Shown here piece after piece: positions 1 through 64,000 of a DNA stretch of 64,000 nucleotides. The stretch is taken from contig DAOUJJ010000011.1 of assembly GCA_034422835.1 (NCBI GenBank), forward strand, positions 2,942-66,941, in the 5' to 3' direction. The notes under the pieces are model-generated. The model was given only the letters and a program-made list of their open reading frames with translations, was not told where the DNA came from and did no database searches. The position numbers were made by a program, and so were the translations under genes. The number at the start of each line of letters is the position of its first letter. The stretch's first letter is position 1. Source of the stretch: Dehalococcoidia bacterium. GTDB lineage: Bacteria > Chloroflexota > Dehalococcoidia > UBA6926.

Positions 1-333
1 GGTATTTGCGCGTGGCCTCCAACCCATACCGGACAGCGTTAGGTTGGCCGAGCCAATCAGAATGGTTTCGTCAAATCGATAATATTTGGCATGCAACGTT
101 GGATGCAGCAGAAATTGACCGCCCTGATCGAGGACAATTTGTCGGCACTCCAAGTCTGATGCCCCAAGCGCCAAATCTTGGGGTTTCCAACGAGTGATAC
201 AGACTAGCTGTGCCGTAGGCGCGAGATTGGTCAACAACTGAATGAGCGCATCAGCTTTAATATAGGGCGCTGCCACAGTCAACGTTTCTGCAGTCGAGAT
301 GGCTGCAAGCAACTCACGACTGACGTTATACAT
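1..333 (-). CDS. Phospholipase D-family (HKD) nuclease, 5' part only (runs off the left edge; not in the ORF track)
   Basis: Hand translation from ATG at 333: MYNVSRELLAAISTAETLTVAAPYIKADAL...LHPTLHAKYYRFDETILIGSANLTLSGMGW, 111 codons with no stop. HxK(x4)D...GSxN motif. The ATG overlaps the last codons and stop (326-328) of the GHKL gene. Confidence 0.8.
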   Translation of the reverse strand, partial: MYNVSRELLAAISTAETLTVAAPYIKADALIQLLTNLAPTAQLVCITRWKPQDLALGASDLECRQIVLDQGGQFLLHPTLHAKYYRFDETILIGSANLTLSGMGWRPRANT

Positions 334-2191
334 CCGACGGAATGTCGCCTACTTGACGTCGCTCTAGGAATCTGTTGACGTACCTGCCCCAATCGTTCGC
401 GACTCGCTGAACCTCACGGCGCTTTGCGTCAGGTGCTGCATAGTCCTCCATTTGGGCCCATCCAAGCAAGAGCAATCTAACGATCACGGCTGCGGACCAC
501 AGAGGGTCCCCCGACACATCGACATCTGCGTTGTTCAGTTTGTCTTCAATAAGGCTAATGTGGCGATATAATTCATGATTCATGTTGAGTCCCACGTGAA
601 GGGTTCCGGCGATTGACTCGACATCGAACATCTCGTCCCCACGTAAGTTCTTTGCCGCAAAATGAAATATGCGTCGCTTTTCGATTGTCTCGTTAGCCAG
701 TTTTTCGGCAGCCTCTGCAGACTGTCCTTGCTCCGTAAAGGCTTTAGCAAGGATATCCCTTCGCTCTGACTCGGAAGTTGTCTCTCGTTCCACATCGGTA
801 GTAGACCGCTGTTCTCGACCTTGGTCTATTTCCTCAATGTGGACATCTGACGCATTCTGTTCGGCCTCTTCTGCGGGCGTGGCAGGGCCACTTGGTTTCG
901 GCTTAGGTCTCCTCATGTTGTCATACATGGTGTCAATGCGCGCACGCATCGACCTAATCCGCCGCATTATCGATTCAACTAGACGATACATCTCGTCATC
1001 GTCCAGCATTTGCTCTTCCAAGGTTGCTTGTCGATTTTGTTCAGTACCACTGAGATCTCTAACAGCTTGAGTAAAATTCGCAACCATTTGTTTGTTGTGA
1101 TCAACACCAAAAAACTCATCAAGTCCGCGGCCGAATTCCACTTGCACGCCCCACCAACGATTCTGGGGTTCGTTGGATTCTCCACCCAAGCGTCGAAACC
1201 GCTCTTCGAGGAGAATCTCGCGGCCCTCACGGAGCACGGATACACCAATGTTGCGTCCAGCATGTCGCCCGTAGTTGGTAGCGCCAGGATTCCTACCAAC
1301 AGAGAGCTCTGGCTCTAATACATCCGCCTTTACAAGGGAATACCTGACTGTCACTTTCTGTTCTGTGCCATCTACAACAACAAGATGTTCGTCGGAGTCC
1401 TCCTCTATGAACATGGGGGATTCGTTCCACGGGGCAGGAGTAGTCGACGGGAACATAAGGTACATAGGGTCGTTAGGAACGAATGCAGTTTCAAAATTCG
1501 GCTCGCGCGGAGAAACAGACAGAAAGCTACTGCCACGGATTCGACAGAGCCTCTGATCTAACCACATCCGGTGAATTCTTCCAATTTCTCTTTGGCAATG
1601 CTCAATAACGGTGCGACCCTGCCGCCATTTGACCTTGTCAAGGTTAGTCCACACGACAAGCGTACCTGATCTGCTTTCCCAAATCTTAGAGTCTGCTGCC
1701 TGCAACCACCTCTCGGGTATTGGGGTGGCATTGTCGGGAATCGGTACTTGATGATCACCTGCCTCAATCTGGTCAGCGTCTATATAATTATGCAAACAAG
1801 AATCTATACCGTCCTGCCAAGTCCAGACGTCTACTCTCTTGCACTGCGACATCGACGCGGTGGGTAGCCCCATGCCGTACTTGCCTATCCCTCTACGTGC
1901 GAAGTACTTAGCTGTCTGACCAAATTTCAAGGCGTTAAACAACGTTGTAAAGTCCATGCCATTACCGTTGTCCACAACTGCCAAGGCTTCAAGCCCAACT
2001 CTTTTCCTCTGCTGGACTAAATCAGCCGATTCAGCACAAAGTAACTCTACCTGCCCGGCTCCTGCCTCAATCGAGTTATCTATCAACTCAGCTATGGCAT
2101 AGGCAGAGTTGTTATATCGGCTATCCCTTAGCGCCCTGACCGTGAAATAGCCATCGAATAATCTTCGATCTAGGTCGTCAGTATCAATCAT
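326..2191 (-). CDS. GHKL (Hsp90/MutL/MORC-like) ATPase
   Basis: Bergerat-fold motifs AIAELIDNSIEA, VVDNGNGM, GIGKYGMG, SGTLVVW; charged helical C-terminal region. Start placed at the ATG (2191) in ATGA overlap with the helicase stop, not the ORF-track 2287. Confidence 0.85.
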   Translation of the reverse strand: MIDTDDLDRRLFDGYFTVRALRDSRYNNSAYAIAELIDNSIEAGAGQVELLCAESADLVQQRKRVGLEALAVVDNGNGMDFTTLFNALKFGQTAKYFARRGIGKYGMGLPTASMSQCKRVDVWTWQDGIDSCLHNYIDADQIEAGDHQVPIPDNATPIPERWLQAADSKIWESRSGTLVVWTNLDKVKWRQGRTVIEHCQREIGRIHRMWLDQRLCRIRGSSFLSVSPREPNFETAFVPNDPMYLMFPSTTPAPWNESPMFIEEDSDEHLVVVDGTEQKVTVRYSLVKADVLEPELSVGRNPGATNYGRHAGRNIGVSVLREGREILLEERFRRLGGESNEPQNRWWGVQVEFGRGLDEFFGVDHNKQMVANFTQAVRDLSGTEQNRQATLEEQMLDDDEMYRLVESIMRRIRSMRARIDTMYDNMRRPKPKPSGPATPAEEAEQNASDVHIEEIDQGREQRSTTDVERETTSESERRDILAKAFTEQGQSAEAAEKLANETIEKRRIFHFAAKNLRGDEMFDVESIAGTLHVGLNMNHELYRHISLIEDKLNNADVDVSGDPLWSAAVIVRLLLLGWAQMEDYAAPDAKRREVQRVANDWGRYVNRFLERRQVGDIPSDV

Positions 2192-3441
2192 TTGGTTGAC
2201 CACAACGCCTCCCAGTTCTTGAATGCATCTGTCACCGAGCCGAACCCCGGCAGATTCATGTCCACCACTGTTAGTATTTCGGCCCACCTGGTTCCACCGA
2301 CATTTGGCCCGCGCAAGGCCCTTCCTACCATCTGTGAATACAGAACCAGGGATTTCGTTGGCCTAGCGATAATCACGCAAGTAGTCTTAGGGGCATCGAA
2401 TCCAGCTGTAAGTACGCCGTAATTCAAGATGATTCTGCCTTGAGCGGAGTCCTCTCTATACCGGCGTATTATTTCTGAACGTCTCTCCGGCGGCGTCTCC
2501 GCTGTTATCGCACTTGCATCAATGCCAATCACACGCAATAGGTCTTCGCACTTGTGAGCACTCTCGACTGACGGGCAAAAGACGATTACACGTCGGTGTC
2601 GTGCTATGGCCTCTTTTGCCCACTCCACGATCTTGCGGTTTCGTGCTTCATCCTGCCCCAATTTGTCCAGAATTTCTTTGGAATAATCGTCTTCTAGTGC
2701 GCTTTCTATCGGGACACCATCACCAGGAAATTCTCGCGTAACAAAGTGTGGCTCGGAGAGGTAGCCGCTAGCAATCAAATAAGTGACGGCATTGTCATGG
2801 CCTTGAGGGTCAATTGACACTTTTCTTTTCGCGAACATGTCCGCAAGAGTGTAGTCCTCATCACTCAATGTGGCCTGTCTGCCCGGAGTAGCAGTTAGTC
2901 CCAACAGTGGCGTTGCAGCGCCAATCAACTGCTCCGTCAAGAATGCATACGTTCGGGCAACAGCTTGGTGCGCCTCATCAAATACGACGCCGGCTGCCCT
3001 CTTAGCCAAGCGTGGGCTCCACACACTATCCCGGCGTGCAACACCCCACAATTTCGAAAGTCCCGCGACCAAGAAGCCTCCAGGCAAATCTCCTAGATCT
3101 TGTTGATGTTCGCCCCAGTAGTGGCTTACTGTCGCTTCTCTGGTGCCCAAGTGTCTCCAAGCTCTTTCCAATGCCTCTGCCGCTTGCTCGCAGAGCTCCT
3201 CGGTGGAGGCCAGCCAAATGACCAAGGCATCCTTTTCATCGCGACCATTGAGCATATGGCACGCGACATGAGTGGCTATCCGCGTCTTACCGGCGCCGGT
3301 TGGTAAGTGCGCCACAACGCGACGCTCAGGCATTTCGAGCGCCGCCAGAATGTCACGGTAGACTTGGCGTTGGTAGGGATGTAGGCCGTAGGCAGGCTCT
3401 ACCGTAGAGGTATCAGACGCCACAGTGTCCTTCGCATTCAT
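2188..3441 (-). CDS. Superfamily 2 DEAD/DEAH (ResIII-like) helicase
   Basis: Q-motif LHPYQ, Walker A LPTGAGKT, DEAH, GLTAT, VLTAGFDAP, QMVGRALR. Start uncertain (3423-3459); overlaps the upstream stop. Confidence 0.9.
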   Translation of the reverse strand: MNAKDTVASDTSTVEPAYGLHPYQRQVYRDILAALEMPERRVVAHLPTGAGKTRIATHVACHMLNGRDEKDALVIWLASTEELCEQAAEALERAWRHLGTREATVSHYWGEHQQDLGDLPGGFLVAGLSKLWGVARRDSVWSPRLAKRAAGVVFDEAHQAVARTYAFLTEQLIGAATPLLGLTATPGRQATLSDEDYTLADMFAKRKVSIDPQGHDNAVTYLIASGYLSEPHFVTREFPGDGVPIESALEDDYSKEILDKLGQDEARNRKIVEWAKEAIARHRRVIVFCPSVESAHKCEDLLRVIGIDASAITAETPPERRSEIIRRYREDSAQGRIILNYGVLTAGFDAPKTTCVIIARPTKSLVLYSQMVGRALRGPNVGGTRWAEILTVVDMNLPGFGSVTDAFKNWEALWSTK

Positions 3442-4288
3442 CCTCAAAGAGACCGTCATCCTCCAGTGTGCCCGCGGCGATTGCAGTTACCGCGCTTTCG
3501 AGCGGCTGCCGGGTTCTATGCAGATAGGGACGCCCTGCCAGAACTTGACGTACTGGGTTGCGCGTAGACTTGCGGAGCCAGCGATCAAATTTGACTGCTT
3601 CATCAAAGCTATCCGGCTCCATTTCCCACATTTCGCGCCAGTGGGCATCAGATCGATAAGGGCAAATGACACAAGCCGACCTAGGCAGATGTCGATCAGG
3701 GTATTCACTCTCAAACCAGTCGAGACAGTCCTGACGCGACATGCCGATGTCAATCAGCGGCCATTTATGCACCGTCCACGGCTCACGGCTTGGCTTCATT
3801 CGCAAAATCTCATCCGTTGAGATTCCGAGCCACATTTCTGCATGAGTGTTCTTCGGAAACGGGCGCCCGCGTTTTCCTCCAGCCCGTTCTCTAACCGCTC
3901 GGTGGATAGGCCGAATTTTATAGTGATTCGTGCATTGGCGGCGCAGAATGCCCGCCCCGCCATCGGGATTGGTAACGAACATTGGAACGTCAACAAAGTC
4001 ATGCCCGGACACAGTCTTGGCGCGCCTCAAATTTTCTTTGAGATTGCCATCACTCACCCGAATGAGTTCGAAATCAAGCTGTGTTTCCAGCCAATCCAGA
4101 TGCTGGTAAACATAGTCTGGTTCCCACCCGGTATCAGCGAATACCGCGATATCTGGTTTCTCATAGCCTGCATCGACAAGCCGCTGGTCACCTCGCGATA
4201 GGAGCAACGCAAGCACGGAGCTTTGGACTCCCGCGCCAAGGCTCAATGCTCTATAGGTCGCTACGCTACCCTGGTCAGGCATAATCAC
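3413..4288 (-). CDS. PAPS-reductase-like / PP-loop (adenine nucleotide alpha hydrolase) protein with Cys motifs
   Basis: PP-loop SLGAGVQS, FADTGWE, RQCTNHYKIRP, LGISTDE, SACVICPY, C-terminal ECEGHCGV; SD GGAGGTGA upstream (start 4288 or 4282). Confidence 0.8.
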   Translation of the reverse strand: MIMPDQGSVATYRALSLGAGVQSSVLALLLSRGDQRLVDAGYEKPDIAVFADTGWEPDYVYQHLDWLETQLDFELIRVSDGNLKENLRRAKTVSGHDFVDVPMFVTNPDGGAGILRRQCTNHYKIRPIHRAVRERAGGKRGRPFPKNTHAEMWLGISTDEILRMKPSREPWTVHKWPLIDIGMSRQDCLDWFESEYPDRHLPRSACVICPYRSDAHWREMWEMEPDSFDEAVKFDRWLRKSTRNPVRQVLAGRPYLHRTRQPLESAVTAIAAGTLEDDGLFEDECEGHCGV

Positions 4289-4336
4289 TCACCTCCCCGC
4301 ACCTTGAGTTATTAGGGTATCACCCTGCACTCGCCC

Positions 4337-4738
4337 CTACACCGCCGCTGCCCCTGCCACCGCGCACTCCTCATCCTGCTCGCCGGTGCCGCCGCCGACG
4401 CCGACTGCGCCGATGACCTCGCCGTCCTTCTCAATCGGCACCGCGCCTATGCTCAGGATCATGTGGTCGCCCTCGCCTGCCTTGATGCCCTGGAAGATCG
4501 GCCAGTCGGCCCTCTCCTGGAAGAACCCGCTGGGCCGACCGAACGCCGCGGATGCGATCGCCTTGCCGTGCGAGCCGTAGACGCTCGCCCAGATCGCCCC
4601 GTCCATCCGCGCAAAGGCGACCAGCCGCCCTCCCGCGTCCACGACGGCGATGCCCATCTTCGTCCCCTGCTCGTCAGCCTTTGCAGCCGCCGCCGCGATG
4701 ACCGTGTTCGCCTCATCCAACGTGATTGAACGTGCCAT
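4337..4738 (-). CDS. GlcG/HbpS-family heme-binding protein
   Basis: IAVVDAGGRLVAFARMDGA, KAIASAAF, GAVGVGGGTGEQD; SD AAAGGAG before the ATG at 4738. Confidence 0.85.
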   Translation of the reverse strand: MARSITLDEANTVIAAAAAKADEQGTKMGIAVVDAGGRLVAFARMDGAIWASVYGSHGKAIASAAFGRPSGFFQERADWPIFQGIKAGEGDHMILSIGAVPIEKDGEVIGAVGVGGGTGEQDEECAVAGAAAV

Positions 4739-4798
4739 TTCCGTGTCTCCTTTCGGTGTTCCGCGTTGTGGGTTCATGGTAGCGGATATGAGGACGCG

Positions 4799-6451
4799 CT
4801 AGGCGTTCTCTTGCGCAAGCAGCCTGGCGGCCACAGTCGTCGCCTCATCACGCGTGCCCACGATTTGCTCCGGGGGGACTTGCCTGAGAGCCTCAAGAGC
4901 ATCGAGATTGCGTTCCGGCATACCCGACAGCCCCATCACGATGCAGTGCGTGTCCTGGATGGCGGCGGTCTCAATCAGCTGCTCAACCACCAGGGCTGCG
5001 CTTTCGTCGATGTAGACCGTATCAGAGAAATCCAGGATAACCACCTCATGCTCCCGGATGTCTTCACCGATGGTGTCAATGAGTTTGCCGGAGGATGCGA
5101 TGGTAAAGGTCCCACGCAGGGCCACAAGTCCGATCCTGGCCGTAAAGTCATCGAACTGTTCCTCATTGCCCTGTGTCCCAAAGAAAACCTGGTCCAGGAT
5201 GGGGACGGAGATAACGCTGTCAAGCTCAAGTCGCTCGAATTGGCGCGCGTTCGTCACAGCCGCGGCGATCATGCCCACGGCAACGGCGGCAACCAGGTCG
5301 ACGAACACCGTCAGTCCGAACGTGAGCAGCATCACCACCAGGTGCTCACGCTGCACCCGGAACATGCGGGTAACGAATCGCCAATCAATGGTATCGAGCG
5401 CCACCTTTACCAGGATTCCGGAGAGGACGGCGCTTGGAATCAACTCAACGTAGTTGCCGAACTGCATCACGATAATCGCAAGAATCGCGACGGCCAGCAC
5501 GCCGGAAACGAGGGTGGACCCGCCCGCGCGGATATTGGCGACCGTGTTTGGCGTGGCGCCGGCGCCGGGCAGGCCCCTGATGAACCCGGTGATGACGTTG
5601 CCGATGCCTTGCGCCAAAAGCTCCCTGCTCGGATCGTTTCGCGAGCGAGTCATTGAATCCGCGGCAAGCGCAGTCAGCAGTGTGTCAACGGACCCAACGA
5701 GCGCGATGACCAACGCGGGCTCAGTGGCCCTCACGATGAAACCCAGGTCGATGTACGGCAGCTGGAAAAGCGGAATATCGGTAGGTACGGCCCCAACGGA
5801 TGGGGCGTCTTTCAGCCAGATGAGGCTTATGGCGGTTCCCACTGCCAACGCGACCAGCGTCGGCGGCAAATGCCTCTGGAATCGCCTGGGCCAGAGCAGG
5901 GCCGCTGCAAGCGTTATGAGAGCGATGAGCAGGGCGCTGCTTTGGAACTCGCCCATGAGTTCCGGAATGTCCGCAATCGTGCTAAACAGACCGCCAACAC
6001 CTACATGCCCGCCCAAGAAGGGCTCCAACTGCCCCACGATGATGATTACGCCCACGCCGGTCATGAACCCTGATATGACGGAGTACGGGGTGTATGTGAC
6101 GAAACGTCCGATTCGCAGCAGGCCGAACAGGACCTGGATCAGTCCGGCCATGATGACGATAGTGAAAGCCTCAGAGATGTTGTCCGCGTGCGCCGCGACA
6201 ATGACCGCCATGGCCACCGTCATCGAGCCTGTTGGGCCGGATATCAGGGATCTGGTGCCGCCGAACACAGCGGCAAAGAAACCGACGGAGATAGCGCCGT
6301 AAATGCCGGCGGCAGGACCCAGACCGGCCGCGATGCCGAACGCGAGCGCAACCGGCAGCCCAACGACGGCTGCCGTAACGCCCCCCACAACATCCCCTCG
6401 GAGAGATTGCAGACTATAGTGCCGATCTGACCCCAAAAGACGTTGAAGCAC
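4799..6451 (-). CDS. SulP-family inorganic anion transporter with STAS domain
   Basis: GDVVGGVTAAVVGLPVALAFG, multiple TM segments, ELLAQGIGN, C-terminal STAS (VILDFSDTVYIDESA). Confidence 0.9.
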   Translation of the reverse strand: MLQRLLGSDRHYSLQSLRGDVVGGVTAAVVGLPVALAFGIAAGLGPAAGIYGAISVGFFAAVFGGTRSLISGPTGSMTVAMAVIVAAHADNISEAFTIVIMAGLIQVLFGLLRIGRFVTYTPYSVISGFMTGVGVIIIVGQLEPFLGGHVGVGGLFSTIADIPELMGEFQSSALLIALITLAAALLWPRRFQRHLPPTLVALAVGTAISLIWLKDAPSVGAVPTDIPLFQLPYIDLGFIVRATEPALVIALVGSVDTLLTALAADSMTRSRNDPSRELLAQGIGNVITGFIRGLPGAGATPNTVANIRAGGSTLVSGVLAVAILAIIVMQFGNYVELIPSAVLSGILVKVALDTIDWRFVTRMFRVQREHLVVMLLTFGLTVFVDLVAAVAVGMIAAAVTNARQFERLELDSVISVPILDQVFFGTQGNEEQFDDFTARIGLVALRGTFTIASSGKLIDTIGEDIREHEVVILDFSDTVYIDESAALVVEQLIETAAIQDTHCIVMGLSGMPERNLDALEALRQVPPEQIVGTRDEATTVAARLLAQENA

Positions 6452-6668
6452 AGACCAATCCGCGGCCTTACCCGCAAAACACAGGCATAGATGCCCTGCG
6501 TCCCGTTTCCCTTACACCCGTCTGGAATCTTATACCTTTTCGCGGAGAGATGGCGACGCCTGGCGCAGGAGGAAGGGCATGCGGATGAAAGGTTAAGTTT
6601 CTATCTGGGTAGGTTGATTTTGGTTCCCATGTCACGCACGGGAATGACGAAGAGGGTAAAATTGCGGC

Positions 6669-7472
6669 GTGCGACTCCTCTTGACGAACGATGATGGGAT
6701 ACATGCGCCCGGCATCCTCGCGCTGGTGAAGGCGCTGCGCGGGCTGGGCGAACTCACCGTTGTCGCGCCGGACCGTGAGCAGAGCGGGATGGGGGCGAGT
6801 TTCACCATGCATCGGCCCGTGCGGGTGCGCCGCCTGCGCACGCGGGGGGTGCGCCACTACGCCGTGGACGGGACGCCCGGCGACGCGGTAATCGTCGCGC
6901 TCGGCCACATCATGGCGGAGGAGAAGCCTGACCTTGTCATCTCCGGCATCAACCACGGCACGAACCTGGGGGCGGACGTGTTTCTCTCCGGCACGGTGGG
7001 AGCGGCGCTGCACGCGCATATTCGCGGCATTCCGGCTATCTCCATCTCCATGCCGCTGCGCAAACGGCTTCGATATCGGACGGCGGCGGCGGTGGCATGC
7101 GTGCTGGCGGAGCAGATCCTGGCCGATACGGAGCGCTACGCGGGCCTCCTCTTTAATGTGACGGTGCCGAACCTGGGCCTGGAAAGACTGCAAGGCGTCG
7201 AAATCACGAACCTCGTCCCGCGCGCGGTGAACTTTGACGTGACACACGGCAACGATGGGCGGCGCGATTACTACTGGATCAGCGTGGAGCGGCAGACGCG
7301 CTCTCGCAAAGGCGTCGACATACAAGAAGGGACGGATGTGTGGGCGCTGCGCGAGAAAAAGGTGTCCATTACGCCGGTGCAGATGGACGCGACAGCGTAC
7401 GGCGCGATCGAGAAGCTGGGCGGGCTGCAGGAGGCCGTCTCAACGCTAACCGGCAAGGGTGTTCCCAATTGA
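6669..7472 (+). CDS. surE: 5'/3'-nucleotidase SurE
   Basis: LLTNDDGIHAPG, APDREQSG, DGTPGD, SGINHGTNLG, SGTVGAA. Confidence 0.95.
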   Translation: MRLLLTNDDGIHAPGILALVKALRGLGELTVVAPDREQSGMGASFTMHRPVRVRRLRTRGVRHYAVDGTPGDAVIVALGHIMAEEKPDLVISGINHGTNLGADVFLSGTVGAALHAHIRGIPAISISMPLRKRLRYRTAAAVACVLAEQILADTERYAGLLFNVTVPNLGLERLQGVEITNLVPRAVNFDVTHGNDGRRDYYWISVERQTRSRKGVDIQEGTDVWALREKKVSITPVQMDATAYGAIEKLGGLQEAVSTLTGKGVPN

Positions 7473-7498
7473 CGGAATAGGGGCGCAAATGCTACTTT
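7469..7498 (+). promoter_or_regulatory. Sigma70-type promoter upstream of hppA
   Basis: TTGACG-N18-TACTTT with an extended -10 TG (7490-7491). Confidence 0.5.
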
Positions 7499-7564
7499 CC
7501 TACTTGTGAGACGGGATTAATCCCGTCGTTTTTTGCGAAACGGGTAGGAGGCTAACCAGTAATC

Positions 7565-9640
7565 ATGGATGTTGCCGTTGCCGCGTCCCTTGGCGCCGGG
7601 CTTTTGGCGCTGATCTTTGCAGTCTTCCTGATCTTCCGTGTGATGCGGGTGGATCAGGGGAATGAGACGATGCGAGGCATCGCCGTCGCTATTCAGCAGG
7701 GCGCAATGGCCTTCCTGCGCCGCGAATACACCTACCTCGCCGCGTTCGTCATCGTCGTCACCATCATCGTCGCCCTCCTCGTGGAGCCGCGAACAGCCGT
7801 CGCATACGTGCTCGGGGCGATTGTCTCCGCCGCGACGGGCGCCTTGGGCATGCTTGTCGCAACGCGGGCCAACGTCCGAACGGCGGCGGCAGCCATACAT
7901 GGCCTCAACCCGGCGCTGCGCGTGGCATTCTCAAGCGGCGCGGTTATGGGCATGTCCGTCGTAGGACTTGGACTGCTCGGCGTCGGCCTCATGTATGTGG
8001 TCTATTCCAACATCTACCCGGACATCGATGCCGCGGAGATCATGAAGTGGGTGGCCGGATTCAGCTTTGGCGCGTCCTCCATCGCGCTGTTCGCCCGCGT
8101 GGGCGGCGGCATCTACACCAAGGCGGCGGACGTTGGCGCTGACCTCGTGGGCAAGGTTGAGCAGGGCATCCCGGAGGATGACCCCCGCAACCCCGCCACC
8201 ATCGCGGACAACGTCGGCGACAACGTCGGCGACGTGGCAGGCATGGGCGCGGACCTCTTTGAGTCCTACGTCGGCTCTATCATCGCGGCGATGGCCATCG
8301 CCGCGACGGCATACGCAATCGCCGACTACGATGCCTCGTTCATGATCCTGCCGATGGCCATCGCGGGCGCAGGCATCGCGAGTTCCATCATTGGCACGTT
8401 CCTGGTTCGCTCCGGCGAGCAAGCCAGATTTAAAGAGCTTTTGCGGTCGATACGCATCGGCATCTTTTCTTCAGCTATTATCGTGGCGATTGCCACCTTC
8501 GCAGTCATCAATTACCTGGAGTTCTCAGACGTTGAGATTGGCGGCAGCACGGTTGCAGCCGGCGACGTCGGGATTCGCCTGTTCGGCGCGGTGCTTGCCG
8601 GCCTCATCGGCGGCGTGATTATCGGCGTCGTCACAGAGTATTACACTTCCTATGAATACAGCCCTACGAAGGGCGTTTCTCAGTCCGGCGAGACGGGCCC
8701 AGCAACAGTTATCATCAGTGGTTTCGCGACGGCGATGCAGAGCACGGTAGTGCCGGTGCTGGTGGTCGGCGCGGCCATCTGGATCTCGTACGAACTGTTC
8801 GAGTTCTACGGGGTGGCGATTGCCGCCGTGGGAATGCTGTCCACGCTCGGAATCACACTCGCGACTGACGCCTATGGCCCCGTCGCGGACAATGCGGGCG
8901 GCATCGCCGAGCAGGCGGGCCTTGATCCCGAGGTTCGGGAACGGACGGACGCGCTGGACTCGCTGGGCAACACAACGGCCGCGACGGGCAAGGGCTTCGC
9001 CATCGGCTCCGCAGCATTGACTGCGCTGGCGCTCATGGCGGCCTATGCGCAAGCCGTTGACCTCACTGTGATCAGCCTGCTTGACTCCAAGACCCTGGTG
9101 GGACTGTTCATCGGCGCGATGCTGCCGTTCCTGTTCTCCGCGTTCACGATGGCCGCCGTTGGCCGTGCCGCGAACGCGATGGTGAACGAAGTGCGGCGTC
9201 AGTTCCGAGAGATTCCGGGCATCATGGAGGGCACCGCGGAGCCGGAGTATGCGCGCTGCGTTGACATCAGTACGCGCGGCGCGCTGAGAGAGATGATTGT
9301 GCCGGGTGTGCTGGCCGTTGTCGCGCCGGTCCTGATCGGCGTGTTCATGGGCAAGGAAGCGCTGGGTGGGCTGCTCATCGGCTCCATCGCCGCCGGATTC
9401 ATGATCGCCATCACGATGGCCAACGCGGGCGGCATGTGGGACAACGCCAAGAAGCTCGTTGAAACGGGCGCATTTGGCGGCAAGGGCACGCCGCACCACG
9501 AGGCGACGGTTGTCGGCGACACGGTCGGTGATCCGTTCAAGGACACCAGCGGCCCGTCGCTGAACATCCTGCTCAAGCTCATGTCCATTGTCGCGCTAGT
9601 CTTCGCGCCCTTCTTCCTGGACTACGGCCCGATCCTGTAG
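7565..9640 (+). CDS. hppA: Membrane pyrophosphatase, K+-dependent type (probably Na+-translocating)
   Basis: DVGADLVGKVE, DNVGDNVGD; GNTTAA with Ala at the K+-dependence determinant; DTVGDPFKD. Confidence 0.93.
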   Translation: MDVAVAASLGAGLLALIFAVFLIFRVMRVDQGNETMRGIAVAIQQGAMAFLRREYTYLAAFVIVVTIIVALLVEPRTAVAYVLGAIVSAATGALGMLVATRANVRTAAAAIHGLNPALRVAFSSGAVMGMSVVGLGLLGVGLMYVVYSNIYPDIDAAEIMKWVAGFSFGASSIALFARVGGGIYTKAADVGADLVGKVEQGIPEDDPRNPATIADNVGDNVGDVAGMGADLFESYVGSIIAAMAIAATAYAIADYDASFMILPMAIAGAGIASSIIGTFLVRSGEQARFKELLRSIRIGIFSSAIIVAIATFAVINYLEFSDVEIGGSTVAAGDVGIRLFGAVLAGLIGGVIIGVVTEYYTSYEYSPTKGVSQSGETGPATVIISGFATAMQSTVVPVLVVGAAIWISYELFEFYGVAIAAVGMLSTLGITLATDAYGPVADNAGGIAEQAGLDPEVRERTDALDSLGNTTAATGKGFAIGSAALTALALMAAYAQAVDLTVISLLDSKTLVGLFIGAMLPFLFSAFTMAAVGRAANAMVNEVRRQFREIPGIMEGTAEPEYARCVDISTRGALREMIVPGVLAVVAPVLIGVFMGKEALGGLLIGSIAAGFMIAITMANAGGMWDNAKKLVETGAFGGKGTPHHEATVVGDTVGDPFKDTSGPSLNILLKLMSIVALVFAPFFLDYGPIL

Positions 9641-9673
9641 AAGGAGAGCAAATCGGCATTCGAAGGAGTGCCC

Positions 9674-10453
9674 ATGACACAGCGCTTTCCGCGAGAGTGC
9701 GCTCGGTGCGGCAAGAATAAGCCGCCGTGGTTCAAGTATTGCGGCGAGTGCTACGCGGCTTTACAGACTGAATCGCTGGAACCTAACAGGTGCGCCGAGC
9801 AGAACTGCGACACGATCATCCCGGATGAGCACTACCTGTGTCGGCCTCATTGGGAACAAGAGAGACGGGGAGTAATCTCCGAGTGCCTTGAGTGCGGCAG
9901 CTTCAAGCCGCCGGAGTATGACTTGTGCCTCATGTGCCAGAGGTCTCAGCGGAGAATAGCCGTGAAACCACCCTCCGGCGCCCGCCCGTATGACCACTAT
10001 GACGGCGCAGACGATCCGAAGGCAAAAGACAAGCGCTACTGGTTCCACAGGCAGAATGACGGTGTCTGCAACTACTGCGGCCGGCAATACCCCTATGACC
10101 AGCTTGAACTGGAGCACATGGTTCCAAAAGCGCAAGGCGGCCCGGACCATAGACGTAACACGCAGCTAGCATGTCGCGTTTGCAACAGAAAAAAGCTCGA
10201 CCTGACGGACCTGGAATTCAGGGAGTTGAATAAAGATCGAATCCCGTCCGAGGAAAGGACTCCTCCTCCAAGAGCTGTCGATCCACAGAGCCTGAGGGCT
10301 CACGGGTCGCGAGCTGAGGACGAAAAACGGGACGAACATGTGTCCGGCGGCAGTCTTCGCACTGTCAGCCATTGGACTGGTGGCGGGCTTCTTCATGGAG
10401 CCAACCGTCAAGGACTAGCTGAGCGAGACACTTGCGATGCCACGAAGTTTTAG
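9674..10453 (+). CDS. HNH endonuclease with three N-terminal Cys-rich modules
   Basis: CNYCG...LELEHMVPKAQGGPDHRRNTQLACRVCNRKK; N-terminal CxxC...CxxC modules; SD GAAGGAG before ATG 9674. Confidence 0.8.
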   Translation: MTQRFPRECARCGKNKPPWFKYCGECYAALQTESLEPNRCAEQNCDTIIPDEHYLCRPHWEQERRGVISECLECGSFKPPEYDLCLMCQRSQRRIAVKPPSGARPYDHYDGADDPKAKDKRYWFHRQNDGVCNYCGRQYPYDQLELEHMVPKAQGGPDHRRNTQLACRVCNRKKLDLTDLEFRELNKDRIPSEERTPPPRAVDPQSLRAHGSRAEDEKRDEHVSGGSLRTVSHWTGGGLLHGANRQGLAERDTCDATKF

Positions 10454-10478
10454 GGATGTCTTCGGACACGGATGGCGC

Positions 10479-10715
10479 ATGATGATGCTAGAGCAACGTT
10501 TGCTTGGCGAGCACATTTATCAGCGAGACATCCGCCATCTGGTTATCGACGACCATGTCGGAGAAATCGTTGCAATCGATACACGTTCGGGGAACTGGGC
10601 ACTAGGCAAAGATTCCGACGAGGCGTCGCAACTCCTACGAGAGAAATGTCCCGGCGTGAGTCAGATCCTCTTGTTCACGATCGGCATAGCGGGAGAGGAC
10701 AGTGCCGGAAGATAG
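10479..10715 (+). CDS. Small hypothetical protein (GEIVAID...SG motif family)
   Basis: GEHIYQRDIR...GEIVAIDTRSGNWALG resembles a widespread small-protein family (recalled, not searched). Confidence 0.5.
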   Translation: MMMLEQRLLGEHIYQRDIRHLVIDDHVGEIVAIDTRSGNWALGKDSDEASQLLREKCPGVSQILLFTIGIAGEDSAGR

Positions 10716-10717
10716 CG

Positions 10718-11227
10718 TCACTCCCACAGGCCGAGTCCTTCCCACCGGGCATCGCTCTCCGCCTCTCGCAGTTCATCCTCGTAGCAGGGGTTGAGATTGA
10801 GGGAGAAATCGTAGGCGCGGGCAAGGCCGGCAGCGACGAGTTCGCGGTTGACGTGGGTTGCGCCGGCGAAGACGTGGCGTAGGAGGCGGCCATACCGATC
10901 CGCCTCCTCTTCGCACTTTTCAAGGCGGATAGGTTGGCCCAGCGTCAAGTGCTTCACCACCTCAGCCGCCTCATCGAAGAACGGCTCGCCGCGCTCCGGG
11001 GCATCGATGCCGAGCAATCGAACGCGTGCCTCCGGGCAGCAGACGTCCACCGTATCCCCGTCGATGACACGAGTAACGCGGAGTGCAGCGGCATCCTGAG
11101 TAGGCGCCAGGGTGGCGGCTGGCGCGGAATCCGTATCCATCGGGCCACTCTCAGGCGAGGCGCAGGCAGCCGCGGCGAGAAGGACGACGGTGAGCGCCAC
11201 GAGCAAAACGGATAAACGCTGAATCAT
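10718..11227 (-). CDS. Thermonuclease (SNase-like) lipoprotein
   Basis: Lipobox LAAAAC; VTRVIDGDTV, VRLLGIDAPE, DRYGRLLRHV, NRELVAAGLA. Confidence 0.9.
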   Translation of the reverse strand: MIQRLSVLLVALTVVLLAAAACASPESGPMDTDSAPAATLAPTQDAAALRVTRVIDGDTVDVCCPEARVRLLGIDAPERGEPFFDEAAEVVKHLTLGQPIRLEKCEEEADRYGRLLRHVFAGATHVNRELVAAGLARAYDFSLNLNPCYEDELREAESDARWEGLGLWE

Positions 11228-11289
11228 ATCGTGAGACTACAGGACGGCACGACACCGACGGAATTATGCTCCGCTACAATGGATAAATT

Positions 11290-12819
11290 ATGACTGCTAT
11301 CGCTGACGTTGCGACTGAGGTTGCCCTTGAGCCTGTTATCGGGCTTGAGGTGCACGCGCAGCTGCTCACGAAGAGCAAGATGTTCTGCGGGTGCTCCACG
11401 GACTACACGGGCGCCGAACCGAATACCCGCGTCTGCCCCGTCTGTATGGGCCTCCCCGGCACACTGCCCGTCATCAACCGGCAGGCAGTCGCAGCGACAA
11501 TCATGACCGCCCTCGCGCTGAACTGTGAGATTGCCGAGGATACCAAGTTCGACCGCAAGAACTACCCCTACCCTGACCTGATGAAGGGATACCAGATCTC
11601 CCAGTACGATATGCCGCTTTCACACAACGGCTGGCTGGAAATCGAGCCTCAGGACGGCGAAACGCGCAAGGTCGGCATCACCCGCGTACATCTTGAAGAG
11701 GACACCGCCCGCCTGACACACCGCGTCGACGTGACCGGCGAGACGTATTCACTCGTGGACATCAACCGGTCCGGCATACCACTCATGGAAGTGGTCGGCG
11801 AGCCTGACCTGCGCTCGCCGGAGGAGGCACGCCTCTACCTGACAAAGCTCCGTTCAATCCTGCAATACCTCGGCGTTTCCACCGGCAACATGGAGGAGGG
11901 CAGCTTCCGCTGCGACGCCAATATCTCTATGCGCAAGCCCGGCGACCCCCTGCCCAACTGGAAGGTTGAGGTCAAGAACATGAACTCCTTCCGCGCCGTC
12001 TTTCGCGCGCTGGAGTTCGAAGTACAGCGGCAAACAGACCTGATTCAACGCGGAGAGCGAATCCCACAAGAGACACGCGGCTGGTCCGAGGAGGCGGGCG
12101 CGACTCTCTCCCAGCGTTCAAAGGAATACGCGCAGGACTACCGCTATTTCCCGGAGCCGGACTTACCGCCGCTGATTGTCAGCAGGGAGTGGGTCGACGA
12201 GCTGCGACAGTCGCTCCCCGAGTTACCGGATGCGCGCCGCGCACGCTTTATGAGTGACTTCGCCCTATCCCTTTATGACGCCGGCCTGCTCACGGCAAGC
12301 CGCTCTACCGCCGACTACTTCGAGCAAGCATTGAAGGCATCACCGCAGACGCAGGGGGCTGCTCAGCAGGCGCGGGCAAAGGCGGTGGCGAACTGGATTG
12401 TCGGGGACCTGGCACACCTGCTTAGCGAGGCAGACACGGACATCGGGGACTCCCCCGTCTCCGCTTCTGCCATGGCCGCAATGCTTGACCTGATGGACGA
12501 CGGGACAATCAGCGTCCGCATGGCCAAAGAGGTCTTCCCGGAGATGTTCGATACGGGCAGGAGCCCCGGGCAGCTTGTCAAGGAAAAGGGCCTAACCCAA
12601 ATCAACGACCAGGACGCGCTGGCCGCCGCAGTTCGAGAGGCGATTGAAGCGAACCCGAAAGCCGTCACCGACTTTCAGAAGGGCAAGCAGAACGCCGTGG
12701 GATTCCTCGTTGGCCAGGTAATGCGAGCAACGCGGGGACAGGCAAACCCGCAGACGGCCAACCAGTTGGTGGCTGAGCAGCTGCAGGCGCTCGCGCCGTC
12801 TGACAATCAGGCACAATAG
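11290..12819 (+). CDS. gatB: Asp/Glu-tRNA amidotransferase subunit B
   Basis: [31 protein letters not shown]. Confidence 0.97.
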
Positions 12820-12855
12820 ACGGAGCGAATCGATCTCGCTACAGGGACGGAATCA

Positions 12856-13080
12856 ATGATCAATGTCATCATCCACGTATTGCAGCTTCTTGTGGCCGTG
12901 CTCCTAATCGGCGCGATCCTGTTGCAGGTGCGGACACAGGACCTGGGCGGGGTGTTCGGCGCGGGCGCATCCGTTTTCCGCGCCCGGCGCGGCTTTGAGA
13001 AGACCCTCTTTCAAGCCACAATCGGCCTCGCCGTCATCTTTGTGGTATTGGCGATAGCCAGTTCCCGCTTTACGGGCTAG
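12856..13080 (+). CDS. secG: Preprotein translocase subunit SecG
   Basis: Two TM helices around LLQVRTQDLGGVFG...RRGFEKTL. Confidence 0.88.
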   Translation: MINVIIHVLQLLVAVLLIGAILLQVRTQDLGGVFGAGASVFRARRGFEKTLFQATIGLAVIFVVLAIASSRFTG

Positions 13081-13568
13081 GGCAGCCGCCTCGCGCCATG
13101 CGGGTTGTGGTTGGCGTGGTATTCCGTGGCGTCGTTCACCTCTAGCGCATGATCGGCAAGTCGCAGCGCCGCCTCCCCCGCTGTGAGTGAGCCGCCTTCC
13201 TCCGCCGGCTTCACGTGGATGAAGAAGTCGTCACCCATCTCCGGTGTCGGAAACTGGTCCGGCCAGAAGAAGGTGAAACCCGCCTGCTGCGCAGTCTGTT
13301 GATCCAGCGGACGGTCGCCAACGTGCCAATATGTTGCCAGATCCGGATACCGTGCCTTGAGTGTCGGCATATTGTGTTTCAGCAGGACGAAATCGGGTTC
13401 AAGGCCATAGCCGCGCCACATGATGAGTTGGGAACTCTCCGGCCTGTCCGACGCGCTGCCGACAATTGCGCCCTTGGATCGGAAATACTCAACGTGCTCG
13501 CGTGTCAGGATGCCGTTCGGATCGCCGAACTCCATCGTTCCGTCAATATCAAATGTGATAAGCCACAC
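13077..13568 (-). CDS. HAD-superfamily hydrolase-like protein
   Basis: Motif I FDIDGT; motif IV HVGDRPLD. Confidence 0.7.
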   Translation of the reverse strand: MWLITFDIDGTMEFGDPNGILTREHVEYFRSKGAIVGSASDRPESSQLIMWRGYGLEPDFVLLKHNMPTLKARYPDLATYWHVGDRPLDQQTAQQAGFTFFWPDQFPTPEMGDDFFIHVKPAEEGGSLTAGEAALRLADHALEVNDATEYHANHNPHGARRLP

Positions 13569-13591
13569 GAGAAATCTCGTCTCCCAACAAA

Positions 13592-14971
13592 TTAGTTCCC
13601 GTCGCGCCGTTCAAAGCGCCACTCTGTTCCCCGTGGCGTGTCTTCCAACACAACCCCCAACTCGGCGAGTCGGTCCCGCAGGTTGTCCGCCAACGCGAAC
13701 TGCTTCTCCTTGCGCAGCCCGGCCCGCGTCTCGATTAGCAATTCCACAAACGGAGCGACATCGCCCGTGCCGCCGGAGCCGGGCTGCTCCAGCCGCAAAC
13801 CCAGCACGCCGCCCAGTTCACGGAGCAGCGCGCATGCCCCGGAAACGTCAGCGCCATCCCCCGCCGCGCGGTTGATCTCCCGCGCCATGTCAAACATCGC
13901 CGCCAACGCCTGCGGGGTATTAAAGTCATCATCCATGGACTCGTAGAAACGCCCCTTGAAAGCGGACTTATCAGGCGCATCGCCTTCGCCGCCGACTGCC
14001 CATGCGGCGCGGGACAGTCGCTCTGCCGCGCGGGCCGACGCCGCCACGCCCTCATCCGTCCACGTCAGCGGCATCCGGTAGTGAGATGTCAGCACGAACA
14101 ACCGAAAGGCGTCTGCGCCGTGCTGCTCAACAACATCCCGGATGGACACGAGGTTGCCGAGCGACTTGCTCATCTTCTCCTCGCCCATCTGCAGTAGGCC
14201 GTTGTGGAGCCAGTACTGGGCGAATGGTTCGGTTCCGGTAAACGCCTCCGTCTGTGCGATTTCGTTCTCGTGGTGCGGGAATATCAGGTCTGCTCCGCCG
14301 CCGTGAATATCAATCTTCTCGCCCAGGTAGCTCAGGGACATGGCCGAGCATTCGATATGCCAGCCGGGGCGGCCGGGGCCCCACGGGCTGTCCCATGCCG
14401 GCTCGCCCTCTTTCGCGCCCTTCCAGAGCGTGAAATCCAGCGGCGATTCCTTTAATTCGTTGGGCGCGATGCGCGCCCCCGCCATCATCCCGTCCAGCGT
14501 GCGGTGCGAGAGCTTGCCGTAGCTATCGAACTTGTTGACGCGGAAGTAGACGTCACCGCCCGCGGCATACGCAAATCCCTTGTCGATAAGGCCGGAGATC
14601 ATCTCCAACATCGAGGGGACTTCCACCGTCGCCAGAGGGTATTCATCCGCAGGCAGCACGTTCAGCAACGCCATGTCCTCTCTAAAGAGGTCCATGTAGC
14701 GGCCCGCAAGATCCGACGCCGTCTCGCCCGTCTCCTGGGACCGCGCGATAATCTTGTCGTCAACGTCCGTGAAGTTCTGCACCACTTTCACGTTGTAGCC
14801 GCGATGGGCGAGATAGCGCCTCACCACGTCAAAGATGACGTAGCTCATACCGTGCCCGACATGCGAATCGGAGTACGGGGTAACGCCGCAGACATACATG
14901 AGAACGTCCGGTGGATTATGCGGCGTGAACTCGGTCTTCTCGCCGGTCAGTGTGCTTGTCAGGCGCAGCAT
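13592..14971 (-). CDS. cysS: Cysteine--tRNA ligase
   Basis: YVCGVTPY...[37 protein letters not shown]. Confidence 0.97.
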
Positions 14972-15462
14972 CAGGCCCCGGCCTCAAGCGCAACGATGAC
15001 ATGGGCGGCGATGACTGCGGCTCCCTCTGCGCTGCCCAGCGGCAGACCCTCAAGCGTCTTGAATTTCAGGTTCAGTTTGTCGGGCTCGACTCGAAGTTTC
15101 ATGGCAAGAGATTGAATCATGGCGTCCCGATACGGACCAAGGCGGGGCGCGTCCGCATAGAGCGTAGCATCGGCATTTCCCAGCCGCAATTGACGCCCCT
15201 CCACCTCATCCATCGCCCGCCTCAGCAGCTCCATGCTGTCGGCGTCCTTGTAGGCGGGATCGGTGCTGGGGAAATGCTGGCCGATGTCACCCAACCCCGC
15301 CGCGCCCAGCACCGCATCCGTCAGCGCGTGCGCCAGCACGTCCCCGTCCGAATGGCCAAGCGGTCCACGATCATGCTCAATCTTGACTCCGCCCAGGATG
15401 AGCGTCCTGCCCTCCACCAACGGATGGCTGTCAAATCCGAGCCCAACGCGTACGGCAGCCAC
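14971..15462 (-). CDS. ispF: 2-C-methyl-D-erythritol 2,4-cyclodiphosphate synthase
   Basis: RVGLGFDSH, GHSDGDVLAHA, GDIGQHFP. Confidence 0.95.
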   Translation of the reverse strand: MAAVRVGLGFDSHPLVEGRTLILGGVKIEHDRGPLGHSDGDVLAHALTDAVLGAAGLGDIGQHFPSTDPAYKDADSMELLRRAMDEVEGRQLRLGNADATLYADAPRLGPYRDAMIQSLAMKLRVEPDKLNLKFKTLEGLPLGSAEGAAVIAAHVIVALEAGA

Positions 15463-16178
15463 TATGAACCCGCCTCTGATTCGTCAGGCGCAGTATTGCC
15501 CTGTTGACGGAGGATCGCTTCGGCAACCGCCACGTCAGTTGGCGTCGTCACCTTGATATTGCCTGCGTCGCCCTCAAAGAGATGGACCGGCTCACCAAGC
15601 GCCTCCACCAGGCTTGCATCATCCAGCACAAGGTCCGCTGGAGCCTCTGCGTGGGCGCGTTTCAGCAGTTCGGTGCGAAAGGCCTGCGGGGTCTGCGCGG
15701 CGTACAACCGCGACCTGTCCGGCGTTGCGGCAATCCGTCCGTCCTGCCCCGCTTCCTTAATAGTGTCTTGCACCGGCACAGCGGGGACCCCCGCTCCATG
15801 TTCACGCGCAGCCGCCACGCCTCTTGCAATGAGATCTGTCGTGATACACGGGCGCGCGCCGTCATGAACCAACGTGTTTTCACTGCCATCCGGCGCGGCT
15901 TGCAGACCGGCAAGGACAGATTCGCGGCGAGTATTGCCCCCGGCGCACACTGCGGACACCTTGCACAACCCCAACGAAGAGACCAAAGACGCCGCCTTTT
16001 CGACAGAGTCGGACGCAACAACAAGCACAATGTGGTCGACATCGTGGGAATCTTCCATCGCGCGCAGCGGGTACGCGACCATCTCGCGGCCAAGCAACGG
16101 CGTGAAAGCCTTTTGCACGCCGCCCATCCGCTCGCCGGAACCGGCGGCGACAATGATACCGGTGGTCCTGCCCGCCAT
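15462..16178 (-). CDS. ispD: 2-C-methyl-D-erythritol 4-phosphate cytidylyltransferase
   Basis: IIVAAGSGERMG, LVHDGARP, AQTPQAF, NIKVTTPTD. Confidence 0.95.
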   Translation of the reverse strand: MAGRTTGIIVAAGSGERMGGVQKAFTPLLGREMVAYPLRAMEDSHDVDHIVLVVASDSVEKAASLVSSLGLCKVSAVCAGGNTRRESVLAGLQAAPDGSENTLVHDGARPCITTDLIARGVAAAREHGAGVPAVPVQDTIKEAGQDGRIAATPDRSRLYAAQTPQAFRTELLKRAHAEAPADLVLDDASLVEALGEPVHLFEGDAGNIKVTTPTDVAVAEAILRQQGNTAPDESEAGS

Positions 16179-18673
16179 TATCGTGTCACGAGATTGAGCA
16201 GGCGGCCCGGCACGTAGATGACACGGGCCGGGTCCGCGCCGTTCAGCGCCGTCTGTATCTTTTCGCTGGCCAGCGCGACCTCTCGCGCGGCGTCCTCTGC
16301 AATATCGGCGGCAACCGTCAGCCTGTCCCGCAGTTTGCCGTCCACCTGGACTATCAGTGTGATCTCTTCTGACCTTGTCAGCGACTCATCGTACTCCGGC
16401 CATGGCTGTTGGTGGATCGAATACGGCTTGCCCGTCATCTCCCACAGTTCTTCCGTCAGATGCGGCGCGATTGGCGCGAGCAGCAGGAGCAAAGTGTCAT
16501 ACGCCTCACGCCACTCCGGGCTGCGCGCCGCCTCGGGGTTGTCAGATTCGATGCGCGAAAGCATATTTGTGAACGTCATCAGCGCCGCAATCATCGTGTT
16601 GAACTGGAAACCCTCGATGTCTTCGGTCGCCTTTTGGATCGTGCGGTGCATTTCACGGGTCAGATCAGTGGCAATGTCGCTCGGCGCGGGCGCACCTTCC
16701 TCACGGGATCGGGTCTCGCACAACTCCCACACACGGTTGAACCATCGCGGTATGCCACGGATGCCCTGCGTGCTCCACGCCCCGCCCTGGTCCCACGGCC
16801 CAACGAACATCAAATATGCGCGAACTGCGTCCGCGCCAAGCAGCGCCGTCTGTTCATCCGGGTTCACGACGTTGCCGCGGCTCTTGGACATCTTTTCGTG
16901 GTCCTCGCCGAGAATGACGCCCTGGTTGAACAGCCGCTTGAAAGGTTCATCGAAGGTCAGCAGGCCAAGGTCCCGCAGCGCCTTTGTGAAGAATCGGGCG
17001 TAGAGCAGATGCATGACGGCGTGCTCCGCGCCGCCCGTATAGAGGTCAACGGGCGCCCATCGCTGCATTTCCTCCGGATCAAATGCCGTATCCGTGCCGG
17101 CATCGGGGCTCGTATAACGGAACTGGTACCATGCCGAGTCGACGAAGGTATCCATGGTGTCCGTCTCGCGTTCGGCATCCTCGTTGTCGCACTCAGGGCA
17201 CTTCGTGCGGCGGAATCCATCGTGGTACTTGAGCGGTGACTCGCCCGTTGGCAGGAACTCTGCATCCTCGGGTAAGACGACCGGCAGCTGGTCCTCAGGA
17301 ACCGGCACGATGCCGCAGTCGTCGCAGTAGATAATCGGGATCGGCGTGCCCCAGTACCGCTGGCGAGAGACCAGCCAGTCTCTCATACGATAGGAAACGG
17401 TCGGCCCACCCCACCCGTTCTCCTCAAGGTGCTTCGCAACGGCTGCTTTGCCATCCTCATTCGGCATCCCCGTGAATGGGCCGGAATTGACCATGACGCC
17501 GGGATCGATATACGCCTCGCTCAGCGGCGAGCCGTCATAGCCCTCCGGCGCGATAACCGTCTCGATTGGGATTCCATACTTGGTCGCGAACTCAAAGTCG
17601 CGCTCATCGTGCGCCGGCACGCCCATCACCGCCCCCGTGCCGTAGGTGGCGAGCGCATAGTCGGCAATCCACAGAGCGACCTTCTGGCCATTGAGCCGGT
17701 TGGTGCAATACGTGCCCAGCGGCACGCCCGTCTTTTCCTTGTCCACGGCCAGCCGCTCGATCTCCGTCAGCCGCCGTGCTTGCGCCACATATGCCTCTAC
17801 CTCGGCGCGCTGCTCGTCCGTGGTAAGCGCCGGAACAAGCGGATGCTCGGGGGCGAGCACCATGAAGGTGACGCCATATGTGGTGTCCGGGCGCGTTGTG
17901 AACACGCGGAGTTCATCAACGTCCACTCCGGGAACATCGAGCCCGAAGGAAATCTCAGCGCCTTCTGAGCGCCCGATCCAATTGGTCTGCATCAGGTTGA
18001 TGCGCTCGGGCCAATCAATCTTCGAGTTGTCCAGCAGCTCCTCCGCGTAGTCCGTGATACGGAAGAACCACTGCTCCAAATCCCGCTGGTAAACGACCGT
18101 GCCGCAGCGTTCGCACGTGCCGTCGGCCATGACCTGCTCTCTCGCGAGCGTCGTCTGGTCTTTCTCGCACCAGTTGACCGGAGCCATCGCGCGGTAGGCG
18201 ATGCCCTTCTCAAACATCTTGAGGAAGAAGTACTGGTTCCACTTGTAATACTCGGGCAGGCATGTAATGACCTCCCGCCGCCAGTCATAGCCCGCGCCGA
18301 TGGTCTTGAGCTGATTGCGCATCCGATCGACGTTGTCCAGTGTCCATATCTGCGGATGGATGCCCCGCTGGATGGCGGCGTTCTCTGCGGGCAGGCCGAA
18401 CGCGTCGAAACCCATCGGGTGGAGGACGTTGTAGCCGCGCATCCGCATATAACGCGCGTGGGCGTCCGCGGGGGCCTCCGCATACCAGTGGCCGACGTGC
18501 AGGTCGCCTGAGGTGTACGGGAACATCGTGAGGGCGTACCACGTGGGGCGGGAATCATCGGGGTTGGCCTCATATAGCCCGTCCGCCTCCCAGCGCTTCT
18601 GCCATTTCCGATCAAGCGCGATGGGATCGTATCTGAGGTTGTATGGATTGCCCGCGCGCCGCTCCGCTGCCAT
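16178..18673 (-). CDS. leuS: Leucine--tRNA ligase
   Basis: MFPYTSGDLHVGH, SRQRYWGTPIP, KMSKSRGN. Start set at the ATG of MAAERR (18673). Confidence 0.97.
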   Translation of the reverse strand: MAAERRAGNPYNLRYDPIALDRKWQKRWEADGLYEANPDDSRPTWYALTMFPYTSGDLHVGHWYAEAPADAHARYMRMRGYNVLHPMGFDAFGLPAENAAIQRGIHPQIWTLDNVDRMRNQLKTIGAGYDWRREVITCLPEYYKWNQYFFLKMFEKGIAYRAMAPVNWCEKDQTTLAREQVMADGTCERCGTVVYQRDLEQWFFRITDYAEELLDNSKIDWPERINLMQTNWIGRSEGAEISFGLDVPGVDVDELRVFTTRPDTTYGVTFMVLAPEHPLVPALTTDEQRAEVEAYVAQARRLTEIERLAVDKEKTGVPLGTYCTNRLNGQKVALWIADYALATYGTGAVMGVPAHDERDFEFATKYGIPIETVIAPEGYDGSPLSEAYIDPGVMVNSGPFTGMPNEDGKAAVAKHLEENGWGGPTVSYRMRDWLVSRQRYWGTPIPIIYCDDCGIVPVPEDQLPVVLPEDAEFLPTGESPLKYHDGFRRTKCPECDNEDAERETDTMDTFVDSAWYQFRYTSPDAGTDTAFDPEEMQRWAPVDLYTGGAEHAVMHLLYARFFTKALRDLGLLTFDEPFKRLFNQGVILGEDHEKMSKSRGNVVNPDEQTALLGADAVRAYLMFVGPWDQGGAWSTQGIRGIPRWFNRVWELCETRSREEGAPAPSDIATDLTREMHRTIQKATEDIEGFQFNTMIAALMTFTNMLSRIESDNPEAARSPEWREAYDTLLLLLAPIAPHLTEELWEMTGKPYSIHQQPWPEYDESLTRSEEITLIVQVDGKLRDRLTVAADIAEDAAREVALASEKIQTALNGADPARVIYVPGRLLNLVTR

Positions 18674-18787
18674 TGAAATGCCCGCCCTCTGCGTGATTTT
18701 CCACTGCCATAGATGCTTTTGCAGTATACAGGGCGCCATTCTACGGCAGACTTTCAGCACCTATACTGGGACGGCGCAGGGGCAGCA

Positions 18788-19270
18788 ATGAACTACCTTG
18801 TCGAAAAGGTGTCCGAAGACGCCGAAACGAAACAGCACGTCCTCGTCCTCCGCAGCGTACAGGGCGAGGACAGGCTGGCGCTGAACGTGCTGGAGAAGGA
18901 AGCCGTCGTTCTCGGCAGCCTCTTATCGGACGACGGGATGCCGGGCAGGAACGTCCTCGACCACCTCAAGGACACAGCCTCGCGTGGCGCAGGTGTCGTC
19001 CTGGGCATCCAACTGCTATTGATTGAATCGCGCGACGGCCCCGCCCTCACCCCGGTTCTGATCATGCGCAAGGCCGACTCACCCCTCGAACAGGCGGTGC
19101 CGGCCTCGTTGGCGCATGCTGCGGCATGGTCGGTCGCGCTGAATATGCCTTTTGAGATAGACGATGACCTGGTGGCGGCGCTCCAGTCCGTCGTGACCGT
19201 TATTCCCGGTGAGCCGCCCAGCGGTTTTCGTGACTTCCTCGCCGGCCTGGATGAGATAGACCGGGTATAA
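18788..19270 (+). CDS. Divergent bifunctional nuclease (DUF151)-like protein
   Basis: Length and pattern (VLVLRS...LALNV; ASLAHAAAWSVALNMPFEI; FRDFLAGLD) recall DUF151, but the usual conserved RPxTHD and RPSDA motifs are degenerate. Confidence 0.45.
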   Translation: MNYLVEKVSEDAETKQHVLVLRSVQGEDRLALNVLEKEAVVLGSLLSDDGMPGRNVLDHLKDTASRGAGVVLGIQLLLIESRDGPALTPVLIMRKADSPLEQAVPASLAHAAAWSVALNMPFEIDDDLVAALQSVVTVIPGEPPSGFRDFLAGLDEIDRV

Positions 19271-19360
19271 GGATTTGCCTCGTACGGCTTCTCTACCGCA
19301 GTTGATTACGAATGTCTCTGGCCGTCCTGGATTTGTATTTGACTGATTATAATACATCCT

Positions 19361-19379
19361 ATGAATGATAATCATTCAT
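19361..19379. promoter_or_regulatory. Perfect 9-1-9 inverted repeat (operator-like) just downstream of TATAAT
   Basis: ATGAATGAT-A-ATCATTCAT; TATAAT at 19348-19353. Confidence 0.55.
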
Positions 19380-19426
19380 GATGCATATGATTTTCATTCA
19401 CGCCGTGATTGGTTATCATAGATGCC

Positions 19427-20650
19427 ATGAATGATCCTACAGTCTCGCGTCTCGTGATGCCCGCGCTTGAAGACCGCCTGCGGGTGATGCCCGCCGTGGT
19501 TCTGACCGGCGCGCGGCAGGCTGGCAAAAGCACACTGGCGCGCGACATCATATCGGCAGGGCGGAGGTTCTTTACTCTGGATGATCTGGATACCTTTGAG
19601 GCGGCACGGAACGACCCCGATGCTATCCTTGGCGGAAATGACCCCATCACCATTGATGAGGTGCAGCGAGCGCCGGATCTGCTCCATGCCGTCAAGATGG
19701 ACATCGACAACCGGCGGACGCCCGGCCGATTCCTGTTGACCGGCTCGGCGAATCTCCTTTTGATGGGGCAGGTGTCTGAGTCGCTTGCCGGACGCGCCAG
19801 CTACCTGACCCTGCTGCCGTTGACACGGCGTGAGCAGATGGGGCTTGGCCGCGCCGGCCTGTGGGAGGAGCTGCTTGGTGTGCCCGACGAGGAGTGGCGG
19901 GACATTCTTAATGCCGCTGAGTCGCCCCGAGAGGACTGGAGAAAGCTTGCGCTGCGAGGCGGCTTTCCCACACCCGCTCTCTCCCTGCGCTCCGCGCGAG
20001 AAAGAGCAATCTGGTTTGACGGCTACACACAGACGTACCTTGAGCGGGACCTGCTGAGCCTCTCGACGATTGCCGCCCTCCCCGACTTTCGCCGGCTGAT
20101 GCGGGCAACGTGCCTCCGCATCGGCCAGTTGGTCAATCAGACGGACCTGGGGCGGGATGTGGCGTTGTCGCAGCCAACGGTGCGCCGCCATCTCAACCTT
20201 TTGGAAACGTCGCATCTCCTTGTACGGGTGCCCGCCTACGCCGTCAATCGCACCAAGCGCCTGATCAAAGCCCCAAAAATCTATTGGGCTGACACAGGTC
20301 TCGCAATGCGCATCGCGCAGGAAGACGTTCCTCGGGGCGCGCACCTTGAAAATCTGGTTTTGATTGACCTGCTAGCTTGGCGGGACACGCGCGACAGCCG
20401 GGCGGACATCTTCTATTGGCGCACAACAGCCGGGGAGGAGGTGGATTTCATCATCGAGGCGGATGGCCATCTGCTGCCCATTGAGGTGAAATCAACGACC
20501 AAGCCCAGCCTGCGGGATGCGGCGGCCCTGCGCAGCTTTCGCCGCGAGTATGGCGACAGCGCGAGAGCGGGGCTGCTGCTCCACGATGGCGACACCCTGG
20601 ATTGGCTGACACCCGATGTTTTGGCGGTTCCCTGGTGGATGGCGTTGTAG
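19427..20650 (+). CDS. AAA_14 ATPase with DUF4143 domain
   Basis: GARQAGKST, IDEVQRAP, FLLTGSA, central HTH (DVALSQPTVRRHL), EVDFII...PIEVKS. Start 19409 or 19427. Confidence 0.9.
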   Translation: MNDPTVSRLVMPALEDRLRVMPAVVLTGARQAGKSTLARDIISAGRRFFTLDDLDTFEAARNDPDAILGGNDPITIDEVQRAPDLLHAVKMDIDNRRTPGRFLLTGSANLLLMGQVSESLAGRASYLTLLPLTRREQMGLGRAGLWEELLGVPDEEWRDILNAAESPREDWRKLALRGGFPTPALSLRSARERAIWFDGYTQTYLERDLLSLSTIAALPDFRRLMRATCLRIGQLVNQTDLGRDVALSQPTVRRHLNLLETSHLLVRVPAYAVNRTKRLIKAPKIYWADTGLAMRIAQEDVPRGAHLENLVLIDLLAWRDTRDSRADIFYWRTTAGEEVDFIIEADGHLLPIEVKSTTKPSLRDAAALRSFRREYGDSARAGLLLHDGDTLDWLTPDVLAVPWWMAL

Positions 20651-20654
20651 CGGT

Positions 20655-20681
20655 TTGACGTTTGTGGGCGTGTGCTATAGT
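20655..20681 (+). promoter_or_regulatory. Promoter for rpoBC
   Basis: TTGACG then extended -10 TGcTATAGT; the 15-nt spacer is short. Confidence 0.5.
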
Positions 20682-20805
20682 ATTCGATTGTGCTTGGGTG
20701 GACGTCGACCCGTTAGATCGCACCGAATAGGCCTGTTCGCTGGGCTAATTGAATGTACCCCGCGAACGGGCTTTTTCTGCTTGTGTAAGAAGAGAGGAGC
20801 GCCGA

Positions 20806-23800
20806 ATGGTCGCAGCCATGAGGGAGTCAATCAAGAACTACTCGCGGGTCGATGAAATACTCGCACCGCCAAATCTCATCCAAATACAGGTCGACTCCTT
20901 CAACTGGTTTAAGACCGACGGAATCGCCGAACTCCTCTCTGAAATCAGTCCCATCCAGGACGCCGCGCGGGAGACCCTGCCCGCCGATCTCAGCGCCGGA
21001 CGCTCTCCACGTGAAATTCTGGAGCTTGTCCGGGAAGGCAAAGCCCGCGCAGAGGCGGTTGGCGGCAGATTCCAACTGCGTTTCGTCGAGCACCGCTTTG
21101 ATGTGCCCAAGCATTCCGAAGATGAGTGCCGCGACAAGGACCTCAACTACTCTGCCCCGCTCCACGTCAAGGCTGAGTTGACCGTGAAGGAGACGGGCGA
21201 GGTCAAGGAGCAAGACCTCTTCCTGGGTGACGTTCCCCTCATGACTGACCGGGGCACGTTCATCATCAACGGCGCGGAGCGAGTCGTCGTCAGCCAGTTG
21301 GTGCGTTCGCCCGGCGCGTATTTCACGCTGGAGCGCGACCCGTCCACCGGGCGCGAGCTGTGCATGACCAAGCTCATTCCCAATCGCGGGGCGTGGCTTG
21401 AGTTCGATATTTCCAACCGGGGCATCATCAGCGTCAAGGTGGACCGTCGCCGCAAGATGCCCGTCACGCTGCTGCTTCGCGCCCTCGGTTTCGAAGAGGA
21501 CGAGATTCTCTCGATGTTCTCCGACGTGGACCTGCCCGGCGACGCGAGCCTGATCAGGACGACGCTTGAGCGTGAGCCGCACGCGCGGACGACGGATGAG
21601 GCGCTGCTGGAGTTCTATCGCCGCCTGCGCCCCGGCGAGCCGTCCGTGCTGGACAACGCCAAGACGCTCATTCACCACCTGTTCTTTGACCCCCGGCGTT
21701 ATGACCTGGCGCGCGTTGGCCGCTACAAGCTCAACCGCGGCCTCGGCTCGCAGGTTGACCCGGAAACGCGCATCCTGCTGCCGGAGGACATCGTCGCGCT
21801 CATCAGGCAGATGATCCGCGTGCATAACGGCGCATCTCGGCCCAACGATATCGACCATCTGGGCAACCGACGCGTCCGATCCGTCGGCGAGTTGATCCAG
21901 AACCAGTTCCGCGTCGGCCTCCTCCGCATGGAGCGCGTGGCGCGGGAGCGCATGACGCTGGTGCAGCCGGAGGGCGCGACGCCCGGCCATCTCGTCAACG
22001 TGCGGCCAATCGTTGCCTCACTGCGTGAGTTCTTTGGCGGCTCCCAGCTCTCACAGTTCATGGATCAGACCAACCCGCTCGCCGAGTTGACGCACAAGCG
22101 GCGTCTCTCCGCGCTGGGACCGGGTGGACTGTCCCGCGAGCGCGCCGGTTTCGACGTGCGTGACGTTCACAACTCCCACTACGGGCGCATCTGCCCCATC
22201 GAGACACCCGAGGGACCGAACATCGGCCTCCTTGGCTCCCTCGCCACGTACGCCAAGATCAACCCCTTCGGTTTCATCGAGACGCCGTACCGCCGCGTGC
22301 TCAAGGAGATCCCGAACAAGGAGCCGAAGTGGCTTGAGGGCCACACCCTCCGTGAGGAGGTGAGGGATCGGCGCAAGAAGCTGGTCGCGGAGGCCGGTAC
22401 TGTCGTCACGGCGGAGCTTGCCAAGTCGATCGCCCGGCTCGCGCCGCTGGACATCTCCGTGCGCCCGTTCGTGCTCAATGAGTCCGAGTACCTTGACGCG
22501 GACGAGGAAGAGCGGCACGACATCGCGCAGGCCAACACGGAACTGAATGCAGTCGGTGAGATGGTCACGGACATGATTGAGGTCAGGCGGCAGGGAGAGC
22601 CGCATACGGCCCGCGCCGTGGACGTGGAGTTCATGGATGTCTCTCCCAAGCAGATCTTCAGTGTCTCCACCGCCCTGATTCCGTTCCTCGAGCACGACGA
22701 CGCTAACCGCGCGCTGATGGGATCCAACATGCAGCGGCAGGCGGTGCCGCTCGTACGCCCGGACGTGCCCATCGTCGGCACCGGCATGGAGTCCCGCGTC
22801 GCGAAAGACAGCGGTCAGATACTGCTCTCCCGCGTGGACGGAACCGTCGTGACGGCGACTGCCGAGGAAATCATCATCAAGGGCACCGATAAGAAGACCT
22901 ATCCCCACCGCGTCCGCAAGTTCGAGCGGTCCAACCAGGGAACGGTCATCAACCAGAAGCCCTCAGTGGCCCCCGGCGACGTGGTCAAGGTGGGGGATCC
23001 GATCGCCGATTGCGCCTCCACGGTGCAGGGTGAGTTGGCCCTCGGCCAGAACGTGCTGTGCGCGTTCATGTCCTGGGAGGGCTACAACTTTGAGGACGCG
23101 ATTATCCTCTCCGAATCCGTCGTGCGCGAGGATAAGTTCACGTCCATCCATATCGAGAAGCACGAGGTCGAGGCCCGCGACACCAAGCTGGGGCGTGAGG
23201 AGATCACGCGCGACATCCCGAACGTTGGTGAAGAGGCCCTCGCCGACCTCGACGAAAAGGGCATCATCCGCATCGGCGCGGAGGTGAACGCCGGCGACAT
23301 CCTTGTCGGCAAGATCACTCCCAAGGGCGAGACGGAACTCTCCCCGGAGGAGAAGCTGCTCCGCGCAATCTTCAGCGAAAAGGCGCGTGAGGTGAAGGAC
23401 TCCTCGCTCCGCGTCCCGCACGGCGAGCACGGCAAGGTCATTGACGTCCGCATCCTGACGGGCGAGCAGAAGGATGACCTGCAGGCCGGCGTCAATGAGC
23501 TGGTGCGCGTATGGGTGGCGCAGACCCGCAAGATATCCGTCGGCGACAAGATGGCCGGACGCCACGGCAACAAGGGCGTCATCTCCCGCATCATGCCCAT
23601 TGAGGACATGCCCTACCTGCCGGACGGGACACCGGTTGAGATTATCCTCAACCCCATCGGAGTGCCCTCCCGCATGAACCTCGGCCAGATCCTTGAGACG
23701 CACATCGGCTCGGCGGCGCGCGAACTCGGATTCCAGGTTGTGACGCCCGTCTTTGACGGCGCAGACCCGGGATCCATCGAGGACGCCTTGGGCCGCGCCT

Positions 23801-24573
23801 ACATCGCGCATGAGTCCGGCGCAGTCCGCGCAACGGGCGAACATGGAGAGCCGACGTTCGAGCAGGAAATCGCGGAGGAGTGGCTGCAGGAGAAGGGCAT
23901 CGACCCGGCACCCGTGTTCAGCGACCGCACCCGCGGCGTCGCCAAGGACGTGTGCCTGCGGCTCTGGCTGGACCAGCAGGGAGTGTCCCACAAGAAGCTG
24001 GATGCAGACGGCGTTGTGGCGAAGACGGAAGAGCACTTCCGGAAGAGCGGCAACCATCCGCCGATCTTCGGCAAGGTGATTCTGCGTGACGGACGCACGG
24101 GTGAGCCGTTCGGTCAGCCTGTAACTGTCGGTTACATCTACATGCTCAAGCTGATCCACCTCGTTGAGGACAAGATTCACGCCCGCTCGACGGGCCCGTA
24201 TTCGTTGATTACGCAGCAGCCGTTGGGCGGAAAGGCACAATTCGGCGGCCAGCGGTTTGGAGAGATGGAGGTCTGGGCGTTGGAGGCGTACAGCGCAGCC
24301 CACAACCTCCAGGAGATGCTCACGATCAAGTCGGACGACGTGCAAGGTCGGCAGCAAACGTATGAGGCCATCGTAAAGGGCGAGGACGTGATTGAGCACG
24401 GCATCCCGGAGTCCTTCCACGTCCTGCAGATGGAATTACAGAGCCTGGGCCTCGCAATCGAACTGCTGCAAGACCCGGACGTTCCGGCTCTGGAAATGGC
24501 CCTCAGCGGGGCCTTGCGCGTGGATGACTTTGGCGACGGAGACATGGAGGAGAGAGAGAATGACGGATCCTAG
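20806..24573 (+). CDS. rpoB: RNA polymerase beta subunit
   Basis: [59 protein letters not shown]; SD GAGGAG before ATG 20806. Confidence 0.99.
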
Positions 24574-27500
24574 CTTCAGCGCAATACGAATCTCCCTCGC
24601 CTCCCCGGACCAGATCCGGTCGTGGTCCTACGGCGAGGTCACCAAGCCTGAGACGATCAACTACCGCAATCAGAAGCCTGAAAAGGATGGGCTCTTTGAT
24701 GAGCGCATCTTCGGTCCGACCAAGGATTTCGAGTGCTACTGCGGCAAGTACAAGCGTATTCGCTACCGCGGCGTGATTTGCGACCGCTGCGGCGTTGAAG
24801 TGACGCGCGCCAAGGTGCGGCGTGAGCGGATGGGGCACATCAATCTTGCCGCCCCCGTCGCTCATATCTGGTTCGCCAAGGGCACGCCGAGTTGGCTCGC
24901 CATGCTGCTGGACATGACGCCCCGCAACCTGGAGCGAGTCCTTTACTACGCCCAGTACGTGATCATTGAGGTGGATGAGGAACGCAAGCAGGACCTCATT
25001 GATCAGTACGTGGAGCATGAGGACAAGCTCCTTGAGGAGATCCGCGCCGATCTGGACGCCAACGTCTCCGCCATCCGTGAGCAGAGCACGCGGGAACTCG
25101 CCGAGCGCCGCGCGATGATCGAGGCTGATGTCGATGCCCTGCGCACCGGCCTGCCCCAGTTGGTGGGCCAGAACGCCAGCGACACCATCAGTGTTCATGG
25201 GCGCACGCTGGTGGAGAAGGGCGATGAAATCACCGAGGAGAGCGTTGCCTCCCTTGATGCCGTGCTTGAGGAACTCATCACGGAGTCAGTGGAACAGCAG
25301 GGCGGCGCCCAGCAGGAAATTGCCACTCTCCAAAAGGAGGCCCAGGAACGCATCCAGGAGGCTCGCAAGGCGTGGGACTCCCGCCGAGGCGACCTGGAGC
25401 AGCTGCAGCCCCGCAAGACCATGACCGAGAACGAGTTCAAGGAGCGCAACGAGCAGTACGGCTCCCTGTTCCGTGCCGGCATGGGCGCGGAGTCGCTGCT
25501 GGAAATCATCAGCACGATGGACCTTGAAGAGCTTCGTGAGACGCTCCACGCCGAGGCCATCGGCTCCACCGGGCAGAAGGCCAAGAAAGCGGCCAAGCGC
25601 CTGCGTGTCGTCGAGGGATTCCGCAAGAGCGACAACAAGCCGGAGTGGATGATCCTGACCGTGCTGCCCGTGCTGCCGCCGGACCTGCGCCCCATGGTGC
25701 AGTTGGACGGCGGGCGTTTCGCCACGAGCGATCTGAATGACCTTTACCGCCGTGTTATCAACCGCAACAACCGCCTCAAGAGGCTCATGGAGCTTGGCGC
25801 GCCGGACATCATCGTCCGCAATGAGAAGCGGATGCTCCAGGAAGCCGTCGACGCGTTGGTCGACAATGGCCGCCGCGGACGCGCCATCACCGGCAGCCAC
25901 AACCATACGCTCAAGTCGCTCTCAGACATGCTGCGCGGCAAGCAGGGGCGTTTCCGCCAGAACCTGCTTGGCAAGCGCGTGGACTACAGCGGACGTTCTG
26001 TCATCGTTGTCGGCTCCACCCTGAAGCTGCACCAGTGCGGCCTGCCGAAGCAGATGGCGCTTGAGTTGTTCAAGCCGTTCGTGATGCACCGGTTGGTGCT
26101 GCACGGCATCGCGCCGAACATCAAGAGCGCAAAGCGCATGGTGGACCAGAAGCGCCGCGGCGAGGTATGGGACCTCCTGGAAGAGGTGATCACGGAGCGC
26201 CCGGTGTTCCTGAACCGCGCCCCCACCCTGCACCGCCTCGGCATCCAGGCCTTTGAGCCGGTGCTTGTTGAGGGCAGCGCCATCCAGATTCATCCGCTCG
26301 TCTGCGCGGCGTACAACGCCGACTTTGACGGGGACCAGATGGCCGTCCACGTGCCGATCGGCCGCCGCGCCGTGGAAGAGGCGCGCAAGCTGATGATCTC
26401 CACGCACAACATGCTGCTGCCGAGCTCCGGCGAGCCGATTGTCGCCCCGACGCTCGACATCGTCGTCGGCATCTATTACCTGACGACGACGGTGCAGGGC
26501 GCGCAGGGCGAGGGCCAAGGCTTCATCACGTATGACGATGCCAAGCTGGCTCATGACCTCGGACAGATTGACCTCCGGGCGGAGATCCGCATACGCGAGG
26601 GCGTGGCCGTCAGCGCCGACGGCAACACGCGGCTGAACCTGCTGCCGCGCCTCGTAATGAGCGAGGATGGCCGCACGGAGATCGTTGAACTGAATCTCCA
26701 GGAAGAGATGCCGGATGGTTGGACGCTGGAGCCGCTGACGACGAGCGTCGGTCGGATTCTCTTCAACCAGGTGCTGCCAAGCGCGGTAACCTACCGCAAC
26801 GAAATCGTAGACAAGAAGGCGCTCAAGGAAGTCGTTACCGAGTGCTATCGCTTTGAGGACAACGACTCCACTGCCCTGATCCTCGATGCTCTCAAGAAGC
26901 TCGGTTTCCACTACGCGACGGAGTCCGGCCTGACCATCGCCTTGAACGATGTCGTCGTTCCGCCGGAGAAGGCGGGGATGCTGGAAAAGGCCGAGGAAGA
27001 GGTGTCCGTGGTTCAGCGCAACTTCCAGCGCGGCCTCGTGAGCGAGGATGAGCTGGAAGAGCGGGTCATTGAGATTTGGCAGGGCGTTAACCGGGAGATG
27101 GAAACGGTTATCGAGACCCGCCTCCGCGAGTTTGGAAACCTGTACCTGATGGCCGGCTCCGGCGCGAAGGGCAACATCGCCCAGATCAAACAGATGGCCG
27201 GGATGCGCGGGCTGATGGCAGACCCCAAGGGCAAGATTCTGCCGCTGCCGATCCGCTCCAGTTTCCGCGAAGGCCTGAGTGTGCTGGAATACTTCATCTC
27301 AACGCACGGCGCGCGCAAGGGGCTCGCTGACACGGCTTTGCGGACGGCTGACTCCGGCTACCTCACACGCCGCATCATCGACGTGGCCCAGGATGTCATC
27401 GCCAACGATGACGACTGCGGCACGCTGGACGGCGTATGGATTGACGGCGAGACGATGGATCGCCTGCTGGGTTCCCTTTCGGAGCACATTCTCGGCCGCA

Positions 27501-28957
27501 TGGCCGCCGCTCCGGTTGCTGATCCAAACACCGGGGAAATCATCGTCGATCGCAACGAGGAAATTGATGAAGATAAGGCAGCGCAGATTCAGGACGCCGG
27601 AATCAACCGCGTCTTCGTGCGCAGCCCGCTGACCTGCCAGTCTCCGCATGGCATGTGCCGCTTCTGCTACGGCCGGTCACTGGCGCGGGGAAGGTTGGTG
27701 GAGGCCGGCGAGGCCATCGGCATCATCGCCGCGCAGTCCATCGGCGAGCCCGGCACACAGCTCACCATGCGGACGTTCCACACGGGCGGCGTCGCCGGCG
27801 TGGACATCACGAGCGGCTTGCCGCGTGTCGAGGAAATCTTCGAGGCGCGCGTGCCCAAGCTCGTCGCGCCAATCTCCGAGATCGACGGCGTTGTCGAAGT
27901 GACCGAGGATGCCAACGGCAGGCGCGTCCGCGTGGTCAACGAAGAGACCGTTGCAGAGGACTACCAGATTCCCGAGGGCTTCGAGGCTCGCGTCAAGTCC
28001 GGCGATTTCGTCGACTCGGGCGCGGAACTCGCGGGGCCCGCGGCCAAACCCAAGACCCGCAGCCGCCGAAAGAAGGCTGCAGAGGAAGAGACGGCAGAAA
28101 CCACTGCGCCCGTCCCGGCTCCGATCACCGCGGCCATGGACGGCGAGGTGACGGTGCATGGCGACACGATGACCATTGTTCACCGTGACGTCGATGACCG
28201 CACCTACCAGGTTTCGCCAAACGTGCGCATCCTGGTTGAAACCGGCCAGCGCATTGACGCGGGCACTGCGCTCGCCGAGGGACCGCTGAACCCGCAGGAT
28301 GTCCTGCGCGTCCGCGGCAAGGACGCCGCGCAGCGCTACCTCGTGGATGAGGTCCAGCGCGTGTACCGCTCTCAGGGCGTCGTCATCCACGACAAGCACA
28401 TCGAGATCATCGTCCGCCAGATGCTGCGCCGCGTGCGTATCGAGCAGCCCGGTGACACCGAGTTTCTACAGGGTGAGCTTGTCGACCGGTTCCTGTGGCA
28501 GTCCGTCAACGAGAAGGTCATTGCAGAGGGCGGCGAGCCGTCGCTGGCAGTGTCCGTCCTGCTCGGCGTGACAAAGGTATCGCTCAGCACGGAGAGCTTC
28601 CTTGCGGCGGCGTCCTTCCAGGAGACCACGCGCGTCCTTACCGAGGCGGCGCTGCTTGGCAAGGTTGATCGACTTGTCGGCCTCAAGGAAAACGTCATTA
28701 TCGGGCGTCTCATTCCTGCGCGGCTGGGTGTCGGCGACGACATCGATGACGATCTGCTCGAGGCAGGCGGTGTGGCGACGGCTCTTGCCGATCCGGACGA
28801 GGCCTTCGACGAAGACGAGAGCGACGCCGGATTGGAGCGCATCTTCAAGGCAGCCTTTGGCGACGACGGGGACGACTTTGACCTTGACCTGGACGACGAC
28901 GATGACGACGACGATTTCCCTGATATCGGGGAGGCAGACATCGGGTCTGACGACTAA
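24560..28957 (+). CDS. rpoC: RNA polymerase beta' subunit
   Basis: [12 protein letters not shown], Zn finger CYCGKYK...CDRC; true start [15 protein letters not shown] at 24560 overlapping the rpoB end. Confidence 0.99.
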
Positions 28958-28985
28958 GGTTCCTGCAACAAAACAAGTAGGTAGC

Positions 28986-29020
28986 AAGGGGGGCGGCGCA
29001 ATGCGCCGCCCCCCTTTTCT
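28986..29020 (+). terminator. Intrinsic terminator after rpoC
   Basis: AAGGGGGGCGGCGCA-A-TGCGCCGCCCCCCTT followed by TTCTT. Confidence 0.85.
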
Positions 29021-29058
29021 TGTGGCATACTGTGGACTCAGATGGAAAGGTTGTATGC

Positions 29059-29304
29059 ATGAGCCCGGAGATGGTGTCGGTAATCGGTGTCGGCGTCGGT
29101 TTGGCTGCGTTGACCTTTGGTCTTTTTGGCTGGATCCGAGCCGATATGGCGAGGATGCGTCAAGAATGGCGAGACGAGATGTCACTGTTTCGCCAGGAAA
29201 TGCGGCAAGAACTCCGCAGCAGTGAGCAGCGCATCGTTAATGCCATCACCAATCACCGCCATCCTCAACCTGATGGGGAGCCAGTTTTCACTCAGCCGGT
29301 GTAG
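29059..29304 (+). CDS. Small protein with an N-terminal TM helix and coiled coil
   Basis: Hydrophobic VSVIGVGVGLAALTFGLFGW followed by heptad-like RQEWRDEMSLFRQEMRQE. Confidence 0.6.
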   Translation: MSPEMVSVIGVGVGLAALTFGLFGWIRADMARMRQEWRDEMSLFRQEMRQELRSSEQRIVNAITNHRHPQPDGEPVFTQPV

Positions 29305-29328
29305 TTTCGTGACCCGGCCTGGTCAATA

Positions 29329-30057
29329 GTGGTCGTGTTACCTTTACGACTCTTCCAGGCGCTCGGTTTATTGGTAATCCTTGCCCTGCCCGCCCTGTTC
29401 ATCACGACAAACGTCCGAATCGCCTTCCACAGTCAGACCGTCTATACCTACGCCATCGATGCATTTGACGCGCCGGAGCGAACAGGCGTCGAACGCGATG
29501 AACTCATAAAGGGCACTGCCGGACTCATCGACTATTTCGAGTCGGATGAGGACCTGATCACGACGGAAATCGTCGTCAACGGAATCAGCGAGCCGCTGTT
29601 CACCGAACCGGAGGCCATACACTTCCGGGACGTGCGAGACCTGCTGCAACGCGTCTATTTCGTACAGACCGTGGCGACCGTCATCATGCTTGCCGCTTTG
29701 ATTGCGGCTATCGTCGCCGCGACGCGCGGACGGCGGGAATTAGCCGCACTTGTCTTTCGCCGCATCCGTCAGAGCGCTGTGTGGACGGTGGTGGCAATCA
29801 TCGGAATAGGTCTATTTGCCGCGCTGGGCGGATTCAATTTCCTCTTCCTGCAATTCCACCTGCTCAGCTTCTCCAACGACCTGTGGCGGGGAACGGCGGA
29901 CGACAGGATGATTCAACTCTTCCCGCAGTTATTCTTCCTGCAGGCCACGCTGCTCATCGGCTTTGCAGCCATTGTTGAGATGGGGGTGGCATGGGTGGGA
30001 GCGACGATGTCCCTACGGGCATTGGAACCGTCGGATGTCCCGGAGGACGGCAGCTAG
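29329..30057 (+). CDS. TIGR01906/DUF1461-like integral membrane protein
   Basis: EAIHFRDVRDL, FLQFHLLSFSNDLW, MIQLFPQLFF. Confidence 0.8.
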   Translation: MVVLPLRLFQALGLLVILALPALFITTNVRIAFHSQTVYTYAIDAFDAPERTGVERDELIKGTAGLIDYFESDEDLITTEIVVNGISEPLFTEPEAIHFRDVRDLLQRVYFVQTVATVIMLAALIAAIVAATRGRRELAALVFRRIRQSAVWTVVAIIGIGLFAALGGFNFLFLQFHLLSFSNDLWRGTADDRMIQLFPQLFFLQATLLIGFAAIVEMGVAWVGATMSLRALEPSDVPEDGS

Positions 30058-30932
30058 CGTCCCGCCTGTTCCTCCGCGTGGTAGGAGCTTCGGACGAGGG
30101 GGCCGGACTCCACGTGCTTGAAGCCGCGCGCCATCCCTTCGTCCCGTAGCTCAACGAACTCTTGAGGCGTATAGAACCTGTCCAGCGGCACATGTGAGGG
30201 TGTTGGCCGCAGGTACTGACCGATGGTGAGAATGTCGCATCCAACGCTGACCAGATCATCCATCGTTGACAGGAGTTCCTCGCGTGTCTCACCCAAGCCG
30301 ACCATGATGCCGGACTTCGTGCGCATGCCTGCGCGCTTGGCCCGCTCCAGCAGCTCCAGCGACAGCCAATAGTTTCCCCGGGGCCTCACCGCACGAAACA
30401 CGGACGGCACACTTTCGATGTTGTGGTTGAGGACATCCGGCGCAGCATCCATCACTGTGCGGAGCGCGTCCCAATTCCCCGCGAAATCCGGAATGAGCAC
30501 CTCAACGCCGACACCTGACGCAATGCGCCTCACTGCGCTGATGGTCTGCGCAAAGATGGACGCGCCGCCGTCGGGAAGGTCGTCACGGTCAACTGACGTG
30601 ATAACGGCATACGTGATGCCCATGCGGTGGACGGCTTGCGCGACACGCAAGGGCTCAAGCGCATCGACCACGCCGCCCGGGTCCCCGGTCTTGACGGCGC
30701 AGTAACGACAGGCGCGCGTGCATGTATCGCCAAGGATCATGAACGTCGCCGTGCCGCGGTCCCAGCAGTCGCCGATGTTGGGGCAGCGCGCCTCCTCGCA
30801 GACCGTATGAAGCGAATTGCCTTCGACAAGCGCCTTCAACTTGCGATACCGCTCGCTGCCCGGTGCGGGAACCTTGAACCACTCCGGCAGGCGGCGTGGG
30901 CGCGGAACGGGCTGTTCAACTGTCAAGGTCAT
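30054..30932 (-). CDS. lipA: Lipoyl synthase
   Basis: CEEARCPNIGDC, CTRACRYC, GPLVRSSYHA. Start set at MTLTVEQ. Confidence 0.96.
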   Translation of the reverse strand: MTLTVEQPVPRPRRLPEWFKVPAPGSERYRKLKALVEGNSLHTVCEEARCPNIGDCWDRGTATFMILGDTCTRACRYCAVKTGDPGGVVDALEPLRVAQAVHRMGITYAVITSVDRDDLPDGGASIFAQTISAVRRIASGVGVEVLIPDFAGNWDALRTVMDAAPDVLNHNIESVPSVFRAVRPRGNYWLSLELLERAKRAGMRTKSGIMVGLGETREELLSTMDDLVSVGCDILTIGQYLRPTPSHVPLDRFYTPQEFVELRDEGMARGFKHVESGPLVRSSYHAEEQAGR

Positions 30933-30996
30933 CGTGCTCACCAGAATACCATCGGCGGCACAAGCTATACTCAATCAGTCCCCATAGGTACATAAC

Positions 30997-31683
30997 ATGC
31001 ATGTCGCGTTGTTGACCACCCAGGAGGCGCCGGCCTTTACCGACCTGACGGCCGCATTCGACCGTGAGGTCATCACCTGCACGCCACTCACTGAGGAAGA
31101 CGACCTCGATGAGTTCTCACAGGGCCCGCATGACATCCTGATCATTGACATGGCAGGGTCCCTTGCGCGAGCCGCATCTGTCCGTGAGATTGCCTCCGCC
31201 TGCCACAAGGATGTTTACGTCCCTGTCCTTGGACTGATGCGCCCCGGGCAGCTCCGCGAAATCGAGGCATCGCTGGGACTGGATGATTTCGTCCTGGTTC
31301 CTGCCGACCCTGGGGAAGTCATCGCCCGCCTTGCCCTGCTTTACGCCCGGCATCGCGCCCGTTCCGCCAACGAGGATGAGATAAACGTTGGCGATCTCCG
31401 CATCAATCTCGCGCGTTATGAAGTCTGGGTGGGAGTTCGGCAGGTCACACTCACATTCAAGGAGTACGAGCTGCTGCGCATCCTTGCCTCGCGTCCCGGC
31501 CACGTTTTCACGCGCAACACGCTGCTGGACGTGGTATGGGGTTACGACTACTTCGGCGGCACGCGAACCGTGGACGTCCACGTGCGGCGCTTGCGCAGCA
31601 AGATCGAGGACCCCACCCACACCTTCGTTGAAACGGTACGCAACGTGGGGTATCGACTCCGCGCCAACCCTGATTCGCGCTAG
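30997..31683 (+). CDS. OmpR-family regulator with atypical receiver, GlnR-like
   Basis: LTFKEYELL...VWGYDYFGGTRTVDVHVRRLR, closely matching actinobacterial GlnR as recalled; lies directly upstream of glnA. Confidence 0.8.
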   Translation: MHVALLTTQEAPAFTDLTAAFDREVITCTPLTEEDDLDEFSQGPHDILIIDMAGSLARAASVREIASACHKDVYVPVLGLMRPGQLREIEASLGLDDFVLVPADPGEVIARLALLYARHRARSANEDEINVGDLRINLARYEVWVGVRQVTLTFKEYELLRILASRPGHVFTRNTLLDVVWGYDYFGGTRTVDVHVRRLRSKIEDPTHTFVETVRNVGYRLRANPDSR

Positions 31684-31707
31684 ACAGCCGCCTGCATTTT
31701 GCGGACT

Positions 31708-31723
31708 GTAACACGTTCGTAAC
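31708..31723 (+). promoter_or_regulatory. GlnR-box-like direct repeat upstream of glnA
   Basis: GTAAC-ACGTTC-GTAAC (5-6-5 spacing). Confidence 0.6.
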
Positions 31724-31827
31724 CCAACACCCTGCCCGCGTCAGCATTCTGGTTGTGGGGGCAGGGACTGACCACGCGTCAGGCTCCCTCCGATGAATTG
31801 GCGGAACAACACCGGAAGGAGTTTTTG

Positions 31828-33294
31828 ATGGCAGACTCGACGAGCAACGGGGTGCTGGGAACGTTTTCCTCGCCGGGCGAGGTAATCTCCTACCTGGCCG
31901 AAAACGACATCAAGATGGTCGACCTGCGGTTCACGGACTTGCTGGGGACAACGCAGCACTTCACGATCCCCGCAGCCCTGCTGGACGAAGGCATGTTCAG
32001 AAACGGCACGGGCTTCGACGGCTCAAGCATTCGCGGATTCCAAACAATCGACGAGTCCGACATGCTCGTGGTGCCCGATCCCGCCGGCGCGTACGTGGAC
32101 CCGCTGTTGCAGGTCTCGACCCTGGCCGTGATCTGTGACATCCGCGACCCCGTAACAGGGCAGTCCTATTCACGCGACCCGCGCTACGTGGCGCGCAAGG
32201 CGGAGGAGTATCTCAAGAGCACCGGCATCGCGGACACCAGTTTCTGGGGCCCGGAGGCGGAGTTCTTCATCTTCGACAGCGCCCGCTACGACTACCAGCA
32301 GAATGAGGGCTACTTCTTCATCGACTCCAACGAGGGCATCTGGAACTCCGGCATGGAGAGCTTCCTGGACAGCCCCAACCTGGCCCATCGTCCGCGCAAC
32401 AAGGGCGGCTACTTCCCCCTCCCCCCCGTCGATACGCAGCAGGATTTGCGGTCTGAGATCATCCTCTCGATGATGGACGCCGGCCTGAACATCGACAAGC
32501 ACCACCATGAGGTGGCCACCGCGGGACAGGGCGAGATCGGCCTCCACTACGGGCCGCTGGTGGCCGAGTGCGACGCCATCCAGATTTACAAGTACATCGT
32601 CAAGGAAAAGTCGCGACAGATGGGCAAGACCGCCACGTTCATGCCGAAGCCCATCTTTGGCGACAACGGCACCGGGATGCACACGCACCAGTCCCTCTGG
32701 AAGGACGGCGCCACCATCTTCTACGATGCGAACGGCTACGCGCAGACCAGCGAGATCATGCGCTTCTACATCGGCGGGCTGCTCAAGCACGCCGCCTCCA
32801 TCCTGGCCTTTGCCGCGCCGACGACGAACTCGTACCGGCGGCTGGTGCCGGGCTATGAGGCGCCCGTGAACCTCGTCTACTCGCAGCGGAATCGGAGCGC
32901 GGCAGTGCGGATTCCGATGTACGAGATGGACACGCCGGCCGCCAAGCGCATTGAGTTCCGCTGCCCGGATCCTCTGGCGAACTCCTACCTGGCATTCTCC
33001 GCGATGCTGATGGCGGGGCTGGACGGCATCCAGAACCGGATCGACCCGGGCCCGTCCGTGGACCACGACATCTACGAGATGGAGGGCGAAGAGGCGGCAG
33101 CGCTGCCCAACGTCCCCGGCAGCCTTGCTGAAGCCCTGGATGCGCTTGAGGCGGACAACGAGTACCTGCTCAAGGGCGGCGTCTTCACGCCGGACCTCAT
33201 CGAGGGCTGGATCTCCTACAAGCGGGAGAACGAGGTGGATCCGATGCGCCTCCGCCCGCACCCCTACGAGTACTTCCTGTACTACGACGGCTAA
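31828..33294 (+). CDS. glnA: Glutamine synthetase type I (beta-like)
   Basis: FDGSSIRGF, HHHEVATAGQ, MPKPIFGDNGTGMH, adenylylation-site-like DIYEM; SD AAGGAG. Confidence 0.95.
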   Translation: MADSTSNGVLGTFSSPGEVISYLAENDIKMVDLRFTDLLGTTQHFTIPAALLDEGMFRNGTGFDGSSIRGFQTIDESDMLVVPDPAGAYVDPLLQVSTLAVICDIRDPVTGQSYSRDPRYVARKAEEYLKSTGIADTSFWGPEAEFFIFDSARYDYQQNEGYFFIDSNEGIWNSGMESFLDSPNLAHRPRNKGGYFPLPPVDTQQDLRSEIILSMMDAGLNIDKHHHEVATAGQGEIGLHYGPLVAECDAIQIYKYIVKEKSRQMGKTATFMPKPIFGDNGTGMHTHQSLWKDGATIFYDANGYAQTSEIMRFYIGGLLKHAASILAFAAPTTNSYRRLVPGYEAPVNLVYSQRNRSAAVRIPMYEMDTPAAKRIEFRCPDPLANSYLAFSAMLMAGLDGIQNRIDPGPSVDHDIYEMEGEEAAALPNVPGSLAEALDALEADNEYLLKGGVFTPDLIEGWISYKRENEVDPMRLRPHPYEYFLYYDG

Positions 33295-33436
33295 ACGGCA
33301 ACATCCCAAGCACAGCGGCGCGCCTGCGGGACTATTCGGCTGATGAGCGGCCGGGTCTCGCAGGTGCTCGCCGCCCCTCGGGGCGGTAATCCGTAACAAC
33401 GCAGAACGGCCAACCACAAGAAGCCACGGGAAAACG

Positions 33437-34786
33437 GTGGGAACGGTGGCAATACAGGCTGACGAATCGGCTAGAGAATTCGTGCTCCGAACAGTCAAGG
33501 AGCGCAACGTCAAGTTCATCAGGTTGTGGTTCTCGGACATCCTCGGGAACCTCAAGGGGTTCTCATTGAGTCCCGCGCAGCTTGAGGTCGCGCTTGAGCA
33601 CGGCATCGGTTTCGATGGCGCGTCCATTGAGGGATTCGCCCGCGTTGACGAGTCGGACATGGTTGCCGTGCCGGACCCCTCCACCTTTGCCATCCTGCCA
33701 TGGCGTCCGGAGCACCCGGGCGTCGCCCGCATCTTCGCGGACATCTACACGCCGGAGGGCGAGCCCTTCGACGGCGACCCGCGCTATGTCCTCCGCCGCA
33801 ACCTGCAGCGCGCGCAGGAACTCGGCTACACGTTCTATGTCGGCCCGGAGCTTGAGTACTACTATTTCCGCGCGCCGGACGACCCGACGCCACTGGACAA
33901 CGGCGGCTACTTCGATCAGATGCCGTTGGACGTGGCGTCAGACCTCCGCAGGGAAACGATCCTGACGCTGGAGGAGATGGGGATCGAGGCGGAATACAGC
34001 CACCATGAGGTCGCGCCCGGGCAGGACGAGATCGTCCTGCGGTACACGGACGCGCTGACGATGGCCGACAACTGCATGACCTATCGCCTTGTGGTGCGTG
34101 AAATCGCGCGGCAGCACGGCGTCCATGCCACGTTCATGCCGAAACCCATTACCACTGAGAACGGCAGCGGCATGCACACGCACCAGTCACTCTTCAGGGG
34201 TGAGGCCAACGCCTTCTATTCCCAGGACGACCCGAATAACCTATCCCCGATTGCCCTGAATTTCATCGCGGGACTGCTTGAGCACGCCCCGGCATTCACC
34301 GCCATCACCAACCAGTGGATCAATTCCTACAAACGGCTCGTGCCGGGCTATGAGGCGCCGGTGTACTTGACGTGGGCACACAGGAACAGATCGGACCTCA
34401 TCCGCATCCCCCGCGTGCCGCCCGGCAACCCGGAGGCTGCGCGTCTCGAATACCGAGCGCCTGATCCCGCCTGCAACCCGTACCTCGCCTTCTCAGTCAT
34501 GCTCGCCGCCGGCCTTGACGGCATCGAGCGCAATCTGCAGCCGCCGGAGCCCTTGAACGACAATGCCTTTGGCATGTCCGAGGCGCAGCGGGCCGAGATG
34601 GGCATCGGCGAACTGCCGCGAAGCCTCCATGAGGCAATCCTGCTGACAGAGCAGAGCGACCTTGTACGAGGCGCGCTGGGCAAGCACATCTTTGACAGCT
34701 TCATCCGCAACAAGCGGATCGAGTGGGATTCCTTCCGCGCGCACGTGACGGACTTTGAAATCGACCGCTACCTACAGACTTTGTGA
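33437..34786 (+). CDS. glnA: Second glutamine synthetase-family protein (GSI alpha-like)
   Basis: FDGASIEGF, SHHEVAPGQ, MPKPI..NGSGMH, EYRAPDPACNPY. Confidence 0.88.
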   Translation: MGTVAIQADESAREFVLRTVKERNVKFIRLWFSDILGNLKGFSLSPAQLEVALEHGIGFDGASIEGFARVDESDMVAVPDPSTFAILPWRPEHPGVARIFADIYTPEGEPFDGDPRYVLRRNLQRAQELGYTFYVGPELEYYYFRAPDDPTPLDNGGYFDQMPLDVASDLRRETILTLEEMGIEAEYSHHEVAPGQDEIVLRYTDALTMADNCMTYRLVVREIARQHGVHATFMPKPITTENGSGMHTHQSLFRGEANAFYSQDDPNNLSPIALNFIAGLLEHAPAFTAITNQWINSYKRLVPGYEAPVYLTWAHRNRSDLIRIPRVPPGNPEAARLEYRAPDPACNPYLAFSVMLAAGLDGIERNLQPPEPLNDNAFGMSEAQRAEMGIGELPRSLHEAILLTEQSDLVRGALGKHIFDSFIRNKRIEWDSFRAHVTDFEIDRYLQTL

Positions 34787-34837
34787 AATTCGTCGCATAC
34801 CCCGTGAGTTTGAAGGGGGTTTTGTGTACAATTGGCT

Positions 34838-37800
34838 ATGGCCTCAATAGAAGCACGTCGATGGCGGCGTCCTGAAGCGCCGCCCCTATACGATCCCATC
34901 CACGAAAAGGATGCTTGCGGAACCGGCTTTATCGCACAGGTTTCCGGCGTCCCGTCGCATGACATCGTCAGGCAGGCAATCACTGCCGTCACCAACCTCA
35001 CGCATCGCGGCGCGGTGTCCGCGGACGCCCGCACGGGCGATGGCGCGGGCATCCTGACACAACTCCCGCGCAAGCTGCTCCTCCGCGAGTTGGCCTCACA
35101 AGGCATTTCCGACGTCTCCGGCGACGACCTCGCCGTCGGCATGGTTTTCTTCACTCCGGCCGACCCTGAGGGCGCGGAACACGCCACCAAGACCATCGAG
35201 GAAGAAACGTCCCGGCGCGGTCTGCGCTTCCTCATGTGGCGCGACGTGCCGAACGATCCGTCCGTGCTCGGCGAGCAGGCGCTTGCGACGCTGCCGGACA
35301 TCCGGCAGGCGATCATTGCTTGTCCACCTGACATGGACAAAGATGCCTTTGAGCGCGCACTGTACCTGGTGCGGCGAGCCGTCGAGGCAGAGATGACCGG
35401 GCGGGGTGATGACGAGTTCTACATCCCGTCCTTTTCGTCACGGACAGTTGTGTACAAGGGTCTGCTTGTCGCCACGCAGTTGTCGGGCTTCTACAAAGAC
35501 CTGGATGACCCCGATTTCGAGTCGGCTCTGGCCGTCTTCCACCAGCGCTATTCCACAAACACGTTCCCCAACTGGCAGCTCTCCCAGCCGTTCCGGTTCC
35601 TGGCCCACAATGGCGAGATCAACACGCTGCAGGGCAACCGCAATTGGCTGCGGGCGCGTGAGGCCGACCTCAGTTCAGATGTGTGGTCGAAGGATGATCT
35701 GCGGACCATAACGCCGGTGACAGCGCAGGGAGTCTCCGATTCCGCCTCGCTGGATCACGCATTTGAACTCCTGCAGGTGTCCGGTCGGAGCCTGCTGCAC
35801 TCGATGATGATGCTCACGCCGGAGGCGTGGGAGAACATGCCCCACATGGACGAGGACCTGCGCGGGTTCTATCGCTACCACGCATCCCTGACCGAGCCGT
35901 GGGACGGCCCCGCCGCGCTGGCGTGGTCGGACGGTGAAACAGTCGGCGCGTCGCTGGATCGCAACGGCCTGCGCCCTGCCCGCTACATCATCACGGATGA
36001 CGGCCTCGTCGTCATGGGCTCAGAGGTCGGCGTTCTGCCGGACATCTCTATTGACCGCATCGTCGAAAAGGGGCGGCTCGGCCCCGGGCACATGATTGCC
36101 GTTGACACGCGCAGCGGCCGAATCATGAAGAACGGCGACATCAAGAGCGAAATCGCTGTGCAGCAGCCGTACCGCGAGTGGGCGGAGCGGCAGTACATCA
36201 AGCTGAACGTGCCCATCCGCGCTATGCAGAACGGCGCGGGGCATCACATCGAGGATGAGATGGAGTTGATGCGCCGCCAAAAGGCCTTTGGCATGACGGC
36301 GGAAGAGCTGCTCATCATCATCAAGCCCATGGTGCAGGAGGGCAAGGACGCCACGTATTCGATGGGCGATGACACGCCGTTGGCGGTCTTCTCCCGGATG
36401 CAGCCTTCCCTGTTCAACTACTTCAAGCAGCGATTCGCCCAGGTGACGAACCCGGCCATCGACCCCATCCGCGAGGCCATCGTCATGTCCGCCGAGACAT
36501 ACCTCGGGCCGCGCGACAGCATGCTGCGGGAGCGGGAGGAGGCGGCGCATCTGCTTGCTATCCCCGGCCCCGTCATCCGCGATCACGAGTTGGACGCCAT
36601 CCGCGCTGTCGATTCACCGCATCTTTCGTCCGTCACCCTGCCGACAGTCTTTGCCGTTGAGGACGGCCCTGACGCGTTGGAGCGGGCGATTGACGATCTC
36701 TGCGAACAGGCAGTGTCCGCAGTGGACGCGGGGCATTCGATCATCATTCTCTCAGACAGGGCCGTTGACGAGCGGCACGCCCCCATCCCGATGATGCTGG
36801 CGCTCGGGGCAGTCCACCATGACCTCATTCGACGCGGCAAGCGCATGAAGGCGAGCCTTGTCTGTGACACGGGCGCGGCCAGAGAGGTACACCATTTCGC
36901 GGCTCTCATCGGTTACGGCGCTAGCGCCGTCAACCCCTACCTCATCTGGGAGAGCCTGCGTGAACTCTTCGAACGCGGCGAGTTCAGCGAGGAGGAGGAC
37001 GAGGACTACACCATCGCCAAGTACCAGGCGTCGGCCAACAAGGGCGTGCTGAAGATCATGTCCAAGATCGGCATCTCGACAGTTACGTCCTACCATGGCG
37101 CCCAGATTTTCGAGGCCATCGGCCTCAGCGACGAGATCGTTGAGAAGTGCTTCGCGGGCACGCCGTCGCAGGTGGGCGGACTGGGATTCCGCGAGTTGGC
37201 GGCGGACGTCCTCGCCCGGCAGGATCGCGCCTTCAACTCGGAACTGACGCCGAAATCCAAGCTGGAAGACCACGGATTCATCCGCTATCGCAAGAGCGGA
37301 GAGTTCCACGCCAACAACCCCATCGTCGTGCGCACGCTCCACAAGGCCGTCCGGTCCGGCGACTACGAGGACTATGTGCCCTACCGCGACGCGCTGAACA
37401 ATCGGCCGGTCTCCTCGCTGCGGGACGTACTGACGTTCAATAAGACGCGTGAGCCGATTTCCATCGACGAGGTGGAGCCAATCGAAGAGATCTGGAAACA
37501 CTTCACGACGGGCGCAATGTCGCTCGGCGCGTTGAGCCCCCCCGCGCACGAGACCCTGGCGATGGCCATGAATCACATCGGCGGCGCGTCTGACACAGGA
37601 GAGGGCGGTGAGGACCCGCGGCGGTTCCGCGGCCTTACGCGCGGCTACAACGCCAACACCAAGATCAAGCAGGTCGCGTCAGGCCGTTTCGGCGTCACGC
37701 CGGAATACCTGGCCATGGCCGAAGAACTTGAGATCAAGATGGCGCAGGGCTCCAAGCCCGGCGAGGGCGGACAACTCCCGGGCCACAAGGTTATTGAGTA

Positions 37801-39415
37801 CATCGCCTATATTCGCCACACCCAGCCCGGCATCACGCTGATCTCGCCGCCGCCGCACCATGACATCTACTCCATCGAGGATTTGGCACAGCTCATCTAT
37901 GACCTCAAGACGGTCAATCCCCGCGCCAAGGTCAGCGTCAAGCTGGTGGCGGAGGCAGGCGTCGGCACAATCGCCGCCGGCGTCGCCAAGGGCTACGCGG
38001 ACAAGGTTCAGATTTCAGGCCATGAGGGCGGCACGGGCGCGAGCCCGCTGTCATCCATCAAGAACGCCGGCACGCCGTGGGAGTTGGGCCTGACGGAAGC
38101 GCAACAGGTCCTGGTGATGAATGACCTGCGTGGCCGTGTCAAGCTGCGCACGGACGGCGGAATCCGCACGGGGCGCGACGTAGTCATAGCAACGATGCTC
38201 GGCGCGGATGAAGTCGGCTTTGGCACAGTCGCCCTGCTCGCGCTTGGCTGTGAAATGGCGCGTCAGTGTCACCTGAACAGTTGCCCCGTCGGGGTGGCCA
38301 CCCAACGCGACGACTTGATCGCCAAGTTCAACGGCTCCGTCGAGACAGTCGTGAATTACTTCACGTTCGTCGCAACGGAGGTCCGTGAAATCCTTGCAAG
38401 CATCGGCGTGCGCTCGTTGAATGAGATCATCGGCCACCCGGAGTTCCTGACGCTGCGCCCGGACATTGAAGAGTTCGAGCGCGCTAGGTTCGTTGACGCC
38501 CTCAAGCTGATCGCCCCTGCCGACCCCACATTCCAGCGTCCGGTCAGCAATGAGCAAGACCGCAACGACAGGCCGAACGACGAGAAGCTCGATGACCGCA
38601 TCCTCTCGGAAATCACCGGCGCAATCGAGAGCAGGAATCACGTTTCGCTGTCCTATGACATCAGGAACGCGCAGCGCACGGTCGGCGCGCGCATCTCGGG
38701 AGCCATCGCGCACCGTTACGGCGTGAAGGGACTGCCCCCCGGCACGATCGACCTGTCGTTCACCGGTTCCGCCGGGCAGAGCTTTGGCGCGTTCCTGAAT
38801 GAGGGCGTGCGGATGACGCTGACGGGCGAGGCGAATGACTATGTCGGCAAGGGCATGGCGGGTGGTGAGCTCGTCATCAGGCCGCCTGCCGATGCGAACT
38901 TCGAGACGCACAAGAACTCCATCATCGGCAACACCTGTATCTACGGCGGCACGGGCGGGTACTTCTTTGTTGCCGGACGCGCGGGAGAGCGGTTCGCAGT
39001 GCGAAACAGCGGCACGCAGGCCGTTGTGGAGGGCGTGGGCGATCACGGCTGTGAGTACATGACCAGCGGAATCGTCGTGGTGCTCGGAACGGTGGGGCGC
39101 AACTTCGGCGCGGGCATGTCCGGCGGAGCGGCGTTCGTACTGGACGAGAACGGTGATTTCCCGTCGCTGTACAACCAGGAACTGCTGGTCCTGGACAGGC
39201 TTGAAGACGATGACGACGAGCGGCACGTGCTGGAGCTCATCGAGCGCCATGCCGAAACAACCGGCAGTAAGCGCTCCGCGGAGATCCTGGCCGACTGGCC
39301 CAGGTACCGCGCGATGTTCTGGAAGGCGCTTCCGGCGCAGCTGCGGGATAAGAATCTCTCGCTAGCCGAGGTACTCAAGAAGGTTGAGGGCGCCGCGCTC
39401 GTAACAGCGCATTAG
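34838..39415 (+). CDS. gltB: Glutamate synthase large subunit
   Basis: EKDACGTGF (Ntn Cys), HQRYSTNT, KMAQGSKPGEGG, CEMARQCHLNSCPVG. Confidence 0.97.
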   Translation: MASIEARRWRRPEAPPLYDPIHEKDACGTGFIAQVSGVPSHDIVRQAITAVTNLTHRGAVSADARTGDGAGILTQLPRKLLLRELASQGISDVSGDDLAVGMVFFTPADPEGAEHATKTIEEETSRRGLRFLMWRDVPNDPSVLGEQALATLPDIRQAIIACPPDMDKDAFERALYLVRRAVEAEMTGRGDDEFYIPSFSSRTVVYKGLLVATQLSGFYKDLDDPDFESALAVFHQRYSTNTFPNWQLSQPFRFLAHNGEINTLQGNRNWLRAREADLSSDVWSKDDLRTITPVTAQGVSDSASLDHAFELLQVSGRSLLHSMMMLTPEAWENMPHMDEDLRGFYRYHASLTEPWDGPAALAWSDGETVGASLDRNGLRPARYIITDDGLVVMGSEVGVLPDISIDRIVEKGRLGPGHMIAVDTRSGRIMKNGDIKSEIAVQQPYREWAERQYIKLNVPIRAMQNGAGHHIEDEMELMRRQKAFGMTAEELLIIIKPMVQEGKDATYSMGDDTPLAVFSRMQPSLFNYFKQRFAQVTNPAIDPIREAIVMSAETYLGPRDSMLREREEAAHLLAIPGPVIRDHELDAIRAVDSPHLSSVTLPTVFAVEDGPDALERAIDDLCEQAVSAVDAGHSIIILSDRAVDERHAPIPMMLALGAVHHDLIRRGKRMKASLVCDTGAAREVHHFAALIGYGASAVNPYLIWESLRELFERGEFSEEEDEDYTIAKYQASANKGVLKIMSKIGISTVTSYHGAQIFEAIGLSDEIVEKCFAGTPSQVGGLGFRELAADVLARQDRAFNSELTPKSKLEDHGFIRYRKSGEFHANNPIVVRTLHKAVRSGDYEDYVPYRDALNNRPVSSLRDVLTFNKTREPISIDEVEPIEEIWKHFTTGAMSLGALSPPAHETLAMAMNHIGGASDTGEGGEDPRRFRGLTRGYNANTKIKQVASGRFGVTPEYLAMAEELEIKMAQGSKPGEGGQLPGHKVIEYIAYIRHTQPGITLISPPPHHDIYSIEDLAQLIYDLKTVNPRAKVSVKLVAEAGVGTIAAGVAKGYADKVQISGHEGGTGASPLSSIKNAGTPWELGLTEAQQVLVMNDLRGRVKLRTDGGIRTGRDVVIATMLGADEVGFGTVALLALGCEMARQCHLNSCPVGVATQRDDLIAKFNGSVETVVNYFTFVATEVREILASIGVRSLNEIIGHPEFLTLRPDIEEFERARFVDALKLIAPADPTFQRPVSNEQDRNDRPNDEKLDDRILSEITGAIESRNHVSLSYDIRNAQRTVGARISGAIAHRYGVKGLPPGTIDLSFTGSAGQSFGAFLNEGVRMTLTGEANDYVGKGMAGGELVIRPPADANFETHKNSIIGNTCIYGGTGGYFFVAGRAGERFAVRNSGTQAVVEGVGDHGCEYMTSGIVVVLGTVGRNFGAGMSGGAAFVLDENGDFPSLYNQELLVLDRLEDDDDERHVLELIERHAETTGSKRSAEILADWPRYRAMFWKALPAQLRDKNLSLAEVLKKVEGAALVTAH

Positions 39416-39603
39416 GGGAAGCGCCCGTCACACCGGCGTGTCCCCAAGGGGTCTTTCTTTCCGGTGGCGACGGCAAAGACGGGAAATTGCATTTTGCTGG
39501 TCATTACGTGATAGACTACCCCATCCGGCGTTAGCCGACGATTCGTGGCCGCGAAGGGCTCGAGTGGGGAATAGAGCCTCGCCGCCGTTCAAAGGAGATT
39601 CGC

Positions 39604-40332
39604 ATGAAGGCTGTCATTTTGGCAGCGGGACATGGCTCTCGCTTTAGCCAATACGGTATCCGCCATAAGGCGCTCCTGCCCGTCAACGGGCAGACGGTGA
39701 TTGACTACACACTGGACGGGATTCAACAGTCCGGCATAACGGACATCTGCATCGTCATCGGCCATGAGGGCCAGGCGTTGCAGGATGTACTGGGAGACGG
39801 CTCAACGCGGGGTGTCGACATCACGTATGTCATGAATACGGAGCACCATCGGGGAAACGCCGTTTCCGTCCTGACCGCGAAAGATGAGGTCGGCACGGAA
39901 CCGTTCATCCTCTCCATGGCCGATCACATGCCCTCGTCAGACATCATCATGGGGCTTGTCGACGGCGCGAAGGAGAACGGGTGGGACCTGAATGCGCTCG
40001 CCGTGGACTTTGACCCTGACGACCGCGATGTCGAGGAGGGGACGCGCGTCAGCGTGGATCATCACGGCCACATCGTGGCGATCGGCAAGAACCTGCCGAA
40101 CTGGAACGGCATCGATTGCGGCGTGTTCCGGTTCACCCCTGCCATCTTTGAGGCCATACAGGCCAAACTCGTGGAGGACAGTTCCCACGATGAACTGAGC
40201 CAGGCCGTGACGCGCATGATCCTCTCCGGGAACGCTCTCCATGCCCACGACGTTGACGGCGCGTTCTGGTTCGACGTGGACACGTGGGAAGACCTGAAGC
40301 TGGCGCGCGAGGCGCTCGGGTACGTCACGTAG
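39604..40332 (+). CDS. NTP-transferase, IPCT-like (CTP:inositol-1-phosphate cytidylyltransferase)
   Basis: KAVILAAGHGSR, FILSMADH, IGKNL...IDCGVF, WFDVDTWED; adjacent to a CDP-alcohol phosphotransferase. Confidence 0.75.
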   Translation: MKAVILAAGHGSRFSQYGIRHKALLPVNGQTVIDYTLDGIQQSGITDICIVIGHEGQALQDVLGDGSTRGVDITYVMNTEHHRGNAVSVLTAKDEVGTEPFILSMADHMPSSDIIMGLVDGAKENGWDLNALAVDFDPDDRDVEEGTRVSVDHHGHIVAIGKNLPNWNGIDCGVFRFTPAIFEAIQAKLVEDSSHDELSQAVTRMILSGNALHAHDVDGAFWFDVDTWEDLKLAREALGYVT

Positions 40333-40341
40333 CGCCGACGC

Positions 40342-40965
40342 ATGCACGAAGGCTTCGTCTCCCGCTACCTGAATCGACGTTTCTCGCGCCCCATCGCGCG
40401 GGCGCTCGTCCATACTCCCGTCACGCCGAACCAGGTTTCGCTCATCGCGTTCCTGATGGCCGTTGGAGCAGCTGCGCTCTTCTACTACGACCTCAACATA
40501 TGGGCGGGCGTACTCGTTCAGGCGTCGTCCATCGTGGACGGCGTCGATGGCGACTTGGCGCGCGCCAAGAACATGGCGAGCCAATTTGGGGGATTCTTCG
40601 ATGCTCTGCTGGACCGGTACGCGGACGCCGTCATCCTCGCCGGACTCGGCTATTGGGCATTCAAATTCCAGGCTGGCGCCGATCAGACTACGACCACGAT
40701 TCTCGCCGGGGCCGCCATCATCGGTTCACTGATGATCAGCTACAGCCGCGCGCGGGCGGAAGCCACGTTCGGCCAACCCTTTGAGGGTCTGCCCGGCGCG
40801 CTCGCGTCACGCGACCTGCGCCTGTTGGTGATTATGATCGGCGCGATCATCGGACAGGGCGTCGCGACACTGGCCGTCATCGGCGTCCTGACCAACATGG
40901 TTGTCCTTTGGCGCCTCGGCGTCGCCCGCCGGGGCAACGTGGGAGAGAGCATTGACGAGGACTAG
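40342..40965 (+). CDS. CDP-alcohol phosphotransferase, DIPPS-like
   Basis: EGFVSRYLNRRFS...TPNQVS; DGVDGDLAR...GGFFDALLD signature. Confidence 0.8.
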   Translation: MHEGFVSRYLNRRFSRPIARALVHTPVTPNQVSLIAFLMAVGAAALFYYDLNIWAGVLVQASSIVDGVDGDLARAKNMASQFGGFFDALLDRYADAVILAGLGYWAFKFQAGADQTTTTILAGAAIIGSLMISYSRARAEATFGQPFEGLPGALASRDLRLLVIMIGAIIGQGVATLAVIGVLTNMVVLWRLGVARRGNVGESIDED

Positions 40966-41051
40966 CTCGAGCTATCAGCGACGTTGTCTACACCCTGTGG
41001 GTTGCATATACTGCTGCTTGAAGCGCTCGACTAGTGGAACATTCAGGTAAA

Positions 41052-41312
41052 ATGACCACATCCAAGACACGGGTTACGCTCACAGTTGACGACGACTTCG
41101 TCGCACTATACAAATTGGCCGCCGAGAAGCGGGGCTTGACAACGTCGGAATTTGCGGAGAAACTCCTGCGATCCGTTATCGACGAAGGTCGTCCATCCTT
41201 TGTCGACAGGATGAGAGGGATGCTTGACCTCGAAAAGCTCCTGGAGAGGGCCAAGACAGACGACAGGCTGAGGTATCTGTTGACCAAATATGGATACATT
41301 GAGTCCAACTGA
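41052..41312 (+). CDS. Ribbon-helix-helix antitoxin-like protein (DUF6364-like), copy 1
   Basis: KTRVTLTVDDD...AAEKRGLTTSE...VDRMRG. Confidence 0.65.
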   Translation: MTTSKTRVTLTVDDDFVALYKLAAEKRGLTTSEFAEKLLRSVIDEGRPSFVDRMRGMLDLEKLLERAKTDDRLRYLLTKYGYIESN

Positions 41313-41322
41313 GGATTCGGGA

Positions 41323-41526
41323 ATGAAAAAAGAACTCACAATTTCCATTGACTCGCACATCATGGAGGCTGCACAAAACTTAGCCCAAGAGTCCGGAATG
41401 ACTCTCTCGGAGCTATTTGAGGATACTCTCATGCAAGTAGGCGACATCGGTAATGAGGGTTTTGGCGAACGAACGCCTGACAGAAAGTACCTCAGGGAAC
41501 GCGCAGCCAAACTCAAGGCGCTGTGA
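41323..41526 (+). CDS. Ribbon-helix-helix antitoxin-like protein (DUF6364-like), copy 2
   Basis: KKELTISID...AQESGMTLSELFE. Confidence 0.65.
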   Translation: MKKELTISIDSHIMEAAQNLAQESGMTLSELFEDTLMQVGDIGNEGFGERTPDRKYLRERAAKLKAL

Positions 41527-41544
41527 ACATAGGTCCGTGGCCAA

Positions 41545-41952
41545 TTGCTGTTCGTTGACTCCGATGTGCTTTTGGACGCTGCCCTGGAACGCGATTCTCA
41601 CTACGTCCCGTCGTTGCAGTTTCTTCAGTCCCTGAGGGAAGGGGCCGAGAAAGCATGCACATCATGGCATGCCGTCGCAAACGTCCATTACTTCGCTCGG
41701 GCAGGAGGACGTGAGAGATTTGCTCGGGCATACATCGAAGACATGATTAGCTTCATCGACATCGTTCCCACCGGCACAGACGACATTCGCTACGCCCTCT
41801 CACTCCCCATGTCCGACTTTGAAGATGCCATGCAGGTGGCTGCCGCAATCGCGGCAGGCGCTCGTCTGATCGTCACGCGGAATCTGGATGACTACGCTCA
41901 GTCTCCCATTCGCGTTATATCCCCGGCAGAAGCCGTCGCCGAATTATCCTGA
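41545..41952 (+). CDS. PIN-domain (VapC-like) toxin
   Basis: FVDSDVLLD, DFEDAMQVAAA, IVTRNLDDY; TTG start. Confidence 0.85.
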   Translation: MLFVDSDVLLDAALERDSHYVPSLQFLQSLREGAEKACTSWHAVANVHYFARAGGRERFARAYIEDMISFIDIVPTGTDDIRYALSLPMSDFEDAMQVAAAIAAGARLIVTRNLDDYAQSPIRVISPAEAVAELS

Positions 41953-42090
41953 ACCCCCACTCTCCGCCATCGCGTCTGCCCTAGAGCACGCTGACGGCGT
42001 TAACACAAACACCGCCAGTGTTGCCTTTGACATTAAGCTGCATTAATATGAATCGAGTCAGGGGGTCTGACGGCGATAGGGGGATTAGTC

Positions 42091-42999
42091 ATGGACTACC
42101 AGAATCTGCTCTATGAGAAGCAGCGCAACGGCGTGCTCATCACGCTGAACCGCCCGGAGGTGATGAACGCCATCTCCGATGAGTTGGATATTGAGCTTCA
42201 CCATGCCCTTGACGCCGCCGACGCCGACCCCGAGGTGCGCGCCATCGTCCTCACGGGAGCGGGGCAGGCCTTCTCCGCCGGATTCGACATCGCGGGCGGC
42301 GGCGCAGACTACGAATGGCCGTACGGCCTACCCAAGGGCTCAAACGTGGCTGCGGAGATCGACCGCTGGCGCACGCGCTTCTGGAAGAAGGAGCACGGCC
42401 GCATCGCCCGCGTCATCGACGAAATTGACACGCCGATCATCGCTGTTGTCAGCGGCTGGTGCATGGGTGGCGGCTCCTGGTATGCGCTGACCTCTCACAT
42501 CACCATCGCGGCGGAGGACGCCGTCTTTGGGCAGGTTGAAGTCCGCATGATCTCTGACGATAACTACATCTGGATCCACCACGCCGGCTACAAGAACGGC
42601 CTGCGGTATGCCCTCACCGGCGACCACATCGATGCGCAAGAGGCGCTCCGCATCGGCATCGTCAACAAGGTCGTCCCCACTAAGGACGACGCGCTGGAAG
42701 AGGCTTTTCAACTGGTAGAGCGGCTCGCCCTCGTGAGCCCTGAGACAGTGAAGATCAACCTTGCGGTGGCCATGCGCGGCCTTGAAACGATGGGCCTCCA
42801 TAACGTCATGCGTTACAACTCAGAGCTTGCCGCCGCCGTCATCATCTCCAAGCGCGAGGAATATACCCGGCCGCTTGAGGAGGCGCGCCAGGAAGGCGGT
42901 CTTCGAGCATTCATCCGCAAGCGTGACGAGCCGTTCCAGCCTGAGCCGTTCGGTCCTCGCTCCGCCAAGGCGCGAGAAGAGCGCGAAAAGGGCTCATGA
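42091..42999 (+). CDS. Enoyl-CoA hydratase/isomerase family protein
   Basis: ITLNRPEVMNAI, AFSAGFDI, GWCMGGG, LTGDHIDAQEALRIG. Confidence 0.9.
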   Translation: MDYQNLLYEKQRNGVLITLNRPEVMNAISDELDIELHHALDAADADPEVRAIVLTGAGQAFSAGFDIAGGGADYEWPYGLPKGSNVAAEIDRWRTRFWKKEHGRIARVIDEIDTPIIAVVSGWCMGGGSWYALTSHITIAAEDAVFGQVEVRMISDDNYIWIHHAGYKNGLRYALTGDHIDAQEALRIGIVNKVVPTKDDALEEAFQLVERLALVSPETVKINLAVAMRGLETMGLHNVMRYNSELAAAVIISKREEYTRPLEEARQEGGLRAFIRKRDEPFQPEPFGPRSAKAREEREKGS

Positions 43000-43583
43000 T
43001 CTGCGCTAGAGGGAGCGGCGGGCTGTGAGCCTCCTCCGTTTCGCCGCCGCGCCGGACAGCATCCCTTCTCGTACGACGCCTGAGCGAGTTGCTTTGGCGT
43101 ATCTCAGTTGCGCACGCACGCGTTTGCGACTGCGTGCCTCCTCTTTGCTCACAATCCAACCTGCCTCAGCTTCACAGAACTCACGCAGCGGCGTGGTTCT
43201 ACTCAGCGTAAAGACCGAGAATCAGACCTCGACTGGTACCCTTCCCGCCGTCACGCCTGCCTGTGTCAGAACCATAGCCGCCCTCACGTCGCTCGCACGC
43301 AGGCGAAGGAACGGCTATACAGCTCCGCTCACGCCGGAGTCCTGCACTCTGGGGCAGGCGGCGTTTTGGCAGTACAAGCCGGAGAAAAGGTGTGTCTGCC
43401 ATGACGCATCCACCCCGGAACAACTCTCACCATCACACGAGACGGCGGTGCATGGCCCGACCGTTATCCGACACGCTCATCGACGCAGCCGACCGAGATT
43501 TCGGTCTGCATATCGACTGCCCCGATTACCGAACGCTCCAATTGGCGTTGAAAACCGTTTCTTCGTTCAATTGGAGGTAACTC

Positions 43584-44723
43584 ATGTTTCGGTTACTGAT
43601 TGGACTCATTGGAGTCCTGCTATTGATTGCGGCGGTGGGTTGCGAAAGCGAACCTGATCCCACGGCCCGCCCCGCGCCCACGACCCCACCGGTGTCGACC
43701 TCGACGCCGCGCCCTGCCCCGACGAACACACCGGAATCAATGACGTCGACTTCCGGTCCAACCGCGACACCTGTCGTCATTGTTGAAGAGGCCGACCCCG
43801 GTGAGCTTGTGGTCTACTCCGGCCGCAGCGAAAGCCTGGTTGGCCCGATCATCGAGCAGTTCGCAGAGGCGACCGGCATCGATGTTAGCGTCAAGTACGG
43901 CAGCACGTCCGAAGTCGCCGCCACAATCCTCGAAGAGGGCGCAAACACACCGGCGGACATCTTCTTCGCGCAGGACCCGGGCGGACTCGCAGCGGTGGAG
44001 TCGATGTTTGCGACACTGCCAAACGATGTACTGAGCCTCGTTCCCGCCAACTTCCGTTCGCCGGACGGCAAGTGGATAGGACTGTCGGGACGAGCGCGCG
44101 TCATCGTGTACAACACACGCACCGTTTCACCGAATGAATTGCCCGCTGACCTGCGCGGGTTTACGGATCCGAAATGGCAGGGCCGCATCGGCTGGCCGCC
44201 CACCAACGGTTCATTCCAGGCCATGGTGACGGCAATGCGCGTCATCTGGGGCGAGGATGAAACACGGGCATGGCTGGAGGGAATCCTGGCGAATAACCCG
44301 CAGATCTACCCCAAGAACACGCCAACGGTTGCGGCAGCCGGCGCGGGGGAGATCGACGTTGGATTCGTCAATCACTACTACCTCTACCGCTTCCTGGCTG
44401 AAGAGGGCGAGGGCTTTGCGGCGCGCAACGCCCACCTCTCCGGCGGCGGGCCCGGCGCGATGATCCTCGTGGCCGGAGCGGGAGTGCTGGACGATTCCGC
44501 GAATAGCGAGAACGCAATCAAGTTCATTGAGTTCATGCTGTCGCCCGTCGCCCAGCAATACTTTGCCGGATCGACCTACGAGTACCCGCTCGTTGAGGGC
44601 GTTAACGTCAACCGGCTGCTGACGCCGCTGGACGCAATCAACGCGCCCGAGGTGGACATGGCAGACCTTGGAGACCTTGAGGGCACGCTCGACCTGCTGC
44701 GTGACACAGGGGTGCTTCCCTAG
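43584..44723 (+). CDS. Fe3+ ABC transporter substrate-binding lipoprotein (FutA/FbpA-like)
   Basis: Lipobox AVGC, PT-rich linker, LVVYSGR, GLSGRARV, NHYYLYR. Confidence 0.88.
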   Translation: MFRLLIGLIGVLLLIAAVGCESEPDPTARPAPTTPPVSTSTPRPAPTNTPESMTSTSGPTATPVVIVEEADPGELVVYSGRSESLVGPIIEQFAEATGIDVSVKYGSTSEVAATILEEGANTPADIFFAQDPGGLAAVESMFATLPNDVLSLVPANFRSPDGKWIGLSGRARVIVYNTRTVSPNELPADLRGFTDPKWQGRIGWPPTNGSFQAMVTAMRVIWGEDETRAWLEGILANNPQIYPKNTPTVAAAGAGEIDVGFVNHYYLYRFLAEEGEGFAARNAHLSGGGPGAMILVAGAGVLDDSANSENAIKFIEFMLSPVAQQYFAGSTYEYPLVEGVNVNRLLTPLDAINAPEVDMADLGDLEGTLDLLRDTGVLP

Positions 44724-46358
44724 ATGAGCACAACGGCGGTCGACCTTGGGAACGAACGCGCTGTCTCCAGGCGCGCCCGGGGTCGGCCGCCGCTGTCACT
44801 TGCACTGTCCGCTTCACTCCTCGGGGCGGCCGTGTTATTGCCCGTCATCTACCTGGGCATTCGGACGTTTGAGGCGGGATCAGAAACGCTGGTAGACGTC
44901 CTGGTTCGCCCCCGCGTTGGGGCCATCATCCTTCGCAGCTTTGTGCTCGTGGCGATTGTCGCAGCCGCGTCCGCCGTCCTGGCGCTTGCCCTGGGCTGGC
45001 TTATCGAACGGACAGACTTGCCTCTGCGCCGTATGTGGAGCGTTCTCACCGCCCTGCCGCTCGTCATTCCCAGCTACATCATGGCGTTCCTGTTTATCTC
45101 CGTTTTTGCGCCGCGCGGCATGGCACAGCGAATCGTCGCAGAACCGTTCGGCATCCAGGAGATACCGTCGTTTTATGGATTGCCCGGCGCCGCCATTGTC
45201 ATAATCCTTGTGACGTATCCGTACACGCTGCTGACGGTTCGCGCCGCCCTGAGAGGATCGGGCCGCGCGCTCGAAGACGCGTCACGCACGCTGGGCAAGG
45301 GGCCGTGGGAAACGTTTTTTCGCGTCACCCTGCCACAGCTGAGGCCCGCTCTCGCCTCCGGCAGCCTGCTGGTCGCGCTCTACACCATCAGTGATTTCGG
45401 CGCGGTCTCATTGCTCCGGTTCGAGACCTTTACCTGGGCCATCTACGTCCAATACACCAGCTACGTTGACCGAACTGCCGCCGCCGCGCTGTCATTGGTG
45501 CTCGTCGGCTTTGCCATCGTGATATTCCTCGCCGCAACGAGGGTTCATGGTGAACAGGCGCTTGAGGAAACGCATCAGGCGGAGCTTGGCGGCGCGGACC
45601 AACCGTCGGTCCCGCTGGGCAGATGGAAATACCCTGCCCTTGCGTTCTGCTCACTGACCACGTTCGTTGCGCTGGTCATCCCGATGGCCGTTCTCCTGTT
45701 CTGGCTCATTCGCGGCGTAAGCGCAGGCGAGGAATTGGGCGCCGTCTGGGGTCCCGCCATCAACTCTGCGATGGTCTCAGGCGCGGCGGCCATAGTCGCC
45801 GTGGCGGCAGCGCTGCCGGTGGTTGTTCTCGCCGTGCGCTTTCCCGGGTTCTTTAGCAGCGCGATCGATCGTGTGAGCCACATGGGCTTCGCGCTGCCCG
45901 GCCTCGTGATCGCCCTTGCCCTTGTCTTCTTTGGTTCTCGACTGGCCCCCGCCCTCTACCAGACGCACGTCATGCTGATCTTCGCGTACCTGGTGTTGTT
46001 CGTGCCGGTGGCGATGGGGCCCCTGCGCTCATCCCTGTTCCAGGTCAACCCGCGTGTCGAGGAAGTCGGCAGAACTCTTGGTAAGCGCCCTTTACACGTG
46101 TTTAGTACAATTACAATGCCTCTGCTGCGCCCCGGCATCCTCGCCGGCAGCGCGCTCGTATTCCTAAGCGCTATGAAGGAGCTTCCAGCCACCTTGCTTC
46201 TCAGTCCACTCGATTTCGGCAACCTCGCAACCAGGGTCTGGGCCGCAAGTTCAGAGGCGTTCTTTGCGCAAGCCGCCCTACCCGCCCTGCTGCTTGTTGT
46301 CATTTCCGCCCTCCCGATGGTTTTCCTCATCGGCCGAGGCAGGAGCCGACGCGCATGA
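44724..46358 (+). CDS. Fe3+ ABC transporter permease (FbpB-like)
   Basis: Two ABC permease halves with EAA loops (LEDASRTLG, VEEVGRTLG). Confidence 0.88.
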   Translation: MSTTAVDLGNERAVSRRARGRPPLSLALSASLLGAAVLLPVIYLGIRTFEAGSETLVDVLVRPRVGAIILRSFVLVAIVAAASAVLALALGWLIERTDLPLRRMWSVLTALPLVIPSYIMAFLFISVFAPRGMAQRIVAEPFGIQEIPSFYGLPGAAIVIILVTYPYTLLTVRAALRGSGRALEDASRTLGKGPWETFFRVTLPQLRPALASGSLLVALYTISDFGAVSLLRFETFTWAIYVQYTSYVDRTAAAALSLVLVGFAIVIFLAATRVHGEQALEETHQAELGGADQPSVPLGRWKYPALAFCSLTTFVALVIPMAVLLFWLIRGVSAGEELGAVWGPAINSAMVSGAAAIVAVAAALPVVVLAVRFPGFFSSAIDRVSHMGFALPGLVIALALVFFGSRLAPALYQTHVMLIFAYLVLFVPVAMGPLRSSLFQVNPRVEEVGRTLGKRPLHVFSTITMPLLRPGILAGSALVFLSAMKELPATLLLSPLDFGNLATRVWAASSEAFFAQAALPALLLVVISALPMVFLIGRGRSRRA

Positions 46359-47440
46359 CAAGCCTCGAACAGTCTGAAAATGTCATGCTCCGCTGCGTTG
46401 GGGTGACGAAGCAGTACGCGCCCTCCGGCGCGGGGGCGCGCGATGTTTCCCTTGAGGTCACGGAGGGGCAGATTCTCGCGCTCGTCGGCCCAAGCGGCTG
46501 CGGCAAGACCACGCTGCTGCGCGTCATTGCCGGTCTTGAAAACCCTGACGCGGGGACTGTCGAGGTGGACGGCAAGACGGTCACGGCGAAAGACGTCTTC
46601 GTACAGCCGGAATATCGCAGCGTGGGTTTCGTCTTCCAGGACTATGCCCTCTTTCCGCACATGACTGTCGCCAAGAACATCCTGTACGGACTGCCAAAGA
46701 ACGCCGCCGGCCGTGAGGAGCGCATGGACGAACTGCTGACGCTCGTCGGGTTGAGCGGGATGCAGAACCGACGCCCCCATGAACTCTCCGGCGGCGAGCG
46801 GCAGAGGGTGGCGCTCGCCCGCGCGCTCGCTCCTGCGCCAAAGATCCTGCTGATGGATGAACCGTTCTCAAATCTTGATCCCAACCTGAGCGCCCGCTTG
46901 CAGCTGGAGGTGCGTGAAATCCTGCTTGAGGCGGGCATCACGGTGGTTTTCGTGACGCACGATCAGGAGGCGGCATTGTCCATGGGTGATGTCATCGCCG
47001 TCATGGATCGAGGACGCATCCAGCAGGTCGGAGCGCCGGACATGGCATTCCACCGCCCCGTCAACCGCTTCGTCGCCGCGTTCCTCGGAGAGGCCGACTT
47101 CATCCCGGCAGAGCCGACGGCAGTTGAATCACGAGTGTTGACGGAGCTGGGAGAGGCGGAGGTGACCGGCGGGTTGACGCTTGATGGCGAGGCCGACGTG
47201 GACTTGATGGTGAGGCCGGAAGACCTGTCTATCAGCGCGGATGATATTGGAAACGGTCGCGTCGTTGGGCGGATTTTCAGCGGGGCATTCTACGGATACA
47301 ACGTGGAATTGGATTCCGGGGTTGTGTGCCGCGCCATGGCCTCCCATGCAAACGCCATCGAGGTGGGGGCGCGGGTGAGTCTTCGCATCACCGCAGGCCA
47401 TCCCCTGCCCGCCTTTCCCCGAGAAGCACGCGAGTACTGA
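46355..47440 (+). CDS. Fe3+ ABC transporter ATP-binding protein (FbpC-like)
   Basis: GPSGCGKTT, LSGGERQR, LMDEPFS, TOBE-like C-terminus. Confidence 0.9.
   Translation: MTSLEQSENVMLRCVGVTKQYAPSGAGARDVSLEVTEGQILALVGPSGCGKTTLLRVIAGLENPDAGTVEVDGKTVTAKDVFVQPEYRSVGFVFQDYALFPHMTVAKNILYGLPKNAAGREERMDELLTLVGLSGMQNRRPHELSGGERQRVALARALAPAPKILLMDEPFSNLDPNLSARLQLEVREILLEAGITVVFVTHDQEAALSMGDVIAVMDRGRIQQVGAPDMAFHRPVNRFVAAFLGEADFIPAEPTAVESRVLTELGEAEVTGGLTLDGEADVDLMVRPEDLSISADDIGNGRVVGRIFSGAFYGYNVELDSGVVCRAMASHANAIEVGARVSLRITAGHPLPAFPREAREY
47369..47425 (+). repeat. Direct repeat, left copy (3' end of the fbpC-like gene)
   Basis: 57 bp, 54 identical to 49771-49827. Confidence 0.95.
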
Positions 47441-47457
47441 ATGCAGTAAGCTGGCCT

Positions 47458-48426
47458 TTACGAGTCTCTATCCCTCTTTGCCCGCCAGCCTCGGCAGCGA
47501 ATCTTTGAGCATCGCCATCTATCCTCATGAGTAATCATAAATCCGTCGCATACAAGGCATCTAGGAGAGGGATCTATACTAAATCGGCCAGGCGCACGAC
47601 CGCTTTCCACATTCATAGCAGCCTTCCGGCTCAAATGCACGAGGTCCGCTAAAGATACTAGGCGCATTCTTCGTGTCACTCCTGATAGCCAAATCGCTTC
47701 CTCAGTGAATCCTGAAGACGATACAAGAATCGCTTCGTTATAGTCTCTAAGAGAACGCCCAAGCCGTCGTGCCTTGGAACGTTGGTACACAGGCAACCGC
47801 TCCATCCGACGCACTTCGTCAAGATCATCAACATCTTTTCGGTCAATTGGTTTGCTATGTGCCTTGCACTGAACGACAGTGATTATGTCATCAATAGTTA
47901 AGAGCAAATCAATACCACCATCCCCATAGGGATACGTAAGGCTTACGTCATAACCTAGATCGCTATACAGCAACCCCACTTCTGTCTCGAACTCTCGCCA
48001 GTCGAGTGAAAGCCAAAAGTCTTCATGAAATCGCTGTCTGGCTAAGCCCAGTCTATCCCTGTGGTTAATCTCTCCCAGCCGGCCCAAAAAGTCTTCCCGA
48101 TCAGCCTTGTATTCTTTATAAGCCTGTTCGAATTGCTTGCTCTTTGCGATAATTGTTTCGGTCAACACAAGGGGCGTCTCTGTAGGTGTAGGTGCAGGAG
48201 GAGGATCAAATAACCAGCTCCGAATTTTCTCAATGATGCCCGTACCTTGAGGCTGCGGGGCTACCTGCGTAACTTCCTGCTCCTCGGGCTCCTGCACCTC
48301 ATCTTTGTATACCCACTTCAAATAGAGTTTGTATTCTCGGTAAGTAAGGCCAAACCACCAAAGCGACGGTGGCATAGGAAGATCAATATCCTCCTTGTCA
48401 TAGACTCCCATTACCTTCTCCTCCAC
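47458..48426 (-). CDS. Mrr-like restriction endonuclease with C-terminal Zn-ribbon-like motif
   Basis: LDWREFE..VGLLYSDLGY, YGDGGIDLL..VVQCKAH, ILVSSSGFTEEA; CLVCDG...CSKIRC. Confidence 0.8.
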   Translation of the reverse strand: MEEKVMGVYDKEDIDLPMPPSLWWFGLTYREYKLYLKWVYKDEVQEPEEQEVTQVAPQPQGTGIIEKIRSWLFDPPPAPTPTETPLVLTETIIAKSKQFEQAYKEYKADREDFLGRLGEINHRDRLGLARQRFHEDFWLSLDWREFETEVGLLYSDLGYDVSLTYPYGDGGIDLLLTIDDIITVVQCKAHSKPIDRKDVDDLDEVRRMERLPVYQRSKARRLGRSLRDYNEAILVSSSGFTEEAIWLSGVTRRMRLVSLADLVHLSRKAAMNVESGRAPGRFSIDPSPRCLVCDGFMITHEDRWRCSKIRCRGWRAKRDRDS

Positions 48427-48469
48427 CTAACCCAGCAACTCTCCATGCATTCTCGCCGGAACGGGGTGT

Positions 48470-48485
48470 TTGCGCAATTGCGCAA
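48470..48485. promoter_or_regulatory. Perfect 16-bp palindrome in the divergent mrr/HTH promoter region
   Basis: TTGCGCAATTGCGCAA. Confidence 0.6.
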
Positions 48486-48505
48486 CTTAATGGAAAATAG
48501 TGGGT

Positions 48506-48805
48506 ATGAGTGCCGCTGAGCCCATAGGTGAACGAATTAGGCACGAACGCTTGCAGCGGGACATGACTCAGCGTGAACTCGCCAACCAGGTGGGTGTCGG
48601 AGTACCCTACATATCCAAAATCGAGGCTGGTCGGGAGAGGCCGAGCGATGAAGTGCTACGCAAGGTAGCAGAGGTCTTTGAGTGGAACGTAGATGAGTTC
48701 CTTTTGGCTGCAGGGAGATTGCCTGCTGACTTGATAGATGAGTTCGCGTCTGACCCCCGAGCAGCGCTTGAATACCTGAGAAGGTGGAGGTCCACTGACA
48801 ACTGA
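48506..48805 (+). CDS. XRE-family HTH regulator
   Basis: GERIRHERLQRDMTQRELANQVGVGVPYISKIEAG. Confidence 0.9.
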   Translation: MSAAEPIGERIRHERLQRDMTQRELANQVGVGVPYISKIEAGRERPSDEVLRKVAEVFEWNVDEFLLAAGRLPADLIDEFASDPRAALEYLRRWRSTDN

Positions 48806-49395
48806 TGCCACGCCGAACTTTTCCTCGCACAGACGAGCATCACGCAAAGGCCGCAACACAAGTGTTTTTGAAGCACTCAGCTACGACTGGAACAACTATT
48901 GCGTTGCCGATACCGATTGAGATGATTATTGAAAAGACTTATGGCCTAACTATCTCGTGGGAGGAACTAAAGGAAGCCGAGGGCGAGAGTTTACTTGGCG
49001 CCCTAGCACCACGAGCCCGTAAGATAATATTGAATTCACGTCACCAAGCTATGTTCGAAGAGTTCATAGGGCCCGAGCGGTTCACGCTTGCCCACGAGTT
49101 GGCGCACTGGATCTACGACGCGGACTCGCCTGAACAACTAACGTTTGAACTGAACCAAGTGGATGAGGATATCCACTGTCACCATCACGAATCACCGGGG
49201 CTAACAGAGACTCTGCGAGTCAGAGAGATGAACGCCAACAAGCTTGCGGCTCATATCCTGATGCCTGACAACCTGGTTATGCAGGCCTATCACGGCGGAC
49301 AAATCTGTGATCTCACTGAAACCGCTCGAAATTGGGGGGTGTCTCGGACCGCGTTACAGATTCGCCTTGAGAGTATGGGCCTATCACTGCTCTAG
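48805..49395 (+). CDS. ImmA/IrrE-family Zn metallopeptidase
   Basis: RFTLAHELAHW (HExxH), EMNANKLAAHILMP, C-terminal HTH WGVSRTAL; 1-nt overlap with the HTH stop. Confidence 0.9.
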   Translation: MPRRTFPRTDEHHAKAATQVFLKHSATTGTTIALPIPIEMIIEKTYGLTISWEELKEAEGESLLGALAPRARKIILNSRHQAMFEEFIGPERFTLAHELAHWIYDADSPEQLTFELNQVDEDIHCHHHESPGLTETLRVREMNANKLAAHILMPDNLVMQAYHGGQICDLTETARNWGVSRTALQIRLESMGLSLL

Positions 49396-49445
49396 GATAG
49401 CGAGTCCGGAATCCGCTCTGAGGACTTGCGTCATCACGCAACAAT

Positions 49446-49471
49446 TGTTATTGTGTGTGTGCGCAATAACA
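49446..49471. promoter_or_regulatory. 8-10-8 inverted repeat upstream of the DUF3892-like gene
   Basis: TGTTATTG-N10-CAATAACA, containing GTGTGTGCGCAAT. Confidence 0.5.
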
Positions 49472-49495
49472 CAAAGATACTCTAAGGAGGGAACG

Positions 49496-49750
49496 ATGGC
49501 AGATCTACGGGTAACTATGACGGGCAAGACGCTGTCGGGAGCCATAACTTCGTTGTGCGGGGGATGGGGTCAGGCCGCTGTCTGGCAAGCGATCAATTAC
49601 ATTGAGTCTCATACGCATACATTCTATGTTCGAGATACATATGGGCAGAGGGCAGACATTCATGTGGTCAACGGCCCTCTAGGGAAGTACTTGCGTACTG
49701 ACCCAAATTCGAGTTGCTCGGATAACCTACAGACCCTTCCCAATTGCTGA
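49496..49750 (+). CDS. DUF3892-like small protein
   Basis: AINYIES...FYV...G.RAD..V...KYLRT...DNL..LP.C pattern; SD TAAGGAGG. Confidence 0.7.
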   Translation: MADLRVTMTGKTLSGAITSLCGGWGQAAVWQAINYIESHTHTFYVRDTYGQRADIHVVNGPLGKYLRTDPNSSCSDNLQTLPNC

Positions 49751-49770
49751 GGCTCGTGTCCTTCTACAGC

Positions 49771-49827
49771 GCGCGGGTGAGTCTTCGCATCACTGCAGGC
49801 CATCCCCTGCCCGCCTTTCCGCGGGAA
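49771..49827 (+). repeat. Direct repeat, right copy (encodes the same 19 aa as the fbpC-like tail)
   Basis: ARVSLRITAGHPLPAFPRE; the three differences from the left copy are all synonymous. Confidence 0.95.
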
Positions 49828-49832
49828 CCTGC

Positions 49833-49894
49833 CCGTTCGCCCTGAGCCTGTCGAAGGGTGAACCATCATGGTTCGACAAGCTCACCACGAACGG
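49833..49894. repeat. REP-like palindromic element, copy 1
   Basis: CCGTTCGCCCTGAGCCTGTCGAA ... TTCGACAAGCTCACCACGAACGG. Confidence 0.8.
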
Positions 49895-49957
49895 CACGGC
49901 CCACCTTGCCCCGCTGCCGTGCGCCGACTATAATCCGCTACACGGAGGCACGGGACA

Positions 49958-50188
49958 ATGCCGATTTTCGAGTACGGATGCAAGACCTGCGGCAAAGACT
50001 TCGATAAGTTCGTTCGCGGGTACAACACCCCCGTCGGCGTGACCTGCCCCGTCTGCGAGAGTGAAGAGGTTGAGCGCAAGATGTCCGCCGTTGGAGTGAC
50101 GGGCGTCTGGCAGAGCAACGCTCCCCAGTTTGAGATGCCCAAGCCCCAGCGAGTGCGGCCGGACGACCCGTTCCGCTGCATCGCCTGA
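49958..50188 (+). CDS. FmdB-family zinc-ribbon protein 1
   Basis: MPIFEYGCKTCG...CPVCES. Confidence 0.85.
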   Translation: MPIFEYGCKTCGKDFDKFVRGYNTPVGVTCPVCESEEVERKMSAVGVTGVWQSNAPQFEMPKPQRVRPDDPFRCIA

Positions 50189-50235
50189 ACCGGTTCGCAA
50201 CGGGATCATTTCCGACGATACGGCGAGCCTGAACA

Positions 50236-50481
50236 ATGCCCCTCTTCGAGTACGAGTGCCGCGCTTGTGACGGTCATTTCGAGAAACTGACGCGCAACAT
50301 CAACGCGGAGCCGGGCGAGGTTGCATGCCCCGGCTGCGGCTCCACTGATACGTACAAGGTTATCTCGCTGTTTGGCATGACCAGCGGCAGTTCGGATTCC
50401 GGCTTTGGTTTCCCCGGCATGGCCGGCGTTGGGGGCGGTCAAGCCGGGCACGCCCATACCCCCGGCGCCTGCTCCACTTGA
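50236..50481 (+). CDS. FmdB-family zinc-ribbon protein 2
   Basis: MPLFEYECRACD...CPGCGS. Confidence 0.85.
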   Translation: MPLFEYECRACDGHFEKLTRNINAEPGEVACPGCGSTDTYKVISLFGMTSGSSDSGFGFPGMAGVGGGQAGHAHTPGACST

Positions 50482-50514
50482 CTCTAGTCGCCTAACGCCC
50501 CGTGCGGGCGTGTC

Positions 50515-51339
50515 CTAGTATTGCCCCGGTGTCCAGAGATGCGTGGATGTCGTGGGGCGGCGAGTCATCAACTCCAGGATTGCGGCGTGGGTATTCGGTC
50601 CCGCCGCGATAACCCCATCAATCAGCGTGTCCCGTCGATTGAACTGCATCGGGCGTCCATCCGCGTCCGTCACCACGCCGCCCCCCGCCTCTACAAGCAG
50701 CGCGCCTGCGGCAACGTCCCACTCATTCTTCGGTTCAAGGCTGATAACGGCATCCGCCTTGCCCGCCGCGACGAGCGCCATCTTGTACGCGATGGAGCCG
50801 ATCATCCGCACCTTGAACGGTTCGCCCCGAAAGCGATTCCACATACCCCACCGGACTTCGGTGCGCGAGGCAAGCACGGTGACGTTGGACGTCAATTCCT
50901 CGTGGTCGCTCACACGCGCAGTTTCGCCGTTTAGCGTGGTCGTGCCGCCGCGTTCTGCCAGGTAAGCCTCATTCGCCCACGGGTTCAGGATCCCCGCGGC
51001 AGTGATTTCACCGTCCACAGACAACCCGACCGACACGCACCACTCGGGACGCCCTTCGAGAAAGCCTCGTGTGCCGTCGATGGGATCAACCACCCACACA
51101 CGTTCCATGTCGATGCGATGGCCGTCATCATGGGTCTCCTCAGACAGCCACCCCTCGCCCGGGCGAACGAGCGCCTTGTGCAGCTGTTCATCAAGAGCGT
51201 GGTCGGCCTCCGTTACCGGGCCGTCCGACCCCTTATGCTGTACGTACACGGAGGACGGCGAGAATGTGCTCGCAAGTTCGGCGGACTCTTCCAGCGCGGC
51301 GGCAATCCGGCCCAGGTCAGACTCCATGCCGCTGGTCAT
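50515..51339 (-). CDS. Inositol monophosphatase / CysQ-family phosphatase
   Basis: WLSEE, DPIDGTRGF, WDVAAG. Start set at MTSGMES. Confidence 0.88.
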   Translation of the reverse strand: MTSGMESDLGRIAAALEESAELASTFSPSSVYVQHKGSDGPVTEADHALDEQLHKALVRPGEGWLSEETHDDGHRIDMERVWVVDPIDGTRGFLEGRPEWCVSVGLSVDGEITAAGILNPWANEAYLAERGGTTTLNGETARVSDHEELTSNVTVLASRTEVRWGMWNRFRGEPFKVRMIGSIAYKMALVAAGKADAVISLEPKNEWDVAAGALLVEAGGGVVTDADGRPMQFNRRDTLIDGVIAAGPNTHAAILELMTRRPTTSTHLWTPGQY

Positions 51340-51367
51340 GCCGTAGTACGCGCGATGGAAACGGGCA

Positions 51368-53677
51368 TCAGGACGCGAGCGCGCTGCGCTTGTTGTTGAG
51401 ATAGTCGACGAGCACGTACTGCCCCAGCTTGTCAGGCTGCGTGAAGAACGCGCGCCCACGATTGAGCCGCGTCATCTGCCGTACAAAGTTGACCAGGTAG
51501 TACGCCATCTCCAGCATGAAGACATTGATGGTGATGCCCTCCTGCGTGCAGCGTTTGACCTCGCGCAGCGTCATGTCGATGGTGCGCTGGCTGGGCGGGT
51601 ACGTGAAGTAGGGCGCGCCGCCCTCCAGGTGGGCCGTCGGCTCGCCGTCCGTGACCATGATCACCTGCCGCGTGCTTGAGCGGTGCTTGTTGAGCAGCTG
51701 GCGTGAGATCATCAGCGCGTGCTGCATGTTGGTGCCGGGGGAATAGCCGCCCCACGTCGCCTTGACCAGTTCATCGCCCTTGAGCTCCCATGCATAGTCG
51801 GCAAATCCCACCACGTACAGGTTGTCACGCGGGAACTGCATCTTGATGAGCGTGTGCAGGGCCAACGCCATGCGTTTGGCGGCGTCAAAGCTGCCGCTGA
51901 TTGCCATTGACCGGCTCTGGTCCAGCAGTATCACCGTGCTCGCCTGCGTCAGCGCCTCGTCGCGATAGACCTCGAAATCATCGGGGGTAATTGTAAGCGG
52001 GGTGCCGGGGCCGCTCCGCATGACGGCGTTCTTGACCGTCCGCGACATGTGGACGTCAAAGTGGTCCCCGAACTCATAGATCTTCGTGGACTCCTCGTCC
52101 TTCTCGCCGAAGAGGCCGTTCTTGCGCATTTCATGCGCGCCGATTCCGGCGCTCCGCAGCCTGTTAAATATATCCTTGAGTGCCTTTTCACCGATCTTGC
52201 GGATGCCGCGAGGAGTCAGTTCCAGCTTGTCGCCATTCTTGCGGATATAGCCCGCCTTTTCGAGTTGCTCCTGGAGTTGGCGCAGCCAATCGAGGTCACG
52301 CGCGGCGTCCTCACCGACGAGATCCTCCACCTGATCTCGGTCTATTTCGTCGATGTCGCCACGGCGCTCGGCGGCGCGCAGTTGCGCCTCAAGATCATCG
52401 ATCTGCTGAAGCTGGTCCATCAGGCGCATGGCTTCCTGCAGCGACAGCGACTCATCACCGGCGAACGGATAATTCTGCCGCATCTCCTGCATGGGCATCA
52501 GGGATTCCATCAGCGATGAGAGTTCCGCCATTTCCTGCATCAGTTCAGGGTCGTTGAGCGCCGCCTCCATCGTTTCTTGAAGCTGTTGCCGCATGTCCTC
52601 CGGCAGGCTGTCCATCAACGACTGGAACTGTGACATCTGCTCCATCAGGCGATCCAGCAGTTCGTCGATGTCACGGGGCGGGTCGTCGCCGAACATGCTG
52701 CCCCACTTGTCCATGAATTCATCGAATTTGGGATCATTCCCCTGCGCATAGTCGCGCAACATGTCGTTCAGGTCGCGCATCATCTGCCTGCTCGCTTCCA
52801 TCTGCTCAGGCGTGATGTTCTGCATCTGCTGCATCATGTTCTGCATGTAGGACTGCGCGGCCTGTTGGCGGAGTGAATCCAGCAGCTCCTGGAATTTCTC
52901 TCGCGCCTCTTCGTCCATGAAGTCATAGTCGCTGAGTTCCTTGATGGCCCCGCCGGGATCGTTGGGCAGCGCGTCCATGAAGTCCATCTTGCGCTGGGCC
53001 ATATTCTCCAGCGCCTGCGCCGTCATGCGGTCCATGCCCTGCCCGCGCTGTGAGCGCTGCCCCGCGCCCTGCTGCTGATCGCCCTGCTGGCCGCCGGACT
53101 GTTGGCCGGACTGTTGGCCGGACTGCTGCCCCGAGTCTGAATCCGCGTCGGAGTTTTCGCGGTCCTGGCGAGAACCGAGTTCCCGCTCAAGCTGCTCCAG
53201 GAATCGTTGAAGCTCTTCCTCCGCCGCCTGTCGACCTGAGCCGGGCTGCATGTTATCCGAGTCCTGTTGAGGAGATTGACCGTCCTGTGATTCCGATGGC
53301 GCATTGCCGCCGCCCTGCTCGGCATCAGGCGCATCCCGCATCGCATCGTGCGCTTCCTGCATCCGCTGTTCGAGGGTGTCCCGTTCCAGGTCGCGGATCT
53401 CTTGCAGTTTCTCGCGGATTCCGTCAAGAACGGAGTTGAGGTCATAACGGTCGAGGTAGTTCTGACGCTGTTGGCGGAGACGCTCCGTCATCTGGCGAAT
53501 GCCATCGATGTTCCGTCCGTCCTGCATGTCATAGCCGCGCATCATCATGCGGCGCAGGGCGCGGCGGATGTCTCCGTGGGTGGCGAGGTCGTCTGAGATG
53601 GCCTCCATCAAGTCTTCCGGCGCGGCGCCGAAAGGCTCCTGCGTGTTATCCCATCGGCCGTATCTGAAAATCGGCAT
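51368..53677 (-). CDS. VWA-domain protein with a Q/G/S-rich insert
   Basis: MIDAS LLDQSRSM, GTNMQHAL, VTDGEPT. Start set at MPIFRYGRWD. Confidence 0.88.
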   Translation of the reverse strand: MPIFRYGRWDNTQEPFGAAPEDLMEAISDDLATHGDIRRALRRMMMRGYDMQDGRNIDGIRQMTERLRQQRQNYLDRYDLNSVLDGIREKLQEIRDLERDTLEQRMQEAHDAMRDAPDAEQGGGNAPSESQDGQSPQQDSDNMQPGSGRQAAEEELQRFLEQLERELGSRQDRENSDADSDSGQQSGQQSGQQSGGQQGDQQQGAGQRSQRGQGMDRMTAQALENMAQRKMDFMDALPNDPGGAIKELSDYDFMDEEAREKFQELLDSLRQQAAQSYMQNMMQQMQNITPEQMEASRQMMRDLNDMLRDYAQGNDPKFDEFMDKWGSMFGDDPPRDIDELLDRLMEQMSQFQSLMDSLPEDMRQQLQETMEAALNDPELMQEMAELSSLMESLMPMQEMRQNYPFAGDESLSLQEAMRLMDQLQQIDDLEAQLRAAERRGDIDEIDRDQVEDLVGEDAARDLDWLRQLQEQLEKAGYIRKNGDKLELTPRGIRKIGEKALKDIFNRLRSAGIGAHEMRKNGLFGEKDEESTKIYEFGDHFDVHMSRTVKNAVMRSGPGTPLTITPDDFEVYRDEALTQASTVILLDQSRSMAISGSFDAAKRMALALHTLIKMQFPRDNLYVVGFADYAWELKGDELVKATWGGYSPGTNMQHALMISRQLLNKHRSSTRQVIMVTDGEPTAHLEGGAPYFTYPPSQRTIDMTLREVKRCTQEGITINVFMLEMAYYLVNFVRQMTRLNRGRAFFTQPDKLGQYVLVDYLNNKRSALAS
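53094..53129. repeat. In-frame 12-bp tandem repeat encoding (QQSG)3
   Basis: CCGGACTGTTGG x2 plus CCGGACTGCTGC. Confidence 0.85.
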
Positions 53678-53811
53678 CGGAGCTACCCTCGTGGAACGCA
53701 TTCGGCAGTGGTGATGGCCAAGCCGCCGGCGTCCCCTGTTCCCCATCGCTTGGCTTTCGGCCAATCATACATTGACAGCTATCCCCCCGCCAAACCTCTA
53801 CTCCCAAGCAC

Positions 53812-53900
53812 CCCGTTCCCACTGAGCCTCAACCCCCGTTCGCACTGAGCTTGTCGAAGTGTGAACATCCGACGCGGTTCGACAGGCTCACCGCGAACGG
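53812..53900. repeat. REP-like palindromic element, copy 2, preceded by a partial arm
   Basis: CCCGTTCGCACTGAGCTTGTCGAA ... TTCGACAGGCTCACCGCGAACGG. Confidence 0.8.
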
Positions 53901-53947
53901 GTAAACGCCCTACCCCACACGCCCATGATGCTGTACTATGGTCGATG

Positions 53948-54066
53948 TCCCGGTGACTCTGGCGAAGCGGACCCACCCGTTCCCATCCCGAACACGGAAG
54001 TGAAACGTTTCAGCGCCGACGATACTGGAGGGGCAGCCCTCTGTGGAAAATAGGTCGTTGCCGGGG
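53948..54066 (+). rRNA. rrf: 5S rRNA, unlinked from 16S/23S
   Basis: CCCGGTGAC...CCCATCCCGAACACGGAAGTGAA...GCGCCGACGATACT...GGAAAATAGGTCGTTGCCGGGG; terminal helix closes. Confidence 0.95.
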
Positions 54067-54090
54067 CTTTTTCTTTGCCCATAATTCTGT

Positions 54091-54918
54091 ATGACTAGCC
54101 AACCCGATAACCCACAAACAGCGGCAGGCGCGTTCCGCGCCGGTGACCTCGTTCTGCTCACCGACCGCAAGCGGCGCAAGTACCTCGTCACGCTCAAAGA
54201 GGGCGGCGAGTTTCACTCCCACGCCGGCATCATCTCCCACAACGACATGATCGGCCGGCCCGAGGGGAGCGAGTTCAGAACGTCCCAGCGCGGCGGCGTC
54301 TACCTCGCCCTGCGCCCCACGCTCGCCGACTACATCCTCACGATGAAGCGCGGCGCAACGCCAATCTACCCCAAGGACATCGGCCCGATTCTCACCCATG
54401 CGGATATCCGCCCCGGGGCAAGGGTGGTCGAGGCGGGCATCGGCTCAGGCGCGCTGACAATCGCGCTGCTGCAAGCCGTCGGCGAATCCGGCCACGTCTA
54501 TTCCTATGAAACCCGTGAGGACTTTGCCGCGCTGGCGCAGCGCAACGTCTCCGACTTTCTGCCCGATGATTCAGCCAACCGACTTACCGTCCACGTATCC
54601 GACATCTACGCGGACGGCATCAAGGAAGAAGACATCGACCGCGTCGTGCTGGATCTGCCGGAGCCATCGCGAGTCATTCCTCATGCGCGGGAGGCGATGC
54701 GGCCGGGCGGAATCTTCCTGGCCTTTGTGCCAACGACGTTGCAGTTACACCGACTGTGGCAAGACCTGGAGGCCGACCCGGTATTTGACCTGATCGAACA
54801 GTTTGAGATCGCCCTGCGCTCCTGGGACGCCGGCCCCAACACCCTCCGCCCCGCGCACCGCATGGTCGCCCACACCGGCTTCATCACAACGGCTCGAAGG
54901 TTGGCAGACCCTGCCTAG
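54091..54918 (+). CDS. trmI: tRNA (adenine-N1)-methyltransferase (TrmI/GCD14)
   Basis: IYPKDIG, VVEAGIGSGALT, LDLPEP, RPAHRMVAHTGF. Confidence 0.92.
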   Translation: MTSQPDNPQTAAGAFRAGDLVLLTDRKRRKYLVTLKEGGEFHSHAGIISHNDMIGRPEGSEFRTSQRGGVYLALRPTLADYILTMKRGATPIYPKDIGPILTHADIRPGARVVEAGIGSGALTIALLQAVGESGHVYSYETREDFAALAQRNVSDFLPDDSANRLTVHVSDIYADGIKEEDIDRVVLDLPEPSRVIPHAREAMRPGGIFLAFVPTTLQLHRLWQDLEADPVFDLIEQFEIALRSWDAGPNTLRPAHRMVAHTGFITTARRLADPA

Positions 54919-56132
54919 AACAGCCGGCCCCGGCTCTCGTCCTGCAACCGCTCCACTGCGCGGCCAAGCCGTCGCAGTCCCTCGCCGATGTTATCGATGG
55001 ACACTTCGCTGAACGCGAACCGCATGTACTGCGTGGGCGGCTCATCTTCAACGAAGAAACGGGACCCGGGCGCGAAGGACACCCGCTCCTCGCGCGCCAG
55101 TTCCCACAGCCGCGGCACGTCCACATCCTTATGCGCCTCAAGCCAGAAGAAAAACCCTCCCGCGGGGGTGGTCCACTGCGCCATCGGCCCAAGATTTTCC
55201 TTGACGGCAAGGCTGAACGCAGTGCGTTTGCGCCGGTACACCTCGCGCACCCGATTGAGATGCGGATCGAGTTGATCATTGGCGAGGAATCGCGCCAGCA
55301 TCCGGGAGAGAGTCACGCTCGTCCCCATGTCCGTGCGGTTGGCCGCCGCGTGCTGAACGGCGGGAGGCGAACCCGTGAGCCAGCCGATTCGCAGCCCCGG
55401 GCCGATTACCTTGCTGAAGGTGCCCACCTGCACCGTCTGCTCCGGCGCGAGCGACAGCAATGACGGCGCATCGATGCCGTCGATGCCTACCTCCGCATAC
55501 GCCGCGTCCTCAACGATGAGGCAACCGGCATTCGCGGCAAGTTCGACAAGCCGCCTGCGCAGCATAGTCGGCATCTGAACGCCGGTTGGGTTTTGATAAT
55601 CGGGCGTGAGATAGATCAGCTTGGGACGGTCGCCCGCCGCCCGCAAGCCTGAGAGAGTCTGTTCAAGCTCATCGATATCGAGTCCGTTCGCCCCGGACGA
55701 GACGGGCACGAGCCGCGCGCCGTGCGCCCGGAACGTCCACAGCGAGCCCGTGAACGTCGGATTCTCCGTAATCACAACGTCGCCGGGGTCGATGAACGTG
55801 GCACAGACACTGTCCAATGCTTGAGAGGCGCCCGTCGTGATGACAACGTGCTCCGGTGGAGTCTCGACTCCATGCAGCCTCGAAACCCGTTCCGCAATCT
55901 GTTCCCGCAAACTGATATCGCCCATCGACGAGCCATACTGGAGCGCGGCGATGCCCTCTTCTGCGATAACGGCTTGTGCCGCCTCATCGAGTTGTTCCAA
56001 TGGCAAAGTCTCGGGGTCGGGAACACCCGCGCCAAACCCTATCGTTCCCTCCGGCATCGGCGTGACACTGCTCCACGGGTGCTGCAGGCCGCCCCGTCGC
56101 GACAGCAAACTGTTGAACGTTTCCGCATCCAC
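54915..56132 (-). CDS. PLP-dependent class I/II aminotransferase
   Basis: YLTPDYQNPTG, IVEDAAY, GTFSKVIGPGLRIGW. Confidence 0.9.
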   Translation of the reverse strand: MDAETFNSLLSRRGGLQHPWSSVTPMPEGTIGFGAGVPDPETLPLEQLDEAAQAVIAEEGIAALQYGSSMGDISLREQIAERVSRLHGVETPPEHVVITTGASQALDSVCATFIDPGDVVITENPTFTGSLWTFRAHGARLVPVSSGANGLDIDELEQTLSGLRAAGDRPKLIYLTPDYQNPTGVQMPTMLRRRLVELAANAGCLIVEDAAYAEVGIDGIDAPSLLSLAPEQTVQVGTFSKVIGPGLRIGWLTGSPPAVQHAAANRTDMGTSVTLSRMLARFLANDQLDPHLNRVREVYRRKRTAFSLAVKENLGPMAQWTTPAGGFFFWLEAHKDVDVPRLWELAREERVSFAPGSRFFVEDEPPTQYMRFAFSEVSIDNIGEGLRRLGRAVERLQDESRGRLF

Positions 56133-56286
56133 CGCTCTGAACCCCCAAGCGCCGCGTTCAATCGAATATCTAATCCATCATGTGCCCTGAGTTCGAGGCG
56201 GGCAACTGTCCCGCCTTGACATTCCCCTGCGGTGAGCGCATACATAGTCCTACGCCGCATCATCCACGCGTGGCGCGGCAACGTGA

Positions 56287-56361
56287 GCGGGCGTAACTCA
56301 GTGGTAGAGTGTCTGCTTCCCAAGCAGAATGTCGTGGGTTCGATCCCCATCGCCCGCTCCA
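56287..56361 (+). tRNA. tRNA-Gly(CCC)
   Basis: Full cloverleaf GCGGGCG/CGCCCGC, anticodon loop TTCCCAA, TTCGATC loop, encoded CCA. Confidence 0.97.
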
Positions 56362-56391
56362 CCTCCACCCACCCGTTACACTTAAAGAACC

Positions 56392-57723
56392 ATGTTTGAA
56401 GCACTTACCGAACGACTCACCGGCGTTTTCAATCGACTTTCAGGCCGCGGCCGCATCACCGAAGCGGACGTTGAAGAGGCGCTGCGCGAGGTCCGACGCG
56501 CCCTCCTTGAGGCCGACGTCAACCTCCGCGTGGTACGCGAACTCCAACAGAGCATCCGCGACCGCGCCGTCGGTGAGGAGGTCCTTCAGTCCGTCACGCC
56601 CGTCCAGCAGATCATCAAGATCGTGCAGGAGGAACTGACGGACGTTCTCGGCAAGGAGCATCGGAATCTCGATGCGGGCGACAGCCGCCCCGCCACCATC
56701 CTCCTTGTTGGCCTGCAGGGCTCCGGCAAGACGACAACCGCCGCCAAGCTCGCCTCCAACCTGGTGCAGCAGGGGCAGGCCGTCTCACTCGGCGCAGGCG
56801 ACGTGCGCCGTCCCGCCGCCATCGAGCAACTGACCGCGCTCGGCAGCCAGATCAACGTGCCTGTCCACGCGGAGCCGGGCAATTCGAACGCCGTCGCCGT
56901 CGCCAAATCGTCCCTTGCCGCCGCCCGCGATGCGAACGCCCATTGGCACATCTTTGACACCGGTGGACGGCTGCAGGTCGATGATGAGCTGATGAAAGAA
57001 CTGGCGGACGTGCGCAAGGCGCTCAACCCCGCCGAGGTGCTGCTTGTTGTCGATGCCATGACCGGCCAGGACGCCGTCAACGCCGCGGAGGAGTTCCATC
57101 GACAGGTGCCGCTGACAGGTCTTGTCCTCACCAAGATGGACGGCGACGCGCGCGGCGGTGCGGCTTTGTCCATCACGTCCGTCACCGGCTTGCCCGTCAT
57201 GTTCATCGGCGTTGGCGAGCGCATGGACGCGCTGGAGCCGTTCTACCCGGACAGGCTGGCAGGCCGCATCCTCGGCATGGGCGATGTGGTCACTCTCGTC
57301 GAAAAGGCGCAGCAGACCATCGACGAGGAAAAGGCGCGGGAGATGGAGCGCAAGCTCCGCACCGCCAGCTTCGACCTCAACGATTTCCTGGAGCAGATGA
57401 ACCAGCTGCGCAACATGGGCGGCATGGCGAACCTGGTGGATATGATCCCCGGTTTCAACCAGATCAAGGGCAAGGTATCCGCCGACGCATTCGACGAGAA
57501 GCAAATCAAGCGCGTGGAGGCCATCGTGCTGTCCATGACGCAGGAGGAACGGCAGAGGCCGGAGATCATCGGCGGCAGCAGGAGGAAACGCATCGCGCGG
57601 GGCAGCGGCACACAGCCCGCGGACGTGAACCGTCTACTCAATCAGTTCGGCGAGATGCGCAAGATGATGAAGCAGCTATCGTCCGGCAAAAAGATTCGCG
57701 GTTTGCCGTTCAAGCTTGGCTAA
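56392..57723 (+). CDS. ffh: Signal recognition particle protein
   Basis: GLQGSGKTT, DTGGRLQ, TKMDGDARGG, M-domain. Confidence 0.97.
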   Translation: MFEALTERLTGVFNRLSGRGRITEADVEEALREVRRALLEADVNLRVVRELQQSIRDRAVGEEVLQSVTPVQQIIKIVQEELTDVLGKEHRNLDAGDSRPATILLVGLQGSGKTTTAAKLASNLVQQGQAVSLGAGDVRRPAAIEQLTALGSQINVPVHAEPGNSNAVAVAKSSLAAARDANAHWHIFDTGGRLQVDDELMKELADVRKALNPAEVLLVVDAMTGQDAVNAAEEFHRQVPLTGLVLTKMDGDARGGAALSITSVTGLPVMFIGVGERMDALEPFYPDRLAGRILGMGDVVTLVEKAQQTIDEEKAREMERKLRTASFDLNDFLEQMNQLRNMGGMANLVDMIPGFNQIKGKVSADAFDEKQIKRVEAIVLSMTQEERQRPEIIGGSRRKRIARGSGTQPADVNRLLNQFGEMRKMMKQLSSGKKIRGLPFKLG

Positions 57724-57728
57724 CCGCC

Positions 57729-57841
57729 CCCGTTCACCCTGAGCTTGCCGAAGGGCCCCGTCATCCCCCGACGCCTTCCCGTTCACTCTGAGCTTGTCGA
57801 AGGGCCGCCACCAACCGGTTCACCCTGAGTTTGTCGAAGGG
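57729..57841 (+). repeat. Three tandem left arms of the REP-like element
   Basis: CCCGTTCACCCTGAGCTTGCCGAAGGG (57729), CCCGTTCACTCTGAGCTTGTCGAAGGG (57778), CCGGTTCACCCTGAGTTTGTCGAAGGG (57816). Confidence 0.85.
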
Positions 57842-58146
57842 CCCCCGTCATTCCCGCGTAGACCTTCCCGCAGCCGCGCAACGAGCGGCTTCAGCGACTC
57901 CAGCAGCGCGTTGGCCTCTTCCGGTGGAATCTCAAACGGCTTACGATTCGTCTCCGGAAAGACCATCCAGAAATAGAACCCTTCCCACGCGCGATCTGCC
58001 GCCATATCGTTGCGCGCCCGCATGATCGTCTCCAGGTATTTGCCGTGAAACCGCTGCCGGACATGCTCGCGCAGCCCTTCGTCCCCCGTCAAAGAGGGCG
58101 AGGTCTCAAACACAGCAAGCCAATCTTCCGCAGTTGGGATGGTCAT
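57820..58146 (-). CDS. Hypothetical protein
   Basis: ATGA overlap with the upstream nuclease stop; no recognised motif; its 3' end runs into a REP-like arm. Confidence 0.5.
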   Translation of the reverse strand: MTIPTAEDWLAVFETSPSLTGDEGLREHVRQRFHGKYLETIMRARNDMAADRAWEGFYFWMVFPETNRKPFEIPPEEANALLESLKPLVARLREGLRGNDGGPSTNSG

Positions 58147-59213
58147 TCAACTACTACGTCAGACGGCTTACGATACGTCGGCCCATTAGGATCAATAATC
58201 TTGGCGATGGATTCAAGTTCGGTGACGATGGCGTTTAGAGTAGCTTCGCGTGGTACATCCTGCGGCAACGGGATTGAGACATTGACTCTCATCCAACTGA
58301 GGAGCCCCGACTGAGATTCGGCTCGGCCTGCCATCTTTACACGAACCTCGTCTAGCGTGACCCTGCCAGAGTCATCATAGAACGATAACCACAACTGCTT
58401 GTCAGGTACCTGCTTGGCGACCTCATCCACGGTGCCAAGCCAAACGTACAGACCAGCAAGGCGAAGATACCTGCCGTAGTATCCAAATCCCTGCCCTACG
58501 GTCAATCCTTCAGTATTCGCCCAGCCGGATTCTCTCAGTCGGGCAACAGCTTCCGCCAACATCAACTTGAGTTCCTCACCCCGCGTGTCACTTCTACCCT
58601 CGACCGCGGCTACAGCAAGTGCCTGCAATTCCACAATCTCAAACATAGCTTGTGCTTTGTTATCGTGTCCTACCCTGTCTGCCAACTTCTGGAGCAAATG
58701 CTTCCAACTTGTGAGCATCAGGTGGCGTTTGCCATTGGATTCAGACGCCACGACTAAGCTCTCGCTCTGGTCAGCGGCACCCAGTTCATGTCCTTTCTCA
58801 CGCAGCCGACTAACCAGTTCATCCCATAGTCCAGGGGTCTCGACACGGTATTGAGGAGCCAGGAATAGCAGCACGCTCCGTTTGTCCGTCGGCAGGTTTT
58901 CCCAATAGGTAACTGGCTGATTGTGAGTCAGGGGCGCCCAGAATTTCGATTCGACGTATGCCAATAAGTTGTCATCGGAGTCGTGCAGGGCCATATCCGG
59001 GTAAGCGCCGGACGCCACAAGGAATGACTGTGTTTCCGCCTTTGCGATGGACAGAGGGGCGTCGGCATCACCCAGAAATTCGGACAGCGCCGCGCGTGCC
59101 GAGGCAGAGCGGTTCAGAATAAAACTCAGTGCGTCCGTCGCGACATCCTCCAGCCCGACGGTGTGCCGAACGGCAATGTAACTAAGGAGGCTATCGTTAT
59201 CGGAAATCGTCAT
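58143..59213 (-). CDS. PD-(D/E)xK nuclease-superfamily protein
   Basis: EDVATDALSFIL, YPDMAL...YVESKFWAPLT..QP..Y. Confidence 0.7.
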   Translation of the reverse strand: MTISDNDSLLSYIAVRHTVGLEDVATDALSFILNRSASARAALSEFLGDADAPLSIAKAETQSFLVASGAYPDMALHDSDDNLLAYVESKFWAPLTHNQPVTYWENLPTDKRSVLLFLAPQYRVETPGLWDELVSRLREKGHELGAADQSESLVVASESNGKRHLMLTSWKHLLQKLADRVGHDNKAQAMFEIVELQALAVAAVEGRSDTRGEELKLMLAEAVARLRESGWANTEGLTVGQGFGYYGRYLRLAGLYVWLGTVDEVAKQVPDKQLWLSFYDDSGRVTLDEVRVKMAGRAESQSGLLSWMRVNVSIPLPQDVPREATLNAIVTELESIAKIIDPNGPTYRKPSDVVVE

Positions 59214-59246
59214 TCTCCCTCCGCATCGACGTTGTCTCTCGCGCCT

Positions 59247-60119
59247 CTACCCATCAATCTCAATCAGTATCCGGCAGTGGTCGCTCGATCCCCACTCGTC
59301 CACTTCATTCAGGGCACGGACATTGATGGATTCATGGAACCCACGAGAGGCAAAGGCGAAGTCAAGCTGTCTGTTGTCGGTCACTGCCGGGTTGTTGTTA
59401 TGCGAGTACGTAATGACGTTTCGGGAATCCGCCGGCTCACCTGGCAGCCGCTTTTCTGCCTGTCGTCCATTCGGAGCCTGCGGCCCGATGAACTCCAGCC
59501 CGATGGCCCGCATCCGATCAAATACAGAGCGGTATCTCGCCTCCCAATATGGATCACCGCCGTCACCATAACCATGGAAGATGTTTAGATCACCGCTGGC
59601 CACAATCCGATGTGTGCCGGGATTCTCATGGCCGATGAACGCCGCAAGATCGGAGATGATTCGATGCACAGAGGCATCGGCGTATATCCACCTGGAACCC
59701 GTGCTGGCATGCGGCCCCAACCACCGCCCATACATAGATACTGCGATGAATGGCTCAACCGAGCCATCCTTAGTTGTGACGCGCGCAGCCGCCATCGTGC
59801 CGATGCCGCTAACGGAGATCTCATCACTATTCCCTGTCCATCCAGGGCCAATTTGCGTAAACCACTCAACATCCACGCGATCCGAGATCTTCACGATCAT
59901 CGGCGGGTTAGCAAAGAGATTTATCCAACCGCGCCCCTCCCACCAGTCAGAGTTCCAGTGCCGCGAGTCATACGACTCTTTCGGGCCGATTCCCACGCCG
60001 TGAACATCTCCCGGAGGCTGTCCTGCTTCCTGCAAGAGCGCAACGTCGGCATCCATCTTGGCGAGTTCCCGCCAAGGATCAAGCCGTCCCGCAATATTCC
60101 AGCTAACAACACGAATCAC
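59247..60119 (-). CDS. Endonuclease/exonuclease/phosphatase (EEP) family protein 1
   Basis: VIRVVSWNI, ALLQE, SGDLN, QLDFAF, GSSDHCRI. Start set at GTG 60119. Confidence 0.85.
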   Translation of the reverse strand: MIRVVSWNIAGRLDPWRELAKMDADVALLQEAGQPPGDVHGVGIGPKESYDSRHWNSDWWEGRGWINLFANPPMIVKISDRVDVEWFTQIGPGWTGNSDEISVSGIGTMAAARVTTKDGSVEPFIAVSMYGRWLGPHASTGSRWIYADASVHRIISDLAAFIGHENPGTHRIVASGDLNIFHGYGDGGDPYWEARYRSVFDRMRAIGLEFIGPQAPNGRQAEKRLPGEPADSRNVITYSHNNNPAVTDNRQLDFAFASRGFHESINVRALNEVDEWGSSDHCRILIEIDG

Positions 60120-60123
60120 TCTG

Positions 60124-60521
60124 TCACTCTCCGACAAGCGCCACTCCGTCAATGCGGGAGAATCTGCGATCAAAGGTGTAGAGGGGCAGCGCGCCCATCC
60201 TGCGTGACGCTTCAAAGATCAGCAGATCAGAAAAACCATGATTGCTGTCACGGTAGAGTCGCATGGCATTGCCCACGTCATCCACCGTCTCCACGATGAC
60301 GTTATCCCTACCGATCAGGAAGATTATCTCGGCAGCTATGTGTTCCCGTGGGAATCGATAGCTGCGTTCGAGCACCCAAACAGTTTCGAGGATAACTTCT
60401 CGACAAATGAAACCTGGACTCTCCGGCGTCAGGCTTGCAACAAACGCCGGGCTCTTTCAGATTGGTCAGCATCGTCACCAAGAATTGAGCGCAGCAACAC
60501 GTTGGCGTCAATACTGATCAC
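60124..60521 (-). pseudogene. PIN-domain toxin with a 1-nt frameshift
   Basis: VISIDANVLLR...RRLLQA then TGA (60429-60431); the fold continues in another frame as LTPESPGFICREVILETVWVL...FSDLLI...YTFDRR. Confidence 0.8.
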
Positions 60522-60772
60522 CGAGGCATATTCCTTTCAATCCTTTCCTGAATCGCCTCATCAATGGCCTGTTCCATATCCTCCAGGGTCTTCGTCGGAC
60601 CATCATATTTGAGGTTGCCAAACAGTTCACTTATCGGGCCGACCGGGATGAGCATGGCCATGTTGCCATCGACAATGAACCGCACCTTGCCGCCAGGCTT
60701 AATGGACAGTTCCTCCCGAAGACCCTTTGGCAACGTGATTTGCCCCTTGTCAGTGATTTTCGCCTCGTACAT
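60518..60772 (-). CDS. AbrB/MazE/SpoVT-family antitoxin
   Basis: AKITDKGQITLPKGLREELSIKPGGKV. Confidence 0.88.
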   Translation of the reverse strand: MYEAKITDKGQITLPKGLREELSIKPGGKVRFIVDGNMAMLIPVGPISELFGNLKYDGPTKTLEDMEQAIDEAIQERIERNMPR

Positions 60773-60879
60773 GTCGGCTCCCTTTTCGCCACGTATTAGC
60801 AGTTGTGTCCTTACAATACCGCAAATCTCCTTACTTTCCACTCTACTCATCAAGCTCATCCGGTGAGCGCTCTCATCCG

Positions 60880-60904
60880 ATATTCCGGCTAACAACCCGA
60901 ATCA
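60880..60904 (-). repeat. Vestigial duplicate of the EEP1 gene start
   Basis: 23/25 identical to 60094-60118; reads MIRVVSRNIG* from an ATGA overlap with the EEP2 stop. Confidence 0.75.
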
Positions 60905-61630
60905 TGCGTTTGATGGTACAGAAGAGACCGTGGCCGTGACCCCGTAGTGGTCCGAGAGCTTCTTGCCATCGTGGATGTTGCTGATGGGCTCTACCGAGTT
61001 GCAAACCAAATCTGTGCCCAGGGCGATATGGTCGATGTTCCTGCGTCCTTCGAAGGTAATGTCTGCCGTCACAATCACCATGCTGGGCGAGAAGGCCTCT
61101 TTGAGGGCCTCTCGAAGGTGGACGGGAGCGCGGGCGCCCTGCCCTATGACCTGGTTGAAGTCACCCATGACAATCTTGGGGCGCGATGCTTGCCCGGCAA
61201 GAATCTCGGTCAGTGCAGCCAAGTACTGCTGATGATCCTCCCACCGCTCCCTGCGTTCCACGCCACGTCTCGCCTCAGTGCGTGAGCCGAACCACGGAAT
61301 GCAGATGCCCATGACCAAGATTTCGCCCATCGACGTTTGGGTGATGCCAGAGATGAATCTGCCGGGCGTCAGCGATTCATGGCCTAGATCGTCGATATTT
61401 CGCCACGGCTGCCGCGACCAAAGCATCACTTTACGGCGCGGTCCCCTGTCGCCATAGCCATAGTCAGGCTGCGCGTTGATCGAGTAGCCATCGCGTGAAA
61501 GAAGTTTGTCATGTGTCTCAGTGAGGCACACGACTTCGGGCGCGAGGTCCTCAATGCGGCGAAGTATCTCGGGGGTGCGAGCCGATCGCGGCGTCGCCCA
61601 CTGCACGTTCCAATTGACGACCCGAATCAT
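60902..61630 (-). CDS. EEP family protein 2
   Basis: IRVVNWNV, CLTET, MGDFNQ, NIDHIA, LSDHYGV. Confidence 0.85.
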   Translation of the reverse strand: MIRVVNWNVQWATPRSARTPEILRRIEDLAPEVVCLTETHDKLLSRDGYSINAQPDYGYGDRGPRRKVMLWSRQPWRNIDDLGHESLTPGRFISGITQTSMGEILVMGICIPWFGSRTEARRGVERRERWEDHQQYLAALTEILAGQASRPKIVMGDFNQVIGQGARAPVHLREALKEAFSPSMVIVTADITFEGRRNIDHIALGTDLVCNSVEPISNIHDGKKLSDHYGVTATVSSVPSNA

Positions 61631-61676
61631 GCGTCAAGCGTAGGCCACGCAAACACGCGGAGGCAAAGGGTGACGC

Positions 61677-62135
61677 CTACTTAGGCAGATTCTGAGCCTG
61701 GGGGGCGGTCACGCCGCGGCGTCCGCTAGCGACGATAATCGTCAACACGATTGCGGATGGGACTAAGACCAGCGGAAGCAAGACCATGAACAACGACCCG
61801 GCCAGGCTACCCAACACGGCGGCTATTAGGAATACCGTCAATCCAAATAGTCGAAGTCGACCGCGATTCTCATTGGCAGACTCCGCCTTGGCAATCGCGC
61901 CGCCACCAAGCAGTACGCCCACAATGAGGCCTCCGACAAATGCGGCAATCGCGGCTGACCCCCTAAGGTCATACGGCGAGCCGGGTAAGACGGAATGTGC
62001 CACGGCTGCCGCCAAATACAGGCTTGCGACCGCGGTAGAACAGAAAACGCACAGCCGGACAATGAGGATTCTTGGACTCCAGGTGAATAGCCCAATCACG
62101 AAGGCTTCCCTAAAGAGGCGCATCGGCCATGTCAT
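61677..62135 (-). CDS. Hypothetical multi-pass membrane protein
   Basis: About four hydrophobic segments; start uncertain. Confidence 0.55.
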   Translation of the reverse strand: MTWPMRLFREAFVIGLFTWSPRILIVRLCVFCSTAVASLYLAAAVAHSVLPGSPYDLRGSAAIAAFVGGLIVGVLLGGGAIAKAESANENRGRLRLFGLTVFLIAAVLGSLAGSLFMVLLPLVLVPSAIVLTIIVASGRRGVTAPQAQNLPK

Positions 62136-62193
62136 GGCACAACTCTACACTTCGTCCAACCCATTCTTCGGTTGGCTGACTGAGAGCCGCCTC

Positions 62194-62225
62194 CCCCCGC
62201 GTGACCCGCACGGGTCACGCGGGGG
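62194..62225. terminator. 14-bp perfect GC-rich hairpin without a U-tract
   Basis: CCCCCGCGTGACCC-GCAC-GGGTCACGCGGGGG. Confidence 0.5.
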
Positions 62226-62234
62226 CCACCAAAC

Positions 62235-62621
62235 CTAATTCAGCTCAAGCCCGGTGAGGGTATAGATCTCCTTCGAAGGCGGCTCCACCCACACCGGCAG
62301 CGCCTCCTCCTCGGTGGAAGCAAGCGCCTCGTGGAAGGGTTCGGCGAAGCCCAATTCGTGAATCTCGTCGATCTCATCCACGAAGTCGCGCTCGGAGTTC
62401 CGGCGCACGTTGTGGGCTGCGGGCGGAGCGCTCGCGATTCCCGTATCCGCAAACAGCGCAAAAGCCGACACGTCCGTCGGACGTTCGAGATCCTCTTCGG
62501 CAAAGTGGTGTGACGGCTTTGCGGGAGGTGGGCCGGGCTCACGAGTGGAGCCCGCCGGTACATTGAAGACGGGTAACGCTCCCTGGGAAAGAACCGCCCC
62601 GATATGAAGGCTTCCAAACAT
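62235..62621 (-). CDS. Hypothetical acidic protein
   Basis: 128-aa ORF preceded by GAAGGAGGGCG (SD-like) and followed by a hairpin. Confidence 0.55.
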   Translation of the reverse strand: MFGSLHIGAVLSQGALPVFNVPAGSTREPGPPPAKPSHHFAEEDLERPTDVSAFALFADTGIASAPPAAHNVRRNSERDFVDEIDEIHELGFAEPFHEALASTEEEALPVWVEPPSKEIYTLTGLELN

Positions 62622-62802
62622 GTCGCCCTCCTTCGCAGGCCGGACAACTCTGCCGTCCCTTTCGGGTCCCCGACCCGCTGTACACGGACGGTATACTCCT
62701 GAAATTGCAGCGTGTCAACTGCTCTCTTGGAGACAGATATGGGAAAGAGCCGGGACGCGGGATTTGCGCGAAGGCGAGCAACGCGCAAGGACGTGGACGG
62801 AC

Positions 62803-62833
62803 TATAATGTGACCATGGTCATGACTATGGTCA
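62803..62833 (+). promoter_or_regulatory. -10 box followed by two tandem 12-bp palindromic operators of the TA locus
   Basis: TATAAT (62803) then TGACCATGGTCA and TGACTATGGTCA. Confidence 0.75.
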
Positions 62834-62869
62834 TATAACTTGTTAGACTGGCCTCTGAGAGGTGACAAA

Positions 62870-63145
62870 ATGACAACACCGGCAGGAAATCCCGGCGCTC
62901 CCCGCACCATCAAGGCGTCCGAGTTCAAGGCCACGTGCCTGAAGCTCATGGATGAGGTGGCGGAGACGGGCGAGGAAATCATCATCACAAAGAACGGCAA
63001 GCCCGTCGCCAAGCTCACGCCGCACCAGAAGCGATTCAAGCCACCTTTCGGACGTGACCGCGACCAGTTAATCTTCATGGGCGACATCCTCTCTCCCATC
63101 GACGTCGTCTGGGAGGCTGAACAAGGCCTTATCGACGGTAAGTAA
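62870..63145 (+). CDS. Phd/YefM-family antitoxin 1
   Basis: IKASEFKATCLKLMDEVAETGEEIIITKNGKPVAKL. Confidence 0.9.
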   Translation: MTTPAGNPGAPRTIKASEFKATCLKLMDEVAETGEEIIITKNGKPVAKLTPHQKRFKPPFGRDRDQLIFMGDILSPIDVVWEAEQGLIDGK

Positions 63146-63157
63146 GGGAAGGACAAC

Positions 63158-63424
63158 TTGACAACTTCGACAAGCACTCCCCGCACCATCAAGGCGTCCG
63201 AGTTCAAGGCCACGTGCCTGAAGCTCATGGATGAAGTCGCAGAGACGGGCGAGGAGATCATCATCACAAAGAACGGCAAGCCCGTCGCCAAGCTCACGCC
63301 GCACCAGAAGCAGCGACAGACCCTCTATGGCAAGGGACGCGACAGGATGCGAATACTCGGCGACCTGGACGAGCCTATGGATGTCGTCTGGCAAGCCGAA
63401 CAAGGCCTCATTGACGGCCACTAA
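63158..63424 (+). CDS. Phd/YefM-family antitoxin 2
   Basis: Same N-terminal domain; TTG start after AAGGAAGGA; 1-nt overlap with the toxin start. Confidence 0.9.
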   Translation: MTTSTSTPRTIKASEFKATCLKLMDEVAETGEEIIITKNGKPVAKLTPHQKQRQTLYGKGRDRMRILGDLDEPMDVVWQAEQGLIDGH

Positions 63425-63822
63425 TGCTTCTGGCGGACACGCAGGCGCTAGTCTGGCACTGGACAGCCGACTCCAAATTAGGTAATGGCGCTCGTCAAGC
63501 CATTGAAGAGGCCCTGCAAGATCGTGACCTCGCCGTTTCGGCAATCACGTTCTGGGAAATCTCGATGCTGCTGGACAAAGGCCGTCTTGAGTTCCCGGAG
63601 GACGTGCTCAACTGGCGCCTGGAACTCTTGGCGCAAGGGCTAGTCGAAATCCCCGTCGATGGTGAAATCGCCGCCCGCGCCGGTGCGCTAATCGGCCTGC
63701 CCGGTGATCCTGCCGACCGCATCATCGTCGCGACGGCCCTTGGGGGCCATCAACTCGTCACCTCGGACACGGGGATTCTCCGCTGGGATAGCATCCTCCC
63801 CCGTGTTGACGCCCGCGAGTGA
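63424..63822 (+). CDS. PIN-domain VapC-like toxin
   Basis: LLADTQALVW, SAITFWEI, GDPADRIIVATA, LVTSD. Confidence 0.9.
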   Translation: MLLADTQALVWHWTADSKLGNGARQAIEEALQDRDLAVSAITFWEISMLLDKGRLEFPEDVLNWRLELLAQGLVEIPVDGEIAARAGALIGLPGDPADRIIVATALGGHQLVTSDTGILRWDSILPRVDARE

Positions 63823-63835
63823 GTGCCCAAAAAGC

Positions 63836-63869
63836 TGCGCCCCCTCCGCTCGTAAGCGGAGGGGGCGCA
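63836..63869. terminator. 15-bp hairpin between convergent genes
   Basis: TGCGCCCCCTCCGCT-CGTA-AGCGGAGGGGGCGCA. Confidence 0.6.
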
Positions 63870-63891
63870 TTCCGTCGTAGTCGATGAAAGG

Positions 63892-64000
63892 TTAGTCCCG
63901 CGCCGCCGCAGACCTCGGCCCGAACGGCTCCGGCTGGAACGGCCCGTCCCGCTCCTGCAGATACGCCCGCAGGCCGCCTTCCTTGCCCGCGTCCTCCATC
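63892..64000 (-). CDS. 3' end of an enoyl-CoA hydratase paralog (partial; not in the ORF track)
   Basis: MEDAGKEGGLRAYLQERDGPFQPEPFGPRSAAARD* matches the C-terminus of the 42091 protein (EGGLRAFIRKRDEPFQPEPFGPRSA). Confidence 0.8.
   Translation of the reverse strand, partial: MEDAGKEGGLRAYLQERDGPFQPEPFGPRSAAARD

Follow-up and report, generated by a model that had tools for sequence, protein, structure and literature searches.

Several described systems share part of the design of the locus considered here, a four-gene cassette in which a PP-loop protein, the candidate writer of a DNA modification, is encoded together with a triad of SF2 helicase, MORC-type GHKL ATPase and PLD nuclease. The Tdp system (TdpABC) is like the cassette in its logic: it is hypercompact, and its sole modification gene, one of the PAPS-reductase family, works with a restriction module driven by ATP. 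Work by An et al. in Nat Chem Biol in 2025 is said to describe the restriction part of Tdp as a hexameric translocase, TdpA, with a nuclease, TdpB, and the TdpC paper, going by its title, reportedly deals with an adenylation route to phosphorothioate. For the synthesis of phosphorothioate tdpC is enough by itself (PMC12914056), and TdpC is a published precedent for a single-gene phosphorothioate writer. Tdp has three genes and the cassette four. PDB sequence searches with all four cassette proteins returned nothing labelled Tdp; those with the helicase and the GHKL ATPase returned only RadD/XPB/SauUSI-type helicases and MORC2, and a Tdp model is absent among the PADLOC and NCBIfam matches of the cassette proteins.

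The Ssp systems (SspABCD-SspE/FGH) also combine a PAPS-reductase-family enzyme with a separate restriction module, and ATP-pyrophosphatase activity has been attributed in published work to both DndC and SspD. Ssp, however, requires SspB and SspC, and Dnd requires DndD and DndE, equivalents of which are absent from the cassette. SspB (DUF4007) and SspC are not encoded in it, and up to 10 kb away in both directions the source contig has no gene of their Pfam families. A tblastn search with SspC of Hymenobacter and Roseobacter gave no match in the window or the source contig, and neither SspB nor SspC was seen as a conserved neighbour at any of 34 cassette loci. Cassette and flanks are also devoid of DndD- and DndE-like genes. 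SspF and SspH are a Walker-A protein and an FtsK-like protein, respectively (PMC8092258), and SspFGH is in this respect unlike the SF2, GHKL and PLD proteins of the cassette.

PDC-M33, a PADLOC candidate system, is made up of a GHKL ATPase (A), a 283-aa protein (B) and a protein with DUF6339 and PAPS domains (C). M33A, M33B and the DUF6339 domain are absent from the cassette, whose GHKL ATPase has no match to the M33A model, and M33A, M33B and the N-terminus of M33C give no tblastn match in the window or the source contig. PbeABCD/CxC-ABC systems and SauUSI-type enzymes share with the cassette an HKD nuclease and an SF2 helicase as cutting motor, and such HKD+SF2 modules are restriction components of phosphorothioation loci, sometimes downstream of the modification genes (PMC10853773). 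In the cassette, by contrast, nuclease and helicase are encoded by different genes, a MORC-type GHKL protein takes the place of the CxC ABC ATPase PbeC as partner ATPase, and there is neither a DndE-like PbeD nor a SauUSI-type target-recognition domain. Operons of prokaryotic MORC, SFII helicase and nuclease were predicted to be restriction-modification-like (Iyer, Abhiman & Aravind 2008, PMC2292703). These operons are like the cassette in their GHKL+S5 ATPase, SFII helicase and HKD or other nuclease, but they pair with DNA methylases, and a PP-loop/PAPS-reductase partner is absent from that description (PMC2292703). Finally, the phage and plasmid phrog_424 'PAPS reductase' is of the same family and length as the candidate writer and has the same invariant PP-loop and cysteine residues; its genes are solitary members of replication or leading-region modules, whereas the cassette gene heads a restriction-type operon. 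In phages, prophages and plasmids the phrog_424 genes are usually annotated as cysH-like auxiliary metabolic genes.

With the cassette proteins, PADLOC v2 gave weak single-protein matches only (SspD, PbeA, MzaB, DrmC) and no system model, and no protein scored above the NCBIfam cut-offs, in agreement with the suggestion in an earlier note on this DNA that the operon is undescribed. The combination of writer, helicase, MORC-type ATPase and PLD protein is in no named defence system. The note's further remark on an unrecognised architecture stands for the four genes together and has to be qualified for the writer, whose sister clade is already catalogued as the PADLOC candidate PDC-M33C.

The locus

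Positions 1-4288 of the window (the whole 64-kb stretch of DNA analysed) hold four co-oriented, tightly packed minus-strand open reading frames, and the identities that the earlier note had given them were confirmed by frames, domains and motifs. The candidate writer, a 289-aa PP-loop protein of the CysH-DndC superfamily assigned to the phrog_424 'PAPS reductase' family, is encoded at 3413..4282 (minus strand), with an alternative GTG start at 4288. It is followed by an SF2 (RadD/Rad25/SauUSI-like) DNA helicase or translocase at 2188..3459 (minus strand; 381-423 aa depending on the start codon), recognised by Pfam and motifs, and by a 621-aa MORC-type GHKL ATPase at 326..2191 (minus strand), recognised by Pfam HATPase_c_3 and PDB sequence matches, the exact protein being already on record on the source contig. 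The last gene of the operon encodes an HKD/PLD nuclease of 284 aa, identified through Pfam PLDc_2 and its AF2 fold, of which the first 111 codons lie at 1..333 (minus strand); the gene is cut by the left edge of the window and continues for 522 nt outside it (source contig L001:11859-12713). The suspicion that the operon runs past this edge was thus right as regards the rest of the PLD gene, and extension of the contig leftward revealed no further operon gene: a glyoxalase-family gene with host-like GC comes 23 nt later.

The end of the helicase gene shares 4 nt (ATGA) with the beginning of the GHKL gene, whose own end shares 8 nt (ATGTATAA) with the beginning of the PLD gene. The claim that each gene overlaps the next therefore holds at these two junctions, and at the PAPS-helicase junction it is conditional on an upstream helicase start, which would give an overlap of 11-47 nt; the public gene call places the start at window 3333, leaving a 79-nt gap. 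The upstream start is favoured because the HPYQ segment is conserved in homologues.

The cassette was also correctly described as AT-rich, its GC being 0.50-0.55 against 0.60-0.65 in both flanks. A co-oriented SulP/STAS sulfate transporter gene (4799-6451) lies just upstream. The reported lack of ssp and dnd core genes, methyltransferase and cysteine desulfurase was upheld, in that sspB/C, dndD/E, methyltransferase and cysteine desulfurase genes are all missing from the source contig to a distance of 10 kb in both directions, and within the 64-kb window tblastn found nothing like sspC, dndB or a cysteine-desulfurase gene. Since the window has no cysteine desulfurase, sulfur is assumed to be supplied from elsewhere in the genome.

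The candidate writer

The PP-loop protein carries the motifs SLGAGVQSS (a degenerate PP-loop), FADTGWEP, RRQC117T..YKIRPI, GISTDE..R and SAC204VIC207PY and ends in EC283EGHC287GV. Its match to phrog_424 is strong (3.8e-44), that to PADLOC SspD is partial and confined to one SspD model (6e-11), and that to Pfam PAPS_reduct (E 1e-3) reaches 19.6 bits where the cut-off is 22.5 bits. No detectably similar chain was found by PDB sequence search and no CysH match by NCBIfam. The AF2 model (pLDDT 70.5) has Foldseek matches to GMP synthetase, [4Fe-4S] LarE and CysH at TM 0.3-0.4. Against SspD of three SspBCD loci the relation is 23% identity or undetectable (E 1e-8, 2e-7 and no match), with SLGAGVQS in the writer in place of the SGGKDS of SspD, and neither PADLOC nor NCBIfam gave a DndC match with E values as high as 10 allowed, as expected of a protein that had been described as unlike canonical DndC. 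By sequence, then, the candidate writer is neither DndC nor SspD, and transfer of function from either is weak because the SspD relation is remote (23%, E 1e-8) and a DndC match is absent.

The closest relative outside its own clade is the PAPS domain in the C-terminal half of PDC-M33C, with which it has its invariant residues in common and, at one such locus (L043), 48.6% identity over 282 residues. Homologues from cassettes, PDC-M33C, plasmids and phages all retain the PP-loop residues and five cysteines without change. Among the four cassette proteins conservation is highest in the writer (median 75% versus 55-69%), whose gene always takes the first position in the operon.

The putative restriction triad

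The catalytic motifs of the triad are all conserved, in 38-42 homologues per protein, as are those of the writer. In the helicase, which matches Pfam ResIII, DEAD and Helicase_C, motifs I (LPTGAGKT), II (DEAH), III (TATPGR) and VI (QMVGRALR) show conservation of 95% or more across 42 homologues. Its matches are to RadD (NCBIfam 1.4e-26, below the model cut-off; PDB sequences 4e-17), SauUSI (PDB sequences 1.6e-8) and, in PADLOC, PbeA (9e-16) and mREase_IV (1.3e-14).

The GHKL ATPase matches Pfam HATPase_c_3 at 6.5e-22 and contains an N-box (AELIDNSIEAG), G1 (DNGNGM), G2 (GIGKYGMG) and an S5-like motif (GVSVLREGREI), conserved in 39 homologues, after which a charged, poorly conserved linker leads to a small conserved C-terminal region. 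Its best PDB sequence matches are to MORC2 (1.4e-5), and its likeness to PADLOC MzaB (1.5e-15) is limited to the N-terminal part. The protein thus combines what is expected of a prokaryotic MORC ATPase, namely the GHKL motifs, an S5-like signature (at motif level) and genes for an SFII helicase and a nuclease in the same operon.

In the PLD protein a Nuc-type PLD domain at the N-terminus is joined to a C-terminal helical domain of unknown function. Its motif LH81AK83YYRFD..IGSANLT, an intact HxK..D..GSxN, is invariant in 39 homologues, and both the HxK(x)4D(x)6GSxN pattern and the single-copy PLD fold of HKD/PLD nucleases are present. Matches are to Pfam PLDc_2 (7.9e-5) and PADLOC DrmC (1e-6), and in a Foldseek comparison of the AF2 model (pLDDT 89.8) the PLD domain of SauUSI, NucT and Zucchini rank highest. 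None of the triad proteins matches PADLOC SspE (DUF262-DUF1524), and identification of the triad as SspFGH, SspE, PbeABCD or DndFGH was rejected on profile matches and published component descriptions.

Distribution of the cassette and its parts

The same four genes occur in the same order at 34 independent loci in about 30 genomes from some eight phyla, their hosts including Chloroflexota, Latescibacterota, Acidobacteria, Gemmatimonadetes, Alphaproteobacteria, Rhodothermaceae, Binatia and Entotheonella. The hosts include metagenome-assembled genomes with names suggesting sponge symbionts. The flanks are unrelated between genomes, with the exception of one close relative (L002), and the predicted co-occurrence of the four genes in homologue neighbourhoods is in this way borne out. 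Because the order is repeated in 34 independent loci, the cluster is not a matter of chance. Minimal cassettes make up 29 of these 34 loci, and in them, as in the window, there is exactly one modification-type gene. The cassette is compact and horizontally mobile.

The helicase-GHKL-PLD triad co-evolves as a unit, the pairwise-identity matrices of its members correlating at r 0.79-0.95, against only 0.43-0.55 within the clade for writer versus triad. In L002, a syntenic relative whose flanks are 88% identical in nucleotide sequence, the writer is 91% identical and the GHKL ATPase about 40%; the cassette is kept there and the SulP gene is absent from the syntenic site. The contrast in r and this divergence form the pattern expected of modification and restriction modules that exchange independently.

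Both modules also occur apart from each other. Lone writer homologues, 40-45% identical and with the same invariant residues, are found on conjugative plasmids and in phages, on Ti-type plasmids directly after ArdC-like genes near traG/traA, and in phages within DNA-replication modules. Plasmid leading regions and phage replication modules are typical sites of orphan enzymes of protective DNA modification, and a protective DNA mark fits such placement better than a sensor does. The triad, for its part, adjoins SspD-type PAPS-reductase genes on plasmids of cultured strains: a large SspC-like ATPase and a DUF4007 SspB gene are also annotated at the loci of Roseobacter litoralis and Hymenobacter, a large upstream gene is also annotated in Trichormus variabilis ATCC 29413, and DndB-like and cysteine-desulfurase genes accompany the triad in Trichormus and Geminocystis. 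In five PDC-M33 loci the triad lies downstream of the M33ABC module, in a slot that elsewhere holds PbeA/PbeC-like, GmrSD/SspE-like or DndB-like genes. The lone writer family on plasmids and phages, together with the triad beside SspBCD-type genes, lends independent support to the idea of a single-gene writer, as does the lack of ssp and dnd core genes, methyltransferase and cysteine desulfurase around the cassette. On Agrobacterium pAtCFBP7129b a helicase-GHKL unit has a 360-aa hypothetical protein replacing PLD and no annotated PAPS-like gene within about 7 kb, from which it appears that the restriction module may work without a linked writer.

Proposed function and its alternatives

On balance, the cassette is probably a self-contained mobile modification-restriction system that joins a single-gene writer to a three-protein restriction complex, and phosphorothioate is the most likely mark. 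Module M would be the 289-aa PP-loop enzyme, which would mark the host's own DNA by adenylating a backbone phosphate and then delivering sulfur, taken from a housekeeping cysteine desulfurase, through its Fe-S-type cysteines and C-terminal ECxGxCG tail. In module R, helicase, MORC-type GHKL ATPase and PLD nuclease would work together as a single complex, in which a GHKL dimer may clamp the DNA, the SF2 motor would translocate along it, and the HKD nuclease, needing dimerisation to build one active site, would cut unmarked DNA. Host DNA would be spared by the mark blocking loading, translocation or nuclease activation. Anti-phage activity, the chemistry of the mark and the polarity of this discrimination are inferred parts of the scheme.

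The same two modules could be imagined with a different mark, the phrog_424-type enzyme installing some other ATP-activated DNA modification (a backbone or base adduct) that the triad reads. The writer family stands well apart from DndC and SspD, its motifs are nearer to those of APS/PAPS reductase (CysH) than to the SGGKDS-type PP-loop of SspD, no dedicated cysteine desulfurase was seen near the roughly 30 minimal cassettes (flanking genes clustered, without annotation), and PP-loop enzymes perform many adenylation-dependent chemistries, as the fold matches to GMP synthetase and LarE recall. Yet the characterised DNA-directed members of the PAPS-reductase superfamily (DndC, SspD, BrxP, TdpC) all make phosphorothioates, the triad and PDC-M33 both have partners associated with phosphorothioation (SspBCD, DndB-like, PbeA/C-like and SspE-like proteins, cysteine desulfurase) and five invariant cysteines suit the handling of sulfur, so that another mark seems rather unlikely. 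Were the triad instead a stand-alone, split SauUSI/PbeA-type ATP-dependent restriction enzyme against foreign, possibly modified, DNA, the PAPS-like protein would be no self-marker but an accessory, which might serve in sensing or regulation, deplete nucleotides or PAPS as an effector, or guard against phage counter-defence. Helicase and PLD protein both match SauUSI, which is a modification-dependent type IV enzyme, mREase_IV is matched too, and the helicase-GHKL unit with no nearby PAPS gene and the loose co-evolution of writer and triad point the same way; such looseness is, however, normal for R-M systems, and the strong conservation and constant first place of the writer, with its lone use on plasmids and phages, suit a protective mark more than a sensor and make this arrangement distinctly unlikely.

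A housekeeping origin, with an assimilatory PAPS/APS reductase beside a sulfate permease and DNA-repair proteins (RadD-like helicase, MutL-like ATPase, nuclease), would account for the neighbouring SulP/STAS gene, for the CysH-like motifs and fold matches of the writer and for RadD being the helicase's best named relative. It is nonetheless very improbable, given that the relative without the SulP gene keeps its cassette, that flanks differ in every other genome, that GC is foreign and spread crosses phyla, that NCBIfam gives no CysH or RadD match above cut-off and that the triad's partners elsewhere are Ssp, DndB and Pbe genes. The writer taken by itself was likewise rejected as assimilatory CysH, being below the Pfam cut-off, placed in restriction, plasmid leading-region and phage replication contexts, and next to a SulP gene that is not a conserved neighbour.

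The single-gene writer of the preferred modification-restriction reading can be extended, tentatively and with somewhat less than even confidence, to the phrog_424-type 'PAPS reductase' at large. This would be a single-protein DNA writer that provides a bacterial self-mark for the helicase-MORC-PLD complex and, as an orphan, a disguise for phage and plasmid DNA, the mark being phosphorothioate or chemically new.

Implications

If the modification-restriction reading is true, the cassette would represent a further family of phosphorothioate-type (or related) systems, in which the writer is as small as it can be, and its restriction complex, with a prokaryotic MORC ATPase as its basis, would offer a tractable bacterial model for the action of MORC proteins on DNA. 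The helicase-GHKL-PLD triad would then be a further restriction branch of Ssp-type systems, present in strains that can be cultured, Trichormus variabilis ATCC 29413 among them, and the presence of the cassette across phyla in apparent sponge-symbiont genomes would be a clear case of defence-gene sharing inside one microbiome. It would also give a function to a widespread and puzzling phage and plasmid gene that is now read as one of sulfur metabolism. Should phrog_424 proteins indeed be writers, a viral 'metabolic' gene would become an epigenetic counter-defence gene and the cassette its cognate immune system; the cassette provides a direct way to test the role of the same enzyme in many phages and plasmids.

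Organisation of the cassette

The cassette at the left edge of the window consists of minus-strand genes that all run in the same orientation. The first reading frame encodes a PAPS-reductase-like PP-loop protein of 289 amino acids (3413-4282), referred to here as the writer, a candidate DNA-marking enzyme. It is followed by the genes for an SF2 helicase (2188-3459), a MORC-type GHKL ATPase of 621 amino acids (326-2191) and an HKD/PLD nuclease, which is cut by the window edge after its first 111 codons (1-333). The helicase and GHKL genes share an ATGA at their junction, and the GHKL and PLD genes overlap by 8 nt. The writer and helicase genes also overlap given the helicase's upstream start, which is favoured on sequence grounds over the publicly called start because a conserved HPYQ segment precedes the latter. 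The reading frames and overlaps described in the earlier note are thereby confirmed, as is the AT-richer composition, with a GC content of 0.50-0.55 over the cassette genes against 0.60-0.65 in both flanks.

The domain identities of all four genes are upheld by Pfam, PADLOC and NCBIfam. The best PADLOC matches are all partial (SspD, 6e-11; PbeA, 9e-16; MzaB, 1.5e-15; DrmC, 1e-6), no system-level model matches the cassette and no cassette protein reaches an NCBIfam cut-off, in keeping with the previous view that the system is not a catalogued one.

Where does the cassette end? An 81.6-kb metagenome scaffold, the source contig L001, encodes a protein identical to the GHKL ATPase; it reaches past the left edge of the window, and on it the PLD protein is complete at 284 amino acids. 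A glyoxalase-family gene lies 23 nt past the PLD gene, with thiolase-type genes of host-like GC beyond it, and on the other side the cassette is preceded by genes for an HbpS-like protein and a SulP sulfate transporter. The cassette therefore has exactly four genes and ends with the PLD gene, and the suggestion that the operon might continue leftward can be dropped. There are no convincing att-like direct repeats or inverted repeats at the island boundaries, no tRNA adjoins the island, and a sigma-70 promoter and terminator scan gave sites no commoner than by chance. The intergenic DNA past the glyoxalase-family gene (L001:13206-13345), outside the window and about 1.0-1.15 kb past its left edge, contains a pair of GC-rich direct repeats of 55 nt, which are 98% identical and separated by 85 nt.

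The SulP/STAS gene (window 4799-6451) is missing at the syntenic position (L002:9472-9543) of a close relative, L002, though that genome keeps the cassette. Its adjacency to a 'PAPS reductase' is therefore a coincidence, albeit one that could lead automatic annotation astray, towards a false 'sulfur-assimilation cluster'. Elsewhere in the window a lone 5S rRNA gene (53949-54066) is found about 2.2 kb from a downstream tRNA-Gly(CCC) gene (56287-56361); neither 23S nor 16S rRNA was detected anywhere within the 64 kb, and the rRNA genes of the source genome appear to be unlinked.

Co-occurrence and divergence of the four genes

Among database proteins the writer has over 6,600 close relatives, and many of these are 64-70% identical to it. 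With one genome taken per species, the best 80 matches gave 80 loci, a sample biased to relatives of the window. Searching these loci by tblastn with the four window proteins recovered all four genes, in identical order, at nearly all loci with a writer identity of 62% or more, the exceptions being contig ends and two disrupted copies; the co-occurrence on which the earlier reading depended is thus borne out. Among these best 80 loci the hosts include Dehalococcoidia, Caldilineaceae and Tepidiformaceae within the Chloroflexota, together with Latescibacterota, Acidobacteria, Gemmatimonadetes, Alphaproteobacteria, Rhodothermaceae, Binatia and Entotheonella, and the flanking genes are unrelated between hosts. 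The names of the metagenome-assembled genomes (MAGs) suggest that many come from marine-sponge microbiomes.

The catalytic motifs are intact across homologues: the helicases retain motifs I, II (DEAH), III and VI, the GHKL ATPases the N-box, G1, G2 and the S5-type GVSVLREGREI motif, and the PLD proteins HxK..D..GSxN. The cassette shows a two-module pattern: the pairwise-identity matrices of helicase, GHKL ATPase and PLD nuclease (the triad) correlate with one another at r 0.79-0.95, whereas those of the writer and the triad correlate at only 0.43-0.55 within the clade. The writer is the most conserved of the four, with a median identity of 75% against 69, 68 and 55% for the others.

The same pattern is seen at short range in L002, the closest genome, where gene order matches that of the window contig and the cassette occupies the corresponding site, between flanks that are 88% identical at the nucleotide level. 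Here the writer is 91% identical to that of the window, the helicase about 70%, the GHKL ATPase about 40% and the PLD protein 60-83%. A low-identity core (L001:9900-12300 against L002:12100-14400; window position ~2290 to the left edge) comprises the GHKL gene plus the parts of the helicase and PLD genes that border it, with protein identities of about 40-70%. Because the GHKL ATPase is so much less alike than the writer or the flanks, the centre of the cassette has probably either been replaced or diverged extremely fast, which suggests that the restriction core is hypervariable or has undergone allelic replacement. Replacement or very rapid divergence is typical of defence specificity genes.

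The writer and its family

What kind of enzyme is the writer? Its identification as DndC, already doubted in the earlier note, is rejected, as there is no match even at E values up to 10. Compared with SspD proteins from SspBCD loci, it shows 23% identity to two and no detectable similarity to a third, and the PP-loop of these SspD proteins is the canonical SGGKDS; the writer is thus no more than a remote relative of SspD. Against the phage family phrog_424 ('PAPS reductase') it scores E 4e-44, and at E <= 1e-30 its family has 1,155 representatives at 50% clustering, of which those listed are mostly of 260-300 amino acids, with a subset of ~540-residue fusions. Several motifs correspond to those of APS/PAPS reductases, namely SLGAGVQSS to SFGIQAA, FADTGWEP to the DTG motif, QCT..YKIRPI to CCxxRKVxPL, CVIC to CxxC and the C-terminal ECEGxCG to ECGLH. 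The PP-loop residues and five cysteines are invariant among defence cassette, plasmid and phage copies. A search of PDB sequences with the writer found no detectable relative, and its AF2 model (pLDDT 70.5, a moderate quality) resembles PP-loop enzymes, among them LarE (a [4Fe-4S]-dependent sulfur transferase), GMP synthetase and CysH.

Relatives of the writer form the C-terminal half of the ~540-residue DUF6339 fusions, which correspond to component C of the PADLOC candidate system PDC-M33 and are preceded by PDC-M33A, a GHKL ATPase unlike that of the cassette, and PDC-M33B, a 283-residue protein. The slot downstream is occupied variously by PbeA/PbeC-like genes with a sigma-70-r4 protein, by a DndB-like DGQHR protein with a small partner, by a GmrSD/Orf5/SspE-like DUF262-DUF1524 protein, by a histidine-kinase-like ATPase or, in five loci, by a helicase-GHKL-PLD triad of the window type. 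As swappable modules follow it, these arrangements suggest that PDC-M33 is a modification module within a multi-branch system. PDC-M33 is common in Dehalococcoidia and related MAGs (L037-L081; for example L043:6438-17695, L047:10936-12731 and L039:10837-12654).

The family also travels on mobile elements. A lone 288-residue homologue occurs in 193 plasmid records, and in the two Ti-type plasmids inspected, from Agrobacterium and Roseibium, it lies directly 3' of an ArdC-like (DUF1738/zincin) gene, near traG/traA. On these plasmids (Roseibium and Agrobacterium; L082:6036-7831 and L084:6036-7828) the two genes are translationally coupled, making them a candidate leading-region anti-restriction pair of conjugative plasmids. 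On the Mesorhizobium phage-plasmid MesoLjLa5 (L083:6494-7813) the homologue is the C-terminal 270 residues of a 439-residue reading frame, surrounded by phage replication genes, whose N-terminus carries cytosine-5 methyltransferase motif I (FAGMGG); either a fusion with two modification activities or a frameshift in the annotated gene could explain this arrangement. Homologues occur in at least 53 phage records, including Pelagibacter, Geobacillus, Thermus P23-77, Salisaeta, Nocardia and Synechococcus phages and many Mycobacterium abscessus prophages, and in the three phages inspected the gene sits within a DNA-replication or recombination module. Such plasmid and phage positions are known sites of orphan protective DNA-modification enzymes, and sulfate-assimilation genes would be unexpected there. 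JSS1_004, considered as a 'phage PAPS reductase' of this family that evades Dnd, is a kinase and was rejected. The Vibrio phage with a PAPS-Dam fusion (Piel et al.) is absent from the 53 writer-matching phage records, and that protein serves as an analogy only.

The triad and its other partners

The helicase resembles RadD, XPB and SauUSI, and the best solved relatives of the GHKL ATPase are MORC2. For the PLD protein, a PDB sequence search gave nothing meaningful; the top match of its structural model (pLDDT 89.8) is the PLD nuclease domain of SauUSI, an ATP-dependent restriction enzyme; NucT and Zucchini come next. Its helical C-terminal domain has no informative structural match in Foldseek, where a sulfur-binding-domain-like fold was not found. 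For operons combining MORC, an SFII helicase and an HKD or other nuclease, an R-M-like role was predicted in 2008 (PMC2292703), and HKD-SF2 fusions (PbeA) have been interpreted as the restriction parts of phosphorothioation loci (PMC10853773).

The most telling context is that of plasmids from cultured strains, on which homologous triads are present, that of Trichormus being 42, 35 and 30% identical, and on each such plasmid the triad adjoins an SspD-type PAPS-reductase gene. The phosphorothioation-linked context extends further: the triad is next to a large SspC-like ATPase gene in Roseobacter litoralis pROLI83, Hymenobacter and Aminobacter pUSP2, and on Trichormus variabilis ATCC 29413 plasmid A it is next to a large upstream gene. 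Roseobacter and Hymenobacter also have an annotated DUF4007 SspB gene; DndB-like or DGQHR genes are further companions in Trichormus, Geminocystis and Roseobacter, and the first two of these also carry a gene for a cysteine desulfurase. On Agrobacterium pAtCFBP7129b (L088:5454-9856) a 360-residue hypothetical protein takes the place of the PLD after a related helicase-GHKL pair, two hypothetical genes and an FtsK/SpoIIIE-domain gene lie further downstream, and no PAPS-like gene is annotated within ~7 kb; this variant may lack a writer or have a different partner.

Identification of the triad as SspFGH was rejected, the published SspF and SspH being a Walker-A protein and an FtsK-like protein (PMC8092258). 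Since a 2025 review gives only DndFGH/SspFGH, SspE and PbeABCD as phosphorothioate-linked restriction branches, and the triad is found in three contexts, it appears to be an unnamed branch whose partners are three kinds of PAPS-type module, SspBCD, PDC-M33ABC and, in this cassette, a lone short enzyme.

Proposed mechanism and alternatives

The best-supported model, to which we give somewhat better than even weight, is that the cassette is a minimal modification-restriction system. The PP-loop writer would mark host DNA, most likely with a phosphorothioate by analogy with DndC, SspD, BrxP and especially TdpC, a single-gene phosphorothioate writer (PMC12914056). The sulfur would be supplied by a housekeeping cysteine desulfurase; no gene for one lies within the 64-kb window. 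The triad would then scan DNA and cleave it according to the mark, being either blocked by it, as with DndFGH and SspFGH, or stimulated by it, as with SspE, and would in this way act against phage. The gene content, the intact motifs, the co-occurrence, the modular co-evolution and the phosphorothioation-linked contexts are direct findings, whereas the chemistry, the polarity of discrimination and the anti-phage activity are inferred.

That the writer deposits some mark other than a phosphorothioate is rather unlikely. A little less probable again is a triad that stands alone, with the PAPS-like protein as an accessory; the related helicase-GHKL unit with no PAPS gene nearby on the Agrobacterium plasmid favours this. 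A housekeeping role of the genes in sulfur metabolism or repair is very improbable, given that the SulP neighbour is not conserved and the cassette flanks are variable.

The cassette differs from Ssp, Dnd, PbeABCD and PDC-M33 in lacking the partners that define those systems and in having a writer of a different subfamily; its resemblance to Tdp is one of logic. No paper describing a cassette of PAPS reductase with MORC/GHKL/HATPase and PLD, DUF6339 or PDC-M33 was found in the literature searched. The cassette is best placed with modification-restriction systems of the phosphorothioate type, with a gene combination undescribed in that literature, and it connects the enigmatic 'PAPS reductase' family of phages and plasmids with a restriction machine that would be its counterpart, a link that is directly testable.
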